DNA of 64,000 bases. It comes from Bacillota bacterium. Lineage in GTDB: Bacteria; Bacillota; Clostridia; Oscillospirales; Oscillospiraceae. The position numbers and the translations under genes were made by a program. The DNA lies in the NCBI GenBank assembly GCA_029224785.1, contig JAQXVF010000009.1, forward strand, positions 10,314 to 74,313, in the 5' to 3' direction. The notes under the pieces were generated by a model. The model worked only from the letters and a program-made list of their open reading frames with translations, made no database searches and had not been told where the DNA came from. Positions 1 through 64,000 of the stretch are shown in pieces (position 1 is the stretch's first letter; every line of letters begins with the position of its first letter).

Positions 1-1561
1 CACGCTGGATTCTGGATTCCGTAACGGAATCCAGCGCGGAGGTAGCCTCGTCCAGGATCAGGATCGGCGGATTTTTCAGGAAGATCCGGGCAATGGCGAT
101 CCGCTGCTTCTGACCGCCGGACAGGAGCGTACCGCGTTCACCCACATAGCTGTCAAAGCCATGGGGCATTGCCATGATATCGTCGTAAATCTCGGCCTTT
201 TTCGCCGCCTCGATCACCTGCTCCCGGGTAGCATCCGGTGCACCGTAGCGGATGTTTTCGAAAATCGTATCGGCAAACAGGAACACATCCTGCTGAACAA
301 TGCCAATGTTCTGGTGAATGGACTTCTGTGTCACCTGCCGGATATCCTTTCCGTCAATGGAAATAGATCCGGAGGAAACATCGTAGAACCGGGGAATGAG
401 CTGGCACAGAGTGCTCTTTCCGCCGCCGGAGGGACCGACAATGGCAACTGTCTCTCCCGGATGGACGTGAAGGCTCACATCGTTGAGAACCGGAAGATCG
501 CCGTCATAGGTGAAGCAGACGTGATCCACGCAGATCTCCCCCTTCACATCCTTCAGGTCTTCCGCACCGGGTTTGTCCGTAACGGTAGGCTCCATCCGCA
601 TCACGGATACAAAGCGGTTCAGGCCGGCAAAGCCGTTGGCAAACATCTCCGAAAAGGAAGCCAGCTTACGCATTGGGCTGACAAATGTGCCGATGTACAG
701 GCTGAAGGTCACAAGATCCCGGTAATCCAGTCTGTTTTTCATAATCATATATCCGCCGACGCCGATGACAACCACGTTCAGGCTGCTGAGGAACAGCTCC
801 ATGCAGGAGGAGAACTTGCCCATGGCCTTGTGAAATTCCCGCTTGGAGGTCTTGAAAACGTTGTTTGCCGCTGTAAAACGGGCGGACTCTACTTCCTCAT
901 TGGCAAACGCCTTTGCCGTGCGGATACCGGACAGGCTGGACTCGATCTCCGAATTGATATGGCCTGTTTTCTGTTTCACTGTCTCGGAAACCCGGGACAT
1001 GGTGTTGCGCATGGAAATGATCACAATGAGGAAAATCGGGATCAGAATGCCCACAATCAGGGCAAGCTGCCAGCAGATCCGTCCCATCACCGCAAGGGCG
1101 CCCACGATGGTTACCGCCGAGGTCAGCAGATCCTCCGGTCCGTGGTGGGCAAGCTCCGTCAGCTCAAACAGGTCAGAGGTGAGTCTGCTCATAAGCTGGC
1201 CGGTCCGGTTTCTGTCATAGAAATCGAAACTCATCTCCTGCAGATGCCGGAACAGGTCTGCCCGGATGTCCGCCTCCACCCGAATGCCGAAGGTATGCCC
1301 GTAGTAGGTCACCAGAAACGTCAGTCCTGCCCGAAGAATGTAAGCAAGCAGGAACGCAATGATTACGGTAAAGAAGGTTCGGTACATCTGATTGGGCAGC
1401 ATGGTGTACAGAGCGTTCCGGGTCACCAGGGGAAAGGAAAGATCCACGGCAGCCACCAGCACGGAGCATCCGATATCCAGCAGGAACAGCTTCCAATGTC
1501 GTTTGAAATAACTCAGGAAAATCGCAAGAGGCGATTTCGCCTGATACTCTTTCGTCGTCAT
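1..1561 (-). CDS. ABC exporter, fused permease/ATP-binding protein (MsbA/MdlB-like); C-terminus runs off the window
   Basis: Reverse frame is missing from the ORF track because it is edge-truncated. ATG at 1561 (MTTKEYQAKSPLAIFLSYFKRHWKLF...) follows GGGAGG by 9 nt. Reverse translation of about 1..250 gives ...GERGTLLSGGQKQRIAIARIFLKNPPILILDEATSALD (ABC signature plus Walker B). The + ORF 161..1681 is its antisense shadow. Confidence 0.85.
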   Translation of the reverse strand, partial: MTTKEYQAKSPLAIFLSYFKRHWKLFLLDIGCSVLVAAVDLSFPLVTRNALYTMLPNQMYRTFFTVIIAFLLAYILRAGLTFLVTYYGHTFGIRVEADIRADLFRHLQEMSFDFYDRNRTGQLMSRLTSDLFELTELAHHGPEDLLTSAVTIVGALAVMGRICWQLALIVGILIPIFLIVIISMRNTMSRVSETVKQKTGHINSEIESSLSGIRTAKAFANEEVESARFTAANNVFKTSKREFHKAMGKFSSCMELFLSSLNVVVIGVGGYMIMKNRLDYRDLVTFSLYIGTFVSPMRKLASFSEMFANGFAGLNRFVSVMRMEPTVTDKPGAEDLKDVKGEICVDHVCFTYDGDLPVLNDVSLHVHPGETVAIVGPSGGGKSTLCQLIPRFYDVSSGSISIDGKDIRQVTQKSIHQNIGIVQQDVFLFADTIFENIRYGAPDATREQVIEAAKKAEIYDDIMAMPHGFDSYVGERGTLLSGGQKQRIAIARIFLKNPPILILDEATSALDSVTESRIQR

Positions 1562-1654
1562 ATATATTCGCCTCCCGGGTATCTATTATACAGCCCGGAT
1601 CCAATGGTTGCAAGCGCAACGGTTCAGAAAAAACGGTGTTTTTTGGGGATTCTT

Positions 1655-1684
1655 TTGGACAAAAAGATGAAAACATGGTAAAAT
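1655..1684 (+). promoter_or_regulatory. sigmaA-type promoter candidate for the pseudouridine synthase gene
   Basis: TTGGAC (1655-1660), 18 nt spacer, TAAAAT (1679-1684), with TG two nt upstream of the -10 (extended -10). Confidence 0.4.
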
Positions 1685-1770
1685 ACCCATGTCATCCGGT
1701 CCCGAATCCGTCCTTTTCCGCATCCCTTCGGATCCGGTGCGCTCAAGAATCATTTCAAGGGAGTGTTTTT

Positions 1771-2373
1771 GTGGAAATACTGTATCAGGATGCCAGGGTT
1801 GCCGTCTGCATCAAGCCAACCGGCTTGGATTCGGAGAAGGATGTGCCGCAGGCGCTGAAGGCACAGCTCGGCGGAGAGTTTTTTACCGTTCACCGGCTTG
1901 ACCGGAATGTCTCCGGTGTGATGGTCTACGCCAGAAGCAGCCCTTCCGCCGCCGAGCTGTCCCGTTCCATTCAAAACGGAGCGTTCCTCAAAGAATACCT
2001 GGCTCTTGTACACGGAAAGCCGGAGGAAACGGGAGATCTTCAGGATCTGCTGTGGAAGGACTCCGCAAAAAACAAAGTCTTTGTGGTAAAATCCCAACGC
2101 AAAGGAGTGAAATCGGCCAGGCTGACCTATCGGGTGCTGGAATATCGGGAGAAGGATACGCTGGTTTTGATCCGCCTGTATACCGGCCGGAGTCATCAGA
2201 TCCGGGTCCAATTCGCCTCCCGGGGCTTCCCCTTGGTAGGCGACCATAAGTACGGTGCCAGAGATGACGTCTCTGCCCCCATGCTGTTTTCTTCTCGGAT
2301 TACCTTTCCGCTGGGAGGACAGATCAGATCCTTCACCGCTTTACCGGAGTGGGCAGAAGGTGTCACGATTTAG
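1771..2373 (+). CDS. RluA-family pseudouridine synthase
   Basis: ORF 1636..2373. Likely start is GTG 1771, after AAGGGAG. Motifs HRLDRNVSGVMVYA and TGRSHQIRVQFA are typical of the RluA/RluD catalytic core. Confidence 0.85.
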   Translation: MEILYQDARVAVCIKPTGLDSEKDVPQALKAQLGGEFFTVHRLDRNVSGVMVYARSSPSAAELSRSIQNGAFLKEYLALVHGKPEETGDLQDLLWKDSAKNKVFVVKSQRKGVKSARLTYRVLEYREKDTLVLIRLYTGRSHQIRVQFASRGFPLVGDHKYGARDDVSAPMLFSSRITFPLGGQIRSFTALPEWAEGVTI

Positions 2374-3377
2374 TCATTCTTCCATGCATCCGGAAGCATC
2401 TTCCAGGTCTCCTCAAATCCGTTTTCGCTGCCTAACGCATCAAACAGACGCTCTTTTCCGAATGCCAGGTCGATTTTTCCCCAGAGACAGCAGCCGATAT
2501 AATAGGTCGGATACTGCTGTACAGGCCGTGTCTCTCCCGTTTTCAGGGATGTGAAAGTGAACGTTTCATACTCCCCTACAAGCTGCCTGACCTGGTCAAA
2601 ATCCATGTCCCTGGCCTTCTCCCCGTCTGACAGTGCCCTGCAGATCAGTTCCCGGTGCTGCTCCTCGAAAAAAGCCCAGCTTGGCTCATCCACGCAGAAG
2701 CTGCTTCCCGGATATTTGCCGGGCTTGCCGATGGTGGATGCGTTGTTGCAAAAATGCATCGCAAGGCCCTCAAAGGCGAAATTTGCGAAAAAATACTGCT
2801 GGGGCGTCATATTCTCCGGAAGCAGCGACGGAAACAGAATATGATGGATCTCATGCGCAAGTACGTGGAGAAAAGCCTCCCGATCCCCCAGCAAATCCAG
2901 GTTAGCAACATCGAAATGGACATAGTTTCCGTAGGGCCAGCCCATGGAATTTCCGATGGAGATGGTAAACAGGATGGTGATCTGCTCCACAGAGTCAAAT
3001 ACGGCACTGGGAAGCGCATTCTTCAGAAGAGACTGCACCAGCGCAATGTCGTCATCGGTGATGGCATCCAAAACGGAAAGCTGTTCCAGCCTGTGGTCCA
3101 AATCCCGGTAGAATTCCAAGAACGATGCCTTTTTGTACTCCAGACGGGGATTGTCAAAGGATTTCTCATCAAAATGCAGGAAAAAATCCACGGATTCTTC
3201 TGGTGTAATGCCGCAGGTAGGCAGATTCGGATCCCCATATCGGGCATACTCCACCTGATAATCCGGAAGGGACAGAATTCGGCGAAGCTCCGCCTCGTCC
3301 CGGGCACCGGTATCCCTGGCGGATTGCTGCCATGAAGCCATCTGGAGCACCGTGCTTTTCCTGATTTTGATTTTCAT
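2370..3377 (-). CDS. putative zinc metallopeptidase-like protein (HEXXH motif, DUF2268-like); function unknown
   Basis: 335-aa ORF with AGGAGG before the ATG. Contains LAHEIHHILF (HEXXH). I recognise no other family signature. Confidence 0.6.
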   Translation of the reverse strand: MKIKIRKSTVLQMASWQQSARDTGARDEAELRRILSLPDYQVEYARYGDPNLPTCGITPEESVDFFLHFDEKSFDNPRLEYKKASFLEFYRDLDHRLEQLSVLDAITDDDIALVQSLLKNALPSAVFDSVEQITILFTISIGNSMGWPYGNYVHFDVANLDLLGDREAFLHVLAHEIHHILFPSLLPENMTPQQYFFANFAFEGLAMHFCNNASTIGKPGKYPGSSFCVDEPSWAFFEEQHRELICRALSDGEKARDMDFDQVRQLVGEYETFTFTSLKTGETRPVQQYPTYYIGCCLWGKIDLAFGKERLFDALGSENGFEETWKMLPDAWKND

Positions 3378-3439
3378 ATGGTTCCTCCTGATTGCAATAT
3401 AACAGCATAGTTCTAAAACGTTGTTTCAGATTTATCTTT

Positions 3440-3468
3440 ATTGTATTCCCGGAACATTTGCTTGTCAA
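3440..3468 (-). promoter_or_regulatory. sigmaA-type promoter candidate for the HEXXH gene
   Basis: On the minus strand: TTGACA (3468-3463), 17 nt spacer, TACAAT (3445-3440). Confidence 0.5.
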
Positions 3469-3472
3469 GTTG

Positions 3473-3515
3473 AAAAAACGGCGGCAAGGATCTTCGGATC
3501 CCTGCCGCCGTTTTG
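3473..3515 (-). terminator. Rho-independent terminator downstream of the MATE gene (bidirectional shape)
   Basis: 15-bp stem acggcggcaaggatc / gatccctgccgccgt (one mismatch) with loop ttcg. A-run 3473-3478 gives the U-tract on the minus strand. Confidence 0.75.
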
Positions 3516-3544
3516 TGTATTACATCCACTCGTTCCTGTGGATT

Positions 3545-4942
3545 TCATTGCTTCACCAGATTCTGGATCCACTTGCCCTGCTTGATCATAACTGCACCCA
3601 CAATCACTTTCAGGATATCCATGCTTGAGCAAAGGGCATACATGGGAACAATGGGCATACTGGTTTTTACGCTGAGGAAATAGGCCAGGGGCACGTTGCA
3701 GACCCAGATGAAACAGCTATCAAACAGGAAGGTAACGATGGTCTTTCCGCCGGACCGAAGGGTGAAGTACGCAGCATTGGTGTAGGCGTGGATGCCCATA
3801 AAGCACCCGTTGATACAGATCAGAATGGTTGCCATATGCCGGATCTCGTCTGTGGTATTGTAGATCTTCGGGAACACACCGGACAAAAGGATCAGGATCC
3901 CGCCGCATACCAAACAGGACAAAACAGAAAGGGCGATGAGCTTCCGGTTGGTGTCCACCACCTCTTCCCTGCTCCTGCCCGCACCCAGAAGCCGGCCCAT
4001 GATAATGCCCACCGCATTGCCCATGGACATATACATCACGCTGCACAGGTGATAAATGGTGCTGTTAATGTTCATGGCAGCCACAACCGATAGTCCGCGC
4101 TGGGAATAGCACTGGGTCAGCAGCGCCATGCCGGAGGACCACAGCGCCTCGTTAGCCAGCAGCGGCGTACCCTTGATGATGATCTGCTTCAGCAGAGAAC
4201 CGGGAATATACAGCGAGGAATAGACCCCTTTGATATACCCATTCCGCTCTGAATGGGTGTGCACCCACAGGGCAACGATCAGAAGCTCCACATACCGGGA
4301 GATCACCGTCGCCAGAGCGGCACCTTCCACGCCCATCTTCGGGGCGCCGAAATGGCCGAAGATCAGGATGTAGTTCAGCACCAGGTTCAAAAAGACGGCA
4401 ACAATGCCAGCCGTCATGGGGACCCTGGTCTGCTCGGTTTCCCGGAGAGTACCAGCGTAGGAATTGCACAGAGCAAAGGGCAGCAGTCCGAGAATCATTA
4501 CCCTCAGATAGCGTACTCCGTAATTCAGAGAAGCCGCATTCTCCTCCGGCTTGTTTCCGGCCGACAGAAGGTATAGGTTGATGAGCTTATCGCCAAACAG
4601 CAGAAACACCGTGGATGCAACGGCCACCAGGATCACACAAACCGCCACTTTGAACCGGAAGGTATACCGGATTCCCTGCTGATCGTTGTTCCCGTGGAAC
4701 TGGGCCGTAAAGATACCTGCGCCGGCCACCGCACCGAAGACACAGAGATTGAAAATAAAGACGAACTGATTGGCAATCGAGACGCTGCTCATCTGCAGAG
4801 TGCCCAATCTGCCGATCATGATATTGTCCAACAAGGATACAAAATTGGTGATTCCGTTCTGAATCATGATGGGAACCACAATTCCAAGAACATAGCGGTA
4901 GAACCCGCGGTCTCCCAAATATTTCTTTCGGAGTGTGCTCAT
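3545..4942 (-). CDS. MATE family efflux transporter
   Basis: ORF 3545..4972. Start is probably MSTLRKK at 4942, with AAGGGAG upstream. N-terminus ...VPIMIQNGITNFVSLLDNIMIGRLGT plus 12-TM-like hydrophobicity is typical of MATE/NorM. Confidence 0.85.
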   Translation of the reverse strand: MSTLRKKYLGDRGFYRYVLGIVVPIMIQNGITNFVSLLDNIMIGRLGTLQMSSVSIANQFVFIFNLCVFGAVAGAGIFTAQFHGNNDQQGIRYTFRFKVAVCVILVAVASTVFLLFGDKLINLYLLSAGNKPEENAASLNYGVRYLRVMILGLLPFALCNSYAGTLRETEQTRVPMTAGIVAVFLNLVLNYILIFGHFGAPKMGVEGAALATVISRYVELLIVALWVHTHSERNGYIKGVYSSLYIPGSLLKQIIIKGTPLLANEALWSSGMALLTQCYSQRGLSVVAAMNINSTIYHLCSVMYMSMGNAVGIIMGRLLGAGRSREEVVDTNRKLIALSVLSCLVCGGILILLSGVFPKIYNTTDEIRHMATILICINGCFMGIHAYTNAAYFTLRSGGKTIVTFLFDSCFIWVCNVPLAYFLSVKTSMPIVPMYALCSSMDILKVIVGAVMIKQGKWIQNLVKQ

Positions 4943-5076
4943 AATAAAGAATGCTCCCTTATATCCGTTCATTTTTCACAGCCTTTTTAGGATATCACAG
5001 AAACGGAAAGATTTCAATGTCTTTTTCAGCAACGAGACGTAACATGATTTCTACATAACAGAAAGGAAGAAAACCG

Positions 5077-6081
5077 ATGAAAGCGTTGTTTCTGTTCAGA
5101 CGGCTGATGAAGATGGACTACAGGCGCACCCTGATGGATATCCGGACCTCCGCCCAACGCTCCGGAAGAACGTTTTCGTTCATTGCATGGGATATGTTCC
5201 GCTGCGGTATCCGGTACGGAGCCGGTCCGGTGGACTACACGCTGTTTGCCTTCTACGACAAAACAGAGGACCAGCGGGCAAGCTACGTAACACGGACCAT
5301 CAGCACCCAGTTGGTGCGCACCCTGAACGATGCAGGATACCGGCAGTTCCTGGACAGCAAGAGCCTACAGTGCCGGAAATTCTCTCCCTTCATGAAACGG
5401 GACTGGATGTGCACTTCCTATATGAATCCGGCATCCTTTGCCCGATTCTGTCAAGGTAAGCAGGCATTCCTCTACAAACCGGACACAGGCTCCTGCGGAA
5501 AGGGAATCCGGAAGTATTTGCCAGCCCAGGATAATCTGCCCCGGCTGTTTGAGGAGATCGCTTCCCTGCCGGCAGGGGTGCTGGAGGAAGTGATCTGTCA
5601 GCACACCGCACTTTCCGAGCTGAATCCTGGCTGTGTCAATACGGTGCGTCTGGTGACCATCCTTCAAAACGGGGTGTACACTCCCGTCTGTGCCGTTCTT
5701 CGCATGGGAAGGTCCGGAAACATTGTGGACAACCTGAACAGCGGCGGCATTGCTGCCCGTATCGACCTGCAGACTGGTCTTGTCTCCGGCCCTGCTGCAG
5801 ATAAAGCGGGAAATCTGTACGAATGCCATCCGGATTCAGGGATTACCGTAGACGGCTTTCAGATCCCTCTCTGGGATCAGGTGCTATCCCTTGGAAAAGC
5901 ACTGAGTCAGACCCTGCCACAGATGAAATATGTAGGCTGGGATATTGCCATCCGGCAGGAAGATGTGATTTTTGTGGAGGGGAACTGGCTTCCCGGTCAT
6001 GACATTATGCAGCTTCCCGCCTTCTGCGCCGACGGATACGGCATTCTGCCCGCCATACGAAAAGCGATTTCCGCTGCATAG
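5077..6081 (+). CDS. ATP-grasp domain protein (sugar-transfer-associated ATP-grasp / alpha-L-glutamate-ligase-related family)
   Basis: 334 aa, AGGAAG 7 nt before the ATG. Motifs KPDTGSCGKGI, NTVRLVT, DNLNSGGIAA, YVGWDIA, EGNWLPGHD. Clear paralog of 41689..42711. Confidence 0.7.
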   Translation: MKALFLFRRLMKMDYRRTLMDIRTSAQRSGRTFSFIAWDMFRCGIRYGAGPVDYTLFAFYDKTEDQRASYVTRTISTQLVRTLNDAGYRQFLDSKSLQCRKFSPFMKRDWMCTSYMNPASFARFCQGKQAFLYKPDTGSCGKGIRKYLPAQDNLPRLFEEIASLPAGVLEEVICQHTALSELNPGCVNTVRLVTILQNGVYTPVCAVLRMGRSGNIVDNLNSGGIAARIDLQTGLVSGPAADKAGNLYECHPDSGITVDGFQIPLWDQVLSLGKALSQTLPQMKYVGWDIAIRQEDVIFVEGNWLPGHDIMQLPAFCADGYGILPAIRKAISAA

Positions 6082-6120
6082 AGCATCGGAAATTGTACAA
6101 ACCCATCTTGATCCAGACAG

Positions 6121-6150
6121 AGCCTGCTTTTTCAGCAGGTTCTGTTTTTT
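6121..6150 (+). terminator. Rho-independent terminator candidate after the ATP-grasp gene
   Basis: Stem cctgct / agcagg (extendable), loop ttttc, then tctgtttttt. An alternative 10-bp hairpin gcaggttctg / cagaacctgc (6135-6164) overlaps it. Confidence 0.55.
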
Positions 6151-6209
6151 CCTGCAGAACCTGCGGGAAAAGGATTGTACACCGCCCCTTTCTGTGCTAT
6201 ACTGGAGGC

Positions 6210-6914
6210 ATGGATGGAAAGGAGGCGGTGTTTTTGGAACAATCCCTCTATGTGATGATCTCCTCCACCGGCTCCGGTATGGGAAAGACGATCCAAAAAG
6301 TGACAGGGTTTCCCTATAATCATGTCTCACTGTCCCTGGACAACCGGCTTCAGGAATGGATCTCCTTTGCCCGCCTGAACATTTCCGCGCCCCTGGCAGG
6401 CGGACTGGTGGAGGAATCCTCCGGACGATTCGCTACCATCGGAAAAACCATACCGGTACGGATCTTCCGGATTCCACTTTCTCAGGAGGAGTATGCTTCC
6501 CTGCAGGACTTCCGGGACGGGATCCTTTCTGACAGGGAGAAGCTGACCTACAACAGCTTCGATGCAGCCGCCTCCGCCCTTGGCCTCCGGTTTCCTGTCA
6601 AGGGTGCCTACACCTGTCTGGCGTTTGCAAATGCCGTTCTTCACACTCGTTTTTTCTCCATTTCCGAGCTAAATGACGGGCTGTCCCGTTTTCTCATGTA
6701 TGAAGGGGTCTTTTTCCGGCTGGTTTCACCGGAAACGCCGCCGAAAGAAGCGTATCTGACGCCCTGGAGCAAGGGACGCGCTGTTGTCTCCACAGTCCGG
6801 CATTTTGTGTTTCTTCTCTGCCGGGTCATTGCACCCGGACGGTTTTCGGACCCAATCTGCACCCGGTGCGATGCGCTCCCCCCGCTGCTTTCGGAACGGG
6901 AGGCAACGGGATGA
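6210..6914 (+). CDS. hypothetical protein (possible permuted papain-like / LRAT-like fold: conserved-looking His then Cys)
   Basis: ORF 6093..6914. ATG 6210 sits too close to GGAGG; TTG 6234, 8 nt after AAAGGAGG, is an alternative start. Contains PYNHVSLSLD and AYTCLAFANAV. Its stop overlaps the next gene's ATG (ATGA). Confidence 0.55.
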   Translation: MDGKEAVFLEQSLYVMISSTGSGMGKTIQKVTGFPYNHVSLSLDNRLQEWISFARLNISAPLAGGLVEESSGRFATIGKTIPVRIFRIPLSQEEYASLQDFRDGILSDREKLTYNSFDAAASALGLRFPVKGAYTCLAFANAVLHTRFFSISELNDGLSRFLMYEGVFFRLVSPETPPKEAYLTPWSKGRAVVSTVRHFVFLLCRVIAPGRFSDPICTRCDALPPLLSEREATG

Positions 6915-7777
6915 AATACCGCACCGCCAACGAATACTACCGGGAGAAATTCGGGTGCAAAATCTACCGGCTGTCCATTGATGCCGGCTTCACCTGCCCC
7001 AACCGGGACGGCACGCTGGGTGTGGGAGGTTGCATTTTCTGTGATGGCAGCGGGGCTTTCTCCGGCCGGGGGGAGACTGTAACGGAGCAGCTTTCCCGCG
7101 CACGGGCATTGGTCTCCGCAAAAAACAAAGGTGGGAAATATATCGCCTACTTTCAGGCGTTTACCAACACCTACGCACCCTGTGAAAAGCTGCGGGAGCT
7201 GTACGAACAGGCCATCGCACCCGAGGATATCGTAGGGCTCGCCATCGGCACCCGACCGGACTGTCTGGGAGACGATGTGTTGGCGCTGCTGGCGGAGATT
7301 AACCGGATCAAACCGGTGGCTGTGGAGCTGGGACTTCAGACCTGCCACGAGAAAACGGCGGTGTATATCCGCCGGGGGTATCCCTTCTCCGTATATGAAG
7401 ACGCCGTCCGGCGGCTGAAGCAAAACGGCATTGAGGTCATCACCCACATTATCATCGGGCTTCCCGGAGAAACCCCTCAAATGGCTGCACAAACCACTCA
7501 GGCGGCCGTATCCGCCGGCACGGATGGGGTGAAGTTCCATATGCTCCATGTTCTGCGGGGAACAGATCTGGAGAAGGCCTACCTTCGGGGAGATTTCCGA
7601 TGTATGACCCTGGAGGAATACGGCAAGGCTCTTGAATGCTGCCTTCGGCAGCTTCCCCCGCATATTGTGGTTCACCGGATCACCGGAGACGGCGCGAAAA
7701 AAGATCTGGTCGCTCCCCTCTGGTCCGGAAATAAAAAGCGTGTCCTGAATTACCTGAATCGTCTGCTGCATTCATGA
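6911..7777 (+). CDS. TIGR01212-family radical SAM protein (YhcC/YtqA-like)
   Basis: Start MKYRTANEYY at 6911 after GGGAGG. Motifs FTCPNRDGTLGVGGCIFC (radical SAM Cys cluster) and GLQT...IIGLPGE. Confidence 0.85.
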   Translation: MKYRTANEYYREKFGCKIYRLSIDAGFTCPNRDGTLGVGGCIFCDGSGAFSGRGETVTEQLSRARALVSAKNKGGKYIAYFQAFTNTYAPCEKLRELYEQAIAPEDIVGLAIGTRPDCLGDDVLALLAEINRIKPVAVELGLQTCHEKTAVYIRRGYPFSVYEDAVRRLKQNGIEVITHIIIGLPGETPQMAAQTTQAAVSAGTDGVKFHMLHVLRGTDLEKAYLRGDFRCMTLEEYGKALECCLRQLPPHIVVHRITGDGAKKDLVAPLWSGNKKRVLNYLNRLLHS

Positions 7778-7790
7778 ACGGAGGATCCAA

Positions 7791-9107
7791 ATGAAACTCG
7801 ACAAAAAACACACCATTCTGATCGGCTTTGCCTTTCTGTCCATCTGCGCGTTCTGGCAGATGTACGACAATCTGATCCCGCTGATTCTGACCCATACATT
7901 CCACATCAGCGAGACGGCATCCGGTGTTGTTATGGCTGCGGATAACGTGCTTGCCCTGTTCCTCCTGCCCCTGTTCGGAGGAATCTCCGACCGCTGCACC
8001 AGCAGACTGGGACGTCGGAAACCCTTCATTCTGGTGGGAACTCTTGTATCCGTAACGCTGATGATGCTGCTTCCCATCCTCAGCGACAGCTACCGTTCCG
8101 CCCCCGCCGCCGGAAAGCTGACGGCCTTCATCGTGATCCTTGGAATGCTGCTGATCTCCATGGGCACCTACCGGAGCCCTGCCGTTGCCCTGATGCCGGA
8201 TGTGACGCCAAAGCCTCTGCGGAGCAAGGGCAATGCCGTGATCAATCTGATGGGAGCTATCGGCAGCATTCTGTACTTGCTGGCAGCAAAGATCCTCTAC
8301 GATTCCGCCGACGCAAATGCCAGTTTTCTTCCTCTTTTCGCCGTCACCGGCGGGTGTATGCTGGTCGCTCTGGCGATCCTCATGCTGTTTGTGGACGAGC
8401 CCAAGCTGGTCAAAAAGCAGCAGGAATATGAGCATGCAAATCCGGAGCCCTTGACCGCTGAAGTGGAAGGGCCCTCCGGATCTCTCCCCAGGGAGGTTAA
8501 GCGGAGTCTTGCATTCCTCCTGATTTCCATTTCCCTTTGGTTTATCGGCTATAACGGTGTTTCCACGTGGTTTACGGTCTATGCCCAGAAAATGTGGAAT
8601 ATGAGCGTGGGAAAAGCCTCCATGTGTCTGACCATCGCAACCGGTGGAGCCATCGTCAGCTATCTTCCCGTCGGTGCGGTTGCCAGCCGGGTTGGACGGA
8701 GACGTACCATTCAATTCGGAACGATTCTCCTTTCCGCCAGTTTCCTGACCGCGTTTCTGTATACGCTGGCATTCGATTCCTTCTCTCCCATCCTCTACGT
8801 ACTGTTTCTGATGGTGGGTGTGGCTTGGGCATCTATCAACGTCAACAGCCTCCCCATGGTAGTGGAGATGTGCAAGGGCAGCGAAGTGGGACGGTTTACC
8901 GGTCTCTACTACACATTCAGCATGGCTGCCCAGATCGTAACACCCATTGTCGCCGGCTTCCTGCTGCAGAATCTGAGCTACAAAGCCCTGTTCCCCTATG
9001 CGGCTCTCTTTGTGGGCGCTTCCGCCGTCACCATCTCTTTTGTCAAGCACGGTGACAGCAGAATCACCCCGAAACGGGGCATTGAGATTTTCGATACGGA
9101 CGACTGA
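7791..9107 (+). CDS. MFS transporter (GPH/SLC45-like)
   Basis: 438 aa with GGAGG 6 nt upstream. 12-TM pattern. GGISDRCTSRLGRRKPF loop motif typical of MFS/GPH-type carriers. Confidence 0.8.
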   Translation: MKLDKKHTILIGFAFLSICAFWQMYDNLIPLILTHTFHISETASGVVMAADNVLALFLLPLFGGISDRCTSRLGRRKPFILVGTLVSVTLMMLLPILSDSYRSAPAAGKLTAFIVILGMLLISMGTYRSPAVALMPDVTPKPLRSKGNAVINLMGAIGSILYLLAAKILYDSADANASFLPLFAVTGGCMLVALAILMLFVDEPKLVKKQQEYEHANPEPLTAEVEGPSGSLPREVKRSLAFLLISISLWFIGYNGVSTWFTVYAQKMWNMSVGKASMCLTIATGGAIVSYLPVGAVASRVGRRRTIQFGTILLSASFLTAFLYTLAFDSFSPILYVLFLMVGVAWASINVNSLPMVVEMCKGSEVGRFTGLYYTFSMAAQIVTPIVAGFLLQNLSYKALFPYAALFVGASAVTISFVKHGDSRITPKRGIEIFDTDD

Positions 9108-9121
9108 TTGAGGTCTTTTCC

Positions 9122-9928
9122 ATGAAATACGGTTTCCTTTTTTTGATTTTCCTGTTTTTTCTGTATATTTTTTCCCTGTCCGGACGCAGAAGGAATCCCG
9201 GTCTGGAGCCTTTCCGGAGCTTCCGGTATGCCCACCGGGGTCTCCATGACAGCGTTCGTCCGGAAAACAGCCTGTCTGCATTTCAGGCCGCCGTGGATCA
9301 CGGCTATGGAGCAGAGCTGGACGTGCATCTTCTGAAGGACGGATCCCTTGCAGTCTTTCATGATTCCGACCTTTTCCGCGTTACCGGGAAGCAGGGCCAT
9401 ATTCAGGATCTGACCGCTGAGGATCTTCCCGGCTATCCTCTCTCCGGTACAGAGCAGACCATTCCCCTGTTTTCACAGGTTCTGTCTGTTTTCTGCGGGA
9501 AAACGCCACTGATTGTGGAGCTGAAAGTGGACGACAACAATTACGGCCCCCTTTGCGATGCCGTTTGCAAAATGCTGGACGGATACTCCGGGCGGTACTG
9601 TCTGGAATCCTTTGATCCCCGCTGCATCCGGTATCTGCGGAAGCACTATCCGGACCGGATCCGCGGACAGCTCTCTGAGGACTACCTCGGTCGTGGTGCA
9701 AAATCCCCGTTTCTTGTAAAGCTATTGTGCGGGTGGCTCATGACCAATTTCCTGACCAAACCGGATTTCATCGCATACCGGTTTGAGGACCGGAAAAACC
9801 TTCATTGCACCATTGCAAGGAAGCTCTGGGGAATCCAGGGCGTCAGTTGGACGCTGAAAACCAAAGAGGATTTTGAGTCCGCGGTTTCGGAAGGATGGAT
9901 CCCGATTTTCGAAAACCATATTCCATAG
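9122..9928 (+). CDS. glycerophosphodiester phosphodiesterase family protein, N-terminal membrane anchor
   Basis: YAHRGLHD...ENSLSAFQAAVDHGYGAELDVHLLKDGSLAVFHDSDL is the GDPD catalytic signature. N-terminus is hydrophobic (FLFLIFLFFLYIF). Confidence 0.85.
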   Translation: MKYGFLFLIFLFFLYIFSLSGRRRNPGLEPFRSFRYAHRGLHDSVRPENSLSAFQAAVDHGYGAELDVHLLKDGSLAVFHDSDLFRVTGKQGHIQDLTAEDLPGYPLSGTEQTIPLFSQVLSVFCGKTPLIVELKVDDNNYGPLCDAVCKMLDGYSGRYCLESFDPRCIRYLRKHYPDRIRGQLSEDYLGRGAKSPFLVKLLCGWLMTNFLTKPDFIAYRFEDRKNLHCTIARKLWGIQGVSWTLKTKEDFESAVSEGWIPIFENHIP

Positions 9929-10001
9929 GTTTGCTTGCCCGGTTCCAGGCTCGCAATGTTTCTTCCCACTCTTTTCCGTATTGCAGAAAACAATCATTTG
10001 T

Positions 10002-10050
10002 AACTGCCGGATCAGTCACATTTTCGTGTCTGATCCGGCAGTTTTTCTTC
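10002..10050 (+). terminator. Rho-independent terminator after the GDPD gene
   Basis: Perfect 14-bp stem aactgccggatcag / ctgatccggcagtt, 14-nt loop, followed by tttcttcc. Confidence 0.7.
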
Positions 10051-10105
10051 CCTTTGAATAGAAATCGGAAAGAAATCAAAAGATACGGGAAGAAAGGGTG
10101 ATCAT

Positions 10106-11122
10106 ATGAACATCACACACAGCGGACGACAGAGTTTTCGTCTGCAGCAGCCGGTTGTCCTGACAACATGGGCCAGTGTTGCCGGAAAAAAAGAATCGGA
10201 AGGCCCTCTGGGAGCGTGTTTTGACCTGACATCCAGGGACCCCTACTTCGGACAAAAATCCTGGGAAAAGGCGGAAAGCCATTTACAGATGCTTGCCATC
10301 TCTGCCGCAGCGGAAAAAGCATGCCTTCAGCTTTCGGATTTCGACCTGATTCTGTCCGGCGATCTTCTGAACCAGTGTATCGGCTCCTCCTTCAGTCTGC
10401 GAAACACCGGAGTTCCCCATTTGGGATTGTACGGCGCCTGTTCCACCATGGCGGAAAGTCTGCTGATGGGTGCTATTGCCGTGGGATCCGGTGCTGTCCG
10501 TCGTGCGGTTGCAATGACTTCTTCCCATTTTGCATCCTCCGAACGGCAATATCGATTTCCTCTTGGCTACGGCGGACAGCGAACACCCACTGCACAGTGG
10601 ACCGTCACCGGATCCGGTTCGGTCATCCTGGAGCCCGGTGGAAAAGGCCCCAGAGTCGATGCCTGCACCGTGGGAACGGTGGTAGACCTGGGAATCAAGG
10701 ATGCCAACAACATGGGTGCGGCCATGGCTCCTGCGGCATACGACACCATCCGCGCCCACATGGATGATCTTGGCAGAACGGAGGCAGATTTCGACTTTAT
10801 CATCACAGGCGATCTGGGACAGTTGGGCCGGGAGCTTCTGTGCAAGCTGGCAGCCCGGGACGGATACCATTGGGAGGACAAGATCCGGGACTGCGGTTGC
10901 ATGGTATTCGACAACACGCAGCAGGATGTGCATTCCGGCGGCTCCGGCTGCGGATGCAGCGCCGTGGTGCTGTGCGGGTACTGGCTGGACAAACTAAAAC
11001 AAGGGAAACTGAAACGAATCCTGTTTTGCGGCACCGGGGCTCTACTGTCCCCCACTTCAACCCAGCAGGGGGAGAGTATCCCCGCCGTTTGTCATGCCGT
11101 TTCCCTGGAAGGAGGAAACTGA
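10106..11122 (+). CDS. spoVAD: stage V sporulation protein AD
   Basis: 338 aa. Thiolase-like SpoVAD pattern: GDLLNQC, LGLYGACST, ERQYRFPLGYGGQRTPTAQWTVTGSG, HSGGSGCGCSA. Confidence 0.9.
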   Translation: MNITHSGRQSFRLQQPVVLTTWASVAGKKESEGPLGACFDLTSRDPYFGQKSWEKAESHLQMLAISAAAEKACLQLSDFDLILSGDLLNQCIGSSFSLRNTGVPHLGLYGACSTMAESLLMGAIAVGSGAVRRAVAMTSSHFASSERQYRFPLGYGGQRTPTAQWTVTGSGSVILEPGGKGPRVDACTVGTVVDLGIKDANNMGAAMAPAAYDTIRAHMDDLGRTEADFDFIITGDLGQLGRELLCKLAARDGYHWEDKIRDCGCMVFDNTQQDVHSGGSGCGCSAVVLCGYWLDKLKQGKLKRILFCGTGALLSPTSTQQGESIPAVCHAVSLEGGN

Positions 11123-11123
11123 T

Positions 11124-11480
11124 ATGGAATACCTGAAAGCATTTGTCACCGGTGGGATTCTCTGTCTTATGGGACAAATCCTGATCGATAAAACAAAGCT
11201 GACCCCTGCCCGGATTTTGGTGAGTTATGTGGTCGTCGGCGTGCTTCTGGGCGGCACCGGAATCTATCAGAAAATTGTGGATTTCGGTGGTGCCGGTGCT
11301 ACCGTCCCCCTGACCGGCTTCGGATATAACCTTGCCAAGGGCGTGACCCGGGCTGTCAATGAGCAGGGTTTTCTGGGAATCTTCACCGGCGGGCTGAAAA
11401 GCTGTGCCGGTGGAATTACCGCAGCCATTCTGGCAGGCTTGGTCGCCAGCCTCCTGTTCCGTCCCAAGGATAAATCATAA
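11124..11480 (+). CDS. spoVAE: stage V sporulation protein AE
   Basis: Start MEYLKAFVTGG at 11124 after GGAAGGAGG. Small 4-TM protein. VPLTGFGYNLAKG motif is typical of SpoVAE/SpoVAC-family proteins. Confidence 0.85.
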   Translation: MEYLKAFVTGGILCLMGQILIDKTKLTPARILVSYVVVGVLLGGTGIYQKIVDFGGAGATVPLTGFGYNLAKGVTRAVNEQGFLGIFTGGLKSCAGGITAAILAGLVASLLFRPKDKS

Positions 11481-11496
11481 ACCGCCGCCTTCTTTC

Positions 11497-11525
11497 TTGA
11501 CACCTTTCTCTTTGCGTCATAGAAT
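11497..11525 (+). promoter_or_regulatory. sigmaA-type promoter candidate for map
   Basis: TTGACA (11497-11502), 17 nt spacer, TAGAAT (11520-11525). Confidence 0.5.
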
Positions 11526-11551
11526 AGGAAAAAACGGAAAGAAGGCTGACT

Positions 11552-12421
11552 ATGGAAGTACCGGTGAGAAGATACTGTTGGTGCGGCAGCGGAAAATACT
11601 ATGAAAACTGCCACAGGGATTTTGACATCCGTCTGAAGGCGTTCCGCAGGCAGGGATTTCGGGTTCCGGGACATGACCTGATCAAAACACCGGAGCAAAT
11701 TGAGGGCATTCGCCGGAGCGCAAAACTCAACGTGGAAGTGCTGGACTATGTGGCATCCAACATCCGGGCGGGAATCTCCACAGAGGAAATCGACCGCTGG
11801 GTGTACGAATATACCGTCTCCCATGGTGGCATTCCTGCCCCGCTGCATTACGAAGGGTTTCCCAAAAGTGTATGCACCAGCCGAAACGATGTGGTCTGCC
11901 ACGGTATCCCATCCTCAAAAGAACTTTTGCTGGACGGAGATATCCTGAATGTGGATGTTTCTACTGTTTTGGGCGGGTACTTTTCGGATTCCTCCCGGAT
12001 GTTTTGCATCGGAAACGTCCCGCAAGCCCACCGAAACCTGGTTGACAATGCCCTGTTGTGTCTGAAAGCGGGTCTTTCCCAGATCAAGCCATGGGCACCC
12101 ATCGGAAATGTGGGTCAGGCCATTTCCGACTGTGCCCGGAAGTTCGGCTACTCCGTTGTTCGGGAGATCGGCGGACACGGCATCGGACTGGCATTTCACG
12201 AGGAACCTTTTGTAGATCACACCGCAAAGGCCGGTGCCGGCATGCTGATGGTTCCCGGCATGGTCTTTACCATAGAACCCATGATCAATTTGGGCACACG
12301 CCGGTTTACCATTGACCGGAGAAACGGCTGGACCATCCGCACCGCAGACGGGAAAGCCTCCGCCCAGTGGGAATACCAGGTTCTGGTCACGGAAACCGGA
12401 TACGAAGTTCTGGCATGGTAA
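11552..12421 (+). CDS. map: type I methionyl aminopeptidase with N-terminal SEC-C zinc motif
   Basis: N-terminus CWCGSGKYYENCH (SEC-C). Core motifs VCHGIP, DILNVDV, FCIG, GHGIG, FTIEP, QWEYQVLVT. Confidence 0.9.
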   Translation: MEVPVRRYCWCGSGKYYENCHRDFDIRLKAFRRQGFRVPGHDLIKTPEQIEGIRRSAKLNVEVLDYVASNIRAGISTEEIDRWVYEYTVSHGGIPAPLHYEGFPKSVCTSRNDVVCHGIPSSKELLLDGDILNVDVSTVLGGYFSDSSRMFCIGNVPQAHRNLVDNALLCLKAGLSQIKPWAPIGNVGQAISDCARKFGYSVVREIGGHGIGLAFHEEPFVDHTAKAGAGMLMVPGMVFTIEPMINLGTRRFTIDRRNGWTIRTADGKASAQWEYQVLVTETGYEVLAW

Positions 12422-12426
12422 AAAGA

Positions 12427-12455
12427 GAATAATCCTCCCTTTCGCGGACATACTA
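12427..12455 (+). promoter_or_regulatory. forespore sigmaG-type promoter candidate
   Basis: GAATA (12427-12431), 17 nt spacer, CATACTA (12449-12455). This matches the B. subtilis sigmaG consensus as I remember it (GHATR, 17-18 nt, CATNNTA). Confidence 0.45.
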
Positions 12456-12496
12456 TGCCTGCGGGATTCCGCAAACATTTTTTGGAGGATTGGAAA

Positions 12497-12631
12497 ATGA
12501 GCAATCAGAATAACAACCAGAACCGCACCCAGAACAACCAGAATCGTACCCAGAACAACAACCAGAACCGTACCCAGAACAACAACCAGAACCGTACCCA
12601 GAACAGCAACGAAAACTGCAAAGAGCGCTAA
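12497..12631 (+). CDS. 44-aa Asn/Gln-rich tandem-repeat protein (MSNQNNNQNRTQNNQNRTQNNNQNRTQNNNQNRTQNSNENCKER); possible small spore protein
   Basis: Below the ORF-track size cutoff. ATG 12497 lies 7 nt after GGAGGA (12484-12489). The stop is followed 6 nt later by a GC-rich hairpin. 19 Asn and 9 Gln in 44 residues. Confidence 0.55.
   Translation: MSNQNNNQNRTQNNQNRTQNNNQNRTQNNNQNRTQNSNENCKER
12518..12610 (+). repeat. in-frame tandem repeat, 4 units of 21/24 nt (CAGAAYCGYACCCAGAAC[AAC][AAC])
   Basis: Units at 12518-12538, 12539-12562, 12563-12586 and 12587-12610, encoding QNRTQN(N)(N). Confidence 0.85.
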
Positions 12632-12637
12632 GGAAAT

Positions 12638-12662
12638 CCCCCTCTGCCAATGGCAGAGGGGG
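12638..12662. terminator. GC-rich hairpin shared by the convergent small ORF and addA
   Basis: ccccctctgcc / ggcagaggggg, an 11-bp perfect inverted repeat around aat. Lies between stop 12631 (+) and stop 12667 (-). U-tracts are weak. Confidence 0.55.
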
Positions 12663-12666
12663 TCGT

Positions 12667-15600
12667 TCAGTTCACAGGCACACAATCGCCCGTGGAAAAG
12701 AAATACAGATACGTTTCCTTCACCGGCATCTGATAGATTCGCTCCATCGCACGGGCATAGGTTCTGACCTGTCCGGCATAACGCTCCGTCTTTTGATGCA
12801 GATCCTGTACCCGATCCGTCTTGAAATCCACGACTACCATACCGTCCGGCTCCATAAAAGCCAGATCCACCACACCCTGCATCAGAATCTCCTCCCCCGC
12901 AAGATCGGCGCCGAACCGCTCACCCGGCTCCAGAATGGAGAATTTGAACTCACGAAGCACCATACCGGCGTTTTGGAGTCTGGCTCCCAGGCTGCTTTGG
13001 AAAAAACCTGCAATGCACACCGGGTCCACCGAATCCCGTTCTTCTGTGCTGAGGATCTCTTCACAAACCAGCCTGTCAAGCTCCGACGACACCGACTGCA
13101 CATCCCTGCACACAGAAAAATCCAGATACTGCATGGCCCGATGGACGGAATTGCCCCGATCCATTCCGCTCTGGGCGGAGGTGCCGGGTTTTCGCCACCG
13201 GAAGGATACCGTCGGAGTTCCGCCGGAATTGCGTGCAGCCTCCTCATCCTTTTGCCGTCCCTTCTGCTGGGTGGCCGTCTGTTTGGACGGCTCCACCACC
13301 GCCGCCTGGTGGGGATAGCGGAAGGCAAGCCCCCTGCGGATCTGTTCCGGAATTTCCGGCGGCATGGTTCTTTCCTCCGAACCCTTCTCAAGGATCCTTG
13401 CCTCCTGAGGTGCCTCATCCACCAGCCGGATCTTCCATGCAGGTTCTCCCATGGTCGTCTCATGGTGCTTTGCCCCCGCAGCAAATAGTTCCCCAGCCTC
13501 CGTACGGCGCATAGCCGCCATCAGGATCCAGTCTCCCATGCAGGAAACGCAGGAAGCCATCAATTCCGGATCCTCCAGGGCCAGCCGGTTCCCCACAGCA
13601 GTGAGATGTTTGGGTAGGTCCTTCCGGGTGTAAGTCATTATCAGCCGGTCCCGTGCCCGCGTCATGGCAACGTACAGCACCCGCATCTCCTCGGAAAGGC
13701 TTTCCCTGCGTTCTTTGACGCTGATGGCCCTGCGGGCAGCAGAGGGATAAAATAACCGATTCTCCCGATCAGCAACGCTGAGTCCGATTCCCAGTTCCCG
13801 GTCACACAGGGCTCTGCCCCGGGAGGATTCCTGATTGATGGTCTTTGCCAGGCCGCAGAGGAACACCACAGGATATTCCAGTCCTTTGGATTTGTGAATA
13901 CTCTGGATGGTGACAAAGTCCCCGGCAGCATCGTCTCCGCTGACCTGGAGGCCCTTTTCCGCCATGGAATCCAGATAATGCAGGAACATATCCAGATCCC
14001 TTCTGCCGCCGTTTTCGTAGTCCACGGCAATCTGGAAAAAGCTCTGCAGATTCTTCTTTTTCTGGCTTCCGTCCTGACGGATGCCATAAATTCCCTCCAG
14101 TGAAAGGGACGCATATAGATAAGCCAGCAGTCCGCTGATGGTCTCCGACCTGGCTTTTTCCCGAAATACATCCAGAAGTCCGCATACCTCTGTGGCCTTG
14201 GGAAGCTCCGATAATCTCAGCGCCTCATAAAACGGGATACTCTTCTTCCCCTTTCGAACCTGCGCAAGCTCATCCGCCATAAAACCGAAGATCGGGCTGG
14301 AAAGCACCGCCGTCAGCGGGATATCCTGCCTTGGGTTGCTGATGACGCACAAAAGCGCTCGGAGCGTCTCGATCTCTTCCGTTTTCAGCAGATCACTTCC
14401 CGTATCACTTCTGCAGGGGATCCCCAGCTCTTCCAGCGCATTCTGAAAATACAGGCCGTTGGTACCGGGAGACCGGAGCAATATCACAATATCCGAGGCC
14501 GTAATGGGCCGAAGATCCTCCCCCTGCCGGACCATGTGGGTTCCGTCCAGCAGTTCCCGGATACGTCCGGCAGTAAACGCCGATTCCCGGGCATAGGTAT
14601 TGTCCCCTGCCTCTACGGCATAAAACTCGATCTCGGGATCCGGCAGGGATCCGTGAGGAACGCCCTCTACAAGCTGCTCCTCCGGACCGTAGTGCAGACC
14701 GCCTACGGATTCCGACATACAAAGGGAAAACACATCATTGACTGCCCGGATGACGCCGTTTCCGGATCGGTAATTCCGACTCAGGGAGATTTTCCGGCTC
14801 TCCCCGGGCTTCGCCTGCTCTGCAGGCACATAAGTATGGTATTTCTCCAGGAAAATACCCGGATCAGCCAGGCGGAAGCGATATATGGACTGCTTTACGT
14901 CACCGACCATGAAGCAGTTGTGCTTGTCCCGGCTCAGCGTACGGAATATTCCGTCCTGCACGCCGTTGGAATCCTGATACTCATCCACCATGATCTCCCG
15001 GTATCGGCTTCCGATCTCCCGGGCCGCTGCTGTGGGGCCGCTTCGTGCTTTGCCCATAAGCAGATCCAGTGTTTTATGCTCCAGATCACCGAAATCCAGC
15101 ACCCGCCGACCGGCTTTTGCCTTTGCGAAAGCCTTGGAGAATGCGCGGACCAGGCCGATCAGCCCCCGGGCAGCGGAAGCAAGCTGACTTGCATCCGACA
15201 AGATCTGCTCAGAGGATTCCGAGAAAAACTGGACATACCCTGCAAGATTCTTTTTGCAGGCATCCCGGACAGCTTTGATCTGTTCGCTGACCTCCGGAGC
15301 CGGATTTTTCGTCGGGAAGCGCAGGGTCCCGAAGGAAATCTTGCAGTTTCGAACATATTCCTCCCAGGTTTTGCTGTCCTGAAGCACCCGGATCTGCTGC
15401 AGTTCTTCCATCAGCACATCCGCAGCCTTCCGAAACTCCGGAACCCTATCCGCAGCTTCCACACACCGCTCCAACGCCGGGATCTGAAGCGCCAGATATT
15501 CCTGCATAGTATCCATCAGGAACCTGCCCCACGGCAGCTCCGCCAGATCCCCGGAAGAAGCCGGTAAGCTGTCCCGAAGGCATTGCTCCAGCCACGCCTC

Positions 15601-16170
15601 CGGATCCGGATGACACCGGGAGGCGTCATAGATCTTCAGCACGATCTCCGGAACGGTAGCATCATTTCTTCCGATGCCCTGGGTATCCACAAAAGCGCAG
15701 AAATCCGGATTCTCATCCGCCCGGGCATAGGACTCCTCCAACACCTTGGCCATCACATCCTCCCGGAGCTGACGGCACTCATTCTCGTCCGCAACCCGGA
15801 AATCCATAGGCACATCCGTCTGATATGGATACTGCCGGAGAAGCTCCGAGCAGAAGGAGTGCACTGTGGAGATGCTGGCCATGTACAGACGTTGTACTTG
15901 ACGGCGAAGGTGGAGATTTCGGGGCTGCTCCGCAATCAGGGTGCTGAGTCTTGCGCCGATTTTTCGACGAAGATCTCCCGCGGCAGCCTTGGTATAGGTG
16001 ATGATCAAAAAATCGTCCAAATTGGCTGGATCAGCCGGATCCGTCAGATACTTCATGATCCGTTCCACCAGCACGGTGGTTTTGCCGGATCCCGCTGCTG
16101 CGGAGACCAGCAGATTGCCGCCCCGGTTCTCCACGACCGACCGCTGCTGCTCAGAAAACTGAACGCCCAT
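12667..16170 (-). CDS. addA: helicase-exonuclease AddAB, subunit AddA
   Basis: 1167 aa. UvrD-type N-terminus NLLVSAAAGSGKTTVLVERI, then DEYQDSN, helicase motifs and a C-terminal RecB-type nuclease region (GVVDLAF...VVDFKTD). Confidence 0.9.
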   Translation of the reverse strand: MGVQFSEQQRSVVENRGGNLLVSAAAGSGKTTVLVERIMKYLTDPADPANLDDFLIITYTKAAAGDLRRKIGARLSTLIAEQPRNLHLRRQVQRLYMASISTVHSFCSELLRQYPYQTDVPMDFRVADENECRQLREDVMAKVLEESYARADENPDFCAFVDTQGIGRNDATVPEIVLKIYDASRCHPDPEAWLEQCLRDSLPASSGDLAELPWGRFLMDTMQEYLALQIPALERCVEAADRVPEFRKAADVLMEELQQIRVLQDSKTWEEYVRNCKISFGTLRFPTKNPAPEVSEQIKAVRDACKKNLAGYVQFFSESSEQILSDASQLASAARGLIGLVRAFSKAFAKAKAGRRVLDFGDLEHKTLDLLMGKARSGPTAAAREIGSRYREIMVDEYQDSNGVQDGIFRTLSRDKHNCFMVGDVKQSIYRFRLADPGIFLEKYHTYVPAEQAKPGESRKISLSRNYRSGNGVIRAVNDVFSLCMSESVGGLHYGPEEQLVEGVPHGSLPDPEIEFYAVEAGDNTYARESAFTAGRIRELLDGTHMVRQGEDLRPITASDIVILLRSPGTNGLYFQNALEELGIPCRSDTGSDLLKTEEIETLRALLCVISNPRQDIPLTAVLSSPIFGFMADELAQVRKGKKSIPFYEALRLSELPKATEVCGLLDVFREKARSETISGLLAYLYASLSLEGIYGIRQDGSQKKKNLQSFFQIAVDYENGGRRDLDMFLHYLDSMAEKGLQVSGDDAAGDFVTIQSIHKSKGLEYPVVFLCGLAKTINQESSRGRALCDRELGIGLSVADRENRLFYPSAARRAISVKERRESLSEEMRVLYVAMTRARDRLIMTYTRKDLPKHLTAVGNRLALEDPELMASCVSCMGDWILMAAMRRTEAGELFAAGAKHHETTMGEPAWKIRLVDEAPQEARILEKGSEERTMPPEIPEQIRRGLAFRYPHQAAVVEPSKQTATQQKGRQKDEEAARNSGGTPTVSFRWRKPGTSAQSGMDRGNSVHRAMQYLDFSVCRDVQSVSSELDRLVCEEILSTEERDSVDPVCIAGFFQSSLGARLQNAGMVLREFKFSILEPGERFGADLAGEEILMQGVVDLAFMEPDGMVVVDFKTDRVQDLHQKTERYAGQVRTYARAMERIYQMPVKETYLYFFSTGDCVPVN

Positions 16171-19100
16171 TTCCCTCCACCTCCTTCTTTATATCCTCCC
16201 AGAACCGGGTATCCTTGACTGCTGCCAGGTTTCGTCTGCCCGGTACCGTGGCGCTGTGACAAATGCCGCCGTAGGGACAATAACTGCAGGGATTGTGATT
16301 CTCTCCCCGGGTATAGGGATCCGCTTCGATGCAGCCCTCCGATATGGTATCCAGAAGGCCGGACAGAATCTGATCCACAAAGGATTCCAGCATCTTCCAC
16401 TGGCTTCTGTCCGCCAGAGAACCTTTGAGATTCCCTGCCTTATCATAGCCAAAATCAAACCTCTGTGGCTTTTCTCCGCTTTCCATGGCGGAAAGCACGT
16501 CCTCGTCTGCCAGATAGAGGCCGCTTCGGACCATCTTTTTCTTCCGCTCCCGGAGGATTTCCTCGTCCGTCGGCTTTTCGTTTTCCGACAGCACCGGGAT
16601 CCTTGCCGGAAAGTACATCACACCTGCGGTCACGGCAGAACTCCCCACCAGAGACTGACCGCTGTGTTTCAGAGCAAACAGGTAGAGGAGCATCTGAAGC
16701 CCCACACCGTTTTCTATGTCGCAATAGTCGAATTTCTTTTCTCCGGTTTTATAATCCACCACACGGAAGTAATGGTTTCCGTCTTTTTCGTACACATCCA
16801 CCCGGTCCACATAGCCGCGGACAATGCCGTCCATCGTCTTTCCGTGGATTTCGATGGGTGCCATCTGCTGTCCGTCATCGAAATTCACCTCAAAGCCCAC
16901 CGGATCAAACCGGCTTTCCGACAACTCGTTCCACATCTCCTCCACCACCTGCATCAGCTCCTGCCGATTGCGGGACAGAAGATAAGATACTCTGCCGGAA
17001 TCCAGTTGAGAGAAATTCTCCTGTACATACCGTGCGGAAAACGCCTCCGCAATGGCAATCGTCTGTTCCAGAGACACGTTCCGGAAGCCTCCCTGCTGCA
17101 TCACGGTTTTTCCGGTGTGTTCCAGAACGGCATGGACATAAGTGCCGAACTGGGTAGGATCCACCGTGATTTCCTTTCTCTGGCGGATCCGAAGACCGTA
17201 TTCCAGGAAATACGCCATTTTGCAGGTTGCCGCCCGGTCGATCTGGGACGCTGACAAACGAAACTTCTCCCCGTACAGGTCCCGGACACTCCGGGCTGTC
17301 AGGCTGCCGGGAGAATAATCCGACCGTGCAGTTGCCTTTTCATAGTCATCCGCAAGTCCCAGCTTACGCGCCCAATCCTCCTGCTCAAAAGACGCCAGGC
17401 AGGCTGCTGCGTAGCGGGGATCCCGCATGATGGGGCCATTGCTCTCCCGCATTTTCTGAACTCCCCCGGATAGCTCTCCCAGACGAAGAAGCACCGCTGC
17501 GCTTTGACCCCCAGAGCTGCTGACACAAACCGTTTCCCTGGCACCGCAGAGCAGGCAGTACAGATCAGCAAATTCCGATTGCAGCTTGTCTGCCGACGCA
17601 CCACTAATCTGCACTCCAATCCTCCGCAGCTCCAGCCGCTCATGGTTGGTAAGAATCCCCGCACTTCCGGAGTAGCTGGGAAGCACCCCTTCCTGGGCCC
17701 CCAGCAGGAACAGATGCTTTGGCGTTTCACATCGTATTGCCGAGACGGAGCCTGCTGTTACGCTGTCCAGTACCGCCGGGATCGTGCCCACATCATACTG
17801 ACTGAGCAGCAGCGCCAGCAGCCGGGAAAAGTCCTCCCCTTCCCAATACGTCTGACCGAGCACATCCTGCATCTGCTCCAAAGCTCCCAGCAGGATTTCC
17901 CAAAGCTGGTTGAGTATCTGCGCAGAGCGATGCTGCTCCAGGCTTTCCATGCGGTCTGCCGCGGTTTCCAGCAGATCTGAAAAACGGATCTCTTCCAGAA
18001 AGGCAATCAGCGCACTCACCTGCTGACCAACGCATTCGGCATTCTTCATCCCGGCCCGCAGTCGGTCCAGAGGAGCGATGGCCGCCTGTCTGGCGTCGTT
18101 CAGTTCCCGCAGGCTGCGCTGTGCAGCCTCATCCCAGGGCTCACCCAGTCCCACCGGGTGGTTTTCCCAGGCTTCGCTCCACTTCTTGCCGCTGATACCC
18201 CAGATCACCGCGTAGTTTTCCAGTCTGTCCGCCATTTCCTGTCCCACAGGTGACAGCGGAGATTTCAGGTAACGAAGGATCTCCTCCTGGGTTCTGTCTC
18301 CTGCGGCTGCATCCAGCGCAGACAAAACCGTGGCAATCATGGGATTTTGCAGAATGTCTTCCTTACCAGCTATGTAGAGTGGAATCCCGTATTCCATGGC
18401 AAGGAGGGCCAACGTTGGCCGATAGGATGTCAGATCCCCACATGCAATGGCAATGTCCCGGTACCGGCAGCCGCTCATCACCAGTTCCGTAATCCGATCC
18501 ATGACGTGGCTGCATTCCTGCCACAGGCTGTCCGCCTCCCATGCGGAAACACACTCCAAATACTCCATATCCACCGGTCCGCTTTTTTGAAGTGCATGAA
18601 TGGCCAGGGAAGAAAGCGGTGTATCCCCCGGAGGAACGTTACGAACCACAAAGGGGATCCCGGCACGTTTTGCAAACGCAATCAGCTCCTGTGCCGTCTG
18701 TCCCGCCTTCTCCCATCCGATCTCGGAGGCTCCGGCCTCGCCGCAGCAAAGGCTGACCATAACCAGAGGCGAATCGGAGATCAACTGCTGCAGCACCGCC
18801 ATATGCTGCCGTGTAAAATCCGGGAATCCGTCCACAAAAAACCGATGTGTGCTGCCGTAATCCGAGGTCTGGAGCCTGTCGATCAGAAAATCCATCCGGT
18901 CCCCGGGATCTTTCTTACCCTGGGAGCAGATGGCATTGTAGCTTTCCATCAGCAGTGACAGGTCCGCCAGCTTCTGAGCGAAGGCTCCCTGGGTTTGGAG
19001 GGATGCATCCATCAGCTCCTCCGGACCGATCCGACACTGTTTCAGCTCGTCCACCATATCCAGAAGCTGCTGCAGAAACTCCGCCTTGGTGTCCAAGCCC

Positions 19101-19432
19101 GCAAAGACCTTCACACGGCTGTGGAGACTTCTTGCGGCGGAGGCCATGGCAACCACCCGTCCCCCGCCGTCCAGCACCTGAGGACTTCTCATGCCGCAGG
19201 ATTCCGCCACCCGGTTTTCCAGCCGGGAAAAGGGCAAAACCTCCGCATACCGGCTGGCGGTATCTCCCGCTTCCCGGCAAAGGATACGCTCCGTGTCATG
19301 GCTGATCATCTCCGGAACGATCAGGACCGTGCCGGAGCATTTGTTTTCCACTTCTTTCTTGACTCTTTCAAAGATCCACCGGCGATTGGCTGTCCAATCC
19401 GGTCCTAAAATGAGTTCCAGCAAATCCATCAC
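16151..19432 (-). CDS. addB: helicase-exonuclease AddAB, subunit AddB
   Basis: 1093 aa (GTG 19432 or ATG 19429). C-terminal PD-(D/E)XK region (VDYKTG) and Fe-S cysteines (NPCSYCPYGGICH). Its 3' end overlaps the addA start. Confidence 0.9.
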   Translation of the reverse strand: MMDLLELILGPDWTANRRWIFERVKKEVENKCSGTVLIVPEMISHDTERILCREAGDTASRYAEVLPFSRLENRVAESCGMRSPQVLDGGGRVVAMASAARSLHSRVKVFAGLDTKAEFLQQLLDMVDELKQCRIGPEELMDASLQTQGAFAQKLADLSLLMESYNAICSQGKKDPGDRMDFLIDRLQTSDYGSTHRFFVDGFPDFTRQHMAVLQQLISDSPLVMVSLCCGEAGASEIGWEKAGQTAQELIAFAKRAGIPFVVRNVPPGDTPLSSLAIHALQKSGPVDMEYLECVSAWEADSLWQECSHVMDRITELVMSGCRYRDIAIACGDLTSYRPTLALLAMEYGIPLYIAGKEDILQNPMIATVLSALDAAAGDRTQEEILRYLKSPLSPVGQEMADRLENYAVIWGISGKKWSEAWENHPVGLGEPWDEAAQRSLRELNDARQAAIAPLDRLRAGMKNAECVGQQVSALIAFLEEIRFSDLLETAADRMESLEQHRSAQILNQLWEILLGALEQMQDVLGQTYWEGEDFSRLLALLLSQYDVGTIPAVLDSVTAGSVSAIRCETPKHLFLLGAQEGVLPSYSGSAGILTNHERLELRRIGVQISGASADKLQSEFADLYCLLCGARETVCVSSSGGQSAAVLLRLGELSGGVQKMRESNGPIMRDPRYAAACLASFEQEDWARKLGLADDYEKATARSDYSPGSLTARSVRDLYGEKFRLSASQIDRAATCKMAYFLEYGLRIRQRKEITVDPTQFGTYVHAVLEHTGKTVMQQGGFRNVSLEQTIAIAEAFSARYVQENFSQLDSGRVSYLLSRNRQELMQVVEEMWNELSESRFDPVGFEVNFDDGQQMAPIEIHGKTMDGIVRGYVDRVDVYEKDGNHYFRVVDYKTGEKKFDYCDIENGVGLQMLLYLFALKHSGQSLVGSSAVTAGVMYFPARIPVLSENEKPTDEEILRERKKKMVRSGLYLADEDVLSAMESGEKPQRFDFGYDKAGNLKGSLADRSQWKMLESFVDQILSGLLDTISEGCIEADPYTRGENHNPCSYCPYGGICHSATVPGRRNLAAVKDTRFWEDIKKEVEGNGRSVF

Positions 19433-19476
19433 CGCCTTTTATCGTATTATAACACAGATTTACAGGGCAGAAAAGA

Positions 19477-20091
19477 TTATTTGCGGGAAAAGAGAAGATT
19501 CTCCACTTTCCCGATCAGGTCCAAAAAGAAAAACCGGATACAGTACACGTCTTTTTCCTGTAAGGTCTGGGTCAGCGTATCTCCAAGGCCGCTTTCTTCC
19601 GCTTGTTTGGAAAATGCTTCCTCCGTTTCAGGAAGACAAAGTTCCGGAAAAATGACGCACCACCAGTTCTGCCCTTCGCCTTCTCCGATCATGACCCGAA
19701 GGGACTGATAGATCCCGGAAGGAAGGGAAAAGGTATCATAGATTCGCTTGGGAAAGCTCTCCAGATCCAGGCTAACCCGAACACTATCCGGTGCCCCTGC
19801 CAGTTCCAGCACCCGGTTTGCGGTTTCCTCAATGGCTGGCAGATGGGATTCCACATAGGAGATGGCGGCGGACACATCCGTGACCTGGGAAAGACCCTCC
19901 TGAAGGTTTTCCAGGATCGCATCCCGGACCTGCAGCTTGACGGCCTGATCCTCCGGGCTGTCCGACGCTGCCACTACATGAAGCCGGATCAGCTCACGCT
20001 TCAGGGTCTGCCGGTCTGTCACCAGCATAAACAGCCATACTGCCGCCGCAAACACCAGGCAGATCCCGACTCTTTTAAGCTGTTTTCTCAT
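19477..20091 (-). CDS. spoIIR: stage II sporulation protein R
   Basis: Start MRKQLKR at 20091. Signal-anchor, then LIRLHVVAASDSPEDQAVKLQVRDAIL and GEGEGQNWWCVIFPELC, hallmark SpoIIR motifs. Confidence 0.85.
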   Translation of the reverse strand: MRKQLKRVGICLVFAAAVWLFMLVTDRQTLKRELIRLHVVAASDSPEDQAVKLQVRDAILENLQEGLSQVTDVSAAISYVESHLPAIEETANRVLELAGAPDSVRVSLDLESFPKRIYDTFSLPSGIYQSLRVMIGEGEGQNWWCVIFPELCLPETEEAFSKQAEESGLGDTLTQTLQEKDVYCIRFFFLDLIGKVENLLFSRK

Positions 20092-20131
20092 AAAAAACAC
20101 CGTCCATACTGAAATACCTCCAGTATGGACG
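20092..20131 (-). terminator. Rho-independent terminator of ispE
   Basis: Minus strand: cgtccatactg / cagtatggacg (11 bp), loop gaggtattt, then gtgTTTTTT running directly into the spoIIR ATG. Confidence 0.65.
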
Positions 20132-20150
20132 GAAACAGGAAAAATTATAC
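20121..20150 (-). promoter_or_regulatory. forespore (sigmaF/sigmaG-type) promoter candidate for spoIIR, embedded in the ispE stop and terminator
   Basis: Minus strand: GTATA (20150-20146, inside the last ispE codons), 15 nt spacer, GTCCATACTG (20130-21). Compare sigmaF GYATA, 15 nt, GGNNANAHTR (from memory). Can also be read as GTATA, 18 nt, CATACTG (sigmaG-like). Confidence 0.35.
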
Positions 20151-21002
20151 AGGTTTTGCAATATACACCATGGGGTAGTTTTCCTTCAGCATATTGCAGA
20201 TTACGGCGGCATACTCAAATTCCTCTACAATGGCAAACACCGCAGAACCGGAACCGGTCATCTGCTGTCCCAGGGAGCCGTAGCTGTTGAAAATGGATTT
20301 GATATAGTTCAGCTCCAGGTGATCCGAGGTCACAATGGGATCAAAAACATTGCAAAGATTCTCTGCAACTTTCTCGAGATTTCCCTCAAGAAGAGCGCTT
20401 TCCATTGCGGAATGGTCGGGCCGTAAGGCGATTTCCCGTTCGTCGATCATCCGGTACAGTTCCGGTGTGGAAGCGGAAAACGGGGGCTTACAAACCACAA
20501 ATACGCAATCCGGCATATTCGGCAGCTTTCGGATCCTCTCACCCCGTCCGGTAACCTCCGCGGTTCCACCGATGACACAGAAAGGAACATCGCTCCCCAC
20601 GGATGCACCCAACTCTGCAAGAGCGGCGATGGATAGCGGATTGCCGTAGTACCGGTTCAATGCTCTGAGCACGGCTGCCGCATCGGCACTGCCGCCTCCC
20701 AGTCCCGCTTCCACGGGGATTCGCTTCTCAATCCGGATTTCCAAACCGTTGGGATCCTTCTGCAAGGCATCACAGTAAATTCTGGCTGCTTTCCAGGCAA
20801 GGTTCCGCTCATCAGCAGGAATTCCCGCATTGGTGCAAAGCAGCTTCCAGGGTTTTCCGGTTCCCACATCGATCTCGATACTGTCCCGGATGGATATGGT
20901 CTGCATGATGCTTTTCAAATCATGGTAGCCGTCTTGCCGCTTCCCCAGCACATCCAGGGTCAGATTCAGTTTGGCAAATGCTTCTTCGTAAAGTGTTTCC
21001 AT
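20145..21002 (-). CDS. ispE: 4-(cytidine 5'-diphospho)-2-C-methyl-D-erythritol kinase
   Basis: Start METLYEEAFAKLNLTLDV at 21002 after GGAGGA. GHMP kinase motif PVEAGLGGGSADAAA. The upstream 100 codons of ORF 20145..21302 have no support. Confidence 0.9.
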   Translation of the reverse strand: METLYEEAFAKLNLTLDVLGKRQDGYHDLKSIMQTISIRDSIEIDVGTGKPWKLLCTNAGIPADERNLAWKAARIYCDALQKDPNGLEIRIEKRIPVEAGLGGGSADAAAVLRALNRYYGNPLSIAALAELGASVGSDVPFCVIGGTAEVTGRGERIRKLPNMPDCVFVVCKPPFSASTPELYRMIDEREIALRPDHSAMESALLEGNLEKVAENLCNVFDPIVTSDHLELNYIKSIFNSYGSLGQQMTGSGSAVFAIVEEFEYAAVICNMLKENYPMVYIAKPV

Positions 21003-21141
21003 GGTAGTCCTCCGCTGTTTTTTTCTATTATATCCTGCATTGAGCCAATTTGCAATTCCTTTCCCCACGAAAAAATCATGTATGAATTTCCGGAGATTTG
21101 TCCAAACTACCATCACAACGCTTGAATGGAGGTATCCGTCA

Positions 21142-21345
21142 ATGGATGTCATTGCATTGATCCTTTCGATCGTCGGTTCCCTCAACTGGGGTCTGATCGG
21201 AATATTCCAGTTCGATCTGGTTGCCTGGCTGTTTGGAGGGCAAAGCGGGATCATCAGCCGTATTGTGTATACGCTGGTGGGCCTGGCAGGCCTGTGGTGC
21301 ATCTCCTTTCTGTTTCGGAAGGACAGCCCCCTGCCCGATGAATAA
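21142..21345 (+). CDS. DUF378 domain-containing small membrane protein
   Basis: Start MDVIALILSIVGSLNWGLIG at 21142, 9 nt after GGAGG. The GSLNWGLIG...FDLV...G pattern is typical of DUF378 (YuzA-like). Confidence 0.75.
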   Translation: MDVIALILSIVGSLNWGLIGIFQFDLVAWLFGGQSGIISRIVYTLVGLAGLWCISFLFRKDSPLPDE

Positions 21346-21373
21346 AAACGGCAGCCTTTGGCTGCCGTTTTTA
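21345..21373. terminator. bidirectional Rho-independent terminator
   Basis: aaaaacggcagcc / ggctgccgttttt with a short central loop. Sits between the convergent stops 21345 (+) and 21375 (-). Confidence 0.8.
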
Positions 21374-21374
21374 T

Positions 21375-22676
21375 TCAGTCAGAATAATACACACGAACGA
21401 TGCACTGATAGGTTTCGCCTTCGTAGACACAGTAAACCGTGGTCATACCGCCGGAAATACCGGTCACTTCGTTGCCGTATACGGAGATGATATTAGAATC
21501 TCCCGCATACCATTCCACGTCCACCGGGTTGTCATTGGTATCATATAACTCGATGAGGAAGGTGCTTCCCACATATAATGTCACGTCAATGTGATTGATG
21601 ATGTACCGGGCAGGTTCATCGGGTCGGTTCTCTGAGTTCCCTCCGGAGGACTGGTTGTCGCCGCCATCGCCGTCCGAATCCGGGAAATTACAGCGCACAA
21701 TACAGCTTACCGTCTTCCCCTCATAGGAGCCGTACACAGTGGTGGTTCCGCTGTGAATTGCCTTCACCACACCGTTTTCAATGGACGCAATCCCGGGATC
21801 ATCGCTGGTCCAGATCACACTGTTGTAGGGGATCTTGCCGATCTGGAACTGGAATGTCTCTCCCCGATAGGACAGCGTAATGTCATCCCGGTCCAGGCTG
21901 AATTCCTCGGCGGAAACCGTCTCCTTCGGATCCGTGGTTTCCTTGGGGTCGGTGGAGACAGGCTTTGTGGTGGCCGGTGGCACCGTAGTCTCAGCAGCAA
22001 AGGTGCAGACCACCTTACAGGCAACGGAAACATCACCGCAGGTCACGGTCACAATGGCTTCTCCCGGCCCCACCGCCGTAACGGAACCATCGGGATTGAC
22101 AGTCACCACCTTTTCATTGGAGGAGGCAAAGACCATCCGGTCGGTCGTATCGGAAGGCACCGGCTTGGCATCCAGCAGCAGAACATCTCCTTTGGCGGCA
22201 AAGGTCATGCTGGTCCGGCTCAGAGTGATTTCCGTACAGGGAATGCCGGACTGATTGTTATCCGAAACGGAAGGAGTACTGCTTTCGGACGGCGTCGGGA
22301 CGTCATTCCGGAAATACGGAAGCGCGTAGGTCACCACGATATACGCAGCCAGGGCAAGGATCAGCAGCAGGATCAGCAGAATGGCAATCCACGGCCCACG
22401 CTTCTTTTTCTCGTCGGACTGAGGATCCAGGCGAGGCTTCGGCTCCCGGGCATTGACGGACACGGCAAGCTTCTGCTTCTGGGAAGCCATCGTTCTCTTT
22501 TTAACATTTGCTTTGGTATAGTAACCGCCTTTTGGGGCTTTTTTATCGGAAACAGAGGATTTTTTCTCTGCGGTGGACTTCTCATTTTTTCCCTGTGGAG
22601 AGCTGCCACAAATGGGACATACGGATGCAGAATCCGGATACGCAGTTCCGCATACCTTGCATATCACCTTGCTCAT
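21375..22676 (-). CDS. membrane protein: N-terminal zinc ribbon, Lys-rich linker, one TM, extracellular Ig-like (Big_2-like) repeats
   Basis: Start MSKVICKVCGTAYPDSASVCPICG at 22676 after GGAAGGG. TM segment WIAILLILLLILALAAYIVVTYAL. Repeated ...VTAVGPGEAIVTVT... and ...VKAIHSGTTTVYGS... strands are typical of bacterial Ig-like group 2 domains. Confidence 0.7.
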   Translation of the reverse strand: MSKVICKVCGTAYPDSASVCPICGSSPQGKNEKSTAEKKSSVSDKKAPKGGYYTKANVKKRTMASQKQKLAVSVNAREPKPRLDPQSDEKKKRGPWIAILLILLLILALAAYIVVTYALPYFRNDVPTPSESSTPSVSDNNQSGIPCTEITLSRTSMTFAAKGDVLLLDAKPVPSDTTDRMVFASSNEKVVTVNPDGSVTAVGPGEAIVTVTCGDVSVACKVVCTFAAETTVPPATTKPVSTDPKETTDPKETVSAEEFSLDRDDITLSYRGETFQFQIGKIPYNSVIWTSDDPGIASIENGVVKAIHSGTTTVYGSYEGKTVSCIVRCNFPDSDGDGGDNQSSGGNSENRPDEPARYIINHIDVTLYVGSTFLIELYDTNDNPVDVEWYAGDSNIISVYGNEVTGISGGMTTVYCVYEGETYQCIVRVYYSD

Positions 22677-22820
22677 AATACCCTTCCTTTCGACACGGTC
22701 TTGCAAAATGTGCGCTTTTATTATATCATTGAATCCGACAGAAAACAACTACAAACATGTTGCATTTTTTGCTATTTTATTTTATCATATAAGAAGACTA
22801 TGGAAATGGAGGCGATGGAT

Positions 22821-25715
22821 ATGTCGGAACTGAAACCGATTTCTCCCCTTCTGGACGGTTACGCCATCGGGGAATCCATAAGCAGTCATGACGGCGTTCG
22901 CTGTTACCCTGCCATGCCCGTCGGTTCGGATGCCAAGTATATTATCAAGGTGGTTACGGTACCCGCTTCGGAGGTGCAGTTCCACGCCTTTTTGCTCAGC
23001 GGCGTCTACCCTTCCCGGGAAAAGACGCTGGCCTACTTCAAGGACATGGCAAACGGCGTGGTTCACGAGGCGGAGGCCCTGCGGCATCTTTCCCGCTTCG
23101 GCGGATTCACCTCTTATGAAAGCTGGCAGACGGAGCCTTTGGAAAACGGCTGCGGATATCAGGTTTATCTGCTGGGTACCTATAAGGATTCACTTCAGAA
23201 ATACATCAGCCGGAATTCCCTGACCCAGTTGGAGGCCGTCAATCTGGGATTGGACCTGTGTGCTGCCCTGACCACCGCAAGAAATGCCGGATGTCTGTGT
23301 GTAGACGTGAAACCGGAAAACATTTTTATCGGTGATGACGGGAAATACCGCATCGGCGACCTGGGATTCATTCCCCTGTCCTGTCTGAGCTATTCTTCCC
23401 TTCCCGATCGGTACCACAGCCCGTACTCCGCTCCGGAGCTCAGTGATCCCATGGCCTCCGTCAGCGCCACCGCAGACGTGTATTCCATGGGTCTGATCCT
23501 GTATCAGGTGTATAACAACGGTGTTCTTCCGGAAATCGTTCCCGGAAAGCCCATCCCAGCCCCGGAATATGCGGATTATGAAATGGCAGAGATCATTCTC
23601 AAAGCGATTGATCCCAATCCAGCCATGCGCTGGGAAGATCCCAGACAGATGGGGCAATTCCTGGTATCCTATATGCAGCGCAACCCGGTGAACGATACCC
23701 CCATCATTCCACCTGCTGATCCGGATATGGATCTGGGCGACCTGTCCCTCGAGGATACCCAGATGCCGGAGCTTCAGATAGATCCGCCGGCGGAGAACCC
23801 CGACAGTGAAGGAAGCGATGGATCCGCCGATTCCGAGCCCCGGGAACCGGATGAGCTGGCATTCCTGCAGGATCTTGTGCAGGACGAATCTGCCCCCAGT
23901 GAGGAAATGGCGGATGAGATCTCCCACGAGGACGTTTCCGGTGAGACCGCGCAGATGCTTTCCCGTCTGGACGAGCTGGTAGCCCACGAAGCCCCTGCAC
24001 CCGTAGTTCCCCCGGAGCCGATTGAGGTTCCCATGCCGGAGCCGATTCCTCCAGAGCCGGATACACCGCCGGAGGAGGAAACGATGCCTTCGCAGGCCGA
24101 AGACGAGGAAGCGGAACAGCCGGAGACGGACGAGCCTGAACCCCAGCCGGAAGAATCCGCAGCAGAAGAACCGGAAGAAGAAGGCTACGCTCCGGAAAAG
24201 AAGAAGTCGAAACTCAAAGGGTTTCTTGTTGCAGCCGCTCTGCTGGCTCTGGTATTCGCCGGGATATTCTATGCATACCAGTTCTATTACCTGCAGAATG
24301 TGGATTCCCTGGTTGTGAACGGAGACCAGACCTCCATTACCGTCCAGATCAAAACGGAAATTCCGGAAAGCAAGCTGAAGATCCTTTGCACCGATGCCTA
24401 CGGCAACACCCACAGCGCTTCCGTTGAAAACGGCTCGGCTGTCTTTACCGATCTGACACCGGATACCCTGTACCAGATCCGCGTTACCATGGAGGGCTTC
24501 CATAAGGTCAGCGGCTCCTGCAGCGCAAGCTTCTCTACCAAGGCAGCCACCAATATCCTGAATCTGACCGCAGCCACCGGTGCAGAAAGCTCCTCCGCCA
24601 TCGTCAGCTTCTCCGTTGACGGTGTCGATTGTGAGGAATGGACTTTGACCTACCGCGCAGAGGGTGAGGAAGCCAAGAGCATAACCTTCAGCGGTCATCT
24701 GGCCACTCTGAACGACCTGACTGTGGGAAAAACCTACACCCTTTCCCTTTCCCCCAACGCAGAGACTCTGGTGACCGGCAACCGTGAGATTACATTCGTT
24801 CCCTCCCGTTTGATTTATGCAGAAAATGTATCCGCCGTTCTTTCCGGAGAGAAAGATATCACCGTCTCCTGGCAGGCCCCGGAAGGCACCTCCGTGGAGT
24901 ACTGGACGGTTCACTGCCTGGGAGATAACCAGTACGACCAGACGGTTAAGGTATTCGAGAACACCTGCACCTTTACCGATGTTGCCGAAAATCAGAACTA
25001 CGCCATTGAGATCACCGCTGCCGGTATGACCCAGGCGGTTCGCACCACCATCAGCACGTCTCCCAAGATCCTGACCGGATTCGTGGCAGAGGAAGTGTCC
25101 TCCCGTCAGATTCTGCTGGGGATCCGCACGGAGTCCCCGCTGACCGATGACAGCAAGCGCTGGCTGATCCGGTATTCCGTCAACGGAATCGAGCAGGATC
25201 CCATCTCCGTCAGCAGCAATTCCGCTGTTCTCTCTCCGGTCCTTCCGGGCGGACAGTATGAAATCACCCTGACGGAGACGGATGGTTCCCCCACTTCTGT
25301 GGCTCCCATCTCCTGCACCGTGCCGGAAGCCGAAAATTTCGACAGCTTCGGAACCAACCTGGATAACATCGTGATCTTTATGCTCCCGACCCCCGATACG
25401 GTGGGCTGGGGATTCAATGATGTGTCCGGTGGAGACTACACCACCTATTTCGATGCCGGAGAAAAGGCCTCCTACCTTTTCCTGAATCTGGGTGCGGACA
25501 CTGATGAAACCGGTGATGTCGGCGTGGTGTTTGCCGTCTATTCCGGAGACCGCTTTCTGAGCATGGAAACCAGATCGCTCCGGTGGGAGACCATGTGGAC
25601 AGATGGTTACTGCGCTATGGACATTGAAAAGATGCCTGCTCAGTCCGGCAACTATCACATGGACATCTTCTTTGACGGTCAGTATCTGAACACCATCTAT
25701 TTTACAATCAACTGA
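22821..25715 (+). CDS. Hanks-type Ser/Thr protein kinase-like membrane protein with acidic/Pro-rich linker and four FN3-like ectodomain repeats
   Basis: ORF 21753..25715. The upstream third is antisense to the neighbouring gene. Likely start is ATG 22821, 8 nt after GGAGG (alternative 22800). Kinase subdomains: YIIKVV (beta3 Lys), EAEALRHL, CVDVKPENIF, IGDLGF, SPYSAPE, DVYSMGLILY. No Gly-rich loop. TM FLVAAALLALVFAGIFYAY. FN3-like strand motifs LTPDTLYQIRV, LTVGKTYTLSL, NQNYAIEIT, PGGQYEITL. Confidence 0.75.
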   Translation: MSELKPISPLLDGYAIGESISSHDGVRCYPAMPVGSDAKYIIKVVTVPASEVQFHAFLLSGVYPSREKTLAYFKDMANGVVHEAEALRHLSRFGGFTSYESWQTEPLENGCGYQVYLLGTYKDSLQKYISRNSLTQLEAVNLGLDLCAALTTARNAGCLCVDVKPENIFIGDDGKYRIGDLGFIPLSCLSYSSLPDRYHSPYSAPELSDPMASVSATADVYSMGLILYQVYNNGVLPEIVPGKPIPAPEYADYEMAEIILKAIDPNPAMRWEDPRQMGQFLVSYMQRNPVNDTPIIPPADPDMDLGDLSLEDTQMPELQIDPPAENPDSEGSDGSADSEPREPDELAFLQDLVQDESAPSEEMADEISHEDVSGETAQMLSRLDELVAHEAPAPVVPPEPIEVPMPEPIPPEPDTPPEEETMPSQAEDEEAEQPETDEPEPQPEESAAEEPEEEGYAPEKKKSKLKGFLVAAALLALVFAGIFYAYQFYYLQNVDSLVVNGDQTSITVQIKTEIPESKLKILCTDAYGNTHSASVENGSAVFTDLTPDTLYQIRVTMEGFHKVSGSCSASFSTKAATNILNLTAATGAESSSAIVSFSVDGVDCEEWTLTYRAEGEEAKSITFSGHLATLNDLTVGKTYTLSLSPNAETLVTGNREITFVPSRLIYAENVSAVLSGEKDITVSWQAPEGTSVEYWTVHCLGDNQYDQTVKVFENTCTFTDVAENQNYAIEITAAGMTQAVRTTISTSPKILTGFVAEEVSSRQILLGIRTESPLTDDSKRWLIRYSVNGIEQDPISVSSNSAVLSPVLPGGQYEITLTETDGSPTSVAPISCTVPEAENFDSFGTNLDNIVIFMLPTPDTVGWGFNDVSGGDYTTYFDAGEKASYLFLNLGADTDETGDVGVVFAVYSGDRFLSMETRSLRWETMWTDGYCAMDIEKMPAQSGNYHMDIFFDGQYLNTIYFTIN

Positions 25716-25720
25716 CTTCT

Positions 25721-25756
25721 GGGCAGCCCTGCAGGGCTGCCCTTTCCATTTTTTTC
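25721..25756 (+). terminator. Rho-independent terminator
   Basis: gggcagccc tgca gggctgccc followed by tttccattttttt. Confidence 0.8.
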
Positions 25757-25821
25757 GGATAGACATATCCGTAAATTCTGCTATAATAGCGGCATACAGC
25801 ATTACAAAAGGAGGCGGCAGC

Positions 25822-26388
25822 ATGAAAGGAAACAGCCATCGTGCTCTTGGAGAGTATCTGGCAGGACGATTCCTGACAGAAGCCGCGCCCCGCTATACCC
25901 GGGCGTTTCTGCTGGGATGTGTGGAGCCTGACCATAATCCCTCTACCTATCTGAAAGGCTCCATCCGCTCCCAATGGCTCCACGGCCACAACTGGGGCAA
26001 TTCCGAGTGCCTGATCTGCCGGTTTTCCAACCGTCTGGAACGCCGCCGCACTCTACACCTCTGGGACTATTACACTCTGGGAAAACTGGTGCACTACACG
26101 GCGGACGCCTTTACATCCGTACATAACGCCCATTTTTCCGCCGGTCTCCGGCATCACCGTATGTACGAAAAAGCCCTGCAGAATCATTTCCTGCAGAACA
26201 TTGACCTGAAAGAACCAGGAGATCTCTCCGGAGAAGACTCCCTGTTTTCGCTGTTGTGCAGCTTCCACGCGGAATACAGCGAAGTCCCATCCAACATCTA
26301 TACGGACACCCACTATGTCCTCAGCGCCTGCTCCGCGGTGGTGGCCATGGTCCTCAGATCCTCTCAGCCGGTCTGCGGAAAATTATGA
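25822..26388 (+). CDS. zinc-dependent phospholipase C family protein
   Basis: 188 aa after AAAGGAGG. Pattern NSHRALGEYL...AFLLGCVEPDHNPS...LGKLVHYTADAFTSVHN matches the small clostridial Zn_dep_PLPC-like family as I recall it. Confidence 0.7.
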   Translation: MKGNSHRALGEYLAGRFLTEAAPRYTRAFLLGCVEPDHNPSTYLKGSIRSQWLHGHNWGNSECLICRFSNRLERRRTLHLWDYYTLGKLVHYTADAFTSVHNAHFSAGLRHHRMYEKALQNHFLQNIDLKEPGDLSGEDSLFSLLCSFHAEYSEVPSNIYTDTHYVLSACSAVVAMVLRSSQPVCGKL

Positions 26389-26407
26389 CAAAATCCGGAT
26401 TTTCCAC

Positions 26408-26436
26408 TTGCAATTATCCACCGGGTGTGGTAGAAT
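26408..26436 (+). promoter_or_regulatory. sigmaA-type promoter of the aro operon leader
   Basis: TTGCAA (26408-13), 17 nt spacer, TAGAAT (26431-36), with TG at 26428-29 (extended -10). Confidence 0.6.
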
Positions 26437-26469
26437 GTCCGCAATGAATGTATTCGGAGGCAAACACCA

Positions 26470-26538
26470 ATGATTCTCTCCACCAGTGCTGCACAGTTCT
26501 TTTTTGGCTACTATTACTTTTTTGCTGAGAAAAAGTAA
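26470..26538 (+). CDS. putative Phe/Tyr-rich leader peptide MILSTSAAQFFFGYYYFFAEKK
   Basis: GGAGG (26456-60) lies 9 nt before ATG 26470. 22 codons. Codons 10-18 (26497-26523) read FFFGYYYFF. Stop TAA 26536-38. Lies between the promoter and the attenuator terminator upstream of aroF. Confidence 0.6.
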   Translation: MILSTSAAQFFFGYYYFFAEKK

Positions 26539-26582
26539 TAGCGTTTTGTGCTGCACAAAAAAACCGTTCCACATGAAATCCC

Positions 26583-26618
26583 GCCGCACAGAATCTCTTC
26601 TGTGCGGCTTTTTATTTT
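26583..26618 (+). terminator. intrinsic terminator (attenuator) in the aro operon leader
   Basis: Perfect 11-bp stem gccgcacagaa (26583-93) / ttctgtgcggc (26598-608), loop tctc, then tttttatttt. The aroF RBS AGGAG is at 26622. Confidence 0.75.
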
Positions 26619-26634
26619 GACAGGAGTTGTTAAC

Positions 26635-27636
26635 ATGATTGCAATACTCAAGCGCGGAACCAGTGCCCAGCAGGCACAGCATCTCATCGATTGGCTGAAA
26701 AACATGAACCTGGATGTTCATGTCTCCACCGGCACGGAAATCACCGTTCTGGGTCTCATCGGCGATACCAGCCGTGTGGACATGGAACTGCTTTCCAGTC
26801 TGGAGATCGTGGACAGCGTTAAGCGCGTGTCCGAGCCCTACAAGCAGGCCAATCGGAAATTCCATCCAAACGACAGCGTCATTCAGGCAGGACAGGTCTC
26901 CATCGGAGGCGGCAATTTTGCCCTGATTGCCGGTCCCTGCTCTGTGGAATGCGAGGAGCAGATCATTGAAGTGGCGCAGTCCGTGAAGAAATCCGGTGCA
27001 AACATCCTTCGTGGCGGCGCATTCAAGCCCCGCACCTCCCCCTATGCCTTCCAGGGCCTGAAAGCTGAGGGTATCCGGCTTCTTCTGGAAGCAAAAAAAG
27101 CCACCGGACTTCCCATCATCACCGAGATTATGGATATCCGCACGCTGGATCTGTTCGAGGATGTGGATATCATCCAGGTAGGCGCAAGAAATATGCAGAA
27201 CTTCGATCTTCTGCAGGAGCTGGGCAGCACAAATAAGCCCATTCTGCTCAAGCGCGGCCTGGCCAATACCATTCAGGAGCTGCTGATGAGTGCGGAATAC
27301 ATTATGAGCCGCGGAAACGAGAACATCATTCTCTGTGAGCGCGGCATCCGCACCTATGAGACCGCTACCAGAAACACGCTGGACCTGTCTGCCGTTCCTG
27401 TTCTCCACGAGCTGACCCACCTGCCCGTAGTGGTGGATCCCAGCCATGCCACCGGACGTGTTTCCCTGGTGCCTCCCATGGCCGCAGCCGCAGCCGCCTG
27501 CGGAGCAGACGGCATCATGGTGGAGGTTCACAACAACCCGAGCTGTGCCCTGTGCGACGGTGCCCAGTCTCTGACGCCTGTTCAGTTTGACGAAGTGGCA
27601 GCGAAGGTTCGCCGGATTCGGGAGGCTATCTCATGA
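26635..27636 (+). CDS. aroF: 3-deoxy-7-phosphoheptulonate (DAHP) synthase, type I-beta with N-terminal ferredoxin-like regulatory domain
   Basis: Start MIAILKRG at 26635, 8 nt after AGGAG. Motifs [42 protein letters not shown]. Confidence 0.9.
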
Positions 27637-28463
27637 CCGTCGGGATTCTCGGACTGGGTCTCATCGGCGGCTCCATGGCAAGGGCCTATTCCGTAGCCGG
27701 GCATACGGTGCTTGCCGCGGACCGGGATGAAACCATTCTCTCCTTCGCCATGCTGACCGGAGCCGTCCACGGCGTTCTGGACAGCGGCAGCATCGGCTCC
27801 TGTGATTTGATCCTCCTTGCCATTTATCCCGGCGGGTCTGCCGCCTGGCTGGAGGAGCACGCCGGTCAGGTCAGTCCCCATGCGGTGGTTATTGACTGCT
27901 GCGGTATCAAAACAGAGATCTGCCGCCGGTGCTTTCCCTTAGCGAAGAAATACGGTTTCCTCTTTGTAGGCGGGCATCCCATGGCCGGCTCCCAGTTTTC
28001 CGGCTTCAAATACAGCCGTGCGGGACTGTTTCTGGGTGCCCCTATGGTCCTGGTTCCGCCCCGGTTTGACGATATTGCCATGCTGGAACGGGTCAAGGAT
28101 CTCCTCAAACCCTGTGGCTTCGGCTCCTTCTCCGTGACCACCGCGCAGGAACACGATGAACTGATCGCCTTTACCTCCCAGATGCCCCACATTCTCAGTA
28201 ACGCCTTCATTAAGTCTCCCACCGCTCTGAAGCATAAGGGCTTCTCCGCCGGAAGCTACAAGGATCTGACACGGGTAGCCTGGCTGAATGCTCCCATGTG
28301 GGCGGAGCTTTGCATGGACAACCGGGATAACACCATCCGGGAGCTGGAAGTCTATCTCGAAAATCTGAGCAAATACCTGACTGTCCTGAAAGACCGGGAT
28401 ATGGAAGGACTGACCGCCCTCCTGGAGGAAGGAAAAATACGAAAGGAAGAGGTAGACGGATGA
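27633..28463 (+). CDS. tyrA: prephenate dehydrogenase
   Basis: ILGLGLIGGS Rossmann motif plus GGHPMAG. ATGA overlap with aroF. Confidence 0.85.
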   Translation: MTVGILGLGLIGGSMARAYSVAGHTVLAADRDETILSFAMLTGAVHGVLDSGSIGSCDLILLAIYPGGSAAWLEEHAGQVSPHAVVIDCCGIKTEICRRCFPLAKKYGFLFVGGHPMAGSQFSGFKYSRAGLFLGAPMVLVPPRFDDIAMLERVKDLLKPCGFGSFSVTTAQEHDELIAFTSQMPHILSNAFIKSPTALKHKGFSAGSYKDLTRVAWLNAPMWAELCMDNRDNTIRELEVYLENLSKYLTVLKDRDMEGLTALLEEGKIRKEEVDG

Positions 28464-29512
28464 TCACCATTCCCATTACTGCGTCCAGAACATATGAGGT
28501 CCGGATCGGAAGCGGACTTCTGGAAGAACTGGGCTCTCAGTCTCGTGAAATCGTCAAGGCAGAGACTGCCGTTGTGGTTTCCGACAGCACAGTCTTTCCC
28601 CTCTACGGTGAATATGCCCTTTCTTCCCTGAAAAAGGCCGGTTTCCGATGCCTTTCCTTTGTTTTCCCAGCCGGAGAAGAGAGCAAAAACGCCGCTACTT
28701 ACCTTTCTCTGCTGGGATTTCTGGCAGAGAAACGGATCACACGTTCGGATCTGCTGGTTGCCCTGGGGGGCGGCGTTGTCGGCGATCTGACCGGGTTTGC
28801 CGCAGCCACCTATCTGCGGGGTATCCCGTACATTCAGGTGCCTACGACCCTGCTGTCCGCCGTAGATTCGTCTGTAGGCGGAAAAACCGCAATCGATCTT
28901 CCGGAGGGAAAAAACCTGGTTGGTGCATTCTACCAGCCCAGCCTTGTGATCTGTGATACCGACACCCTGAACACCCTGCCTGAGGATATTTTTCTTGACG
29001 GCTGCGCTGAGGTCATCAAGTATGGTATTTTGTTTGACCCGACGCTCTTTTCCGCCCTGGAAGAATCCGGCCCTGCATTTTCCCGGGAACAGGTCATTGC
29101 CGCCTGCGTGAAATGGAAGCGGGATGTCGTTGCACAGGACGAATTTGACACCGGACTTCGAAAAATGCTGAATCTGGGACACACCGTTGGCCACGGTGTG
29201 GAAGCCGGAAGCCAGTTTGCCCTGTCTCACGGGAAATCGGTAGCCATCGGTACCGCCATTGTCACCCGTGCCGCTGCCTCGAAGGGCATTTGCAGCAAGG
29301 AGACGGAAACCCGTATTCTGCGGTGTCTGGAAAAATTCAGCCTTCCTGTCAGGACCGATTTTTCTCCGGAGCAGCTTGCCGCCTATGCCCTTTCCGACAA
29401 AAAACGCCGAGGCGGCACGGTAGATCTGATCCTCCCACGTCAGATCGGAGACTGTATCATCGTTCCCACCTCTGTGGAAGACATCCAATCCCTGATTGAA
29501 GCCGGAGTGTAA
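28460..29512 (+). CDS. aroB: 3-dehydroquinate synthase
   Basis: ALGGGVVGDLTGFAAATYLRGIPYIQVPTTLLSAVDSSVGGKTAI and NLGHTVGHGVE. ATGA overlap with tyrA. Confidence 0.9.
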   Translation: MITIPITASRTYEVRIGSGLLEELGSQSREIVKAETAVVVSDSTVFPLYGEYALSSLKKAGFRCLSFVFPAGEESKNAATYLSLLGFLAEKRITRSDLLVALGGGVVGDLTGFAAATYLRGIPYIQVPTTLLSAVDSSVGGKTAIDLPEGKNLVGAFYQPSLVICDTDTLNTLPEDIFLDGCAEVIKYGILFDPTLFSALEESGPAFSREQVIAACVKWKRDVVAQDEFDTGLRKMLNLGHTVGHGVEAGSQFALSHGKSVAIGTAIVTRAAASKGICSKETETRILRCLEKFSLPVRTDFSPEQLAAYALSDKKRRGGTVDLILPRQIGDCIIVPTSVEDIQSLIEAGV

Positions 29513-29513
29513 T

Positions 29514-30695
29514 ATGAATGTGACGATTTCTCCCGGGCCGCTCCACGGTACGGTGCATGCCATTGCCTCCAAGTCTGTGGCCCACCGCATCCTGATCTGC
29601 TCGGCATTTGCCGATCGGGAAACCATCCTCGACTGCCCGGAAACCAACGATGACATTGAGGCCACAGCCTCCTGTCTGCGTTCCCTGGGAGCCACCGTGA
29701 TTCGGACTCAGACCGGATACCGGGTGATCCCGGCAGAAGCTATTCCCCAAAAAGCCCTTTTGCACTGCGGTGAAAGCGGGTCTACTCTTCGTTTTCTCCT
29801 TCCTGTTGCCGGGGCTTTGGGAGTGGAAGCCACCTTCCGGCTTGCCGGAAGGCTGCCCCAGCGCCCGTTATCTCCTCTGTGGGAGGAAATGGAGCGAATG
29901 GGATGCACACTGTCCCGCCCCACGGAGGACACGCTTCTATGCCGTGGAAAGCTGCGGCCGGGAGATTACCGGATCGACCCTGGAATCTCCAGCCAGTTCG
30001 TTTCCGGGCTCCTGTTTGCCATGGCGCTGACGGAAGGCTCCTCCCGGCTGACGCTTTACGGAAAGGCGGAATCCCAGCCCTACATTGCCATGACCCGGGA
30101 CGCGCTTTCCCGGTTCGGCGTGCGTACAGAGGACTATGCGGTTACGGAAAACCACCATCTGGTCTCACCGGGCACCGTGAAAGTGGAGGGCGACTGGAGC
30201 AACGCCGCATTTTTCCTGGCGGCAAAAGCCCTGGGAAACGACCTGACCGTTACCAATCTGAATCCCGGAAGCGCCCAGGGTGACCGGGCCGTTGTGGATG
30301 TTCTGGAAAGCCTGAACGCTTTTTCCCGGATTGACGCAGCGGACATTCCGGACCTGGTTCCCGTTCTGGCAGTTGCAGCCGGAGCAAAATCCGGCGCCGA
30401 ATTTCGTAATATCCGCCGCCTGCGTCTGAAGGAATCCGACCGGGTGGAGTCCGTATGCGCGATGATCCGCTCCCTGGGGGGCCGGGCGGAATCCACGGAA
30501 AACACCCTTACCGTGTATCCCACAGGATATTCCGGCGGAACCGTTGACTCTGCAGGAGATCACCGCATCGCCATGTCTGCAGCCATTGCCGCTACCGTCG
30601 CCACCGGACCGGTTACGGTTCTGGAGGCCCAATGCGTCCGGAAATCCTATCCGGATTTCTGGAACGTGTATCAACAATTGGGGGGAAAACTATGA
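29514..30695 (+). CDS. aroA: 3-phosphoshikimate 1-carboxyvinyltransferase (EPSP synthase)
   Basis: Start MNVTISPGPLHGTV at 29514 (the track ORF begins at TTG 29496). Motifs ASKSVAHR, LHCGESGSTLRFL, LRLKESDR, DHRIAMS. Confidence 0.9.
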   Translation: MNVTISPGPLHGTVHAIASKSVAHRILICSAFADRETILDCPETNDDIEATASCLRSLGATVIRTQTGYRVIPAEAIPQKALLHCGESGSTLRFLLPVAGALGVEATFRLAGRLPQRPLSPLWEEMERMGCTLSRPTEDTLLCRGKLRPGDYRIDPGISSQFVSGLLFAMALTEGSSRLTLYGKAESQPYIAMTRDALSRFGVRTEDYAVTENHHLVSPGTVKVEGDWSNAAFFLAAKALGNDLTVTNLNPGSAQGDRAVVDVLESLNAFSRIDAADIPDLVPVLAVAAGAKSGAEFRNIRRLRLKESDRVESVCAMIRSLGGRAESTENTLTVYPTGYSGGTVDSAGDHRIAMSAAIAATVATGPVTVLEAQCVRKSYPDFWNVYQQLGGKL

Positions 30696-31768
30696 GCAGT
30701 ACCTTTGGACAGAGCCTGAAGCTGTCCATTTTCGGTCAATCCCACGGTGCCGCCATCGGAATGACCTTGGATGGGATTCCGGCGGGACTGCCGGTGGATT
30801 TTGACCGGCTTCAGGCATTTCTGAACCGCCGGGCACCGGGGCAGAACGACTATTCCACTCCCCGGAAAGAGGCAGACCTGCCGGAGTTTCCCGCCGGAAT
30901 CGTGGATGGATTCACCTGCGGCGCTCCCATTGCGGCTCTGATCCGCAACACCAACACCCGTTCCGGAGACTACAGCGATCTGCGTGATCGTCCCCGTCCC
31001 GGCCATGCGGACTACACGGCTGCCGTGAAATATGGGGGATTTCAGGACGTTGCCGGAGGAGGACACTTTTCCGGCAGGCTGACGGCGCCCCTTTGCATTG
31101 CCGGAGGGCTTTGCCTGCAGTGGCTGGAAAAGCAGGGAATCTCCGTATTCGCCCACATTCTGCAGATCGGTTCTGTGCGGGATCAGGCATTTGACCCCCT
31201 GAATCCGGATCCGGAGAGGATTCACACCCCCTTCCCCGTCCTGGATCCGGAGAAAGGAGCCGCCATGCAGGCAGAGATTTCAACCGCCAGGTCGGACGGC
31301 GACAGCATCGGCGGAATTGTGGAATGTGCAATTACCGGACTTCCCGTTGGATTGGGAGATCCCATGTTCGACGGGGTGGAAAACCGGATTGCATCCATCG
31401 TTTTCGGAATCCCTGCCGTAAAGGGTGTGGATTTCGGAAGCGGCTTTGACGCCGCCTGTCTCCGGGGAAGCCAGAATAACGACGGTTATCTGATGAAAGA
31501 CGGAAAAGTCAGTCTGCTCTCCAATCATGCAGGCGGCATCCTGGGCGGAATTTCCAACGGCGCACCGGTGATTTTCCGCTCTGCCATCAAGCCCACCCCG
31601 TCCATTTCCCGAACGCAGCACACCGTATCCCTTTCAAAAGGTACCGACTGCACACTGAATGTTCAGGGCCGCCATGACCCCTGCATCGTCCCCAGAGCAG
31701 TTCCCGTTGTGGAAGCTGCCGCTGCCCTTGCCGTTTTTGATCTCTGCCTGGGCAGTCACCATATCTAA
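30692..31768 (+). CDS. aroC: chorismate synthase
   Basis: Start MSSTFGQSLKLSIFGQSHG at 30692 (ATGA overlap with aroA). Motifs RPGHADY, GGGHFSGR, GRHDPC. Confidence 0.9.
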   Translation: MSSTFGQSLKLSIFGQSHGAAIGMTLDGIPAGLPVDFDRLQAFLNRRAPGQNDYSTPRKEADLPEFPAGIVDGFTCGAPIAALIRNTNTRSGDYSDLRDRPRPGHADYTAAVKYGGFQDVAGGGHFSGRLTAPLCIAGGLCLQWLEKQGISVFAHILQIGSVRDQAFDPLNPDPERIHTPFPVLDPEKGAAMQAEISTARSDGDSIGGIVECAITGLPVGLGDPMFDGVENRIASIVFGIPAVKGVDFGSGFDAACLRGSQNNDGYLMKDGKVSLLSNHAGGILGGISNGAPVIFRSAIKPTPSISRTQHTVSLSKGTDCTLNVQGRHDPCIVPRAVPVVEAAAALAVFDLCLGSHHI

Positions 31769-31780
31769 GGAGGAAGAAAA

Positions 31781-32923
31781 ATGGATTTATCGGAACTTCG
31801 TACCCAGATCGATGGAATTGACAGTCAGATCGTGGATCTGTTCTGCAAGAGAATGGAAACGTCGGCCATGATTGCCGCCTACAAGCAGGAGCACGGGCTG
31901 CCGATCTACGTTCCGGCCCGAGAGCGGGATAAGCTGCAGGAGGTCAGCCGCCTTGCCGGGGAGAGTATGGAAACCTATACCCGCGTTCTGTACTCCATGC
32001 TGTTTGAGCTGAGCCGCAGCTACCAGAGCAAATGCAACAACAGCACCTCTCCCCTTTACAAGGAAATCTCCGACGCAATCGCAAACACGCCCAATCTCTT
32101 CCCCCAGAGCGCCATGGTTGCCTGTCAGGGCGTAGAGGGAGCCTATAGCCAGATTGCCTGCGAGAAGATCTTCAAGTCCCCCATGGTCATGTATTTCAAG
32201 AATTGGGAAAGCGTCTTTACCGCCATCGAAAAGGGCCTGTGCCAGTACGGTATTCTTCCAATCGAAAACTCCACTGCCGGATCCGTTACCAAGGTGTATG
32301 ATCTGATGATCCGGCATAATTTTTCCATCGTCCGGACCTTCCGCCTGAAGGTGGACCACAACCTGCTTGCAAATCCCGGGGCAAAGATAGAGGATATCCG
32401 GGAGGTCTATTCTCACGAGCAGGCCATCCATCAGTGCAGCGATTTCCTCAGCCAGCACCCCAATATTGTGGTTCACGCCGTAGAAAACACTGCTGTCGCT
32501 TCGGAAATGGTTGCAAAATCCGGTCGGAAGGACATTGCCGCTCTGTCCAGCCGCAACTGCGCTGAACTGTACGGTCTGAGCATTCTGGCAAGCTCCGTTC
32601 AGGACACCGGCAACAACCGGACCCGGTTCATCTGCATCAGCAAGAAAATGGAGATTTATCCCGGCTCCGATAAGACCAGCATTATGATGATCCTTCCTCA
32701 CAGGCCCGGCTCCCTGTACCGTGTGCTGGCACGACTCTTTGTCCTGGGCATCAACGTAACGAAGCTGGAGTCCCGCCCCATTCCGGACAGGGATTTTGAA
32801 TTCATGTTCTACTTTGATCTGGAAACCTCCATTTATTCCGAAGAGTTTATTCAGTTGATGTGTGAACTGGACCAGCTCTGCGAAGAATTCAAGTATCTGG
32901 GCAGCTACTGCGAGGTCGTATGA
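31781..32923 (+). CDS. pheA: bifunctional chorismate mutase / prephenate dehydratase (with ACT domain)
   Basis: N-terminal CM helix LRTQIDGIDSQIVDLFCKR. PDT core VACQGVEGAYS...PIENSTAGSV. C-terminal ACT-like TSIMMILPHRPGSLYRVL...ESRP. Confidence 0.9.
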   Translation: MDLSELRTQIDGIDSQIVDLFCKRMETSAMIAAYKQEHGLPIYVPARERDKLQEVSRLAGESMETYTRVLYSMLFELSRSYQSKCNNSTSPLYKEISDAIANTPNLFPQSAMVACQGVEGAYSQIACEKIFKSPMVMYFKNWESVFTAIEKGLCQYGILPIENSTAGSVTKVYDLMIRHNFSIVRTFRLKVDHNLLANPGAKIEDIREVYSHEQAIHQCSDFLSQHPNIVVHAVENTAVASEMVAKSGRKDIAALSSRNCAELYGLSILASSVQDTGNNRTRFICISKKMEIYPGSDKTSIMMILPHRPGSLYRVLARLFVLGINVTKLESRPIPDRDFEFMFYFDLETSIYSEEFIQLMCELDQLCEEFKYLGSYCEVV

Positions 32924-34143
32924 TGAAATGCGGCCTTTTGGGCGGGAAGCTGGGTCACAGCTATTCCCCGCAGATCCACGGCATGCTTGCCGATTATGAA
33001 TACCTGCTCTATGAAAAAACCCAGGAGGAGCTTTCGGAGTTTCTCCTTCATTCGGATGTCTGCGGTTTGAACGTCACCATTCCCTATAAGAAGACCGTGA
33101 TTCCCTTCTGCGCGGAGCTATCTCCCCGGGCACAGCGGCTGGGAGCCGTCAACACCCTGGTCCGGCGACCCGACGGCACCCTTGTGGGACATAACACCGA
33201 CTATTTCGGCTTTGAGACGCTGCTTCATCACAGCGGTCTGTCCGTTTCCGGGAAAAAAGCGCTGGTGCTGGGCAGCGGCGGCGCTTCTGCAACCGCGGTG
33301 GCCGTTCTGCAAGACCAAGGCGCTGACACCATTGTCATCTCCCGTTCCGGGGAAAACAACTATCAGAATCTGGGCCGTCACCGGGATGCCGCGCTGATCG
33401 TCAATGCTACCCCGGTGGGAATGTATCCGGGCAACGGCGCTGCTCCCCTGTCTCTGGATGGCTTTCCCCAACTGGAAGGGGTTCTGGACATGGTTTATAA
33501 CCCTGCCCGGACATCGCTGCTGCTGCAGGCAGAGGAACGCGGCATCCCTGCCGCAAACGGACTTCTCATGCTGGTGGCTCAGGCGAAGGAAAGCGCCGAG
33601 TGGTTCTTAGGGAAACCCATTTCGCAGGATGTGATTCCGAAGATCACCCGAAAGCTGAGATCCCAGATGGAAAACATCATTCTGATCGGCATGCCCGGCA
33701 GCGGAAAAACCACGGTTTCCTCCATCCTTCTGCAAAAAACCGGCAGGAAAACGGTGGATTCGGATGAAGAGTTCCTGGCCCGTTTCGGAAGAACACCTGC
33801 CCAGACAATCACGGAGGACGGCGAGGCCGCTTTTCGCCGGTTGGAAAGTCAAATGCTTGCTGAGCTGGGAAAACTGTCCGGCATTGTGCTGGCAACCGGC
33901 GGCGGATGCGTTACCGTTCCGGAAAACTATCCCCTGCTTCATCAAAATGGGACATTGTTTTATCTCCAACGCTCCCTGGATCTGCTTCCGTTGGACGGAC
34001 GCCCCATCTCCCGGAGCACCGGTGTGGAAGCGCTGTTTCAGAAGCGGGATCCCCTTTACCGTCAGTTTGCCGATCACCTGATCGACAACAACGGCCTGCC
34101 GGAAGCAGCGGCAGACCAGATCATGTCCATTTTGGGAGAGTGA
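32920..34143 (+). CDS. aroE: fused shikimate dehydrogenase / shikimate kinase
   Basis: N-terminal half: GHSYSPQIHG, NVTIPYK, GAVNTL, GHNTDYFG, LGSGGAS. C-terminal half: IILIGMPGSGKTTVS...DSDEE...LATGGG (AroK P-loop and core). Confidence 0.85.
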   Translation: MMKCGLLGGKLGHSYSPQIHGMLADYEYLLYEKTQEELSEFLLHSDVCGLNVTIPYKKTVIPFCAELSPRAQRLGAVNTLVRRPDGTLVGHNTDYFGFETLLHHSGLSVSGKKALVLGSGGASATAVAVLQDQGADTIVISRSGENNYQNLGRHRDAALIVNATPVGMYPGNGAAPLSLDGFPQLEGVLDMVYNPARTSLLLQAEERGIPAANGLLMLVAQAKESAEWFLGKPISQDVIPKITRKLRSQMENIILIGMPGSGKTTVSSILLQKTGRKTVDSDEEFLARFGRTPAQTITEDGEAAFRRLESQMLAELGKLSGIVLATGGGCVTVPENYPLLHQNGTLFYLQRSLDLLPLDGRPISRSTGVEALFQKRDPLYRQFADHLIDNNGLPEAAADQIMSILGE

Positions 34144-34147
34144 TATT

Positions 34148-34582
34148 ATGAAAATCCTGGTGATCAACGGTCCGAACATCAACATGGTGGGAATCCGGGA
34201 ACCGGGGATCTACGGAAAGCAGTCCTTTTCCGATCTTCTGACCATGTTGCAGCAGACCGCGAAGGAGGATCAGATTACCATCGATCAGTTCCAGTCCAAC
34301 CATGAGGGTGCCATTGTGGACACCATCCAGGCCGCTCTGGGCGTATATGACGGTATCGTCATCAATCCGGCTGCCTACACCCATACATCCGTTGCCATTC
34401 TGGATGCGCTGAAAGCCGTATCCATCCCCGCAGTGGAGGTCCATATCTCCGATGTGGATGCACGGGAGAGCTTCCGGCAGATCTCCTACGCCGGAAAAGC
34501 CTGCTTTGCCACCATCAAGGGACACGGTCTGCAGGGCTATGTGGAAGCCGTTCGTCTTTTGGAAAAGAAGCTAAGTGAATAA
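34148..34582 (+). CDS. aroQ: type II 3-dehydroquinate dehydratase
   Basis: MKILVINGPNINMVGIREPGIYG...QSNHEGAIVD...INPAAYTHTSVAI...EVHISD. Confidence 0.9.
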   Translation: MKILVINGPNINMVGIREPGIYGKQSFSDLLTMLQQTAKEDQITIDQFQSNHEGAIVDTIQAALGVYDGIVINPAAYTHTSVAILDALKAVSIPAVEVHISDVDARESFRQISYAGKACFATIKGHGLQGYVEAVRLLEKKLSE

Positions 34583-34583
34583 C

Positions 34584-34618
34584 AAAAAACAGAGGTGGAA
34601 ATCCCACCTCTGTTTTTT
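34584..34618. terminator. bidirectional Rho-independent terminator
   Basis: aaaaaacagaggtgg / ccacctctgtttttt with loop aaatc. Shared by aroQ (+) and the FtsX permease gene (-), whose stop it overlaps. Confidence 0.85.
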
Positions 34619-37600
34619 ACTCAACAGATTTCAGCGCTTCTGCCATGTTGATGTTTTCCAGCCTGGGGAAGAACACCACGTCCACCAGCAGCGCTGTCAG
34701 CATGGTGAAGGCAAAGGAGATCAGAATGGATTTCAGCGTGATCACCGTGCTGAACCAAACCATGTCGATCTTGATCTGGCTCATGACAAAGGACAGTAAG
34801 TATTTTCCGAACAGGGTTCCCATCAATCCTCCCATGGCCGCCAGCGCAAGGTTTTCCTTGAACACATAGGCCGCGGACTCCCAAGAGTTGAAGCCCAGCA
34901 CCTTAATGGTAGCAATCTCCCGGACACGTTCGTTGATGTTGATGTTGGTCAGGTTGTAGAGAACTATGGCGCCCAACGCACCCGCGCAGATCACAACCAC
35001 CCACACCACCATATCCATGGCATCCATCATCTTGTTGACCGTGCCTGCCAGACTGCTGCTGACAAGCACATTGTACACCGATGGATCCTCCGTCAATCTG
35101 GCAGCAATCTCCGTATCGACGACGCCTTCCCGAAGGGTCATATATGCCATCTGGATCTCCGGCTCTGTCCCCTGCTGAGATGCTACCGTCTCCGGATGAA
35201 CGATCAGGTAGTTGTACACATGGTTTTCAAAGATGCCGGAGACCGTCAATTGCAGGGTATTCATATCCGAATCCCGGGTGGAAATGGTATCTCCCACCCG
35301 GATTCCCATGGATTCCGCGGCACCTACGGAAAGAATCGCTTCTCCGCTCTTCGGCATGGATACCTCCTGCCCTTCATACTGAAGGTGAATAAAATTCGTC
35401 AGGTTATCCCCTGCTGTGATGAGGTATATACTCTTGCTGTTCCCCTCATGCTCCATGGTAACGCTTTTCTGGGAGAAAAACATCATGTTTTCCGTAACGG
35501 AACGGTACTCATCCCGGAATTCTTTCTGTGCATCTTCGGTTTGTTCTTCTCCGAAAAAGACCTCCACATCATACGTGGTGATCTCACTGAATTGCAGGTC
35601 CGCAAAGCCCAAAATGGAGTCTGATATTCCGAATCCCGTCATCAGTAGGGCCATACAGCCGCCGATTCCCAGAATCATCATGGCAAGCCGCTGCCGGTAG
35701 CGGAAGATATTCCGGAGCATCACCTTGTTCAGGAAGCTGATATGCTTCCAGAAGGGCAGGTATTCCAGCAGGATCTTTTTGCCGGAAGTAGGTGCCTTGG
35801 GTCGGATCAGCTCCGCAGGAACCTCTCTCAGCTCGCTGCTGCAGCAGTACCATGTGACCGCCAGGCTTACGCCGGTATACACGGTCACCACCGCGATACA
35901 CAAAGGAACATCCAGCTTCATGACCACCCAATCGGAGATATTAAACATGATGCTGTATGCCTTCCACAGCACCTGTGGAAAAATAACGCTGCCTGCCAGC
36001 ACACCTAAGGTACATCCAAAAATGGCCGCGCTGCCGGAATAGAACAGGTATTTCCCCATGATCTCCCAATTCCGGTATCCCATGGCTTTCAGAGTTCCGA
36101 TCTGGGTGCGCTCTTCACTGACCATGCGGGTCATGGTGGTAATGCAGACCAGAGCTGCCACAAGGAGGAAAAACACCGGAAACACTCTGGCAACACCGGA
36201 CACAATATCCGAGTTTTCGTCCAGGGCGATATATCCCGCATTGGTGTCCCTGCCCAGAAGAAACACACTGGGTTCTGCAAAAGAATCCAGATCCTCCCTG
36301 GCCTGCCTCAGCTTTTGCCCGGCATCCTCCAGCTCCTGTCTGGCTTCCGCCATGGCCGCGTCTGCTTCCCGCATTCCGTTATGATACTCGATCCAGCCGT
36401 CATCGATCTCCTGCTGTGCCGAATCCAGCTCAATGAATCCTTTTTCAATGGCCGCTTCCTGCAAATCCAGGTTCTCCATTGACGCATCCAACTTCATTTG
36501 CCCCGCCTGGATCTGAGATTCTGCGGCAGCGAACTGATTATCTGCCTGGGTCTGTCCGTTCTGCAGCTCCAGAAATGCGATATCCAGTTGGTCCATCGCT
36601 GCATCCAGTGTTGATTTGTTTTCCTGCAGCGATGCCTTCTGGGCCTCCAGCTCATCCCTCTGCGCCTCCAGTTGGGATAGGCTGGTTTTTGCCTCATCGA
36701 GCTTTGCCTGGGTCTCTTCCTGTTTCTGCCGGTATTCCTCCTGCGTGGCTTTCAGAGCCTCCAGCCGCGCAGCCATTTCCGCAATGGTCTCCTCATCCGA
36801 AGTACCGTTTTCCTGGACATACTCCAACGCCTTTTCCGCTGCGGCGATGCTGGTGTCCATCACATAGAGCATGGTCTCCATCTGGGACAGGGCTGTCTCT
36901 CCCGCTATGATGGTCATGTTCAACGTGGTAATGTAATTGTTGACGGTAGTAAGTCCGGCATCGATCTTGGTCAAGCCTTCCTCCACCTGACGGCGGCTCT
37001 CCACCACGGTTTTATACTGGGCCAAAAGCTCCGTGTTTGCCGCAGCCAACTGGGCATAGGTATCCGCCTTGGTCTGTGCCAGGGTCGCAGACGAATCCGC
37101 CAGGGCATCCATACTGCTTTGCAGGACTGCTCTGCCGTCTTCAATCTGCTTGCTGCTCTCTTCCAGGAGCCTGCGGTTCTCGTCGATTTCTTCCTGGCCC
37201 CGGATCAGTTTTTCATATGCCTCTCCCAACTGGCCGTAGACTTCAATCTGGGATTCCGCAAACTCCTTCTTGCCGTCTTCGTATTTCTGAACCCCCTCGG
37301 CATAGTCCTTCTCCGCATCCGCCAGCACCTGGTCGGCCCGTTCCTGTGCAACAGGCTTCAGAAGGGGGGCCAGCGCATCGGACAGCCCTTCGATCCGGTC
37401 CTCGTAAGCATCGGAATAGCTGATCCGCTGGCCGGAGGTGGTGATGTCGATCTCTGTATAGTAGTCCATGGAGAACGCTTCCTCCGGAAGATAGAGGAAG
37501 CCGGAGACCTGACCGCTGCCCAGAGAGGTATTGCCCCGCTCCATGTTCATGAAGATGGGTGAACTGACATATCCCACCACCGTAAAGCTGCGCTGATTCA

Positions 37601-38093
37601 GGCTGTCTAACACCGAATCCGGGTTTCCCTCTGACAGAGTGATGGTTTTTCCCAGCATTTTCTTTCCGGAGTGGTATCCGTCTGCCAGACATTCATCTGG
37701 ACTTTGCGGCAGTCTTCCCCCCTGCAGACGGATCCGGTTCACATCCTTGGGTATGTTGTACAGCTTGTATACCGACTCATTGTCGGAGCCGTCTACATCA
37801 ACGATGGCATCCAGAGTCTTGACTCCCTCAGCCTGCGCAACCCCTTCCATTTGAGAAATCTGCGCCAGACTATCCTCCGACCAGCCATAGGAGGACAGCA
37901 GGCGGAGGTCAAACATATTCAGTTCGTCCATATATTGCTGCCCCGTGGCAATCATGTCGGTTTTGGTCATACGCAGACCCACAAACATGGCCGCACCCAA
38001 CGCAATGATGGATACAATGGCAATATACCGGCCAAGGGAGGACCGTATGGACTTCCACAGGTTCTTGACCATGATGTTTGCGTTTTTCACCAT
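34617..38093 (-). CDS. ABC transporter permease, FtsX/MacB-like, two FtsX modules, with a very long coiled-coil extracellular insertion
   Basis: 1158 aa. ATG 38093 overlaps the ATPase stop (ATGGTGA). N-terminal TM IAIVSIIALGAAMFVGL. About 350 aa are rich in Q/E/A/L heptad-like sequence. FtsX motifs EERTQIGTLKAMGY and ERVREIATIKVLGF. Confidence 0.85.
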   Translation of the reverse strand: MVKNANIMVKNLWKSIRSSLGRYIAIVSIIALGAAMFVGLRMTKTDMIATGQQYMDELNMFDLRLLSSYGWSEDSLAQISQMEGVAQAEGVKTLDAIVDVDGSDNESVYKLYNIPKDVNRIRLQGGRLPQSPDECLADGYHSGKKMLGKTITLSEGNPDSVLDSLNQRSFTVVGYVSSPIFMNMERGNTSLGSGQVSGFLYLPEEAFSMDYYTEIDITTSGQRISYSDAYEDRIEGLSDALAPLLKPVAQERADQVLADAEKDYAEGVQKYEDGKKEFAESQIEVYGQLGEAYEKLIRGQEEIDENRRLLEESSKQIEDGRAVLQSSMDALADSSATLAQTKADTYAQLAAANTELLAQYKTVVESRRQVEEGLTKIDAGLTTVNNYITTLNMTIIAGETALSQMETMLYVMDTSIAAAEKALEYVQENGTSDEETIAEMAARLEALKATQEEYRQKQEETQAKLDEAKTSLSQLEAQRDELEAQKASLQENKSTLDAAMDQLDIAFLELQNGQTQADNQFAAAESQIQAGQMKLDASMENLDLQEAAIEKGFIELDSAQQEIDDGWIEYHNGMREADAAMAEARQELEDAGQKLRQAREDLDSFAEPSVFLLGRDTNAGYIALDENSDIVSGVARVFPVFFLLVAALVCITTMTRMVSEERTQIGTLKAMGYRNWEIMGKYLFYSGSAAIFGCTLGVLAGSVIFPQVLWKAYSIMFNISDWVVMKLDVPLCIAVVTVYTGVSLAVTWYCCSSELREVPAELIRPKAPTSGKKILLEYLPFWKHISFLNKVMLRNIFRYRQRLAMMILGIGGCMALLMTGFGISDSILGFADLQFSEITTYDVEVFFGEEQTEDAQKEFRDEYRSVTENMMFFSQKSVTMEHEGNSKSIYLITAGDNLTNFIHLQYEGQEVSMPKSGEAILSVGAAESMGIRVGDTISTRDSDMNTLQLTVSGIFENHVYNYLIVHPETVASQQGTEPEIQMAYMTLREGVVDTEIAARLTEDPSVYNVLVSSSLAGTVNKMMDAMDMVVWVVVICAGALGAIVLYNLTNININERVREIATIKVLGFNSWESAAYVFKENLALAAMGGLMGTLFGKYLLSFVMSQIKIDMVWFSTVITLKSILISFAFTMLTALLVDVVFFPRLENINMAEALKSVE

Positions 38094-38788
38094 TCTATCT
38101 CCGATACATTCTGAGGGTTCTCATTGATACTTACAGAGTCCACCGTTCCGTTTTTGACGCGTACAACCCGGTCCGCCATGCCGGTCAGGGCAGCATTATG
38201 GGTAATGATGATCACCGTCATGCCGGTCTTTCTTCCGGTATCCTGCAAAAGCTTTAAAATCGCCTTGCCGGTCTGATAATCCAGGGCACCGGTAGGCTCA
38301 TCGCACAGAAGCAGCTTGGGATTCTTTGCCAGTGCTCTGGCGATGGCAACACGCTGCTGCTCACCGCCGGAAAGCTGGCTGGGGAAGTTGTTCATCCGCT
38401 GCTCCAAACCTACATCCCGCAGCACCTGAGCGGCATCCAGGGGATCCTGACAGATCTGGTTGGCAAGCTGAACATTTTCCAATGCGGTCAGGTTGCCGAT
38501 CAGATTGTAAAACTGGAACACGAAGCCCACATTCAGCCGGCGGTACTGCGTAAGCTGGCGCCGGTTGAGAGAGGAGATCTCCTTTCCATCCAGCGTCACT
38601 TTTCCTTCCGTCAGGGTATCCATCCCACCCAGAATGTTCAGAAGTGTGGTTTTACCGGCTCCGGACGGGCCGACAATGACCACAAGTTCTCCTTTTTCCA
38701 CTTCAAAGCTGGCATTGTGGAGCGCATTGATGGATACTTCCCCCATCTGATAGGTCTTTCCCACATTCTCCAGGGATATGTATGCCAT
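38087..38788 (-). CDS. ABC transporter ATP-binding protein (MacB/LolD-type)
   Basis: Start [13 protein letters not shown] at 38788, 8 nt after AGGAG. Motifs [36 protein letters not shown]. Confidence 0.9.
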
Positions 38789-38793
38789 CTTTC

Positions 38794-39210
38794 TCACTCC
38801 TCATTTTGTGTTTTTCTGCGAAATACCAGAAGCTTGCTGGAAACATAATTGAGAACGATCACCAGAACGCTGATGATCAATTTGAAGAGATTCCCGTCTA
38901 CCTTCAGGCAGTCTACCAGAAGAAACAGAAGCCCGGTTTCAATGGCACCGGAGCCGATTCTGCATCCGACAAATTTCCCCAGTTCGGGGATCACCGTCCC
39001 TGCAGACCAGTCATAGCTGTGAAAAACGAAGGGTTTATTCGTCAGAAACGCCACGGCGACGGCCACCACCCAGGCGATCAGATTGCTGACCGTCGCAGAA
39101 AAATGCAGAAGATTGTAGCAGGGATAGTACACCGCAAAATTCACAACCGTAGTCAGGCCGCCGAATACAACATACAGGATCAGATCCTTGTATTTTTTCA
39201 GGAATATCAT
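38794..39210 (-). CDS. GtrA family membrane protein
   Basis: 138 aa, 4 TM. YVVFGGLTTVVNFAVY...NKPFVF...LNYVSSKLLVF is the GtrA-like pattern. Confidence 0.8.
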   Translation of the reverse strand: MIFLKKYKDLILYVVFGGLTTVVNFAVYYPCYNLLHFSATVSNLIAWVVAVAVAFLTNKPFVFHSYDWSAGTVIPELGKFVGCRIGSGAIETGLLFLLVDCLKVDGNLFKLIISVLVIVLNYVSSKLLVFRRKTQNEE

Positions 39211-39281
39211 TCTTTTTTCACCGGTTTTCCTTTGATTTATAATTGGACATTATACCACATCCCCACGGTTTTGGAAACAGC

Positions 39282-39335
39282 AAAAATGCACATTTCACAG
39301 AATCTTTTCATTTGACTCCGGAAATGTGCATTTTT
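39282..39335 (-). terminator. long hairpin downstream of the LUD-domain gene (terminator candidate)
   Basis: 15-bp perfect inverted repeat aaaaatgcacatttc (39282-96) / gaaatgtgcattttt (39321-35) with a 24-nt loop. Flanking A/T runs. Confidence 0.4.
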
Positions 39336-39338
39336 CAT

Positions 39339-39977
39339 TTAGAATCCAAGATCCTCGCCGATCAGAACAAAGCGAATCCGGCCTGCCGGCCTGCAGTTGC
39401 GGGTGATGACGGTGTGGCTGCAGATGCAGTCATCGGACCGGCAATCCGCGCAGGCCCCTGTGGAAGCGCAGGGCGTGTTTCTGTTGAGCCGGATGGCATT
39501 GATGGGTGCCGCCACATTTCTGGCGCGGTCAATGGCCTGTTCAAGGGTGGGCGCAACCTTATTCATTCCCGCCACAATCAGCACATTTTTCGGGCCGTAG
39601 ATCAGGGCAGCCACCCGGTTTCCGGCACCGTCAATGTTTACCATCTGCCCGTCCATGGATATACCGTTGGCACTCATAAGAAAGTAGTCTGCGAAAAGGC
39701 ATTCCTTCTGGATCTGTGCCTTTTCTTCCGCCGTAGCAGCGGATTCCCGGTCCAGCAGACGGTAATTGGCCTTGCGCAGGGCATCCAAAAGACCGATCTC
39801 GTTTGCCGTGGTCACACCGCCCCATCCAATGGATGCACCCTCCGGAATCATCTCCAGGATCTTTTGCACCGCATCTTCCCCGGTGGGACAGTAGCAGGCA
39901 TCAAAGTGCCTTGCCTGAAGCTTTTTGATCAGAATTTCTGCCTTTTTCTCATAGAATTTTTCTTTTGCTGTTGCCAT
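39339..39977 (-). CDS. LUD domain-containing (lactate utilization LutC/YkgG-like, DUF162) protein
   Basis: 212 aa. ...SIGWGGVTTANEIGLLDAL...LMSANGISMDGQMVNIDGAGNRVAALIYGP...VAGMNKV pattern, plus a Cys-rich C-terminus. Confidence 0.7.
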   Translation of the reverse strand: MATAKEKFYEKKAEILIKKLQARHFDACYCPTGEDAVQKILEMIPEGASIGWGGVTTANEIGLLDALRKANYRLLDRESAATAEEKAQIQKECLFADYFLMSANGISMDGQMVNIDGAGNRVAALIYGPKNVLIVAGMNKVAPTLEQAIDRARNVAAPINAIRLNRNTPCASTGACADCRSDDCICSHTVITRNCRPAGRIRFVLIGEDLGF

Positions 39978-40014
39978 TGTGATCCCTCCTTTCTATTATT
40001 TTAGCGTGATCGGT

Positions 40015-40051
40015 GAAAAAAGTAAAGGGCATCCTTTGCAGAATGCCCTTT
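40015..40051 (-). terminator. Rho-independent terminator of the aminotransferase gene
   Basis: Minus strand: aaagggcat / atgcccttt (9 bp), 10-nt loop, then acTTTTTT. Confidence 0.65.
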
Positions 40052-40068
40052 TGGATAAACGCATCTGG

Positions 40069-41355
40069 TTATTTCCCCAGGAGTTTTTCCAGTGCGGCAA
40101 GCTTCAGGCAGGTGCAGAACACGTTCATAGCCTGCTGCAGTTCCTCCACCGGAGGGTAGCTGGGTGCAATCCGGATATTGCTGTCGTCCGGATCAATTCC
40201 ATAGGGATAGGAGGCGCCGGCAGACGTCATGGTCAGTCCAACCTGGCTGCAAAGCTCCAGCGCCCGTTTGGCAGTACCCGGCATGGTAAACAGGCTGACA
40301 AAATACCCGCCGGTGGGCTTGTTCCATCGGGCAAAGCCCAAAGGAGCAATCTCGGAGGAGAGCGCCTCCTCCACAACGCGGAACTTGGGAGCCATCACCG
40401 TCGCATGACGCTTCATAATCTCCAGGGTGTGTTCCCTGTCCTTCAGGAAGAGTACATGGGCATACTGGTTAACCTTGTTGTAGGAGATCATCTGCACCGA
40501 CATCAGTTTCGTCATATATTTCAGATTCTCTTCCGAGCAGGCAAACACGGAGATTCCGCTGCCGGGAAAGGTAATCTTACTGGTAGAGGCAAATTCGAAC
40601 ACCATGTCGGGCCTTCCTGCCTCCCTGCAAGCGGAGAGAATATCCGGAAAAGGAAGAAACTCGCCGGTAAACTCATGGACACAGTAGGCATTGTCCCACA
40701 TGATCACAAAGTCGGGGGCAGCCGGATTCAGATGGGCAAACCGTTCCACGGTCTGCGCGGAATAGACGATACCGTCCGGATTGGAGAACTTGGGAACACA
40801 CCAGATACCTTTGACCGCAGGATCCTGCACATACGCCTCCACCAGATCCATATCCGGGCCGGATTCGGTCATGGGAATGGTGATCAGCTCGGCACCGAAG
40901 GACTCGGTGATCCGGAAGTGACGGTCATATCCGGGACTGGGGCAGAGAAATCGGATCTTCTCCTCTTTGCTCCAGGGACGGGGGCTGCGCAGAAGGCCGT
41001 GGGTATACGCCTTGGAGATCACATCATACATCAAAGTCAGGCTGGATGCACCGCCAATGAAGGTCTCCTCCGGCTTACAGCCCAGAATATCCGCCCACAG
41101 ACGCTTGGCAGAGGGCAGACCGGACAGATCACCGTAGTTTCTGCAATCCACGCCGTCACAAGAGAAATCGGAATCGGAATGGAGCAGATCAAAAAAGTCC
41201 GAAATCAGATCCAACTGTTCCCGGGAGGGCTTTCCTCTGGCAATATTCAGATTCATCTTCTGATCTTCAAAGGCCCGATACTGGCGGAGAATTCGGTTGT
41301 ATTCTGTTTCCTGCTGATCCCTTGTCATGCAAGAATAGGCAGTCACATCCATCAT
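40069..41355 (-). CDS. class I/II-fold PLP-dependent aminotransferase (substrate unknown)
   Basis: 428 aa. ...NIARGKPSREQLDL..., WCVPKFSNPDG, MWDNAYCVHEF, EFASTSKITFPGSGIS (the Lys in SKIT is the probable PLP lysine). Confidence 0.8.
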   Translation of the reverse strand: MMDVTAYSCMTRDQQETEYNRILRQYRAFEDQKMNLNIARGKPSREQLDLISDFFDLLHSDSDFSCDGVDCRNYGDLSGLPSAKRLWADILGCKPEETFIGGASSLTLMYDVISKAYTHGLLRSPRPWSKEEKIRFLCPSPGYDRHFRITESFGAELITIPMTESGPDMDLVEAYVQDPAVKGIWCVPKFSNPDGIVYSAQTVERFAHLNPAAPDFVIMWDNAYCVHEFTGEFLPFPDILSACREAGRPDMVFEFASTSKITFPGSGISVFACSEENLKYMTKLMSVQMISYNKVNQYAHVLFLKDREHTLEIMKRHATVMAPKFRVVEEALSSEIAPLGFARWNKPTGGYFVSLFTMPGTAKRALELCSQVGLTMTSAGASYPYGIDPDDSNIRIAPSYPPVEELQQAMNVFCTCLKLAALEKLLGK

Positions 41356-41387
41356 CCTTTCAGGAATATTCCATGTTTTTCCCGGCT

Positions 41388-41416
41388 ATTATACTAAATC
41401 TGTTCCGTTTTTGCAA
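41388..41416 (-). promoter_or_regulatory. sigmaA-type promoter candidate for the aminotransferase gene
   Basis: Minus strand: TTGCAA (41416-11), 17 nt spacer, TATAAT (41393-88). Confidence 0.55.
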
Positions 41417-41600
41417 TATGCTTCAAGTAAAAATTCATTTTGCTGGTTTGAAACCACATTTTTTGTTAGCTTGCACAAACATTCTGTCTCTATTCCATCT
41501 GCGTTGTGAAGTTTCACTCTATCCGCTATTCTGTTTTGCAGGAAAACTTCCATTTCTGCCCTGGAAAGCGGAAAAAAGCCCCGCAGAGCCCCTGCACCGC

Positions 41601-41629
41601 TTGATTTCAAAGGAAAGATATGATACTAT
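41601..41629 (+). promoter_or_regulatory. sigmaA-type promoter candidate for the second ATP-grasp gene
   Basis: TTGATT (41601-06), 17 nt spacer, TACTAT (41624-29), with TG at 41621-22. Confidence 0.45.
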
Positions 41630-41688
41630 TATCCCGTCATTTCGGCACATCTCCCATGTGCCCTCGTTTGAAGAAAAGAGAACACTCC

Positions 41689-42711
41689 ATGAAACACAAT
41701 ACTTATTTCCTGAAAATCATCAAGGGATTCCGGTGGAAGCGTTTTTGGAATGTGCTGGACCGGATTTCCAAGGCCTCCGGAAAGAACAAGGTCTTTCTGA
41801 TCTTTGATATCCTCAACTGTGCCATCCGGTACGGCGCAGGATACCACGACTATCTGATCTTTGCCTTTTACAACATGAATGCGCACCAGCGGGATACTTA
41901 TATGACCCGCTTGCGGAACAAAAAACTCATCGCCCTGATGAATGACCCGGCCTACACCGAAGTATTCGGCAGTAAGAGTCTGTTTGACCAGCGATTCCGC
42001 GAATACCTCCATCGGGATTTTCTGGATCTTTCCAAAGCGGATCCGGATTCCTTCGCCCACTTTATGGCAGACAAGGACGTGATCTTCGCCAAACCCAACG
42101 TGGGAGAAAGCGGAAAAGGAATCCAGAAACTCTCAAAGGCTGACTTTGCATCCGTGGAGGAGCTGTACCGCTATGTGACGGCGCCGGAAAACAACTTCGG
42201 TGTCATCGAACAGCTTCTGACCCAGCATCCGGACGTGTCTGCCGTATATCCCCTGGCCATCAATTCCTTCCGTATCGTGACCATCGTCCCCGATGGGGTC
42301 CCCCGCTGCGTCTACGCCGTGGCCAAATTCGGAAACGAAGGAAAATTCGTGGACAATATGGAAAACAGCGGACTGTGCTGCCCCATAGACCAGGAAACCG
42401 GCAGGATCATGGGCTGCGCCCACACCTCCGCCCTGATTTGCTATGACGAGCATCCCTATACCGGGGTCAAACTGATGGGATACCAGCTTCCCTTTGTGAA
42501 AGAAGCTGTGGAGCTTGCCAAAAAGGCCGCTCTGGAGGTTCCCCAGGTCCGGTATGTGGGCTGGGACGTGTGCATTACACCGGACGGCCCCGCAATCATC
42601 GAAGGAAATGTCTACCCCGGATACGATTTCTGGCAGCTTCCCGAGCATACGCCGGACAAGATCGGTCTTTATCCCTACTACTGCGGCCTGGTGCCGGAAC
42701 TGAAACGATGA
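41689..42711 (+). CDS. ATP-grasp domain protein (sugar-transfer-associated ATP-grasp family), paralog of 5077..6081
   Basis: ORF 41620..42711. Start is probably MKHNTYFLK at 41689. Shares with the first copy: C.IRYGAG..DY.IFAFY, R..Y.TR, KPNVGESGKGI, NSFRIVT, DNMENSGL, YVGWDV, EGNVYPGYDFWQLP. Confidence 0.7.
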   Translation: MKHNTYFLKIIKGFRWKRFWNVLDRISKASGKNKVFLIFDILNCAIRYGAGYHDYLIFAFYNMNAHQRDTYMTRLRNKKLIALMNDPAYTEVFGSKSLFDQRFREYLHRDFLDLSKADPDSFAHFMADKDVIFAKPNVGESGKGIQKLSKADFASVEELYRYVTAPENNFGVIEQLLTQHPDVSAVYPLAINSFRIVTIVPDGVPRCVYAVAKFGNEGKFVDNMENSGLCCPIDQETGRIMGCAHTSALICYDEHPYTGVKLMGYQLPFVKEAVELAKKAALEVPQVRYVGWDVCITPDGPAIIEGNVYPGYDFWQLPEHTPDKIGLYPYYCGLVPELKR

Positions 42712-42766
42712 CTGCCCCAGGTCCTCTCCCCTTTCCCCTCCCTGCGGCATCTTTTCCGTAAAGTGC

Positions 42767-42795
42767 TTGATTTGTTTCTCCGTTTGTGATATAGT
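42767..42795 (+). promoter_or_regulatory. sigmaA-type promoter candidate for the diaminobutyrate aminotransferase gene
   Basis: TTGATT (42767-72), 17 nt spacer, TATAGT (42790-95), with TG at 42787-88. Confidence 0.5.
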
Positions 42796-42833
42796 AACCC
42801 TGTTTTTAGAAAAAACAGAAGGGAGTCCTGACT

Positions 42834-44081
42834 TTGGATACTACCGTATTTGAGAATTATGAATCCAATGTTCGTTCTTACTGTCGTAATTTCCCCGCCG
42901 TTTTCACCACTGCCAAAGGCGCTGTGATGACGGACGAAAACGGGAAAGAATACATTGACTTTTTTGCAGGTGCCGGCGCTCTGAACACCGGACACAATCC
43001 CGACTACATTGTGGAGAAGATGATCGATTACCTCCGCAGCAGCGGCATCGTCCACTCCATGGATATGTACACCGTACCCAAGCGTGACTTCATTTCCTAT
43101 TTTGAAGAGAAGATCCTTCTGCCCCGGGGGCTGAACTACAAGATCCAGTTCGCTGGTCCCACCGGAACCAACGCCGTCGAGGCAGCGCTGAAGCTGGCCC
43201 GGCTGGTAAAAAAACGTCAGAATGTCTTTGCCATGATGGGCGCTTTCCATGGCATGACCTACGGTTCCCTGTCCCTGACCACCGACCGGGACTCCCGGGA
43301 AGGCGCAGGCCAGACCTTCCACAATGTGACCCACATTCCCACGCCCTATATGTTCCCGGAGATGGACACCATCGCCTACATGGAAAGAATGCTGACCGAT
43401 GACCATTCCGGCATCGAGAAGCCTGCGGCCGTCGTTCTGGAGACCGTGCAGGCAGACGGCGGCATCTACCCCTTTGATGCGGAATGGCTGCGCAGGCTCC
43501 GTGATCTGTGCGACCGTCATGACATTTTGATGGTTGTGGACGATATCCAGGTGGGCATCGGACGTACCGGTAACTTCTTCTCTTTTGAAAGAGCCGGCAT
43601 TGTACCCGACATCGTCACTGTATCCAAGTCCATCGGCGGCGGAATGCCCCTTGCCCTTGTGCTCATGAAGCCCGAGCTGGATATCTGGACTCCCGGACAG
43701 CACAACGGAACCTTCCGCGGCAACCAGCTTTCTCTGGTGGCCGGAAAAGCCGGACTGGAAATGATGATCAACGAGAACATTCTGGAAGGCGTCCGCCGGA
43801 AGGAAAAGATTGTAGAAGATTTCCTGAAAAAGGAGATCTGTCCCCTGGACAGCCGGATTGCAGTCCGTGGAATCGGCCTGATCTGGGGCGTGGACTTTGA
43901 CGCCTTTGACAGGGATATGACAAAGCCGCTGATCGCCGCATGCTTCAAAAACGGCCTCATCGCCGAGCGTGTCGGCCGCGGCAACCGGGTCCTGAAGCTG
44001 ATGCCGCCTCTGAATATCGAGGATTCGCTGCTGATCAAGGGTCTGGAAATTCTGAAAAAATCTTTGATGGAGATCCTGTAA
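42834..44081 (+). CDS. diaminobutyrate--2-oxoglutarate transaminase-like class III aminotransferase (EctB/Dat-like)
   Basis: TTG start 7 nt after AAGGGAG. N-terminus FENYESNVRSYCRNFPAVF...G...DENGKEYIDFFAGAGALN.GHN and DDIQVGIGRTGNFFSFE...PDIVTVSKSIGGG are characteristic of DABA aminotransferases. Confidence 0.75.
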   Translation: MDTTVFENYESNVRSYCRNFPAVFTTAKGAVMTDENGKEYIDFFAGAGALNTGHNPDYIVEKMIDYLRSSGIVHSMDMYTVPKRDFISYFEEKILLPRGLNYKIQFAGPTGTNAVEAALKLARLVKKRQNVFAMMGAFHGMTYGSLSLTTDRDSREGAGQTFHNVTHIPTPYMFPEMDTIAYMERMLTDDHSGIEKPAAVVLETVQADGGIYPFDAEWLRRLRDLCDRHDILMVVDDIQVGIGRTGNFFSFERAGIVPDIVTVSKSIGGGMPLALVLMKPELDIWTPGQHNGTFRGNQLSLVAGKAGLEMMINENILEGVRRKEKIVEDFLKKEICPLDSRIAVRGIGLIWGVDFDAFDRDMTKPLIAACFKNGLIAERVGRGNRVLKLMPPLNIEDSLLIKGLEILKKSLMEIL

Positions 44082-44145
44082 GATTCCGAAATAAAGCAGC
44101 TTGTCGGACCCGGCAGGCTGCTTTTGATTGAAAGGAGGAAGGGAT

Positions 44146-45522
44146 TTGGGAAAACTGCGATTTTACACCGCCATGGCTGCCGGAAAGCTGTCCGGCGCCG
44201 TTCTTCGGCTGATGAAAAAGTCCACCTGCTATGTGCCGGGACACATTGCCGTATCCGTCTGGAATGACTTTCTTTCCGGCATTCAGCCTCCCAAAACCGT
44301 CATCGCCGTCACCGGCACCAACGGAAAAACCACTGTGGACAATCTCATCACCACAATTCTGCAGGAAAACGGGTATTCCGTCACCAGCAACCGCTTAGGC
44401 CCCAATATGCGCACCGGGATTGCCTCCGCCTTTTTGGAAAACTGCACCTTCTCCGGCCGATGCACCACCGATGTTGCGGTGCTGGAGGTGGATGAAGGCA
44501 GTACCCCTGTGGTTTTCCCGACCATGAAGCCGGACTATCTGATCTGCACCAACCTGATGCGGGATTCCATCAAGCATAACGGTCACCCATGGTACATTGC
44601 CTATCTGATCGGTCTGGCCACCCCGGAGACTACCAAAATGATCCTCAATGCCGACGATATGATCTGCTCCTCCGTCCGGAAAAAGGGGCAGGATGTTACC
44701 TATTTCGGTATTGATGCCGCCCGTCCCACCGACTATGTCTCCAGTACTGTCTGTGATGTGGTATATTGTCCGGAGTGCGGAGAAAAGCTGGAGGTAGAAT
44801 ACCTGCGCTATAACCACATCGGACGGATGCACTGCCCAAAATGCGGCGGCGGTTCTCCCGCGCCGGATTTCCTGGTAACGGACATCAACCCCACGGAAAA
44901 CTCCTTCACAGTCCTTCACGACGGCATCCGGGAGAACTACCGGCTCATCAATGATAACCTGGTGAATGTTTACAATTTCGTTGGGGTCATTGCGCTGCTG
45001 AGCAGGATGGGTCTGTCCTTCGAGCAGATTGCAAAAGGATTTGCCAAAACGGAGATTGTCAGCTCCCGATACAACGTGCTTCAGCTTCCGGATCGGAAGA
45101 TCGTCATGCAGATGGCAAAGGGTCAAAACGCCATGGCCTGCGGCAGAAGCTATGACTATGTCTCCCACCTTCCCGGTAAGCGAAAGGGTCTGATCCTGCT
45201 GGTAGACGACAAATTTGACAACGTCAAGGACACGGAAAGCACCTGCTGGCTGTACGACTGCGACTTTTCCTATCTGGCGGACGATTCCATCAGCCAGATT
45301 GTCTTTGCCGGTCCCCGATGCCGGGATCAGTATTTGCGGGCACTGATCGCCGGGGTGGACGAAAAGAAGCTGCGGATGGTGGATATTCCCAAAGACGGTG
45401 CAAAGCCCTTTGATATTTCCCTCAGCGACGATATCTATATCCTGTACGATGTATACTATGTGGAAGAATCCTACGCCGTTCGGCAAGAGCTGATGGATCG
45501 GATGAAAGGAGAGGAAAAATGA
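44146..45522 (+). CDS. murT: MurT-like Mur ligase family protein (lipid II isoglutaminyl synthase subunit homolog, with DUF1727-type C-terminus)
   Basis: ORF 44128..45522. Likely TTG start at 44146, 7 nt after GGAGG. VTGTNGKTTV P-loop. N-terminus aligns by eye with S. aureus MurT. Cys4 ribbon CPECGEKL...CPKCGG. C-terminal LLVDDKFDNVKDTESTCWLYDCDFS. Confidence 0.75.
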   Translation: MGKLRFYTAMAAGKLSGAVLRLMKKSTCYVPGHIAVSVWNDFLSGIQPPKTVIAVTGTNGKTTVDNLITTILQENGYSVTSNRLGPNMRTGIASAFLENCTFSGRCTTDVAVLEVDEGSTPVVFPTMKPDYLICTNLMRDSIKHNGHPWYIAYLIGLATPETTKMILNADDMICSSVRKKGQDVTYFGIDAARPTDYVSSTVCDVVYCPECGEKLEVEYLRYNHIGRMHCPKCGGGSPAPDFLVTDINPTENSFTVLHDGIRENYRLINDNLVNVYNFVGVIALLSRMGLSFEQIAKGFAKTEIVSSRYNVLQLPDRKIVMQMAKGQNAMACGRSYDYVSHLPGKRKGLILLVDDKFDNVKDTESTCWLYDCDFSYLADDSISQIVFAGPRCRDQYLRALIAGVDEKKLRMVDIPKDGAKPFDISLSDDIYILYDVYYVEESYAVRQELMDRMKGEEK

Positions 45523-46238
45523 CAGTCGAAATTCTCTTTTCCGAGGTATGCAGCCTGTATGGGGATGTTCAGAATCCGGTTTACCTTCAGAAATGCCTCC
45601 CCGATGCGAAATTCGTGTTCACCAGCCTGACAGATGAACCCTATTTTGTACACGACACACCGGACTTGATCTATCTGGGCGGAATGCCGGAGCAGATCCA
45701 GCGCCGGGTCATTGGGAAACTGATGCCCTACCGGGAACGCATCCGGCAGATCGTGGAAGCGGACGTACCCATTTTGGCAACCGGCAATGCCTGCGAGGTG
45801 TTTACACGGCACATCTCCTATCTGACTGAAGGCATCGAAACCGACGGATTGGGACTTGTGGATCTGACGGTAAAAACCGACCTGATGAACCGGTTCAACA
45901 GCAAGGTATGGGGGCAGACCGCCCAGGGGATCACCGTCCTGGGATATCGGTCCCAGTTCAGCTTTCTATATGGCGACAATTCTGAAAACTACTTCCTCCG
46001 GTGCCTTCGGGGAGAGGGTATCAACCCGGAGAGCAAGTTAGAGGGCTTCCGGATCCACAATCTCATCGGAACCCAGCTATTGGGGCCCATTCTGCCCAAC
46101 AACCCTCAGTTCTGCGAGTATTTTCTCAGTCTTGCCGGGGTGCAAACCGAAGCGGCTTTCAAAGAAGCAGCCATGACCGCCTTCCGGCAGCGGCTCAAAG
46201 AGTTCCAGGATCCTACCACCGCATATATTACCCATTAA
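45519..46238 (+). CDS. gatD: GatD-like CobB/CobQ-type glutamine amidotransferase domain protein; catalytic residues appear non-canonical
   Basis: ATGA overlap with the murT-like gene. LIYLGG..., VPILATGNACEVF and NLIGTQLLGPILPNNP align by eye with GatD motifs, but the expected Cys and His positions hold Gly and Leu (see findings). Confidence 0.65.
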   Translation: MTVEILFSEVCSLYGDVQNPVYLQKCLPDAKFVFTSLTDEPYFVHDTPDLIYLGGMPEQIQRRVIGKLMPYRERIRQIVEADVPILATGNACEVFTRHISYLTEGIETDGLGLVDLTVKTDLMNRFNSKVWGQTAQGITVLGYRSQFSFLYGDNSENYFLRCLRGEGINPESKLEGFRIHNLIGTQLLGPILPNNPQFCEYFLSLAGVQTEAAFKEAAMTAFRQRLKEFQDPTTAYITH

Positions 46239-46273
46239 AAAAGCTTGCCGAAAAAATTTCGGCAAGCTTTTTT
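46237..46273. terminator. bidirectional Rho-independent terminator
   Basis: Perfect palindrome aaaaaagcttgccgaaa / tttcggcaagctttttt between the convergent stops 46238 (+) and 46272 (-). Confidence 0.85.
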
Positions 46274-46772
46274 ACGGTTTCACATACAGCAGGGTATCCG
46301 ATCCGGCATCCGCAGATCCGTCCAGATACACCGCCACATCCCGGAAAACAGAAAATCCACAGTTTTTATGCAGTCCCTGGGATGCCTTGTTGCGCCGGCT
46401 GACGTGAGAATACAGCTTCTCCCCCGGAGCGAGGATTTCCTGTACCGCCTGCACAAGCATCTGGCCAAAGCCCCGCCGCCGCAGATTCGGAGCAGTCTCC
46501 AATGCGGAAAGGAGCCAGCCATCCAGGTAATGCTGCATCCGCAGAGCACTGCAGTAGCACCCGAACTCCTCCCAGACGGCATAGAAGGCGCCCTTTTCCC
46601 GGAAAAAATCCCGACGAAGATAGCTCAGGAAATCCTGCTCCACCAGTCCTATGGCATCCAAAGCCTCCAGACCGGGATGGAATACTTCCGCATTTTCCTG
46701 GTTGGACTGGGCGTATACTTTCATCAGTTCCGTTTCCCGGATCTCCGGGTACTTTCGAAGAAGAACCAGCAT
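46272..46772 (-). CDS. GNAT family N-acetyltransferase
   Basis: ORF 46272..46838. Probable start MLVLLRKYPEIRE at 46772 after GAGGTGG. The RRRGFGQMLVQ acetyl-CoA-binding motif (R/Q-x-x-G-x-G/A) is present. Confidence 0.75.
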   Translation of the reverse strand: MLVLLRKYPEIRETELMKVYAQSNQENAEVFHPGLEALDAIGLVEQDFLSYLRRDFFREKGAFYAVWEEFGCYCSALRMQHYLDGWLLSALETAPNLRRRGFGQMLVQAVQEILAPGEKLYSHVSRRNKASQGLHKNCGFSVFRDVAVYLDGSADAGSDTLLYVKP

Positions 46773-46878
46773 AAAAACCACCTCAAGCCATTGTACTGTC
46801 TTGCAAAGCATCTTGTGATGCAGGAAATTCACGATCATTCCCCGTTTTTCTGTATATCGTTACTGCATACAGGGCCAT

Positions 46879-46908
46879 TTATCCACAGTATCCACAGGAT
46901 TATCCACA
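46879..46908 (+). promoter_or_regulatory. cluster of three direct DnaA-box sequences
   Basis: TTATCCACA (46879-87), GTATCCACA (46888-96) and TTATCCACA (46900-08). Consensus is TTATNCACA. Located between the tsaD terminator and the GNAT gene start. Confidence 0.6.
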
Positions 46909-47005
46909 AGGGTATGAAGATTCCCCTTGGAAATACCGGCGCATTCCCGAAAAAATTCAAAAATTCTTAATAATTCGACATTTTCTCATATTCATTGCAT
47001 TCCTT

Positions 47006-47040
47006 GCAAAAACGAAGGATGCACATCCTTTTCCTTCGTT
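47006..47040 (-). terminator. Rho-independent terminator of the cysS-polA-rimI-tsaD operon
   Basis: Minus strand: acgaagga / tccttcgt (8 bp; an alternative inner stem aaggat / atcctt exists), followed by TTTTTG. Confidence 0.6.
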
Positions 47041-48057
47041 TTACAGCGTTTCCCCCAGGATGGACCGGGTGGCATAGGCATTCAGCGACATATCCGCCGT
47101 ATTTCCGGCAAGATACTCGTAGTAGCCCTGTGCCCCGATCATGGCGCCGTTGTCTCCGCAAAGTCTCAGAGGAGGCATATAGACCTGCGCCCCCATCTGC
47201 TGTGCAGCAGCCAGCAGATCCGCCCGGATCCTGGAATTGGCCGCAACTCCGCCAGCCACCGCGATCTTCCGATATCCCGTCTCCTGAAGGGCCAATACCG
47301 CCCTGGACACCAGCATATCCGAAACTGCCTGGGAAAATCCGGCACACAGGCTGGGAATGTCCACTTCTTCTCCCACTTGTTCATAGTGATGGATCAGGTT
47401 CAGGGCAGCCGTTTTCAGACCGGAAAAGCTCATATCAAAGGGATTGTTTCCCGGTTTGGATCGAGGCAGGGAGTATTTCATCGGGTCTCCGCTCTGAGAA
47501 GCCCTGTCCACTGCCGCGCCGCCGGGATACGGCATCCCCAGAACCCGGCCCACCTTGTCAAAGCACTCCCCTGCCGCATCGTCCAGGGTGGTTCCCAGGA
47601 TCCGCATTTGTGTGTAATCTTTCACTTCCACAAACATGGTGTGTCCGCCGGACACCACAAGGCACAGAAAGGGCGGCTCCAGCTCCGGATAGGCAAGATA
47701 ATTGGCGGCAATGTGGCCCCGGATGTGATGCACCGGGATCAGCGGCTTTCCCATAGCCATTGCGGCACCCTTGGCAAAGTTCACACCCACAAGAACCGCC
47801 CCGATCAGCCCGGGAGCGTAGGTCACGGCCACCGCATCGATCCCGTCCCGGGTAACCCCTGCCGTCTCCAAAGCCTGATCCGCCAGTCCTGAGATGGCTT
47901 CGATGTGTTTTCGGGAGGCAATCTCCGGCACCACACCGCCGTAGATGCGGTGAAGATCCACCTGTGAGGAAATGCAGTCCGTCAGGATCTTTCGTCCGTC
48001 CTCTACAATGGCAACTGCCGTTTCATCACAGGAGGATTCTATTGCCATGATTTTCAT
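47041..48057 (-). CDS. tsaD: tRNA N6-adenosine threonylcarbamoyltransferase
   Basis: Start MKIMAIESSCDETAVAIV at 48057 (ATGA overlap with rimI). Motifs HHIRGH and GGVAAN. Confidence 0.9.
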   Translation of the reverse strand: MKIMAIESSCDETAVAIVEDGRKILTDCISSQVDLHRIYGGVVPEIASRKHIEAISGLADQALETAGVTRDGIDAVAVTYAPGLIGAVLVGVNFAKGAAMAMGKPLIPVHHIRGHIAANYLAYPELEPPFLCLVVSGGHTMFVEVKDYTQMRILGTTLDDAAGECFDKVGRVLGMPYPGGAAVDRASQSGDPMKYSLPRSKPGNNPFDMSFSGLKTAALNLIHHYEQVGEEVDIPSLCAGFSQAVSDMLVSRAVLALQETGYRKIAVAGGVAANSRIRADLLAAAQQMGAQVYMPPLRLCGDNGAMIGAQGYYEYLAGNTADMSLNAYATRSILGETL

Positions 48058-48494
48058 AGCTCCCATTCCTTTCTGAGGATCAGTGCATCCTCCGTAGGTT
48101 TCCCATAATACCTGGGCCTTCGGCCGGTCTGGACAAAGCCAAGGCCGGCGTATAGCTTCTGAGCCGGATAGTTGGAGGCGCGAACCTCCAGCGTCAGACT
48201 GCGGATGCCTTTCTCCTTCAGCCGACATATCAGTTCCCTGACCAGGGCTCCGGCGATCCCCTGCCTGCGGGCAGCCTCCGCCACCGCAAGATTCATCATA
48301 TCCGCCTCATCCAATACGCTCTGAGAGCCGACATAGCCCAGCACCTGTTCCCCTTCCACGGCAACCAGCCAAAGGGCAAGGGGGTTTTCCAGTTCGGAGG
48401 CAACGGAATTCCGGCTCCATGGCTGAGAAAAGCACTGCTTTTCCAGCTCTGCCACCGCATCCACATGGGATGCATTCATAGCAATGATCTTCAT
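48054..48494 (-). CDS. rimI: ribosomal-protein-alanine N-acetyltransferase
   Basis: 146 aa. ...ELEKQCFSQPWS...LAVAEAARRQGIAGAL...LEVRASNYPAQKLYAGLGF... is the typical RimI pattern. Confidence 0.85.
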   Translation of the reverse strand: MKIIAMNASHVDAVAELEKQCFSQPWSRNSVASELENPLALWLVAVEGEQVLGYVGSQSVLDEADMMNLAVAEAARRQGIAGALVRELICRLKEKGIRSLTLEVRASNYPAQKLYAGLGFVQTGRRPRYYGKPTEDALILRKEWEL

Positions 48495-51025
48495 TACTTC
48501 GCCTCATACCAGCTTTTGCCGAATTTGGCTTCCGCCACCAGGGGCACAGACAGCTCGGCAACGCTTTCCATCTTCTGGCTTACCAGCTCCGCCACCTGCG
48601 GAGCAATTTCCTCCGGGCATTCCACGATCAGCTCGTCATGGACCTGCAGAAGCAATCTGGCATCCGGGAATTTCTCGTCCAGCGCCTGGCTGACGCGGAT
48701 CATGGCCAGCTTGATCAGATCCGCAGCAGAGCCTTGAATGGGCGTATTCAGCGCAATTCTCTCCGCACCCTGGCGGATGTTGAAATTGCTGCTTTTCAGT
48801 TCGGGGATATACCTGCGCCGCCGGAACAGCGTCTCCGTATAGCCCTTCTCTCTGGCCTGGTCCACCACGGTTTTCCGGTATTCCCGGATCCCCTGGTAGT
48901 TGGCAAGGTAACTGTCAATATACTCCCGGGCTTCCCAACGGGAAACGCCGATATCCTCGGACAGCGAAAACTCCGAAATTCCGTATACGATTCCAAAGTT
49001 GACAGCTTTTGCATGACGCCGTTGCAGAGGCGTAACCTCCTCCAGGGGGACGTGGAACACCTGGGATGCTGTCACAGCGTGAATATCCATTCCGGCACGG
49101 AAGGCATCCTGCATGGCCCGGTCGTCAGCGATATGGGCCAGCACACGAAGTTCAATCTGGCTGTAATCTGCATCCACCAACACATATCCGGGCTTGGGAA
49201 TGAACATCTTGCGGATCTCCGCGCCCAAATCGCTGCGAACCGGGATATTCTGGAGATTGGGATCGGTGGAGGACAGTCTGCCTGTGGCAGTCACCAGATT
49301 CTGAAAGGTGGTGTGAATTCTGCCGTCCTCCCCGATCTGTTTCATCAGACCGTCTGCGTAAGTGGATTTCAGCTTGGTCAGCATCCGGTAGTCCAGAATC
49401 GCCGGAATAATGGGATGCTTCTGCATCAGCTTCTCCAGCACGTCCGCATTGGTGGAATATCCGGTCTTGGTTTTCTTCACAGGAGGCAGCCCTAACTTCT
49501 CAAACAGCAGGACACCGAGCTGTTTGGTGGAGTTGATGTTGAAAGGCTCTCCGGCATAGCCGTAAATCAGGGATTCGCAGTCCCGGATCCGTTCCTCCAG
49601 CATCTGGCCGAACTGCGCAAGCTGGCTTCGGTCAATGGCAATGCCCGCATTTTCCATCCGGAACAGCACCTGACACAAAGGAAGCTCAATCTGTCGGTAC
49701 AGCTCCGTCATCTCCTGCCTTTCCAGTTCCTTTTCCAGGACAGGCCGCAGGAGCCACAGAGCCTCCGCACAGGCCGCGGCATCTCCGTCGTCCACGTCCA
49801 GGGACAGGAAATTGGCCGCAAGCTTGGACACGGGATAAGATGCCTGAGAGGGATTCAGATCGTACGCTGCCAGGGCGGTATCGAAATCAAATTCCCCTGC
49901 CGGGATCCCCTGACGGTCCAGGATGTGCAGAAGCTGCCGAAGGTCATGGCAGGTTATCTCTCTGCGTCCTGTCAGCAGGTCCGTCTGTCCCGCCAGCTCC
50001 ATGGGAGTCAGGGCAGTCACGCCATCCTTCCAGGCAAGACCAATGCTGCCGTCCGGAGCGGCATACACCGCGCAGCACTCCCCTGCGCCGGGAAGGGACT
50101 CCACCCGGGGCAGACGATCCGGGACCTCCGAAGCCGCCGGCTGGGGAACCTCCGCACCCCGAAGGCCATACCGGTCAATCAGGCGGATAAACTCCAGCCG
50201 GGTAAACAGACGGTACAGCTCCGGCTTGTTGTAGGGTCTCACCACAGCATCCCGGGGGGAAAAGTCAATCGGTGCCTCCGGGCGAATGGTAGCCAGATCA
50301 TAGGAAAGATATGCCATCTCCCTTCCGTTTTCCAGCTTTTCCCGGAGCTTCGGGCGGATGGAAGCATCCTGCAGGTTTTCATACACCCCATCCAGACTGC
50401 CGAATTTCCCAAGAAGCTCCGACGCCGTCTTGGGACCTACTCCGGCAACGCCGGGAATGTTATCCGAAGAATCGCCCATCAGGGCTTTCAGGTCCACCAG
50501 CTTATCCGGATCAAACCCATACTCCCGGCGGAACACCTCCGGAGTATACAGCGTGGAGCCGGTCTGCCCTGCTTTCGTGATCACCAGATTCACGCTGACG
50601 TGATCATCCAGAAGCTGCAGGCTGTCCCGGTCACCGGTGACGATGACGCAGTCCCAGCCACTCCTGCCGCAGATCTTTCCAACGGTTCCGATTACATCGT
50701 CCGCTTCCCATCCAGCGCACTCATAAATGGGGATATTCATGGCACGGAGAACATCCTTCATCACCGGCATCTGTTGGGCAAGCTCCTCCGGCATACCGTG
50801 GCGGTTTGCCTTGTAGCCCTCGTATTTCCGATGTCGGAAGGTAGGGCCATGCAGGTCAAATGCCACACACAGGGCATCCGGACTTTCCTCCCGATCCACT
50901 TTTTCCAGAATATTGAGAAATCCGAAAATGGCATTGGTATACAGGCCGTACCGGGTAGTCAGTGGCTTCACGCCGAAAAATGCCCGGTTGATGACACTGT
51001 TTCCGTCAAGGATCATCAGCTTCAT
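48494..51025 (-). CDS. polA: DNA polymerase I
   Basis: Start MKLMILDGNS at 51025 (ATGA overlap with the cysS stop). 5'-nuclease N-terminus. Pol motifs DYSQIELRVLAH, RRHAKAVNFGIVYG, QVHDELI. Confidence 0.9.
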   Translation of the reverse strand: MKLMILDGNSVINRAFFGVKPLTTRYGLYTNAIFGFLNILEKVDREESPDALCVAFDLHGPTFRHRKYEGYKANRHGMPEELAQQMPVMKDVLRAMNIPIYECAGWEADDVIGTVGKICGRSGWDCVIVTGDRDSLQLLDDHVSVNLVITKAGQTGSTLYTPEVFRREYGFDPDKLVDLKALMGDSSDNIPGVAGVGPKTASELLGKFGSLDGVYENLQDASIRPKLREKLENGREMAYLSYDLATIRPEAPIDFSPRDAVVRPYNKPELYRLFTRLEFIRLIDRYGLRGAEVPQPAASEVPDRLPRVESLPGAGECCAVYAAPDGSIGLAWKDGVTALTPMELAGQTDLLTGRREITCHDLRQLLHILDRQGIPAGEFDFDTALAAYDLNPSQASYPVSKLAANFLSLDVDDGDAAACAEALWLLRPVLEKELERQEMTELYRQIELPLCQVLFRMENAGIAIDRSQLAQFGQMLEERIRDCESLIYGYAGEPFNINSTKQLGVLLFEKLGLPPVKKTKTGYSTNADVLEKLMQKHPIIPAILDYRMLTKLKSTYADGLMKQIGEDGRIHTTFQNLVTATGRLSSTDPNLQNIPVRSDLGAEIRKMFIPKPGYVLVDADYSQIELRVLAHIADDRAMQDAFRAGMDIHAVTASQVFHVPLEEVTPLQRRHAKAVNFGIVYGISEFSLSEDIGVSRWEAREYIDSYLANYQGIREYRKTVVDQAREKGYTETLFRRRRYIPELKSSNFNIRQGAERIALNTPIQGSAADLIKLAMIRVSQALDEKFPDARLLLQVHDELIVECPEEIAPQVAELVSQKMESVAELSVPLVAEAKFGKSWYEAK

Positions 51026-52437
51026 ACTTTTCTCCATTTGGCGCCCTGAGGAGTATCCATGATCTCAATTCCCCGGGCCTTCAGTTCGTCCCGAATCCGG
51101 TCCGCCTCGGCATAATTCCTGGCCTTCTTCGCTTCTGTTCGTGCCAGAACCAAAGCGTCGATCTCCGGATCGACAGATGCCGAAGCCTCTTCCTGCTGCT
51201 TTCTGCGGATCTTATCCGCCGCTTCCAACAGGTTCAAAGAAAGAACCGTGTCAAACTCCCCAATGGCCTTCCGCTTTGTGGCATCGCTGCACTTGGCCTT
51301 CAGCACATCGTACACCGCCGTGATGGCAAGAGAAGTGTTCAGATCTCCATTCAGCGCAGAAGCAAATTTCTGCCGGAGCTGGGCAAGGGCCGCTTCCTCC
51401 ACTTCCCCATCCTCTTTCAGACCGGCGATTTTGGAAACCAGCTTCTCGTAAGCAATGGCCGCATTGTCCAGGTTTTCCCAGGAAAAGACCAGGTTCCTGC
51501 GGTAGTGGCTCTGGAGGCAGAAGAAACGGTAAGCCATGGGATCGTATCCCTTCTCCTCCAGCAGGCTGACGGTGAGAAATTCGCCCTTGGATTTGCTCAT
51601 TTTTCCGGTGTCCGTGTTGAGATGATGCACATGGAACCAGTAGTTGCACCACTTGTGTCCAAGATAGCTTTCCGACTGGGCAATCTCATTGGTATGGTGG
51701 GGGAAGGCATTGTCGATTCCGCCGCAGTGAATATCCAGATCCTCGCCAAGGTACTTCATGGAAATACCGGAGCATTCGATGTGCCAGCCGGGATACCCTA
51801 CGCCCCAGGGAGAATCCCACTTCAAAGCCTGGTCCTCGAACTTGGACTTGGTAAACCATAGAACAAAATCGTTCTTGTTCCGCTTGTTGGTGTCCTCCTC
51901 TACGCCTTCACGGACACCCACGGCCAGATCCTCCTCGTCGTGATCATTGAAAACATAGTATTTTTCCAGCTTGGAGGTGTCAAAATAGACGTTTCCCCCC
52001 GCCTCATAGGCAAAGCCTTTTTCCAGCAGTCCGGAGACGATCTTGATAAACTCGTCAATGCAGCCCGTAGCCGGCTGAACCACCTCGGGTTTCTGGATGT
52101 TCAGCTTTTCGCAGTCAGAGAAGAATGCGTCGGTATAAAACTGCGCAACCTCCATGACCGTCTTGTGCTCCCGCTTGGCACCCTTGAGCATCTTGTCCTC
52201 ACCGGTGTCCGCATCGGAAGACAGATGTCCCACGTCGGTGATGTTCATGACGCGTTTCACAGGATAGCCCTCATATCGCAGGGCCTTCTCCAGCACATCC
52301 TCCATGATATAGGTGCGGAGATTGCCGATATGGGCATAGTGATACACCGTCGGCCCGCAGGTATACATCTTTACGACATCCTGGGAATTGGGCTGAAACA
52401 GCTCTTTTTTGTGGGAAAGGGAATTGTACAAATACAT
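51022..52437 (-). CDS. cysS: cysteine--tRNA ligase
   Basis: Start MYLYNSLSHKKE at 52437, 7 nt after GGAGG. Motifs CGPTVYHYAHIGN (HIGH) and KMSKS. Confidence 0.9.
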   Translation of the reverse strand: MYLYNSLSHKKELFQPNSQDVVKMYTCGPTVYHYAHIGNLRTYIMEDVLEKALRYEGYPVKRVMNITDVGHLSSDADTGEDKMLKGAKREHKTVMEVAQFYTDAFFSDCEKLNIQKPEVVQPATGCIDEFIKIVSGLLEKGFAYEAGGNVYFDTSKLEKYYVFNDHDEEDLAVGVREGVEEDTNKRNKNDFVLWFTKSKFEDQALKWDSPWGVGYPGWHIECSGISMKYLGEDLDIHCGGIDNAFPHHTNEIAQSESYLGHKWCNYWFHVHHLNTDTGKMSKSKGEFLTVSLLEEKGYDPMAYRFFCLQSHYRRNLVFSWENLDNAAIAYEKLVSKIAGLKEDGEVEEAALAQLRQKFASALNGDLNTSLAITAVYDVLKAKCSDATKRKAIGEFDTVLSLNLLEAADKIRRKQQEEASASVDPEIDALVLARTEAKKARNYAEADRIRDELKARGIEIMDTPQGAKWRKV

Positions 52438-52637
52438 ACTGCTACCTCCAAGAAAAACAGAATCCGCCTCCTGCAAACAGCAAGAGGCGGGCAAAGCTCG
52501 CGGTTCCACTCTCATTTATCACTTTTTTATGATCGCTCCCGAACGCACTTTCGCGCACTTCCTTCACCGGCGCTTTCAGCCGCGGCGCCGACTCTCTGAG
52601 AATTGTCATGCGGTACTCTTTTCGATCCACGCGATTT
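52438..52637 (-). promoter_or_regulatory. T-box riboswitch leader (probable Cys specificity) with terminator/antiterminator
   Basis: Minus strand: AGAGAG box in stem I; UGC triplet in the context GAAG-UGC-G; T-box sequence AAAUGAGAGUGGAACCGCGAG (plus-strand cgcggttccact at 52499-52510); 10-bp terminator ccgcctcttg / caggaggcgg, then attctgttttt. The UGGA bulge fits the U73 discriminator of tRNA-Cys. Confidence 0.8.
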
Positions 52638-52643
52638 TGAAAT

Positions 52644-52672
52644 ATTTTACCATTTTGAAGGATTTCTGTCAA
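52644..52672 (-). promoter_or_regulatory. sigmaA-type promoter of the T-box/cysS operon
   Basis: Minus strand: TTGACA (52672-67), 17 nt spacer, TAAAAT (52649-44). Confidence 0.6.
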
Positions 52673-52702
52673 GCGCTGCCGGGATTTTTACAAAAGGTTT
52701 AC

Positions 52703-52731
52703 TTGTCGAAAACGGACGGTTGTGGTATAAT
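52703..52731 (+). promoter_or_regulatory. sigmaA-type promoter candidate for the lipoprotein gene
   Basis: TTGTCG (52703-08), 17 nt spacer, TATAAT (52726-31), with TG at 52723-24. Confidence 0.55.
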
Positions 52732-52798
52732 ACCGGAAATCCCCCGCTGACAGGAAAACGGGAGATCCCGCAAAAGAAACTTACAAGGAGGTTCTCCT

Positions 52799-54028
52799 AT
52801 GAAAAGAATGATTGCCGTACTGCTTTGCTTCCTGCTGGTACTGCTGTCCGCCGGATGCAAAAGTGTAGTGCCTTACGATCCCACCACCGTTCCCACGGAA
52901 ACCAACGCCCCCACTGAGACGGAGGCTCCCCCTGTGGAAACCACCGTTATGACGGAACCGGTAGTGCCGAATCCCCCCATTGTCGCCGTTTCCTTCCATA
53001 CGGAACGGGAGGATTTCCGGGCCGATGACGGCAACGTGATCTTCACGTCTTCCGCCCCCAGTCTGGACCTGTTTGCCCCGGAAAATGAGAATATCCGGAA
53101 AATCGTCAGCGATTTTGCTGCCCGAACGGACAGCAGTGAGATCCGAGACCTTCAACAGAACATTCTGGCTCTGGCAAACGAGTGGTATACCCCTGACAGC
53201 GGCTGGTACGCCTATACCATGGAGCAGAAATACCAGGCCGCCAGGATCGACAGCCATATCCTCAGTCTTTCCGGAACCGTGACCAGCTATTCCGGTGGTG
53301 TCCATCCCAACCACTATCTCACCTCCGTCACCTACGATCTTCAGTCCGGAAAGCCCCTGACCCTGTCGGATATCCTCTGTGGAGAGGACAGTATTCCTCT
53401 TCTTTCCGACATGGTTCTGTCCTCCCTTTCCAACAGCGGAGAGAACACCTGGCTCTTTGATGACTATATTTCCGTGGTACTGGACCATTTTGATCCGGAC
53501 AATCCTCTGTTTGACTGTTGGTATCTGAGCGAGAACGGTCTTGTGATTTATTTTTCCGTGTACGAGATTTCCTCTTATGCCGCAGGAGACTTCGTGCTGG
53601 AATACCCCTACAGCAGTCTGGACGGCATTCTGGATCCCGCTTTCTTGCCTGAAGAAACCGGCGATATCTCCGGTGAACTGACGGTACAGCTTCACTCCGG
53701 CCCGGTTCGGGAGGATCTGAATCTGATCTCCGCCATTTATCTTGCCAATGACGGGCCCAAGGTTCTGCTGTCTGCAGACGGGGTGGTGTCCAATGTCCGC
53801 ATTGAAACCGGAAACTGGGGAGGAGACGGGTCCATGTTCTACGTTTCCGACAACCTGTTTGCCGCAAATGTCCTGACTTCCGATCGTTCCGTACTGATCC
53901 AGACCATACTGACGGAATCGAACCCCAACATCCGGATCTCCTATGAGACAACCGAGGGGGAATTCAGCCGTTACCTTGCCATGGATTTCGAAACATCCGA
54001 GTTAAAACTGCTGAGCGGCGCCAAATAA
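52799..54028 (+). CDS. lipoprotein with DUF4163/DUF3298 (RsiV/PdaC-like) domain
   Basis: Signal peptide plus lipobox LLSAGC. Thr/Pro-rich linker. SYSGGVHPNHY...YDLQSGKPLTLSDI is the DUF3298 hallmark. Confidence 0.75.
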   Translation: MKRMIAVLLCFLLVLLSAGCKSVVPYDPTTVPTETNAPTETEAPPVETTVMTEPVVPNPPIVAVSFHTEREDFRADDGNVIFTSSAPSLDLFAPENENIRKIVSDFAARTDSSEIRDLQQNILALANEWYTPDSGWYAYTMEQKYQAARIDSHILSLSGTVTSYSGGVHPNHYLTSVTYDLQSGKPLTLSDILCGEDSIPLLSDMVLSSLSNSGENTWLFDDYISVVLDHFDPDNPLFDCWYLSENGLVIYFSVYEISSYAAGDFVLEYPYSSLDGILDPAFLPEETGDISGELTVQLHSGPVREDLNLISAIYLANDGPKVLLSADGVVSNVRIETGNWGGDGSMFYVSDNLFAANVLTSDRSVLIQTILTESNPNIRISYETTEGEFSRYLAMDFETSELKLLSGAK

Positions 54029-54034
54029 CCTGCA

Positions 54035-54060
54035 AGCCACCGGTTTTCCGGTGGCTATTT
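54035..54060. terminator. bidirectional terminator hairpin
   Basis: agccaccgg tttt ccggtggct between the convergent stops 54028 (+) and 54060 (-). Confidence 0.7.
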
Positions 54061-55874
54061 CACTGTACCGTGATCCGGTAGCTTCGGAGCCATGCGTCCA
54101 TCTGCAGGAAATATGCCATGGTCTGCGGTTCCCGCATGAGCTGACCGTACCAAGGTGTTCCCATTCTGTCTCCGGTCAGTTTTTCTGCTGCATTCGGATC
54201 CATCAGCGACCAGATGGGGGCATTTTTGTCGCTGAGCAGACGATTCATTCCCTCTTTCATGATCCTGCCGTATTCCGGATGGAAGGTCTTGGGATAGGGA
54301 CTTTTCTTTCGCCATAGAATCTGCTCCGGCAGCAGTCCGGTCATGGCCTCCCGAAGAAGCCCTTTCTCCCTTCCCTTGTAGTTTTTCATTTCCCATGGTA
54401 CCCCATACAGGTATTCCGCAATGCGGTAATCACAGAACGGGACCCGGACCTCCAGTCCCCAGTACATACTCATCCGGTCCTTCCGATCCAGCAGGGTCTG
54501 CATAAACCAGTGAAGATTCAGGTTCACCATTTCCTTCATCCGTCTTTCCAGAGGCGAGGTGCCGGGCAGAATATCACAGGCGGAGACTGTCTCCCGGTAC
54601 CGATCCATGGCATAATCCCCCAGCGCATCCCGCCACCGGGGCAGCAGAAGCGCGTGACGCTGCCGAAGATTTTGTGCCCAGGGGAATCCCTCACGGTCCC
54701 GGATCTCCGGATCCCGGTACCAGGGATAGCCTCCAAAGATCTCGTCCGCACATTCGCCGGACAGCGCGACCTTCACCCGCTTTGCGATCTGCCCACAGAA
54801 TACCAGCAGGGAAAAATCCACATCCGCCATGCCCGGAAGATCCCGGGCGCAAGTTGCCGGAACCAGCGCTTCCGCAAGCTCTTCCGGGGATATGGTTGTA
54901 TGATGGGTCTCAAGAGGGAAATGCTCCTCCATAACGGTGATAAAGGGTGCATCCGAATTGGGCTGGAATTTCCCTGCCCGGAAAAACTTCTCATTATCCA
55001 GATAATCCACCGAAAAGGTTGGAAGCACCCTTCCCTGTTTTTCCATTTCCCGACTGCAGACGGCGGTAATCAGGCTGGAATCCAAGCCTCCGGACAAAAA
55101 GGTTCCGATGGGAACATCCGACACCATCTGCCGCCGGATGGCATCCGTCAAAAGCTCCCGGACATGGCTGCAGGTCCGGAGAAAATCCTCCCGGTGCTCC
55201 CGGTCCCGCAGCCTCCAATAGCAGGTCTTTTTCAGATGATCTTCTTCATAAAAACCGTATGTTCCCGGCTCCATCTCGGAGATTCCCCGCAGCACACCGC
55301 AGCCAGGCGTTCTGCCCGGCCCCATCAGGACCAGCTCCGCAACTCCGGTTTCGTCCAATTCCCTCGGAAAACCCGGATATGCCAAAATGGTCTTGATCTC
55401 TGAGGCAAACAGCAGCCCACCACGGTATTCCGCGTAAAAAAGCGGCTTTACGCCGATCCGGTCCCTGGCAAGAAACAGCCTTTCTCTCCCGTGCTCCCAT
55501 ACCGCAAAGGCATAGATTCCGTTGAGTCTGTCAAGGACAGCCTCTCCCCATTGGGTATATCCGTGGAGCAGAACCTCCGTGTCGGAGTGGCCGGAGAACA
55601 CATGGCCCTCTTTTTCCAGTTCCCTGCGCAGTTCCCCGGTGTTGTACAGTTCCCCGTTGTAGCAAATGGTATAGGTCTCCCCCTGCCAGGAGACTGTCAT
55701 GGGCTGTCCGCCTCCCTCCGGGTCAATGATGGCCAGCCGTGTATGGAGCAAACAACCCCGACGGAAGCTCCATTGCCCCTTTCCATCCGGTCCTCTCCGT
55801 TTCATGGTTGCCAGCATAGCCTCCTGTATCCCGTCGGACACAGGAAGGTCCAGTATCCCGGCGATTGCACACAT
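54060..55874 (-). CDS. asnB: asparagine synthase (glutamine-hydrolysing)
   Basis: Start MCAIAGIL at 55874 (Cys2 nucleophile), 6 nt after GGAGAGG. Motif SGGLDSS, with a long AsnB C-terminal domain. Confidence 0.9.
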   Translation of the reverse strand: MCAIAGILDLPVSDGIQEAMLATMKRRGPDGKGQWSFRRGCLLHTRLAIIDPEGGGQPMTVSWQGETYTICYNGELYNTGELRRELEKEGHVFSGHSDTEVLLHGYTQWGEAVLDRLNGIYAFAVWEHGRERLFLARDRIGVKPLFYAEYRGGLLFASEIKTILAYPGFPRELDETGVAELVLMGPGRTPGCGVLRGISEMEPGTYGFYEEDHLKKTCYWRLRDREHREDFLRTCSHVRELLTDAIRRQMVSDVPIGTFLSGGLDSSLITAVCSREMEKQGRVLPTFSVDYLDNEKFFRAGKFQPNSDAPFITVMEEHFPLETHHTTISPEELAEALVPATCARDLPGMADVDFSLLVFCGQIAKRVKVALSGECADEIFGGYPWYRDPEIRDREGFPWAQNLRQRHALLLPRWRDALGDYAMDRYRETVSACDILPGTSPLERRMKEMVNLNLHWFMQTLLDRKDRMSMYWGLEVRVPFCDYRIAEYLYGVPWEMKNYKGREKGLLREAMTGLLPEQILWRKKSPYPKTFHPEYGRIMKEGMNRLLSDKNAPIWSLMDPNAAEKLTGDRMGTPWYGQLMREPQTMAYFLQMDAWLRSYRITVQ

Positions 55875-56051
55875 ATGCATCCTCTCCTTCCTCCTCCATC
55901 ATATGTCCTCTCTTTCTTTTGGTGCGGTTGCCTCTTTTCATCCAATGGGTTTCGTGCTATGATATCTATAATATTGACACATTCCACACGGTTTGGCGCC
56001 TATCTTCCGGAGGGAGGATGGCGTACAATGGGAGTAAAAGGAGTGAACGCC

Positions 56052-57356
56052 ATGCTTCGAATGGAAATCGCCCTGTTTATGGTGCTTGCCTTTGTGGCAT
56101 TCATCTATTTCTCTGCAGAAAAGAAGTACACACTGCTCCACAAAACCTTTTCCTGGCTTCTGATCGTCATGCTGTTTCATCTGGTGATGGACGGCATCAC
56201 GGTTTACACCGTGAACCATCTGGATACGGTGCCGGTGCGGCTCAATGATCTCTTCCACCGTCTTTTCATCGGCTCCATGATCCTGGTGTTTTTCCTGTTC
56301 TATCAGTACATTGCCATTTTGGTAGAGGAAGAAACGGGAAAGCCACGGCGGCTTGACAAGGCTGCCAAAATCTTTCTGCTGATCGCGGAGCTTGGGGATA
56401 TGGTTCTTCCCATCCACTATGCCGTCACTCCTCTGGGAAACTATTCCGACGGGATCCATGTGGTATTCTGCTATCTCAGTGTGGCCTTCTATTTTCTTCT
56501 TTGTGCCGGGCTTCTTCTGATCAACTGGAAAAAAATCCAGCAGAAAAAGAAAACCGCCATCGGCATCGCGCTGCTCATTGAACTGCTGGTGACCTCCCTG
56601 CAGGGACTTCGCCACACCTGGCTCATCAGCGGCATGGGACTGACCCTCATCACCCTGGCCTTCTATCTGATCCTGGAGAACCCGGACATCCTGAGGGCGG
56701 AACTGACGGAGCAGAAAATGTCCATGCTTTACCTGAAAAGCCAGGTCAACCCCCATTTCCTCTACAACACCCTGGATACCATCCGTATCCAGGCACAGCT
56801 CAACGGAGATAAGCAGGTGGCAGAGCTGCTCATGCACCTTGTGGACTTCTTCCGACTCAGCGTGAAGGTGGACCGTCCCATGGTGGATCTGGACGATGAG
56901 ATGGAACTGCTGGAAGCATACATGGAGCTGATGTGTTACCGCTATCCGGAGCTGGAATGCGAATATGACATGGATCCGGACCTGGGCGGCGCACCGGTGC
57001 CCAACTTTATCCTCCAGCCCATTGTGGAAAACAGCCTGCTCCATGGACTGAAAAACAAGGGCTACCGCGGAAAGGTAACCATTTCCGCCCATAAAACATC
57101 GGACGGAAACATGGAGATCCGTGTCCGGGATACCGGCAGCGGCTTTTCTCCCGGGAAGAAGGCCGCCATTGACGAGCTGCTGGAGTCCTACGCAAAGCAG
57201 CCGCCAAAGCTTGTCGGCAACAGCATCGGCATTCTGAATGTTCAGAAGCGGATCAAACTGCTGTGCGGCCGCGCCTACGGTCTATGGTATACCGAAAATG
57301 AAGAAGGTGGCGTTACAGCCCACATCCTGCTGCCGCTGAAGGAGGAATTGATGTGA
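56052..57356 (+). CDS. sensor histidine kinase (YesM/LytS-type, His_kinase PF06580-like)
   Basis: ORF 55491..57356, whose 5' part is antisense to asnB. Start is ATG 56052, 8 nt after AAAGGAG (alternative 56028). Multi-TM N-terminus, then LKSQVNPHFLYNTLDTI and the ATPase motifs NSLLHGL, RDTGSGF, GIGILN. Confidence 0.8.
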   Translation: MLRMEIALFMVLAFVAFIYFSAEKKYTLLHKTFSWLLIVMLFHLVMDGITVYTVNHLDTVPVRLNDLFHRLFIGSMILVFFLFYQYIAILVEEETGKPRRLDKAAKIFLLIAELGDMVLPIHYAVTPLGNYSDGIHVVFCYLSVAFYFLLCAGLLLINWKKIQQKKKTAIGIALLIELLVTSLQGLRHTWLISGMGLTLITLAFYLILENPDILRAELTEQKMSMLYLKSQVNPHFLYNTLDTIRIQAQLNGDKQVAELLMHLVDFFRLSVKVDRPMVDLDDEMELLEAYMELMCYRYPELECEYDMDPDLGGAPVPNFILQPIVENSLLHGLKNKGYRGKVTISAHKTSDGNMEIRVRDTGSGFSPGKKAAIDELLESYAKQPPKLVGNSIGILNVQKRIKLLCGRAYGLWYTENEEGGVTAHILLPLKEELM

Positions 57357-58108
57357 AAAAGCTGCGTGTTCTATTGGTAGACGACGAGATCATGATCCGG
57401 GAAGGCTTTAAGCGGCTGTTTGATTGGGAGGCCCACGACTGCCAGGTTGTAGGAGAAGCGGCTGACGGTATGGAGGCGCTGGCTAAGATCGATTCCCTGG
57501 ACCCGGACATTGCCATCATGGACATCAACATTCCCATAATGAACGGCCTGAAAGTCATCCAGCTTGCCCGGATCAAGCATCCGGATACCGCTTTTGTCAT
57601 TGTATCCGGGTATGATGATTTCTCCTATTGCCGGGAGGCTCTGCGGCTGCAGATCACGGATTACATTCTAAAACCGGTGAATTACGAAGAATTCGGCACC
57701 TGTATTGACAATCTGAAGATCGCCCTGTTTCGCCGCCAGTCCTCCAAAACCGAGGATCTGCAGGAAGAACGAACCATAACCGGCCTTACCCGGTATATGC
57801 AGGAGCATCTGGCAGAGGAGGTTAGCCTGTCTGTTCTTGCCGAGGAGTTCCATCTCAGCGCCCAGTATATCAGCCAGCTTTTCAAAAATGAGATCGGTGT
57901 CGGTTTTTTAACCTATCTCACCAATATCCGTATGGAACAGGCGAAAAAACTGCTGCTTTCCACCTCTCTGTCCGTTGCGGAGGTTTCGGAGAAGTCCGGC
58001 TATGGAGACTACCGGGTGTTTACCAAGGTGTTTAAGAAGTCTGAAGGGGTCACTCCCTCCCAATACCGCCGGGATTTCCTGGAGGATACAAAAAGCGTAC
58101 AGAAGTAA
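57353..58108 (+). CDS. response regulator with AraC-type HTH output (YesN-like)
   Basis: GTG start overlaps the kinase stop. VLLVDDE...DIAIMDINIPIMNG receiver domain. C-terminal AraC HTH (SAQYISQLFK..., GYGDYRVFTKVFKK). Confidence 0.85.
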   Translation: MKKLRVLLVDDEIMIREGFKRLFDWEAHDCQVVGEAADGMEALAKIDSLDPDIAIMDINIPIMNGLKVIQLARIKHPDTAFVIVSGYDDFSYCREALRLQITDYILKPVNYEEFGTCIDNLKIALFRRQSSKTEDLQEERTITGLTRYMQEHLAEEVSLSVLAEEFHLSAQYISQLFKNEIGVGFLTYLTNIRMEQAKKLLLSTSLSVAEVSEKSGYGDYRVFTKVFKKSEGVTPSQYRRDFLEDTKSVQK

Positions 58109-58328
58109 CGCACTGCTCCTATGTTTTTGACACAATCCGTCATAAAATCGACCTATCCAAATCCGGGCCGATCGGGTATCATGATTGCGAAAACCAGCGG
58201 ATGCAGCTTCCCCTCTCCGGGAAAGCTTTCTGCCCTACCCGGAGAAGCCAGGCTATAAAAAGTGGTTTCTCACGAAGGATCATCATACCCGTATTACAGA
58301 AGATCGTAATGAATCGGAGGAAAAAACC

Positions 58329-58520
58329 ATGAATAAACGACTGTACAGATCCAGAGAAAACAGAATGATCGGCGGTGTCTGCGGCGGCATCGCAGAATTT
58401 TTCGGCATCGATCCCACACTGGTGCGCCTTGGCTGGGTAGCCTTCTGCGCCTTAGGCGGAAGCGGCATCCTTGCCTACCTCATTGCCGCCATTATCATCC
58501 CCGAAAAACAGGATTTCTGA
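58329..58520 (+). CDS. PspC domain-containing protein
   Basis: Start MNKRLYRSRENRMIGGVCGGIAEFFGIDPTLVRL at 58329, 8 nt after GGAGG. Canonical PspC motif. Confidence 0.8.
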   Translation: MNKRLYRSRENRMIGGVCGGIAEFFGIDPTLVRLGWVAFCALGGSGILAYLIAAIIIPEKQDF

Positions 58521-58533
58521 GGGGGTTACACTC

Positions 58534-59448
58534 TTGAGCGACATCATAGCAATTGATCACCTTCACAAGTCCTTCGGATCGGTGAAAGCGGTGCAGGATC
58601 TGAGTTTTCGGGTCAAGGAAGGCGAGCTGTTTGCCTTTCTGGGCATCAACGGCGCAGGAAAATCCACTACCATCCATATTCTCTGCGGTCAGCTTTCCAA
58701 GGACAGCGGAAATGTGACCATCTGCGGCACGAACATCGATGAAGACGCCGACCGGATCAAACGAAGCATCGGCGTAGTGTTTCAGAATTCGGTGCTGGAC
58801 CGGGATCTTTCCGTCCGGGAGAATCTGGCCAGCCGTGCAGCCCTCTACGGGATTTTCGGCAAGGATTTTCGGATCCGGCTGGAAGAGCTGTCCCGGCTTC
58901 TGAATTTTCAGGATCTTCTCGGCCGGCCCGTCGGCAAGCTGTCCGGCGGCCAGCGGCGGAGAATCGACATTGCCAGAGCCCTTCTGCACAAGCCCCGGAT
59001 CCTGATTCTGGATGAACCCACCACGGGCCTGGATCCTCAGACACGAAGCACCCTGTGGCGTGTCATCGGTGATTTACGGAAAACGGATAACATGACCGTG
59101 TTCCTCACCACCCATTATATGGAGGAAGCCGCCGATGCCGATTATGTGGTCATTCTGGACCATGGACAAATTGCGGCAGAGGGCACCCCTCTGATGCTGA
59201 AAAACACTTACACCGGGGATTATATTACCCTGTACAGCCAGTCCGAGGCGCAGGTTCAGAAACTGGGGGTTCCATACGAGCCCATCCGGGATGCCTTCCG
59301 GGTGTCGGTTCCCAACACCGCCACAGCAACGGAGCTGATTCTGGAATATCCGGAGGTTTTCCGGGATTATGAGATCACAAAGGGCAAGATGGACGATGTG
59401 TTTCTTGCCGTAACCGGAAAAGCCCTGACAGGAGGTGCTGAAGCATGA
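58534..59448 (+). CDS. ABC transporter ATP-binding protein (ABC-2/DrrA-type)
   Basis: Probable TTG start at 58534 after GAGGGGG. Motifs GINGAGKST, LSGGQRRRIDIARAL, ILILDEPTTGLD. Confidence 0.85.
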   Translation: MSDIIAIDHLHKSFGSVKAVQDLSFRVKEGELFAFLGINGAGKSTTIHILCGQLSKDSGNVTICGTNIDEDADRIKRSIGVVFQNSVLDRDLSVRENLASRAALYGIFGKDFRIRLEELSRLLNFQDLLGRPVGKLSGGQRRRIDIARALLHKPRILILDEPTTGLDPQTRSTLWRVIGDLRKTDNMTVFLTTHYMEEAADADYVVILDHGQIAAEGTPLMLKNTYTGDYITLYSQSEAQVQKLGVPYEPIRDAFRVSVPNTATATELILEYPEVFRDYEITKGKMDDVFLAVTGKALTGGAEA

Positions 59449-60347
59449 CCGGACTTGGGGCGCTGATTCAGCGCAATACCAAACTGTACTTCAAGGATAA
59501 GGGAATGTTCTTTACCTCCCTCATCACACCGGTGATCCTGCTGGTGCTGTATGCCACTTTCCTGGCAAATGTCTACGAGAGCAGCTTTCGCTCCGCCTTG
59601 GAGGCTGCGGGAGCCACGGTATCCGATAAGGTCATCTGGGGCTGTGTAGGCGGTCAGTTGGTGTCCTCTCTTCTGGCCGTCAGCAGCGTTACGGTGGCCT
59701 TCTGCACCAATCTTCTGATGGTCCAGGATAAGATTACCGGTGCCCGTCAGGATCTGACCATCGCTCCGGTGAAATCCGGCACCCTGGCGCTGAGCTATTA
59801 TCTATCCAGTGTAGTGTCCACTCTCCTGATCTGCTTTACCACAGCCGGAATCTGCATGATATATCTTGGCTGTGTGGGATGGTTCCTGACTGCAGGAGAC
59901 GTAGCTGCCCTGCTGCTGGACGTGGTGCTTCTGGCACTGTTCGGCACGGCGCTGTCCTCCTGTATCAATTTCCCCCTCACCACCAGCGGCCAGGCCAGCG
60001 CCGTGGGTACGATCGTCAGCGCAGGCTATGGTTTTCTCTGCGGCGCGTATATGCCAATTTCCAGCTTCTCCGAGGGATTGCAGAAGGTCATTTCCTGCCT
60101 GCCCGGCTCCTACGGCACATCCCTGCTGCGCAATCATGCCTTAAGGGGCGTATTTGCGGAGATGGAGCGGATGGGCTTTCCGCCTGTTGTGGTGGAAGCC
60201 ATTCGGGACAGCGTAGACTGTAACCTGTATTTCTTCGGAAATAAGGTCTCCCTGCGTGCTATGTATCTGGTTCTGGTCTCTTCCATCGTCCTTTTCCTGA
60301 TACTCTATGTGGCAATGAACATCCGCTCCGGAAGGAAAAAGAAATAA
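59445..60347 (+). CDS. ABC-2 type transporter permease
   Basis: ATGA overlap with the ATPase gene. 300 aa, about 6 TM, typical ABC-2 organisation. Confidence 0.75.
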   Translation: MTGLGALIQRNTKLYFKDKGMFFTSLITPVILLVLYATFLANVYESSFRSALEAAGATVSDKVIWGCVGGQLVSSLLAVSSVTVAFCTNLLMVQDKITGARQDLTIAPVKSGTLALSYYLSSVVSTLLICFTTAGICMIYLGCVGWFLTAGDVAALLLDVVLLALFGTALSSCINFPLTTSGQASAVGTIVSAGYGFLCGAYMPISSFSEGLQKVISCLPGSYGTSLLRNHALRGVFAEMERMGFPPVVVEAIRDSVDCNLYFFGNKVSLRAMYLVLVSSIVLFLILYVAMNIRSGRKKK

Positions 60348-60365
60348 CCGCACATCCTGTCCTTT

Positions 60366-60400
60366 GGGGCAAAGCATCCTCTGCTTTGCCCCGGTTTCTA
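60366..60400 (+). terminator. terminator candidate after the ABC-2 operon
   Basis: 10-bp stem ggggcaaagc / gctttgcccc, loop atcctct. The T-tract is weak (ggtttct). Confidence 0.5.
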
Positions 60401-60501
60401 TAAAACAAACACATTTCATCGAAGAAAATGCCTATCCCAATCAGCCGTTTGGTGGTATTCTGTTTTTATCCAAGGCCAAATCCCCTGTCAGGAGGTTTTT
60501 C

Positions 60502-60906
60502 GTGAACAACTCCAGAGTATTCCGATGGATCATCGCCGCAATATGTATCCTGTGCGCTGTCGTGTTCCTATGCACCGCTCTTTCCTATACCCCGACCTTT
60601 CAGGGAAACCGGGTCAAGAATCCGGACTCCTATCAACTGGAGATCCAAAAGATGAACGGTACCGAGTCCCACACGATGGAATTGGAAAAGGGCGATTCTC
60701 TGCGAATCCGATTGGAAACCGATAGTGGCACCCTTTCTCTGGAGATCAAAGGGCCGGACGGTACCATGATTTACCAGGGTAACGGAACAGCGGCAACCGA
60801 TTTCACTCTGAACATCCCGGAAAGTGGAATCTATTCCATTCAGGTCGATGCAAAGAATGCCCGGGGGATCCTTCATATCCGGGCAGAAAAAGCAGAACAT
60901 CCCTGA
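60502..60906 (+). CDS. hypothetical membrane-anchored protein with a small beta-rich ectodomain
   Basis: GTG 60502, 6 nt after AGGAGG. TM WIIAAICILCAVVFLCTAL. No recognisable family. Confidence 0.55.
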   Translation: MNNSRVFRWIIAAICILCAVVFLCTALSYTPTFQGNRVKNPDSYQLEIQKMNGTESHTMELEKGDSLRIRLETDSGTLSLEIKGPDGTMIYQGNGTAATDFTLNIPESGIYSIQVDAKNARGILHIRAEKAEHP

Positions 60907-60973
60907 CACACGGTCAGTTCATCGGCAGAGGGTCTGACCATAAGAATCCATCTACGAATCGGAGGAACCAAAC

Positions 60974-61246
60974 ATGAAGGAAATGCTTCTCGCTGCACTT
61001 CCCTGGGTGCTGTGCGGCGTGGCCGCAGCGATTATCTGCGCCAATCTGGGACAAAAGAAAAAGGATAAAAGCAAAAAACCGGACAAACGCATGGCCATCG
61101 GTATGGCTTTGGGGCTGATGCTGGGTCCGGCACTGACCCGTGTGGGGCTTTGGGAGAATCATGGCATCGGAATCGCCATTGGGATCCTGTGGGGCATGGC
61201 CCTGGCATCCATGTTCCCCGAAAAGGGAGATGACCAAGATGCCTGA
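60974..61246 (+). CDS. hypothetical small membrane protein
   Basis: ATG 8 nt after GGAGG. Two or three hydrophobic segments separated by a Lys-rich loop (GQKKKDKSKKPDKR). Confidence 0.55.
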   Translation: MKEMLLAALPWVLCGVAAAIICANLGQKKKDKSKKPDKRMAIGMALGLMLGPALTRVGLWENHGIGIAIGILWGMALASMFPEKGDDQDA

Positions 61247-61285
61247 CCATGTAAAAAAGCAAATAAAGCCATCGTATCCCTCACA

Positions 61286-61873
61286 ATGGCAGACTGTATC
61301 ACACTTCTTCGAATTTTCGGAACGGCGGGACTGCTGTTTTTCCTCCCTCTCTCCCCTGCTTTCTTCCTGCTCTACACCTTCACCGGAGTAACCGATATTC
61401 TGGACGGCTGGATCGCCCGAAAAACCGGCACCTGCAGCGATGCCGGCGCAAAACTGGACTCCATTGCCGATCTGCTGTTTTACGGTGTGACCATCAGCAA
61501 GCTCCTTCCGATTCTGTACCGTATTCTCCCCGAAGTCTTCTGGCTCATGCTGCTGGCGGTAGCAGCTCTCCGGGTTGCATCCTACGCCATTGCCGGCATG
61601 AAATTCGGCTGTTTTGCTTCCCTGCACACCTATCTCAACAAGCTTACCGGTGCTGCCGTCTTTCTGGTTCCCTTTTTCCTTCGTTTCTCCTGCGGAGAAA
61701 TCTATTGCTGGATCATCTTGGCCGTAGCGGGGATCGCCTCTGCAGAGGAGCTTCTGATCCATCTATGCAGCCGCGAATACCGACCCAATCGGAAGAGTCT
61801 GTTTCTTCAAGATGCCATCGCTTCCGGAAAAGAATCGTCCTCCGGTCCGGACAAAACCCTACAGATTCAGTAA
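61286..61873 (+). CDS. CDP-alcohol phosphatidyltransferase family protein
   Basis: DILDGWIARKTGTCSDAGAKLDSIADL matches D-x2-DG-x2-AR...G-x3-D-x3-D. Multi-TM. Confidence 0.8.
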   Translation: MADCITLLRIFGTAGLLFFLPLSPAFFLLYTFTGVTDILDGWIARKTGTCSDAGAKLDSIADLLFYGVTISKLLPILYRILPEVFWLMLLAVAALRVASYAIAGMKFGCFASLHTYLNKLTGAAVFLVPFFLRFSCGEIYCWIILAVAGIASAEELLIHLCSREYRPNRKSLFLQDAIASGKESSSGPDKTLQIQ

Positions 61874-62007
61874 GCTTGCATCCAATCATTACAATTCGGG
61901 ATCCCTCAACGGTGTCATCCGTATACGCACAACGCGTCATGCTTCACGCTCTGGGTGACAAGCGTAGGCCGTTGCCCGGCCAGACAGGATCATCGATAAC
62001 ATTGAAA

Positions 62008-62040
62008 ACAGGCCGGAAAGACAATCCGGTCTGTATTTTT
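62008..62040 (+). terminator. Rho-independent terminator candidate
   Basis: acaggccgg / ccggtctgt (9 bp with one G-U), loop aaagacaat, then attttt. Confidence 0.55.
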
Positions 62041-62116
62041 CAGATTCCTGAAAGGCGGCAACCAGCACAGACATATCCACCCCACCGCAGGCCTGAACGC
62101 AGTGGGAAGAAAGAAT

Positions 62117-62145
62117 TTGACACCCGTACCCCTGCGTGGTATAGT
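62117..62145 (+). promoter_or_regulatory. sigmaA-type promoter candidate for metY
   Basis: TTGACA (62117-22), 17 nt spacer, TATAGT (62140-45). Confidence 0.6.
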
Positions 62146-62238
62146 ACAACCGGAAACACACAAAAGAGGATTCGGAAAACGAACCCTGTTCCTTTCCGTT
62201 TCCCCAAAAGAGAGATTACAAACATGGAGGAAAATTCT

Positions 62239-63522
62239 ATGAACGATTATCAGATCAATACCAAATGCGTCCAGGCGGGCTATACTCCCGGAAACGGTGA
62301 GCCCCGCCAGATTCCCATCATTCAGTCCACCACCTTCAAATACGACACCAGCGAGGAGATGGGCAAACTCTTCGATCTGGAGGCCAGCGGATACTTCTAC
62401 ACCCGGCTTCAGAACCCTACCAATGACTATGTCGCGGCAAAGATCGCAGCGCTGGAGGGCGGTACGGCCGCCATGCTGACCTCTTCCGGTCAGGCAGCCA
62501 ACTTCTATGCCCTGTTCAACATTTGCGAGTGCGGCAGTCACATCGTTGCCTCCTCCTCCATCTACGGCGGTACCTTCAATCTGATCTCCGTGACCATGGC
62601 AAAGATGGGCATTTCCGCCACCTTCGTCTCTCCCGACTGCAGCGAAGAGGAACTGAACGCTGCCTTCCGCGACAACACCAGGGCGGTTTTCGGAGAGACC
62701 ATCGCCAACCCCGCCCTGACCGTGCTGGATATTGAGAAATTCGCCCGAGCCGCACACAGCCACGGCGTTCCTCTGATTGTGGACAACACCTTCCCCACTC
62801 CGGTCAACTGCCGTCCCATCGAATGGGGCGCGGATATCGTGACCCACTCCACCACCAAATACATGGACGGTCACGGCGCTGCCGTTGGCGGCTGCATCGT
62901 GGACGGCGGAAAGTTTGACTGGATGGCACACGCCCACAAATATCCCGGCCTGTGTACCCCCGATGAATCCTACCACGGCGTCACCTACGCAGAAAAGTTT
63001 GGAAAGGAAGGCGCCTTTATCAGCAAATGCACCTCTCAGCTCATGCGGGATCTGGGTTCCATCCAGTCTCCCCAGAACGCCTTCATCCTGAACCTGGGCC
63101 TGGAATCCCTCCATGTTCGTATGCCCCGTCATGTGGAGAACGGACAGGCAGTGGCAGAATTCCTGGCCAATCAGCCCCAGGTGGAGTATGTCAGTTATCC
63201 CGGCCTGCCCAGTAACCCCTACTATGACCTGGCTCAGAAATACATGGGCAACGGCGGCTGCGGTGTTGTCTCCTTCTGCCTGAAGGGCGGCCGCATTGCT
63301 GCGGAGAAGTTCCTGAAAAATCTGAAGCTGGCAGCCATCGAGACCCATGTTGCCGACGCCCGGACCTGCTGTCTGAATCCTGCCACCTCCACCCACCGTC
63401 AGATGACGGAGGAGCAGCTCCTCACCGCCGGCGTCCCTGCCGGACTGGTTCGGATTTCCTGCGGTCTGGAGGACAAGAACGACCTGATCGCCGATCTGAA
63501 GCAGGCTCTGGAGGCCATCTGA
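62239..63522 (+). CDS. metY: O-acetylhomoserine aminocarboxypropyltransferase / sulfhydrylase
   Basis: ORF 61705..63522. Start MNDYQINTKCVQAGY at 62239, 7 nt after GGAGGA. The STTKYMDGHG PLP-lysine motif is typical of MetY/Cys-Met-metabolism PLP enzymes. Confidence 0.9.
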   Translation: MNDYQINTKCVQAGYTPGNGEPRQIPIIQSTTFKYDTSEEMGKLFDLEASGYFYTRLQNPTNDYVAAKIAALEGGTAAMLTSSGQAANFYALFNICECGSHIVASSSIYGGTFNLISVTMAKMGISATFVSPDCSEEELNAAFRDNTRAVFGETIANPALTVLDIEKFARAAHSHGVPLIVDNTFPTPVNCRPIEWGADIVTHSTTKYMDGHGAAVGGCIVDGGKFDWMAHAHKYPGLCTPDESYHGVTYAEKFGKEGAFISKCTSQLMRDLGSIQSPQNAFILNLGLESLHVRMPRHVENGQAVAEFLANQPQVEYVSYPGLPSNPYYDLAQKYMGNGGCGVVSFCLKGGRIAAEKFLKNLKLAAIETHVADARTCCLNPATSTHRQMTEEQLLTAGVPAGLVRISCGLEDKNDLIADLKQALEAI

Positions 63523-63525
63523 ACT

Positions 63526-64000
63526 GTGGAACTGCAGCAGATCTATCGGCTCCCCGAGGAAGAACTGCAGATCCAGGAAATCTACCGCTATTTCAACGAG
63601 GACACCCGTCTCAGCCGCTCCAAAGCGGCCAGGGTAGAATTCCTTACCACCGTCCGCTACATCCAGCAGTATCTGAAGCCCGGAGACCGGATCCTGGATG
63701 TAGGGGCCGGTACCGGGGCATACAGTCTCTATTTTGCCGGAAAAGGATATCCGGTCTGTGCACTGGAGCTGGCAGATAACAACATTTTGGTGTTCCGCAG
63801 GAAACTGACACCGGAATTGCCTGTGGAGCTGGTTCCGGGAAACGCTGTAGATTTGAGCCGGTATGCCTCGGAATCCTTTGACATCGTCCTGGTATTCGGG
63901 CCTCTGTACCATCTTCACAAGCCGGAGGACCGGAAAAAGTGTATTGACGAAGCAAAGCGAGTGTGCAAACCCGGAGGAAAGCTATTCTTTTCCTTCATTT
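63526..64000 (+). CDS. class I SAM-dependent methyltransferase, 3' end runs off the window
   Basis: Not in the ORF track (edge-truncated). GTG 63526 opens a frame translating VELQQIYRLPEEE...ILDVGAGTGAYSLYFAGKGYPVCALEL...FDIVLVFGPLYHL...CKPGGKLFFSF (motif I DVGAGTG plus post-I/II motifs). Confidence 0.75.
   Translation, partial: MELQQIYRLPEEELQIQEIYRYFNEDTRLSRSKAARVEFLTTVRYIQQYLKPGDRILDVGAGTGAYSLYFAGKGYPVCALELADNNILVFRRKLTPELPVELVPGNAVDLSRYASESFDIVLVFGPLYHLHKPEDRKKCIDEAKRVCKPGGKLFFSFI

Follow-up and report, generated by a model that had tools for sequence, protein, structure and literature searches.

A candidate micro-gene with a forespore-type promoter encodes an Asn/Gln-repeat peptide in an uncultured pig-gut spore-former

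A short open reading frame situated between map and addA in the genome of an uncultured spore-forming bacterium may encode a lineage-specific small spore-core protein, produced from a real monocistronic micro-gene with a forespore-type promoter and serving as a reserve or in contact with polyanions; taken as a whole, we give this reading about even chances of being right. The part of it that concerns coding, a real protein-coding micro-gene starting at position 12497, is very probable, judging from comparison of orthologous loci. All coordinates refer to the window, i.e. the whole 64-kb stretch of DNA that was analysed; the features are as follows.

12427..12431, plus strand: -35 box GAATA, inside the conserved block AGAGAATAAT (12424-12433)
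12446..12455, plus strand: -10 region GGACATACTA, 17 nt after the -35 box; fits sigmaG CATnHTA and sigmaF GGnnAnAHTR
12460..12483, plus strand: stem-loop TGCGG-GATT-CCGCA (12460-12473), then a T-run (12478-12483), from a scan for terminator-like elements and from folding
12484..12489, plus strand: ribosome-binding site GGAGGA, read directly in the sequence, 7 nt from ATG 12497
12497..12631, plus strand: Asn/Gln-repeat coding sequence, 44 aa, stop codon included in the coordinates; product MSNQNNNQNRTQNNQNRTQNNNQNRTQNNNQNRTQNSNENCKER
12506..12610, plus strand: tandem array of 21/24-nt units coding for (N)NQNRTQN, from Tandem Repeats Finder; copy number polymorphic
12638..12662, no strand assigned: 11-bp GC-rich hairpin (9 GC pairs) in the gap where the small gene and addA converge

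The reading frame is 135 nt long, from ATG 12497 to TAA 12629-12631, and GGAGGA precedes it at 7 nt, just as the original prediction, made earlier on this DNA, had it; the composition that it gave for the peptide, 19 Asn and 9 Gln (28 of the 44 residues, 64%), came out the same on recounting. The peptide has a mass of ∼5.2 kDa, a pI of ∼11.4 and a nitrogen content of 2.0 N atoms per residue. It contains no hydrophobic residue past Met1, no Gly, Ala or Phe, and only two Glu, both in NENCKER; Arg recurs every 7-8 residues along the chain. Because of this composition (absence of hydrophobic residues, high pI, prevalence of Asn and Gln, periodic Arg) the product must be a polycation that is highly soluble and intrinsically disordered. 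Within the 44 codons, Asn is encoded by AAC in 16 of 19 cases, Gln always by CAG (9/9), Thr by ACC (4/4) and Arg by CGY (5/5); these codons belong to the preferred C-/G-ending set, repeated codons not being independent observations. Since the repeat is open in all three frames, openness of the reading frame alone says little.

The comparative evidence came largely from a locus in a different species, L212, which was reached by a search with the AddA fragment of another locus, L208. The C-terminus of AddA in L212 has ∼60% protein identity to that of the window. Convergent on addA, L212 has a 50-aa Asn/Gln-repeat ORF (MNTQNNNSQNRNQNQNRTQNNNQNNNQNRTQNENQNRTQNENRNSTQERR), and its module is colinear with the one in the window: -35 block, 17-nt spacer, -10 box, stem-loop, T-run, GGAGGA (kept with a 6-nt spacer to ATG), ATG, repeat ORF and terminator. 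The two peptides share a GRAVY of ∼-3, a pI of 11.4-11.9, a net charge of +4 and an Asn plus Gln content of 64%, and hydrophobic residues are missing past Met1 in the L212 peptide as well. The upstream gene in L212 is DUF1667, not map; since it keeps footprint, spacing and stem-loop behind this different gene, the module travels with its own control region. L208 is an odd scaffold whose right half comes from a third lineage and carries a 33-aa orthologue ending in ..NQNKNNTQDRR*; between the C-termini of L208 and L212 we saw three synonymous changes and three conservative ones (K/R, N/S, D/E). These comparative data show a conserved self-contained module running from the predicted promoter to the putative terminator, and they support the view of the ORF as a genuine small gene with transcription of its own. 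One more locus, L082, was considered as a case of extraordinary conservation and rejected: the scaffold jumps from 70% to 98% identity at ∼12260 and is probably chimeric.

The same loci bear on the choice of the start codon. An in-frame ATG upstream, at 12455, which the original prediction had passed over, opens a 58-aa ORF, and this is the version used by public gene callers. We rejected it, as it comes without a ribosome-binding site, is out of frame in one sequencing run (X14), where a 1-nt deletion at ∼12477 separates ATG 12455 from the frame of the Asn/Gln ORF, and runs, in L212, into a TAA shortly before the real start. The deletion in X14 and the stop in L212 together rule out ATG 12455 as a start; that translation would begin at ATG 12497 is shown by the comparative data.

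Tandem Repeats Finder reported a 24-nt unit in 4.5 copies with 88% matches over 12506-12610, in agreement with the tandem 21/24-nt units described before. Looking for repeat-number polymorphism had been proposed as a check, and alleles with 2, 3, 4 and 5 units did turn up in public assemblies of the same species, the peptide length varying with the allele from ∼29 to 52 aa. Part of this copy-number variation could be assembly collapse; the 2-unit allele, however, comes from a k141 assembly, and the 4-unit array of the window is shorter than that k. For an analysis of substitutions, repeat units were chosen by DNA similarity only (≤2 mismatches to AACCAGAACCGTACCCAGAAC); the units so chosen differed at third codon positions only, never with a change of amino acid, in 5 substitution types spread over 4 positions. 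The chance expectation for an all-synonymous pattern is roughly 0.01, the sample being small. The distribution of substitutions over codon positions and the composition, taken together, point to coding sequence.

One could argue that there is no gene at all, and that a slippage-prone 24-nt repeat in the spacer between convergent genes happens to display an ORF, a ribosome-binding site and a promoter by coincidence. Unstable copy number, openness of every repeat frame, the fact that no protein family was detected, and a narrow, patchy distribution would all agree with such a view. It is hard to reconcile, however, with the conservation across species of the start, GGAGGA, the frame, the composition and the position of the stop before the terminator, which persist despite many indels and ∼30-40% divergence of the flanks; besides, unit variation is synonymous only and the replacements at the C-terminus are conservative. 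We consider a purely coincidental repeat quite unlikely.

The distribution of the gene is indeed patchy. A search for small N/Q-repeat ORFs in relatives, suggested along with the original prediction, gave a divided answer: L212 and L208 have such an ORF; it is missing in L213 and L214, the closest of the other relatives, where spoVAE abuts addA directly, and from 80 genome loci found via Map, all ≤65% identical, among which no Asn/Gln-rich small ORF was seen. The nearest Map relatives (L204-L207, 67-70% identity) had neither synteny nor an ORF of this kind. Protein searches, with phmmer against 1.84 billion representatives as well as with a word index, returned only alleles of this same gene, all from the same species. 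When metagenome contigs were scanned with a degenerate DNA pattern for NQNRTQN (AAYCARAAYCGNACNCARAAY), the matches listed were all due to chance, none being a family member. On the other hand, matching pig-gut runs, metagenomic and metatranscriptomic, to the ORF at 80% likeness brought up many contigs of other organisms that share only part of the repeat and have their own ribosome-binding sites, ATG and stop codons. Their ORFs start in various ways: ..GGAGGTAGAGAATTATG-GAT.. (MDNQNRTQNNNQNKNENRNENRS), AGAGGAGAGATAATATG (MNN..), MNNQNKN.., MQKNQNKN.. and MDNQNRTQ..; their ends, ..KNCR*, ..RNSR* or ..R*, are alike. A wider set of such Asn/Gln micro-ORFs thus probably exists, as far as these contigs allow one to judge.

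A small stem-loop with a 5-bp GC stem, not mentioned in the original prediction, sits downstream of the -10 box and ahead of the ribosome-binding site. The stem, TGCGG/CCGCA, is identical in the species of the window and in L212, behind different upstream genes (CTGCGGG-TTT-CCGCAA in L212, with -ATT- in the window); only the loop changes, being GATT, GACG or GTTT. In 1.4 Mb of sequence scanned, the motif was found only with this gene. Within the species, the leader differs only at loop positions 12467/12468 and by the single-nucleotide deletion of X14. If transcription started ∼7 nt past the -10 box, the distance given in the C. difficile table, G12461 or G12463 would be the first nucleotide of the mRNA, and folding of an mRNA from the predicted start places a 4-bp stem at its very 5′-end. 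Possibly, the stem-loop insulates the gene from read-through from map or from upstream vegetative transcription; or it may stabilise the mRNA as a 5′-terminal stem-loop.

At the other end of the module, the 11-bp GC hairpin expected 6 nt after the ORF is present at 12638-12662 (-24 kcal/mol, z -3.8), starting 6 nt past the stop codon. It has a T-run on the minus strand, i.e. on the addA side, only, and so is primarily the terminator of addA; we infer that it acts as a terminator shared by the small gene and addA. L212 and L208 have at the same place a perfect bidirectional terminator (A-run, 15-bp stem, T-run; -30.9 kcal/mol).

A compact module of ∼200 nt, reaching from promoter to terminator and carrying an (ARN)n-like repeat, might also be thought to act as an RNA: a small regulator whose CA-rich (AAC/CAG)n sequence is a sponge for a protein or another RNA, the ORF being incidental. 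Such an RNA is highly improbable: Rfam had no match to it, neither in a local scan with E up to 1 nor in one of the whole window, no conserved structure was seen beyond the tiny 5′ stem and the terminator, the substitutions follow codon positions, and the ribosome-binding site and ATG are both perfect and conserved.

We turn to the promoter. The element GAATA-17-CATACTA, called a near-consensus sigmaG-type promoter in the original prediction, is indeed at 12427-12455; the stop codon of map (12419-12421) lies just ahead of it, and a gap of 41 nt separates its end (12455) from ATG 12497. The B. subtilis sigmaG consensus, GHATR-17/18-CATNHTA, has a single match on both strands of the 64 kb, namely this site, which agrees with it at 12 of 12 positions. 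Shuffled sequence had on average 0.52 matches to this consensus and 0.02 to its strict form; with a mean of 0.52, the match count alone is not significant, and it is the position and the conservation of the site that carry weight.

CATA-type -10 boxes are common to sporulation sigma factors, and an Asn-rich repeat protein, GerG, is under sigmaE control; for these reasons the class of the promoter was scored directly, with matrices. The two-block matrices were derived from the promoters that Saujet et al. list as experimentally mapped in C. difficile (PMC3789822, Tables S6 and S7). In leave-one-out classification they assigned correctly 34 of 41 forespore promoters, 37 of 41 sigmaE promoters and 19 of 23 sigmaK promoters (83-90%). 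The scores obtained with these C. difficile matrices were as follows.

Small-gene promoter of the window: forespore 16.2 bits, sigmaE 5.9, sigmaK 3.6
Small-gene promoter of L212: forespore 8.0 bits, sigmaE -3.5, sigmaK 0.4
spoIIR promoter of the window (control): forespore 12.7 bits, sigmaE -1.8, sigmaK 1.4

By the forespore matrix, the small-gene promoter ranks first among 127,936 window positions, and its 16.2 bits lie in the top quartile for genuine C. difficile promoters; spoIIR, a classic sigmaF-dependent gene, ranks third with its promoter GTATA-18-CATACTG at 20150-20121. The second-ranked site, at position 34576 with 15.2 bits, sits within a terminator and was rejected as a clear false positive, which means that the matrix score alone is no proof. 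The -10 box of spoIIR is nested in the left arm of the ispE terminator, a layout that we likened to that of the promoter and stem-loop of the small gene.

Conservation of the site was observed at two levels. In at least eight independent assemblies of the species the promoter is invariant. In L212, a single orthologue, AGAGAATAAT is identical and the 17-nt spacing is kept, with only about one-third of the spacer identical, and the -10 box reads TATGCTA (6/7). Thus, of the element GAATA-17-CATACTA, whose conservation in relatives was to be checked, the -35 box and the spacing are retained in L212; the -10 box is imperfect there. Among the mapped promoters of C. difficile, those of spoIIR, CD1354 and CD1789 are near-identical to the layout GAATA, 17 nt, GGACATA(A/C)T(A); the one of spoIIR is GAATA-17-CATAATT preceded by GGA, against GAATA-17-CATACTA in the window. 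In C. difficile the starts were mapped, whereas the window promoter is classed by matrix and conservation only. The consensus, the C. difficile matrices and the L212 footprint support assignment of the predicted promoter to the forespore (sigmaF/G) class, within which sigmaF and sigmaG are inseparable. We find this assignment persuasive on account of the distance of 41 nt to a conserved ribosome-binding site and ATG, the footprint kept around a diverged spacer, and the in-genome spoIIR control.

The -35 box and the geometry of the site are also compatible with sigmaE promoters. If the promoter was read by sigmaE or sigmaK, the product would be a mother-cell protein associated with coat, cortex or germination, Asn-rich like the repeat region of GerG. 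For this alternative speaks CATACTAT, which fits xATAnnnT, as well as the occurrence of GAATA with 16-17 nt in mapped C. difficile sigmaE promoters (CD2445, CD1884, CD3494, spoIVA) and the precedent of GerG, sigmaE-controlled and with Asn-rich polymorphic repeats (PMC5241399). The forespore matrix is nevertheless ahead by ∼10 bits in the window and by ∼11 bits in L212; L212 lacks A4 and T8, which sigmaE and sigmaK need, though TA at 6-7 is kept; and the peptide has no flanking domains of the GerG kind. Judging from these scores, the sigmaE class is less likely for the promoter, and a mother-cell protein has, in our estimate, the same small chance as a coincidental repeat.

Another possibility is that the small protein is real and has no specific link to sporulation, the promoter match being fortuitous and transcription coming from read-through of map or from a vegetative promoter that escaped recognition. 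In metatranscriptome contigs, which are unstranded, the depth is equal over map, the ORF and addA (∼2-5x). One contig from an RNA run (X2) spans 12382-12558; it runs from within map into the ORF and begins upstream of the predicted transcription start, as one would see with read-through from map or with contaminating DNA. The stem-loop that follows map is weak, with 5 bp, and a false positive with a similar matrix score exists elsewhere in the window. Against these points, a sigma70-like promoter was looked for between map and the ORF and none was found, and footprint, spacing and stem-loop are kept in L212 behind a different upstream gene. A protein of this sort is unlikely.

The surroundings of the gene include spoVAD, spoVAE, map, addA (12667-16170, convergent), addB, spoIIR and ispE; presence of sporulation genes nearby had been pointed out before, and spoVAD, spoVAE and spoIIR were all found. 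The host is an uncultured pig-gut spore-former; the closest Map homologues of other organisms are ≤71% identical, which indicates that the lineage is poorly sampled. Several other identities were considered for the ORF and rejected: (i) a leader peptide or attenuator, as there is no downstream gene on the same strand; (ii) a precursor of a RiPP or bacteriocin, as no processing or export genes are nearby; (iii) a type I toxin, as the peptide has no hydrophobic segment.

How does the peptide, taken as a spore-core protein, compare with known spore proteins? Repeats of the gamma-type small acid-soluble spore protein (SASP) of Bacillales, SspE, contain Gly, Ala, Phe and Glu. Like SspE, the window peptide is Gln/Asn-rich, internally repetitive and hydrophilic, and each has a monocistronic gene in which a forespore-type promoter, predicted in silico for the window gene, goes together with a strong ribosome-binding site. 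In contrast to SspE, the window peptide is half the size, strongly basic, and devoid of Gly, Ala and Phe. Searches of the 44-aa protein against Pfam and NCBIfam, both including SASP_gamma and the minor Ssp families, gave no match, in Pfam even at E = 10. A regular-expression scan of six frames of the 64-kb window for GPR sites (E-[FIL]-[AG]-[SNQ]-E type) found none, in agreement with the earlier statement that no GPR-type cleavage motif is seen; also, no alpha/beta-type SASP motif was found in the window. The suggestion of a gamma-SASP-like protein has to be given up in view of the missing profile match, the missing GPR site, the strongly basic character (pI 11.4) and the lack of Gly, Ala and Phe: judged by its sequence, the peptide is not a gamma-type SASP. 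That gamma-type SASPs are missing from Clostridia, as was noted at the outset, agrees with the literature, SspE being absent from all clostridial genomes (PMC3533761).

The second suggestion, a minor SASP, fails too if it means membership in a family, given the absence of Pfam and NCBIfam profile matches. Minor SASPs are 34-71 aa long and sigmaG-dependent, with functions unknown or dispensable. As an operational analogy, those of Bacillus (SspH-P, Tlp) are the best that we have: very small, hydrophilic, lineage-restricted and monocistronic, like the window gene, which in silico displays the full architecture (small hydrophilic product, monocistronic, sigmaG-type promoter, strong ribosome-binding site, terminator). 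To our knowledge, no minor SASP is a near-pure repeat of Asn, Gln, Arg and Thr. The label should be a SASP-like, family-less forespore micro-protein rather than a gamma-SASP.

The third comparison is with GerG (CD0311) of C. difficile, a sporulation protein specific to that species and controlled by sigmaE, in which Asn-rich repeats vary in number (PMC5241399). Both are clostridial and species-restricted and consist, entirely or in part, of Asn-rich tandem repeats with copy number varying between strains, of low complexity, disordered and prion-like (PMC5241399). GerG differs in being much larger, in having functional non-repeat regions and GMPNNMSNNMNSNM repeats rich in Met and Pro, and in its expression through sigmaE in the mother cell; the window peptide has 44 aa, repeats only, a basic character and a forespore-type promoter. 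Protein searches with the 44-aa peptide detected no homology to CD0311.

Under the spore-core reading, RNA polymerase with sigmaG and/or sigmaF would start at ∼12461-12463 from GAATA-17-CATACTA; the short leader, with its conserved GC stem-loop and strong GGAGGA, would direct translation from ATG 12497, and the transcript would end at the hairpin common with addA. The peptide would then accumulate in the forespore and spore core as a nitrogen-rich reserve of Asn, Gln and Arg, to be broken down at germination; it may also bind polyanions (DNA, RNA, Ca-dipicolinate) in the dehydrated core. Its composition is compatible with a storage protein, a functional analogue of gamma-type SASP, though not a relative, and a new, narrowly distributed small spore protein is plausible.

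Clostridia are considered to have neither gamma-type SASPs nor most of the minor ones. Other spore-core content of Clostridia is poorly known, especially in the uncultured gut spore-formers that dominate host-to-host transmission. One could speculate that the peptide is the first to be recognised of a whole class of micro-proteins of gut Clostridia that has been overlooked: ultra-polar, basic Asn/Gln repeats of ∼30-50 aa, made in the forespore and acting as a spore-core reserve and/or a polyanion-binding protectant, a counterpart of the missing gamma-type SASP; this broader idea is doubtful. As the gene is narrowly distributed and its expression and role are putative, the immediate impact is modest. 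Low-complexity micro-genes of this kind escape standard annotation, gene callers, and homology and profile searches, and the peptide TQNNNQNR is a candidate mass-spectrometry marker for spores of this lineage. If the gene is expressed in the forespore, an Asn/Gln/Arg micro-protein would be a new class of spore component, and an analogue of SspE, if it is one, would fill a known clostridial gap.

In public gene calls, the small Asn/Gln-repeat gene begins at ATG 12455, and its products (58, 51 or 43 aa) open with MPAG[FRC]RKHFLEDWK. We rejected the added stretch (window 12455-12496) as coding sequence: it has no ribosome-binding site, it overlaps with the -10 box and the stem-loop, and it carries a frameshift in pig-gut run X14 and a stop codon in L212, another species with the same module beside addA. 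The extension from ATG 12455 is an annotation artefact. In the window leader (12476-12499), base pairing is possible between the U-run at 12478-12483 and GGAAAAUG, spanning the ribosome-binding site; the resulting weak A-U helix would block the start codon of the small gene. The pairing is not kept in L212.

Other features of the window were located as follows.

Window 10003-10047: terminator in the spoVAD/spoVAE region
Window 20101-20150, minus strand: forespore-type promoter of spoIIR, GTATA-18-CATACTG
Window 34576-34612: bidirectional terminator (AAAAAACAGAGGTGGAAATCCCACCTCTGTTTTTT)
Window 161-1681, 6641-7771, 23190-25823 and 26383-27531: long ORFs without a Pfam domain

A 12-bp hairpin (CCGTCCATACTG...CAGTATGGACGG followed by a T-run) forms the ispE terminator, and the spoIIR -10 box lies within its left arm; thus, a transcript from the spoIIR promoter is predicted to lack the ispE terminator. 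Translation of spoIIR likely starts at ATG 20091, not at GTG 20100. The second-best score of the forespore (sigmaF/sigmaG) matrix in the window, 15.2 bits, fell at 34576-34612, a site flanked by a gene for 144 aa (34148-34582) and a convergent gene encoding a 1158-aa membrane protein; this match, inside the bidirectional terminator, is a clear false positive.

In window 9929-11480, spoVAD and spoVAE have no spoVAC immediately upstream; the terminator at 10003-10047 precedes TGAATAG-13-ATCAAAAGATA, which resembles a sigmaG site weakly (7.4 bits). In the relatives L213 and L214, addA converges directly with spoVAD-spoVAE; judged from this gene order, map and the small gene appear to have been inserted in the lineage of the window.

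For several long ORFs in the window (506, 376, 877 and 382 aa), comparison with Pfam gave no domain (E up to 1e-5). Separately, overlapping long ORFs occupy both strands at ∼21.7-25.8 kb.

Three metagenome scaffolds showed sharp identity breaks relative to the window: L082 (1-1184), rising from 70% to 98% at ∼12260, within a highly conserved map motif; L210 (1-736), with 78% identity across map; and L208 (1-917), falling from 97% to ∼69% within the Asn/Gln repeat. Real recombination is a possible origin of such breaks; probably, these scaffolds are inter-species chimeric assemblies. The position of the L208 breakpoint implies a homologous repeat ORF beside addA in another species.

Contigs from pig-gut runs X1, X4, X13, X14 and X19 were compared with window 12480-12640. 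In many contigs of other organisms, likeness was limited to part of the repeat; these have their own ribosome-binding site and ATG (ORFs beginning, e.g. MDNQNRTQNNNQNKNENRNENRS.., MNN.., MNNQNKN.. or MQKNQNKN..) and their own stop codons (e.g. ..KNCR*, ..RNSR* or ..R*). Such sequences hint that gut bacteria possess a broader set of unannotated Asn/Gln micro-ORFs.

Follow-up and report, generated by a model that had tools for sequence, protein, structure and literature searches.

Transcription attenuation by a translated leader ahead of aromatic amino acid genes has its closest validated example in Corynebacterium glutamicum, where the aroR leader (Phe-Tyr-Phe) lies 5' of aroF and read-through occurs under Phe limitation (Neshat et al. 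2014, as summarised in PMC11802643 and PMC4046766). In this actinobacterial system, a leader with Phe/Tyr codons precedes the DAHP synthase gene, stalling of the ribosome raises read-through, and tRNA charging thereby controls the common aromatic pathway; the leader contains a single Phe-Tyr-Phe triplet, and an effect was reported for Phe limitation only. The classical leaders of Escherichia coli, pheL-pheA and trpL/hisL, are built on the same plan, i.e. a Shine-Dalgarno sequence and a short ORF with a codon run, followed by 1:2, 2:3 and 3:4 hairpins, a terminator, and a stop codon at which the ribosome masks segment 2. We know of no Tyr-codon leader in E. coli, in which aroF-tyrA is under the control of TyrR.

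Several descriptions come from lineages nearer to the one studied here. The uORFC-13-1 motif of a Bacillota-related lineage has a candidate uORF with at least one Phe codon and then an intrinsic terminator before aroF, and attenuation has been proposed for its 24 representatives, which stem only from Acholeplasma and environmental sequences (PMC8632094). The trpB motif (RF04312) of Firmicutes consists of a P1 helix and a terminator, with the antiterminator in the right shoulder of P1; it occurs 5' of amino-acid-related genes, including an uncharacterised ABC transporter, and its authors could not exclude a classic attenuator (PMC11109978). For histidine, comparative genomics has predicted that classical leader-peptide attenuation takes the place of T-box or repressor control in the B. 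cereus group, Peptostreptococcaceae and Erysipelotrichales (PMC9413887, PMC2965389). The original prediction for the locus described below had called attenuation unusual for Firmicutes, a view that needs tempering given the his leader-peptide attenuators predicted or shown in this phylum and the proposal for the Acholeplasma aroF uORF (PMC9413887, PMC2965389, PMC8632094). Bacillota are classed as a phylum of runaway (uncoupled) transcription (PMC13323073), and a mechanism that needs proximity of ribosome and polymerase is therefore less expected in them.

Our locus lies in a Bacillota bacterium (GCA_029224785.1; contig JAQXVF010000009.1, positions 10,314 to 74,313 of the forward strand); this whole stretch of 64,000 nt is called the window, and all coordinates refer to it. 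At 26408-26634, the sequence agrees base for base with what had been reported, with every feature in its place: the promoter, Shine-Dalgarno sequence and 22-codon ORF are followed by the nested hairpin of the 1:2 structure, the antiterminator as its alternative, and the terminator, which has an 11-bp stem and a U-tract (Table 1). The element is ~140 nt long and stands directly 5' of aroF-tyrA-aroB-aroA-aroC-pheA-aroE/K-aroQ; the spacing from the U-tract to the aroF ATG (26635) is 16 nt, where 17 nt had been counted. Pfam assignments bear out that the operon encodes all seven shikimate steps together with pheA and tyrA and contains no trp genes. The promoter, which scores 9/12 and has a TG-extended -10, was found as predicted, and so were GGAGG and the ORF, in which eight of nine consecutive codons specify Phe or Tyr (F F F G Y Y Y F F; 5 F and 3 Y). 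Relative to dinucleotide shuffles, the region folds with a z-score of -3.57. Searches with a DNA pattern and a covariance model found one copy only of the element in the 64-kb window; the minus-strand covariance-model hits are palindromic echoes of the same hairpins rather than further copies.

Table 1. Coordinates of the element and of the operon 3' of it, in window positions
Feature	Position	Strand	Detail
Sigma-70-type promoter, predicted	26408..26436	+	-35 TTGCAA 26408-13; 17-nt spacer; TG-extended -10 TAGAAT 26431-36
Shine-Dalgarno GGAGG of leader ORF	26456..26460	+	9 nt before ATG at 26470; read from sequence
Leader ORF	26470..26538	+	MILSTSAAQFFFGYYYFFAEKK; 22 codons + TAA; second in-frame stop TAG 26539-41
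Segment 1	26486..26496	+	GUGCUGCACAG, codons A-A-Q; pairs with segment 2; mimics terminator 5' arm GCCGCACAG
Regulatory codon run	26497..26523	+	TTC TTT TTT GGC TAC TAT TAC TTT TTT; 8/9 codons Phe or Tyr
Apical hairpin H of 1:2	26511..26541	+	5' arm CUAUUACUUUUU = last Tyr/Phe codons; 3' arm AAAAAGUAAUAG = Lys-Lys-stop-stop
Segment 2	26543..26556	+	GUUUUGUGCUGCAC; partner is segment 1 (anti-antiterminator) or terminator 5' arm (antiterminator)
Intrinsic terminator, predicted	26583..26618	+	11-bp stem GCCGCACAGAA/UUCUGUGCGGC, loop UCUC (26583-26608); U-tract UUUUUAUUUU 26609-18
aroF Shine-Dalgarno AGGAG	26622-26	+	sequence
Regulated operon	26635..34582	+	eight genes, aroF to aroQ; Pfam
aroF	26635-27636	+	Pfam
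tyrA (prephenate dehydrogenase)	27633-28463	+	Pfam
aroB	28460-29512	+	Pfam
aroA	29496-30695	+	Pfam
aroC	30632-31768	+	Pfam
pheA (CM-PDT-ACT)	31781-32923	+	Pfam
aroE-aroK fusion	32920-34143	+	Pfam
aroQ	34148-34582	+	Pfam

The element has every part expected of a textbook trpL/pheL-type attenuator: a Shine-Dalgarno sequence and ORF, a run of cognate codons, a terminator, a mutually exclusive antiterminator, and a 1:2 pairing that overlaps the codons and in which the stop codon allows masking. In detail, it differs from each of the systems above. Compared with C. glutamicum aroR by description, the window leader has eight Phe/Tyr codons, its operon comprises eight genes including pheA and tyrA, and a conserved RNA core is common to several operons. 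It has no sequence or structure homology to the E. coli leaders, and an Rfam scan of 25800-27200 gave no leader family, Phe_leader included, at E <= 10; moreover, the run mixes Phe and Tyr, the host belongs to a Clostridial lineage, and the apical hairpin is perfect, its 5' arm being made up of the regulatory codons and its 3' arm containing the stops. With uORFC-13-1, going by the published description, it has in common a uORF with Phe codons and, after it, an intrinsic terminator ahead of aroF. The trpB motif has another consensus sequence and no Phe/Tyr codon run, and the histidine attenuators of Firmicutes concern another amino acid and other operons, are unrelated in sequence, and each have a narrower taxonomic range.

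We consider it very probable that the element is a ribosome-mediated leader-peptide transcription attenuator by which expression of the whole shikimate/Phe/Tyr operon follows the availability of charged tRNA-Phe and tRNA-Tyr. The mechanism itself is not new, and its function here is predicted; translation of the ORF, a stall-driven switch of fold, and conditional termination would be its components. Transcription would start ~25 nt 5' of the leader ORF, and in the emerging RNA, segment 1 and the Tyr/Phe codons at 26511-22 would pair with 26530-56 into an extended 1:2 hairpin; segment 2 would be sequestered in it, and RNA polymerase may be paused by it as well. With Phe and Tyr plentiful, the ribosome would reach the UAA at 26536 and its footprint would cover the start of segment 2, upon which the terminator could form and transcription would end before aroF. 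With Phe-tRNA or Tyr-tRNA scarce, the ribosome would stall on 26497-26523 and keep both segment 1 and the hairpin's 5' arm unpaired; the freed segment 2 (26543-54) could then pair with the terminator 5' arm at 26583-94 before the 3' arm is synthesised, and the polymerase would read through into aroF...aroQ.

Folding of the window sequence is consistent with this scheme. Hairpin H is a perfect 12-bp stem (26511-22/26530-41; -12.2 kcal/mol), which an extra U-G pair lengthens, and the perfect 11-bp terminator (-19.0 kcal/mol) is followed by TTTTTATTTT; both had been correctly predicted. The 10-mer GTGCTGCACA is indeed present twice, at 26486-95 and 26548-57, and the two copies do pair, in the minimum free energy (MFE) structure by 4+6 bp around a U-U (26486-89/26553-56 and 26491-96/26546-51) instead of the 4+4 bp plus 2 first proposed. 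Segment 2 can form a duplex with either partner, of -15.2 kcal/mol in the case of segment 1 and -14.4 kcal/mol in that of 26578-97; the terminator comes to -19.0 kcal/mol, the antiterminator to between -10.9 and -14.4 kcal/mol, and the 1:2 structure to -25.2 kcal/mol. In constrained folding of the full-length RNA, the terminator always wins, whatever is masked, and the switch must thus be kinetic. Since full-length thermodynamics alone cannot display such a switch, we adopted truncations that represent the nascent transcript. Unmasked RNA ending at 26594 pairs 26486-96 with 26546-56 and nests the hairpin 26511-41 inside, whereas placing a ribosome footprint over the FFF or the YYY codons makes the antiterminator 26543-54/26583-94 the MFE structure, as had been anticipated for the pairing of segment 2 with the terminator 5' arm. 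A ribosome stalled at the final two Phe codons fits poorly, with segment 1 staying free in the model. In other words, the comparison of masked and unmasked folds that had been suggested does yield the switch in nascent RNA, but the full-length RNA keeps its terminator throughout.

Are these pairings kept in related genomes? Our comparative sample comprises 81 aroF loci from Oscillospiraceae, Acutalibacteraceae, Lachnospiraceae and others, with proteins of 63-84% identity, and structure was followed in two alignments, one of 29 close relatives and one of 62 family members; the latter (A4) was fitted to the model, and its pair counts are thereby inflated. A covariance model built from the close relatives recovers ~35 distant loci. 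Among the 62 members, 89% of cells are paired overall, against 34-54% in slid controls, and 0/500 shuffles match the observed values; in this model-fitted alignment the terminator, hairpin H and the outer 1:2 helix all show compensatory changes. All 10 modelled pairs of the terminator stem covary (95.6% of cells paired), and a terminator of -14 to -28 kcal/mol is found in nearly all leader-carrying loci. Hairpin H is nearly invariant in the close relatives (98.6% of cells paired); across the 62 members, 95.7% of its cells are paired and 7/12 pairs covary, for example by a change in distant members from UAU/AUA to UUU/AAA, a compensated Tyr-to-Phe codon change. RNAalifold recovered both hairpin H and the terminator independently from an unfitted alignment. 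The outer 1:2 helix between segments 1 and 2, which RNAalifold did not recover from that alignment, is the weakest element, with 77% of cells paired in the 29 sequences and 74.6% in the 62, where 8/10 pairs show compensatory changes.

The alternative partner of segment 2 is retained as well. Segment 2 has a core, UUUGUGnUGCA, that is conserved family-wide, and antiterminator pairing holds for 92.5% of cells in the alignment of 29 sequences and for 86.3% in that of 62, against 20-63% with a slid partner. With both strands nearly invariant, these pairs covary only modestly. Where the terminator changes from A-U to G-C, the antiterminator accommodates this as U-A to U-G. Duplex shuffles for each locus are only moderately informative, with p <= 0.05 in 31% of loci for the antiterminator and in 53% for 1:2 (mean z-scores of -1.3 and -1.7). 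Masking the early Phe/Tyr codons in the manner of a stalled ribosome gives the antiterminator in 54/62 members, which supports the proposal that a stall frees 26544-54. A ribosome placed at the stop codon leaves the antiterminator in 3/48 and blocks it in 45/48, without ever covering the terminator arm. In 27/62 members, the antiterminator is already the preferred fold of naked nascent RNA, so the OFF state may rest mainly on the ribosome at the stop codon. The constrained folds and the conserved pairings together argue for the original 1:2 / 2:3 / 3:4 logic in the window and in its relatives alike.

The near-invariance just described can be read differently, namely as the imprint of a trans-acting factor, either a TRAP/PyrR-type RNA-binding protein or a small ligand, that sets termination at hairpin H and the UUUGUGCUGCA core, with the Phe/Tyr ORF secondary or for fine-tuning. 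Such a factor would fit the observation that hairpin H and segment 2 hardly vary in nucleotide sequence in 29 species with aroF proteins 75-84% identical, among which the terminator stem does covary, and the best Rfam hit, although sub-threshold, is the trpB motif, an orphan two-hairpin riboswitch candidate (PMC11109978). We nevertheless think this explanation improbable. A triple constraint, i.e. Phe/Tyr codons in the 5' arm, complementarity, and in-frame stops in the 3' arm, accounts for the invariance; hairpin H does covary in the more distant members; and an aptamer-like multi-helix junction is lacking. A factor-only model would also leave unexplained why an in-frame ATG lies 5' of the Tyr/Phe-codon arm in all 92 distinct core instances and an SD-like tetramer 5' of the leader start in 66/76 loci. 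As for the trpB motif, the hit at 26510-26619 reaches 33.5 bits (E = 0.018) against a gathering score of 59, and the model matched none of 20 relatives at gathering and none of 9 more at E <= 1; we reject membership in that family because of this score and the lack of any matching relative.

The leader itself is conserved. Homologous Phe/Tyr-rich leaders are found in 76/81 aroF loci, with ATG as the start codon in 74/76, and on average each contains roughly 4-5 F and 4-5 Y; pooled residues number F 357, Y 299 and W 2, in keeping with an operon whose products include Phe and Tyr and exclude Trp. In every instance, the 5' arm of the hairpin is decoded as Tyr/Phe, while its partner arm and segment 2 are found in three frames or after the stop, so that the codon constraint and the RNA constraint act on different arms. 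The alignment of upstream regions in relatives that had been called for thus shows a conserved Phe/Tyr run together with compensatory changes in the stems.

Nascent peptides rich in aromatic residues can interact with the exit tunnel of the ribosome, and the leaders of many members end in basic residues; might the product be a TnaC-like arrest peptide that senses free Phe/Tyr, or might the element act mainly on translation or mRNA stability? We find this decidedly improbable. Induction by the free amino acid would have the wrong sign, switching a biosynthetic operon on at a time of plentiful product, and the peptide is not conserved outside the Phe/Tyr run, its C-termini varying with the frame. 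Action on translation or stability sits poorly with a strong intrinsic terminator and U-tract 5' of the aroF Shine-Dalgarno sequence, which is not sequestered.

Leader-peptide attenuation is also preferred over the notion that the ORF arose by chance in a structured 5' UTR rich in U and A, with a terminator that is constitutive or leaky and with no amino-acid-specific regulation. U-rich sequence readily yields UUU and UAU codons, and a single locus could not have excluded such an ORF. Small ORFs in which 6 or more of 9 residues are F or Y, however, occur in 74/81 aroF loci (91%), against 1.1% of 1620 shuffles and 1/81 antisense controls; frame, start codon and Shine-Dalgarno sequence are conserved across divergent sequences, and the element is tied specifically to aromatic biosynthesis and transport genes. 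Judged from sequence comparison, these data effectively refute a chance origin, to which we give very little credence.

Rfam 15 has no family that matches the element, and neither a T-box nor any other family was hit at gathering in the whole window, in line with the expectation that no T-box or other riboswitch would explain the structure. T-boxes are the usual amino-acid sensors in Firmicutes, and a T-box-like hit lies elsewhere in one related contig (L081; 80.6 bits, gathering score 93), but a T-box or other tRNA-binding leader that senses uncharged tRNA-Phe/tRNA-Tyr directly has next to no chance of being correct here, as the ~140-nt element lacks the Stem I/specifier-loop architecture and no match was found in the window region up to E = 10, in 20 related loci at gathering, or in the element of 9 further loci at E <= 1.

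The element belongs to a widespread family in gut Clostridia and most likely switches its operon on at Phe/Tyr shortage. The promoter belongs to what is shared: a score of at least 10/13 is reached by 85.5% of 69 related loci and by 2.2% of shuffles, and its -10 ends ~31 nt 5' of the leader ATG. The gene order of the window recurs 3' of the element in many metagenomic contigs, and the same element precedes tyrA-first, pheA-first and aroE-first operons as well as an operon for a PF04392-type ABC transporter, which is probably an aromatic amino-acid importer. The literature searched, of which our coverage is incomplete, contained analogues only and no description of this Clostridial family; an earlier description is possible. 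Its carriers are abundant and mostly uncultured (Faecousia and other Oscillospiraceae, Acutalibacteraceae, Lachnospiraceae), and in these gut Clostridia the element would explain how the whole Phe/Tyr pathway is controlled without a T-box, TRAP or a known repressor. The family is ready for a covariance model, with which hundreds of genomes could be annotated.

More tentatively, the evidence may be joined into a broader picture, which we regard as possible yet rather doubtful as a whole. The window element would then be the founding member of a large, as yet unannotated family of cis-regulatory elements that is spread over Oscillospirales, Lachnospirales and related gut Clostridia and governs an aromatic regulon of aroF, tyrA-first, pheA-first and aroE-first operons and the PF04392 ABC importer; two signals would be integrated through interconvertible UUY/UAY codons, the F:Y ratio perhaps being tuned to each operon, and ribosome-dependent attenuation would be routine in a "runaway" phylum. 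If true, such abundance implies that the near-invariant hairpin, which contains the codons, has a dedicated role in pausing or synchronisation.

Apart from this broader picture, the wide occurrence of a ribosome-mediated attenuator in Bacillota bears on the view of uncoupled transcription (PMC13323073): where the ribosome decides termination, the lead ribosome must stay near the polymerase over at least the first 150 nt.

A change at the second base alone separates Phe from Tyr codons, which would provide a simple evolutionary dial for weighting the two signals. Tyr-rich leaders before tyrA hint that the dial is in use; one tyrA-first leader reads ...SYYYYYYF.... The correlation between F:Y ratio and downstream gene comes from 2 distinct tyrA-first and 4 pheA-first leaders and is suggestive only. 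At locus L034, in the cultivable carrier Hominicoprocola fusiformis CLA-AA-H269, the leader reads MKSIFVFAYYYYFTMDS.

The region upstream of aroF carries the promoter, Shine-Dalgarno sequence, short open reading frame (ORF) with its run of Phe and Tyr (F/Y) codons, hairpin, repeated decamer and terminator, all located where the original prediction of a ribosome-mediated attenuator had placed them, and each hallmark of a classical leader-peptide attenuator that sequence analysis can address is present. Two details needed correction: aroF begins with the ATG at 26635, 16 nt past the U-tract and not 17, and the decamer copies do pair with each other, in a layout of 4+6 bp around a U-U rather than 4+4 bp plus 2. 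The region is more stable on folding than 200/200 shuffles (z-score -3.57). Pfam confirms that the eight downstream genes are the predicted shikimate/Phe/Tyr set, with no trp gene among them.

Features of the element and its operon in the window, with copies of the family at related loci (L-numbers) that do not precede aroF
Feature	Coordinates	Details
Promoter	26408-13 (-35); 26431-36 (-10)	TTGCAA; TG-extended TAGAAT; 17-nt spacer; promoter scan 9/12
Shine-Dalgarno	26456-60	GGAGG, 9 nt ahead of ATG 26470
Leader ORF	26470-26538	MILSTSAAQFFFGYYYFFAEKK; TAA stop, then in-frame TAG
Regulatory codon run	26497-26523	F F F G Y Y Y F F
Decamer, two copies	26486-95; 26548-57	GTGCTGCACA
Segment 1	26486-96	
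Hairpin H	26511-22 with 26530-41	perfect, 12 bp
Segment 2	26543-56	
Terminator	26583-26608	11 bp, -19.0 kcal/mol, then TTTTTATTTT
aroF	26635-27636	DAHP synthase with FXD domain
tyrA	27633-28463	prephenate dehydrogenase
aroB	28460-29512	dehydroquinate synthase
aroA	29496-30695	EPSP synthase
aroC	30632-31768	chorismate synthase
pheA	31781-32923	CM-PDT-ACT
aroE-aroK	32920-34143	shikimate dehydrogenase-kinase fusion
aroQ	34148-34582	type II dehydroquinase
Non-aroF copies	L096:9201-9343; L109:455-588(-); L136:1787-1882(-); L171:7143-7303(-); L114:87-212; L147:1665-1788; L092:2249-2409(-); L081:6046-6157	

Numerous proteins annotated as Oscillospiraceae or Ruminococcaceae share 83-87% identity with the window's aroF product, and scanning a single genome for each GTDB species gave 80 related loci (aroF 63-84% identity) from Faecousia (an Oscillospiraceae genus within Clostridia), other Oscillospiraceae, Acutalibacteraceae, Ruminococcus, Lachnospiraceae, Lawsonibacter, Emergencia and the cultured Hominicoprocola fusiformis. 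The F/Y run is kept in these relatives: at 74/81 loci, the 300 nt upstream of aroF include a short ORF in which 6 or more residues of a 9-residue window are Phe/Tyr; dinucleotide shuffles (1620) reach this in 1.1% of cases and antisense controls in 1/81. Where a leader is recognisable (76 loci), it starts with ATG in 74/76 and follows an SD-like tetramer in 66/76; the pooled leaders hold 357 F, 299 Y and 2 W, so Trp is nearly absent from aroF leaders (2 per 1824 residues). A sigma-70-like promoter (>=10/13) stands at a fixed distance, its -10 ending ~31 nt ahead of the leader ATG, at 85.5% of 69 loci versus 2.2% of shuffles. Leaderless loci (L032, L051, L057, L066) do not retain a terminator without an F/Y ORF; the whole element is missing. 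Since L032, L051 and L066 have aroF homologues without it, some lineages have lost or replaced the attenuator. At L032, the terminator of the upstream gene abuts aroF, and at L057:2900-2960 the stretch from a promoter-like site to the SD holds tandem repeats resembling AAAGCTT/AAAACCTT/AAAAGCTTAAAA. Two MAG loci, L041 (Thermoguttaceae, Planctomycetota) and L059 (Alloprevotella, Bacteroidota), have an aroF of Clostridial type (68% identity), together with the F/Y leader and terminator; this probably reflects mis-binning and, less likely, horizontal transfer.

Segments 1 and 2 pair in an outer helix that encloses hairpin H (the 1:2 structure), 2:3 is the antiterminator and 3:4 the terminator. 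Segment 1 (GCUGCACAG), which codes for the recurrent A-A-Q, is similar to the terminator 5' arm (GCCGCACAG), and segment 2 (UUGUGCUGC) to the 3' arm (CUGUGCGGC), a likeness that a 1:2 / 2:3 / 3:4 switch requires. An alignment of 29 close relatives shows little or no change in the blocks CUAUUACUUUU, AAAGUAAUAG, UUUGUGCUGCA and GCCGCAC...GUGCGGC, and the flanks are free to vary. In this alignment, 91.6% of cells are paired in the terminator (5 compensatory pairs), 98.6% in hairpin H (conserved without covariation), 77.0% in the outer helix (3 compensatory pairs) and 92.5% in the antiterminator, where a terminator change of A-U to G-C is absorbed as U-A to U-G. RNAalifold independently recovers hairpin H and the terminator and does not predict the outer helix, for which support is comparatively soft. 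A covariance model built from the close group has a single match in the window and one plus-strand match immediately upstream of aroF in ~66/80 loci, ~35 of them distant and outside the seed (E-values 1e-12 to 1e-4). On the 62-sequence alignment fitted to this model, the compensatory changes expected in relatives appear in all three stems (covarying pairs: terminator 10/10, hairpin H 7/12, outer helix 8/10); overall, 89% of cells are paired versus 34-54% in slid controls, with 0/500 shuffles equalling the observed values, and the antiterminator is paired in 86.3% versus 28-61%. These observations establish the anatomy of the attenuator and its conservation.

Is the element constrained as RNA, or as codons? 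Across 92 distinct core instances, the 5' arm of hairpin H always consists of Tyr/Phe codons in frame with an upstream ATG, whereas the 3' arm (GUAAnAG) with segment 2 is read in all three frames (K-K-stop, ..V-I-A-x-C.., or ..S-N-S-x-L-C-C-K) and in five instances lies past the stop codon; thus, the constraint on one arm is coding and that on the other is at the RNA level. This is the exact prediction of a leader-peptide attenuator, and a pure RNA or protein-binding element does not predict it. The typical compensated change, UAU/AUA to UUU/AAA, is a Tyr-to-Phe codon switch mirrored in the other arm, and a triple constraint of F/Y codons, complementarity and in-frame UAA UAG stops explains why hairpin H hardly varies among the close relatives.

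Folding with and without masked F/Y codons supports the predicted switching logic in the window and across the family. Full-length RNA keeps the terminator in every fold, and the switch must therefore be kinetic. Left unmasked, nascent RNA ending at 26594-97 adopts the 1:2 structure; masking the FFF or YYY codons with a ribosome footprint yields the antiterminator (26543-54 with 26583-94). Across relatives, a modelled stall on early F/Y codons gives the antiterminator in 54/62, with segment 2 bound to segment 1 in 0/62; naked RNA gives 27/62 and 34/62, respectively. A ribosome modelled at the leader stop leaves the antiterminator in 3/48, overlaps segment 2 by 4 nt or more in 42/48 and never touches the terminator arm. 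From these models we infer translation, stalling, pausing and conditional termination by a textbook mechanism. With ample Phe-tRNA and Tyr-tRNA, the ribosome would get to the stop codon, segment 2 would be masked or re-captured by segment 1, and the terminator would form, ending transcription at 26609-18. With either charged tRNA scarce, the ribosome would stall on the codon run and keep segment 1 and the hairpin H 5' arm open, and free segment 2 would pair with the terminator 5' arm so that polymerase reads through into the operon. We consider the finding real, and its interpretation as an attenuator is supported by sequence comparison and modelling.

The element also appears beyond aroF. Scanning metagenome contigs with the conserved core pattern gave at least 120 places; among the matches listed, aroF follows within 250 nt at 73, usually leading the window's operon order, and the other 47 comprise 7 too short to judge and 40 without aroF directly downstream, many of which share an identical leader region. 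Non-aroF copies were confirmed as family by the covariance model (E-values 1e-10 to 1e-4). They precede a three-gene ABC transporter (PF04392 ABC_sub_bind lipoprotein, BPD_transp_2 permease, ABC ATPase; example leader MRLERFASAYSYYYFSESNSRLCCKNTRTI), tyrA-first operons (leaders MTNLFATNSYYYYYYFNN and MTKSFVAISYYYYYYFEN), pheA-first operons and an aroE/K-first operon with DAHP synthase inside; the family therefore looks like a cis-element of an aromatic amino-acid regulon, and the PF04392/BPD_transp_2/ABC_tran system is probably a Phe/Tyr importer. The Tyr share, Y/(F+Y), is 0.75 in tyrA-first leaders (2 distinct), 0.59 before the transporter (10), 0.49 before aroF (64) and 0.46 in pheA-first leaders (4), which is suggestive of tuning to the downstream gene, in numbers too small to conclude. 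The F/Y run of some leaders that precede pheA-first, aroE-first and transporter operons (L108, L176, L081, L136/L158; e.g. ...TYWFYFYFY..., ...NWFYYYYYFYF...) includes one Trp codon, which may be a third input, or chance. At L081:5473-5702 (-), ~370 nt upstream of the F/Y leader, the other strand bears a T-box-like match (80.6 bits versus a gathering score of 93); thus, T-box and leader-peptide control coexist there in neighbouring divergent units.

How does the element relate to known systems? It is outside any curated sequence family: no Rfam 15 family matches the element region, neither Phe_leader nor T-box (the latter as predicted), and none reaches gathering in the whole window. The best Rfam match, at 26510-26619, is the trpB motif (RF04312), an orphan hairpin-plus-terminator element that in Firmicutes precedes amino-acid genes and ABC transporters; the two share this architecture and setting, but membership was rejected at 33.5 bits versus a gathering score of 59, and none of the 29 relatives scanned matches. 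The closest validated system, in function, is C. glutamicum aroR-aroF, where the aroR leader (Phe-Tyr-Phe) gives more read-through under Phe limitation (PMC11802643, PMC4046766). Acholeplasma uORFC-13-1, compared by its description only, likewise places a candidate Phe uORF and a terminator ahead of aroF (PMC8632094), and leader-peptide attenuators have been predicted for histidine genes in Firmicutes (PMC9413887, PMC2965389). The literature searched, of incomplete coverage, held no description of a Clostridial Phe/Tyr leader family. What is added here is the family's breadth, its absence from Rfam, an apparent regulon reaching an ABC transporter, and a candidate attenuator in Bacillota, a phylum classified as having runaway transcription (PMC13323073).

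Elsewhere in the window, a strong terminator-like hairpin (GGGCAGCCC...GGGCTGCCC, 25721-42) is directly followed by an 11/12 promoter match with TG (25760-87), both upstream of a Zn-dependent phospholipase C-like gene (25822-26388). Just upstream of the attenuator region, two very long ORFs overlap on opposite strands, 21753-25715 (+, 1320 aa) and 23190-25823 (-, 877 aa).
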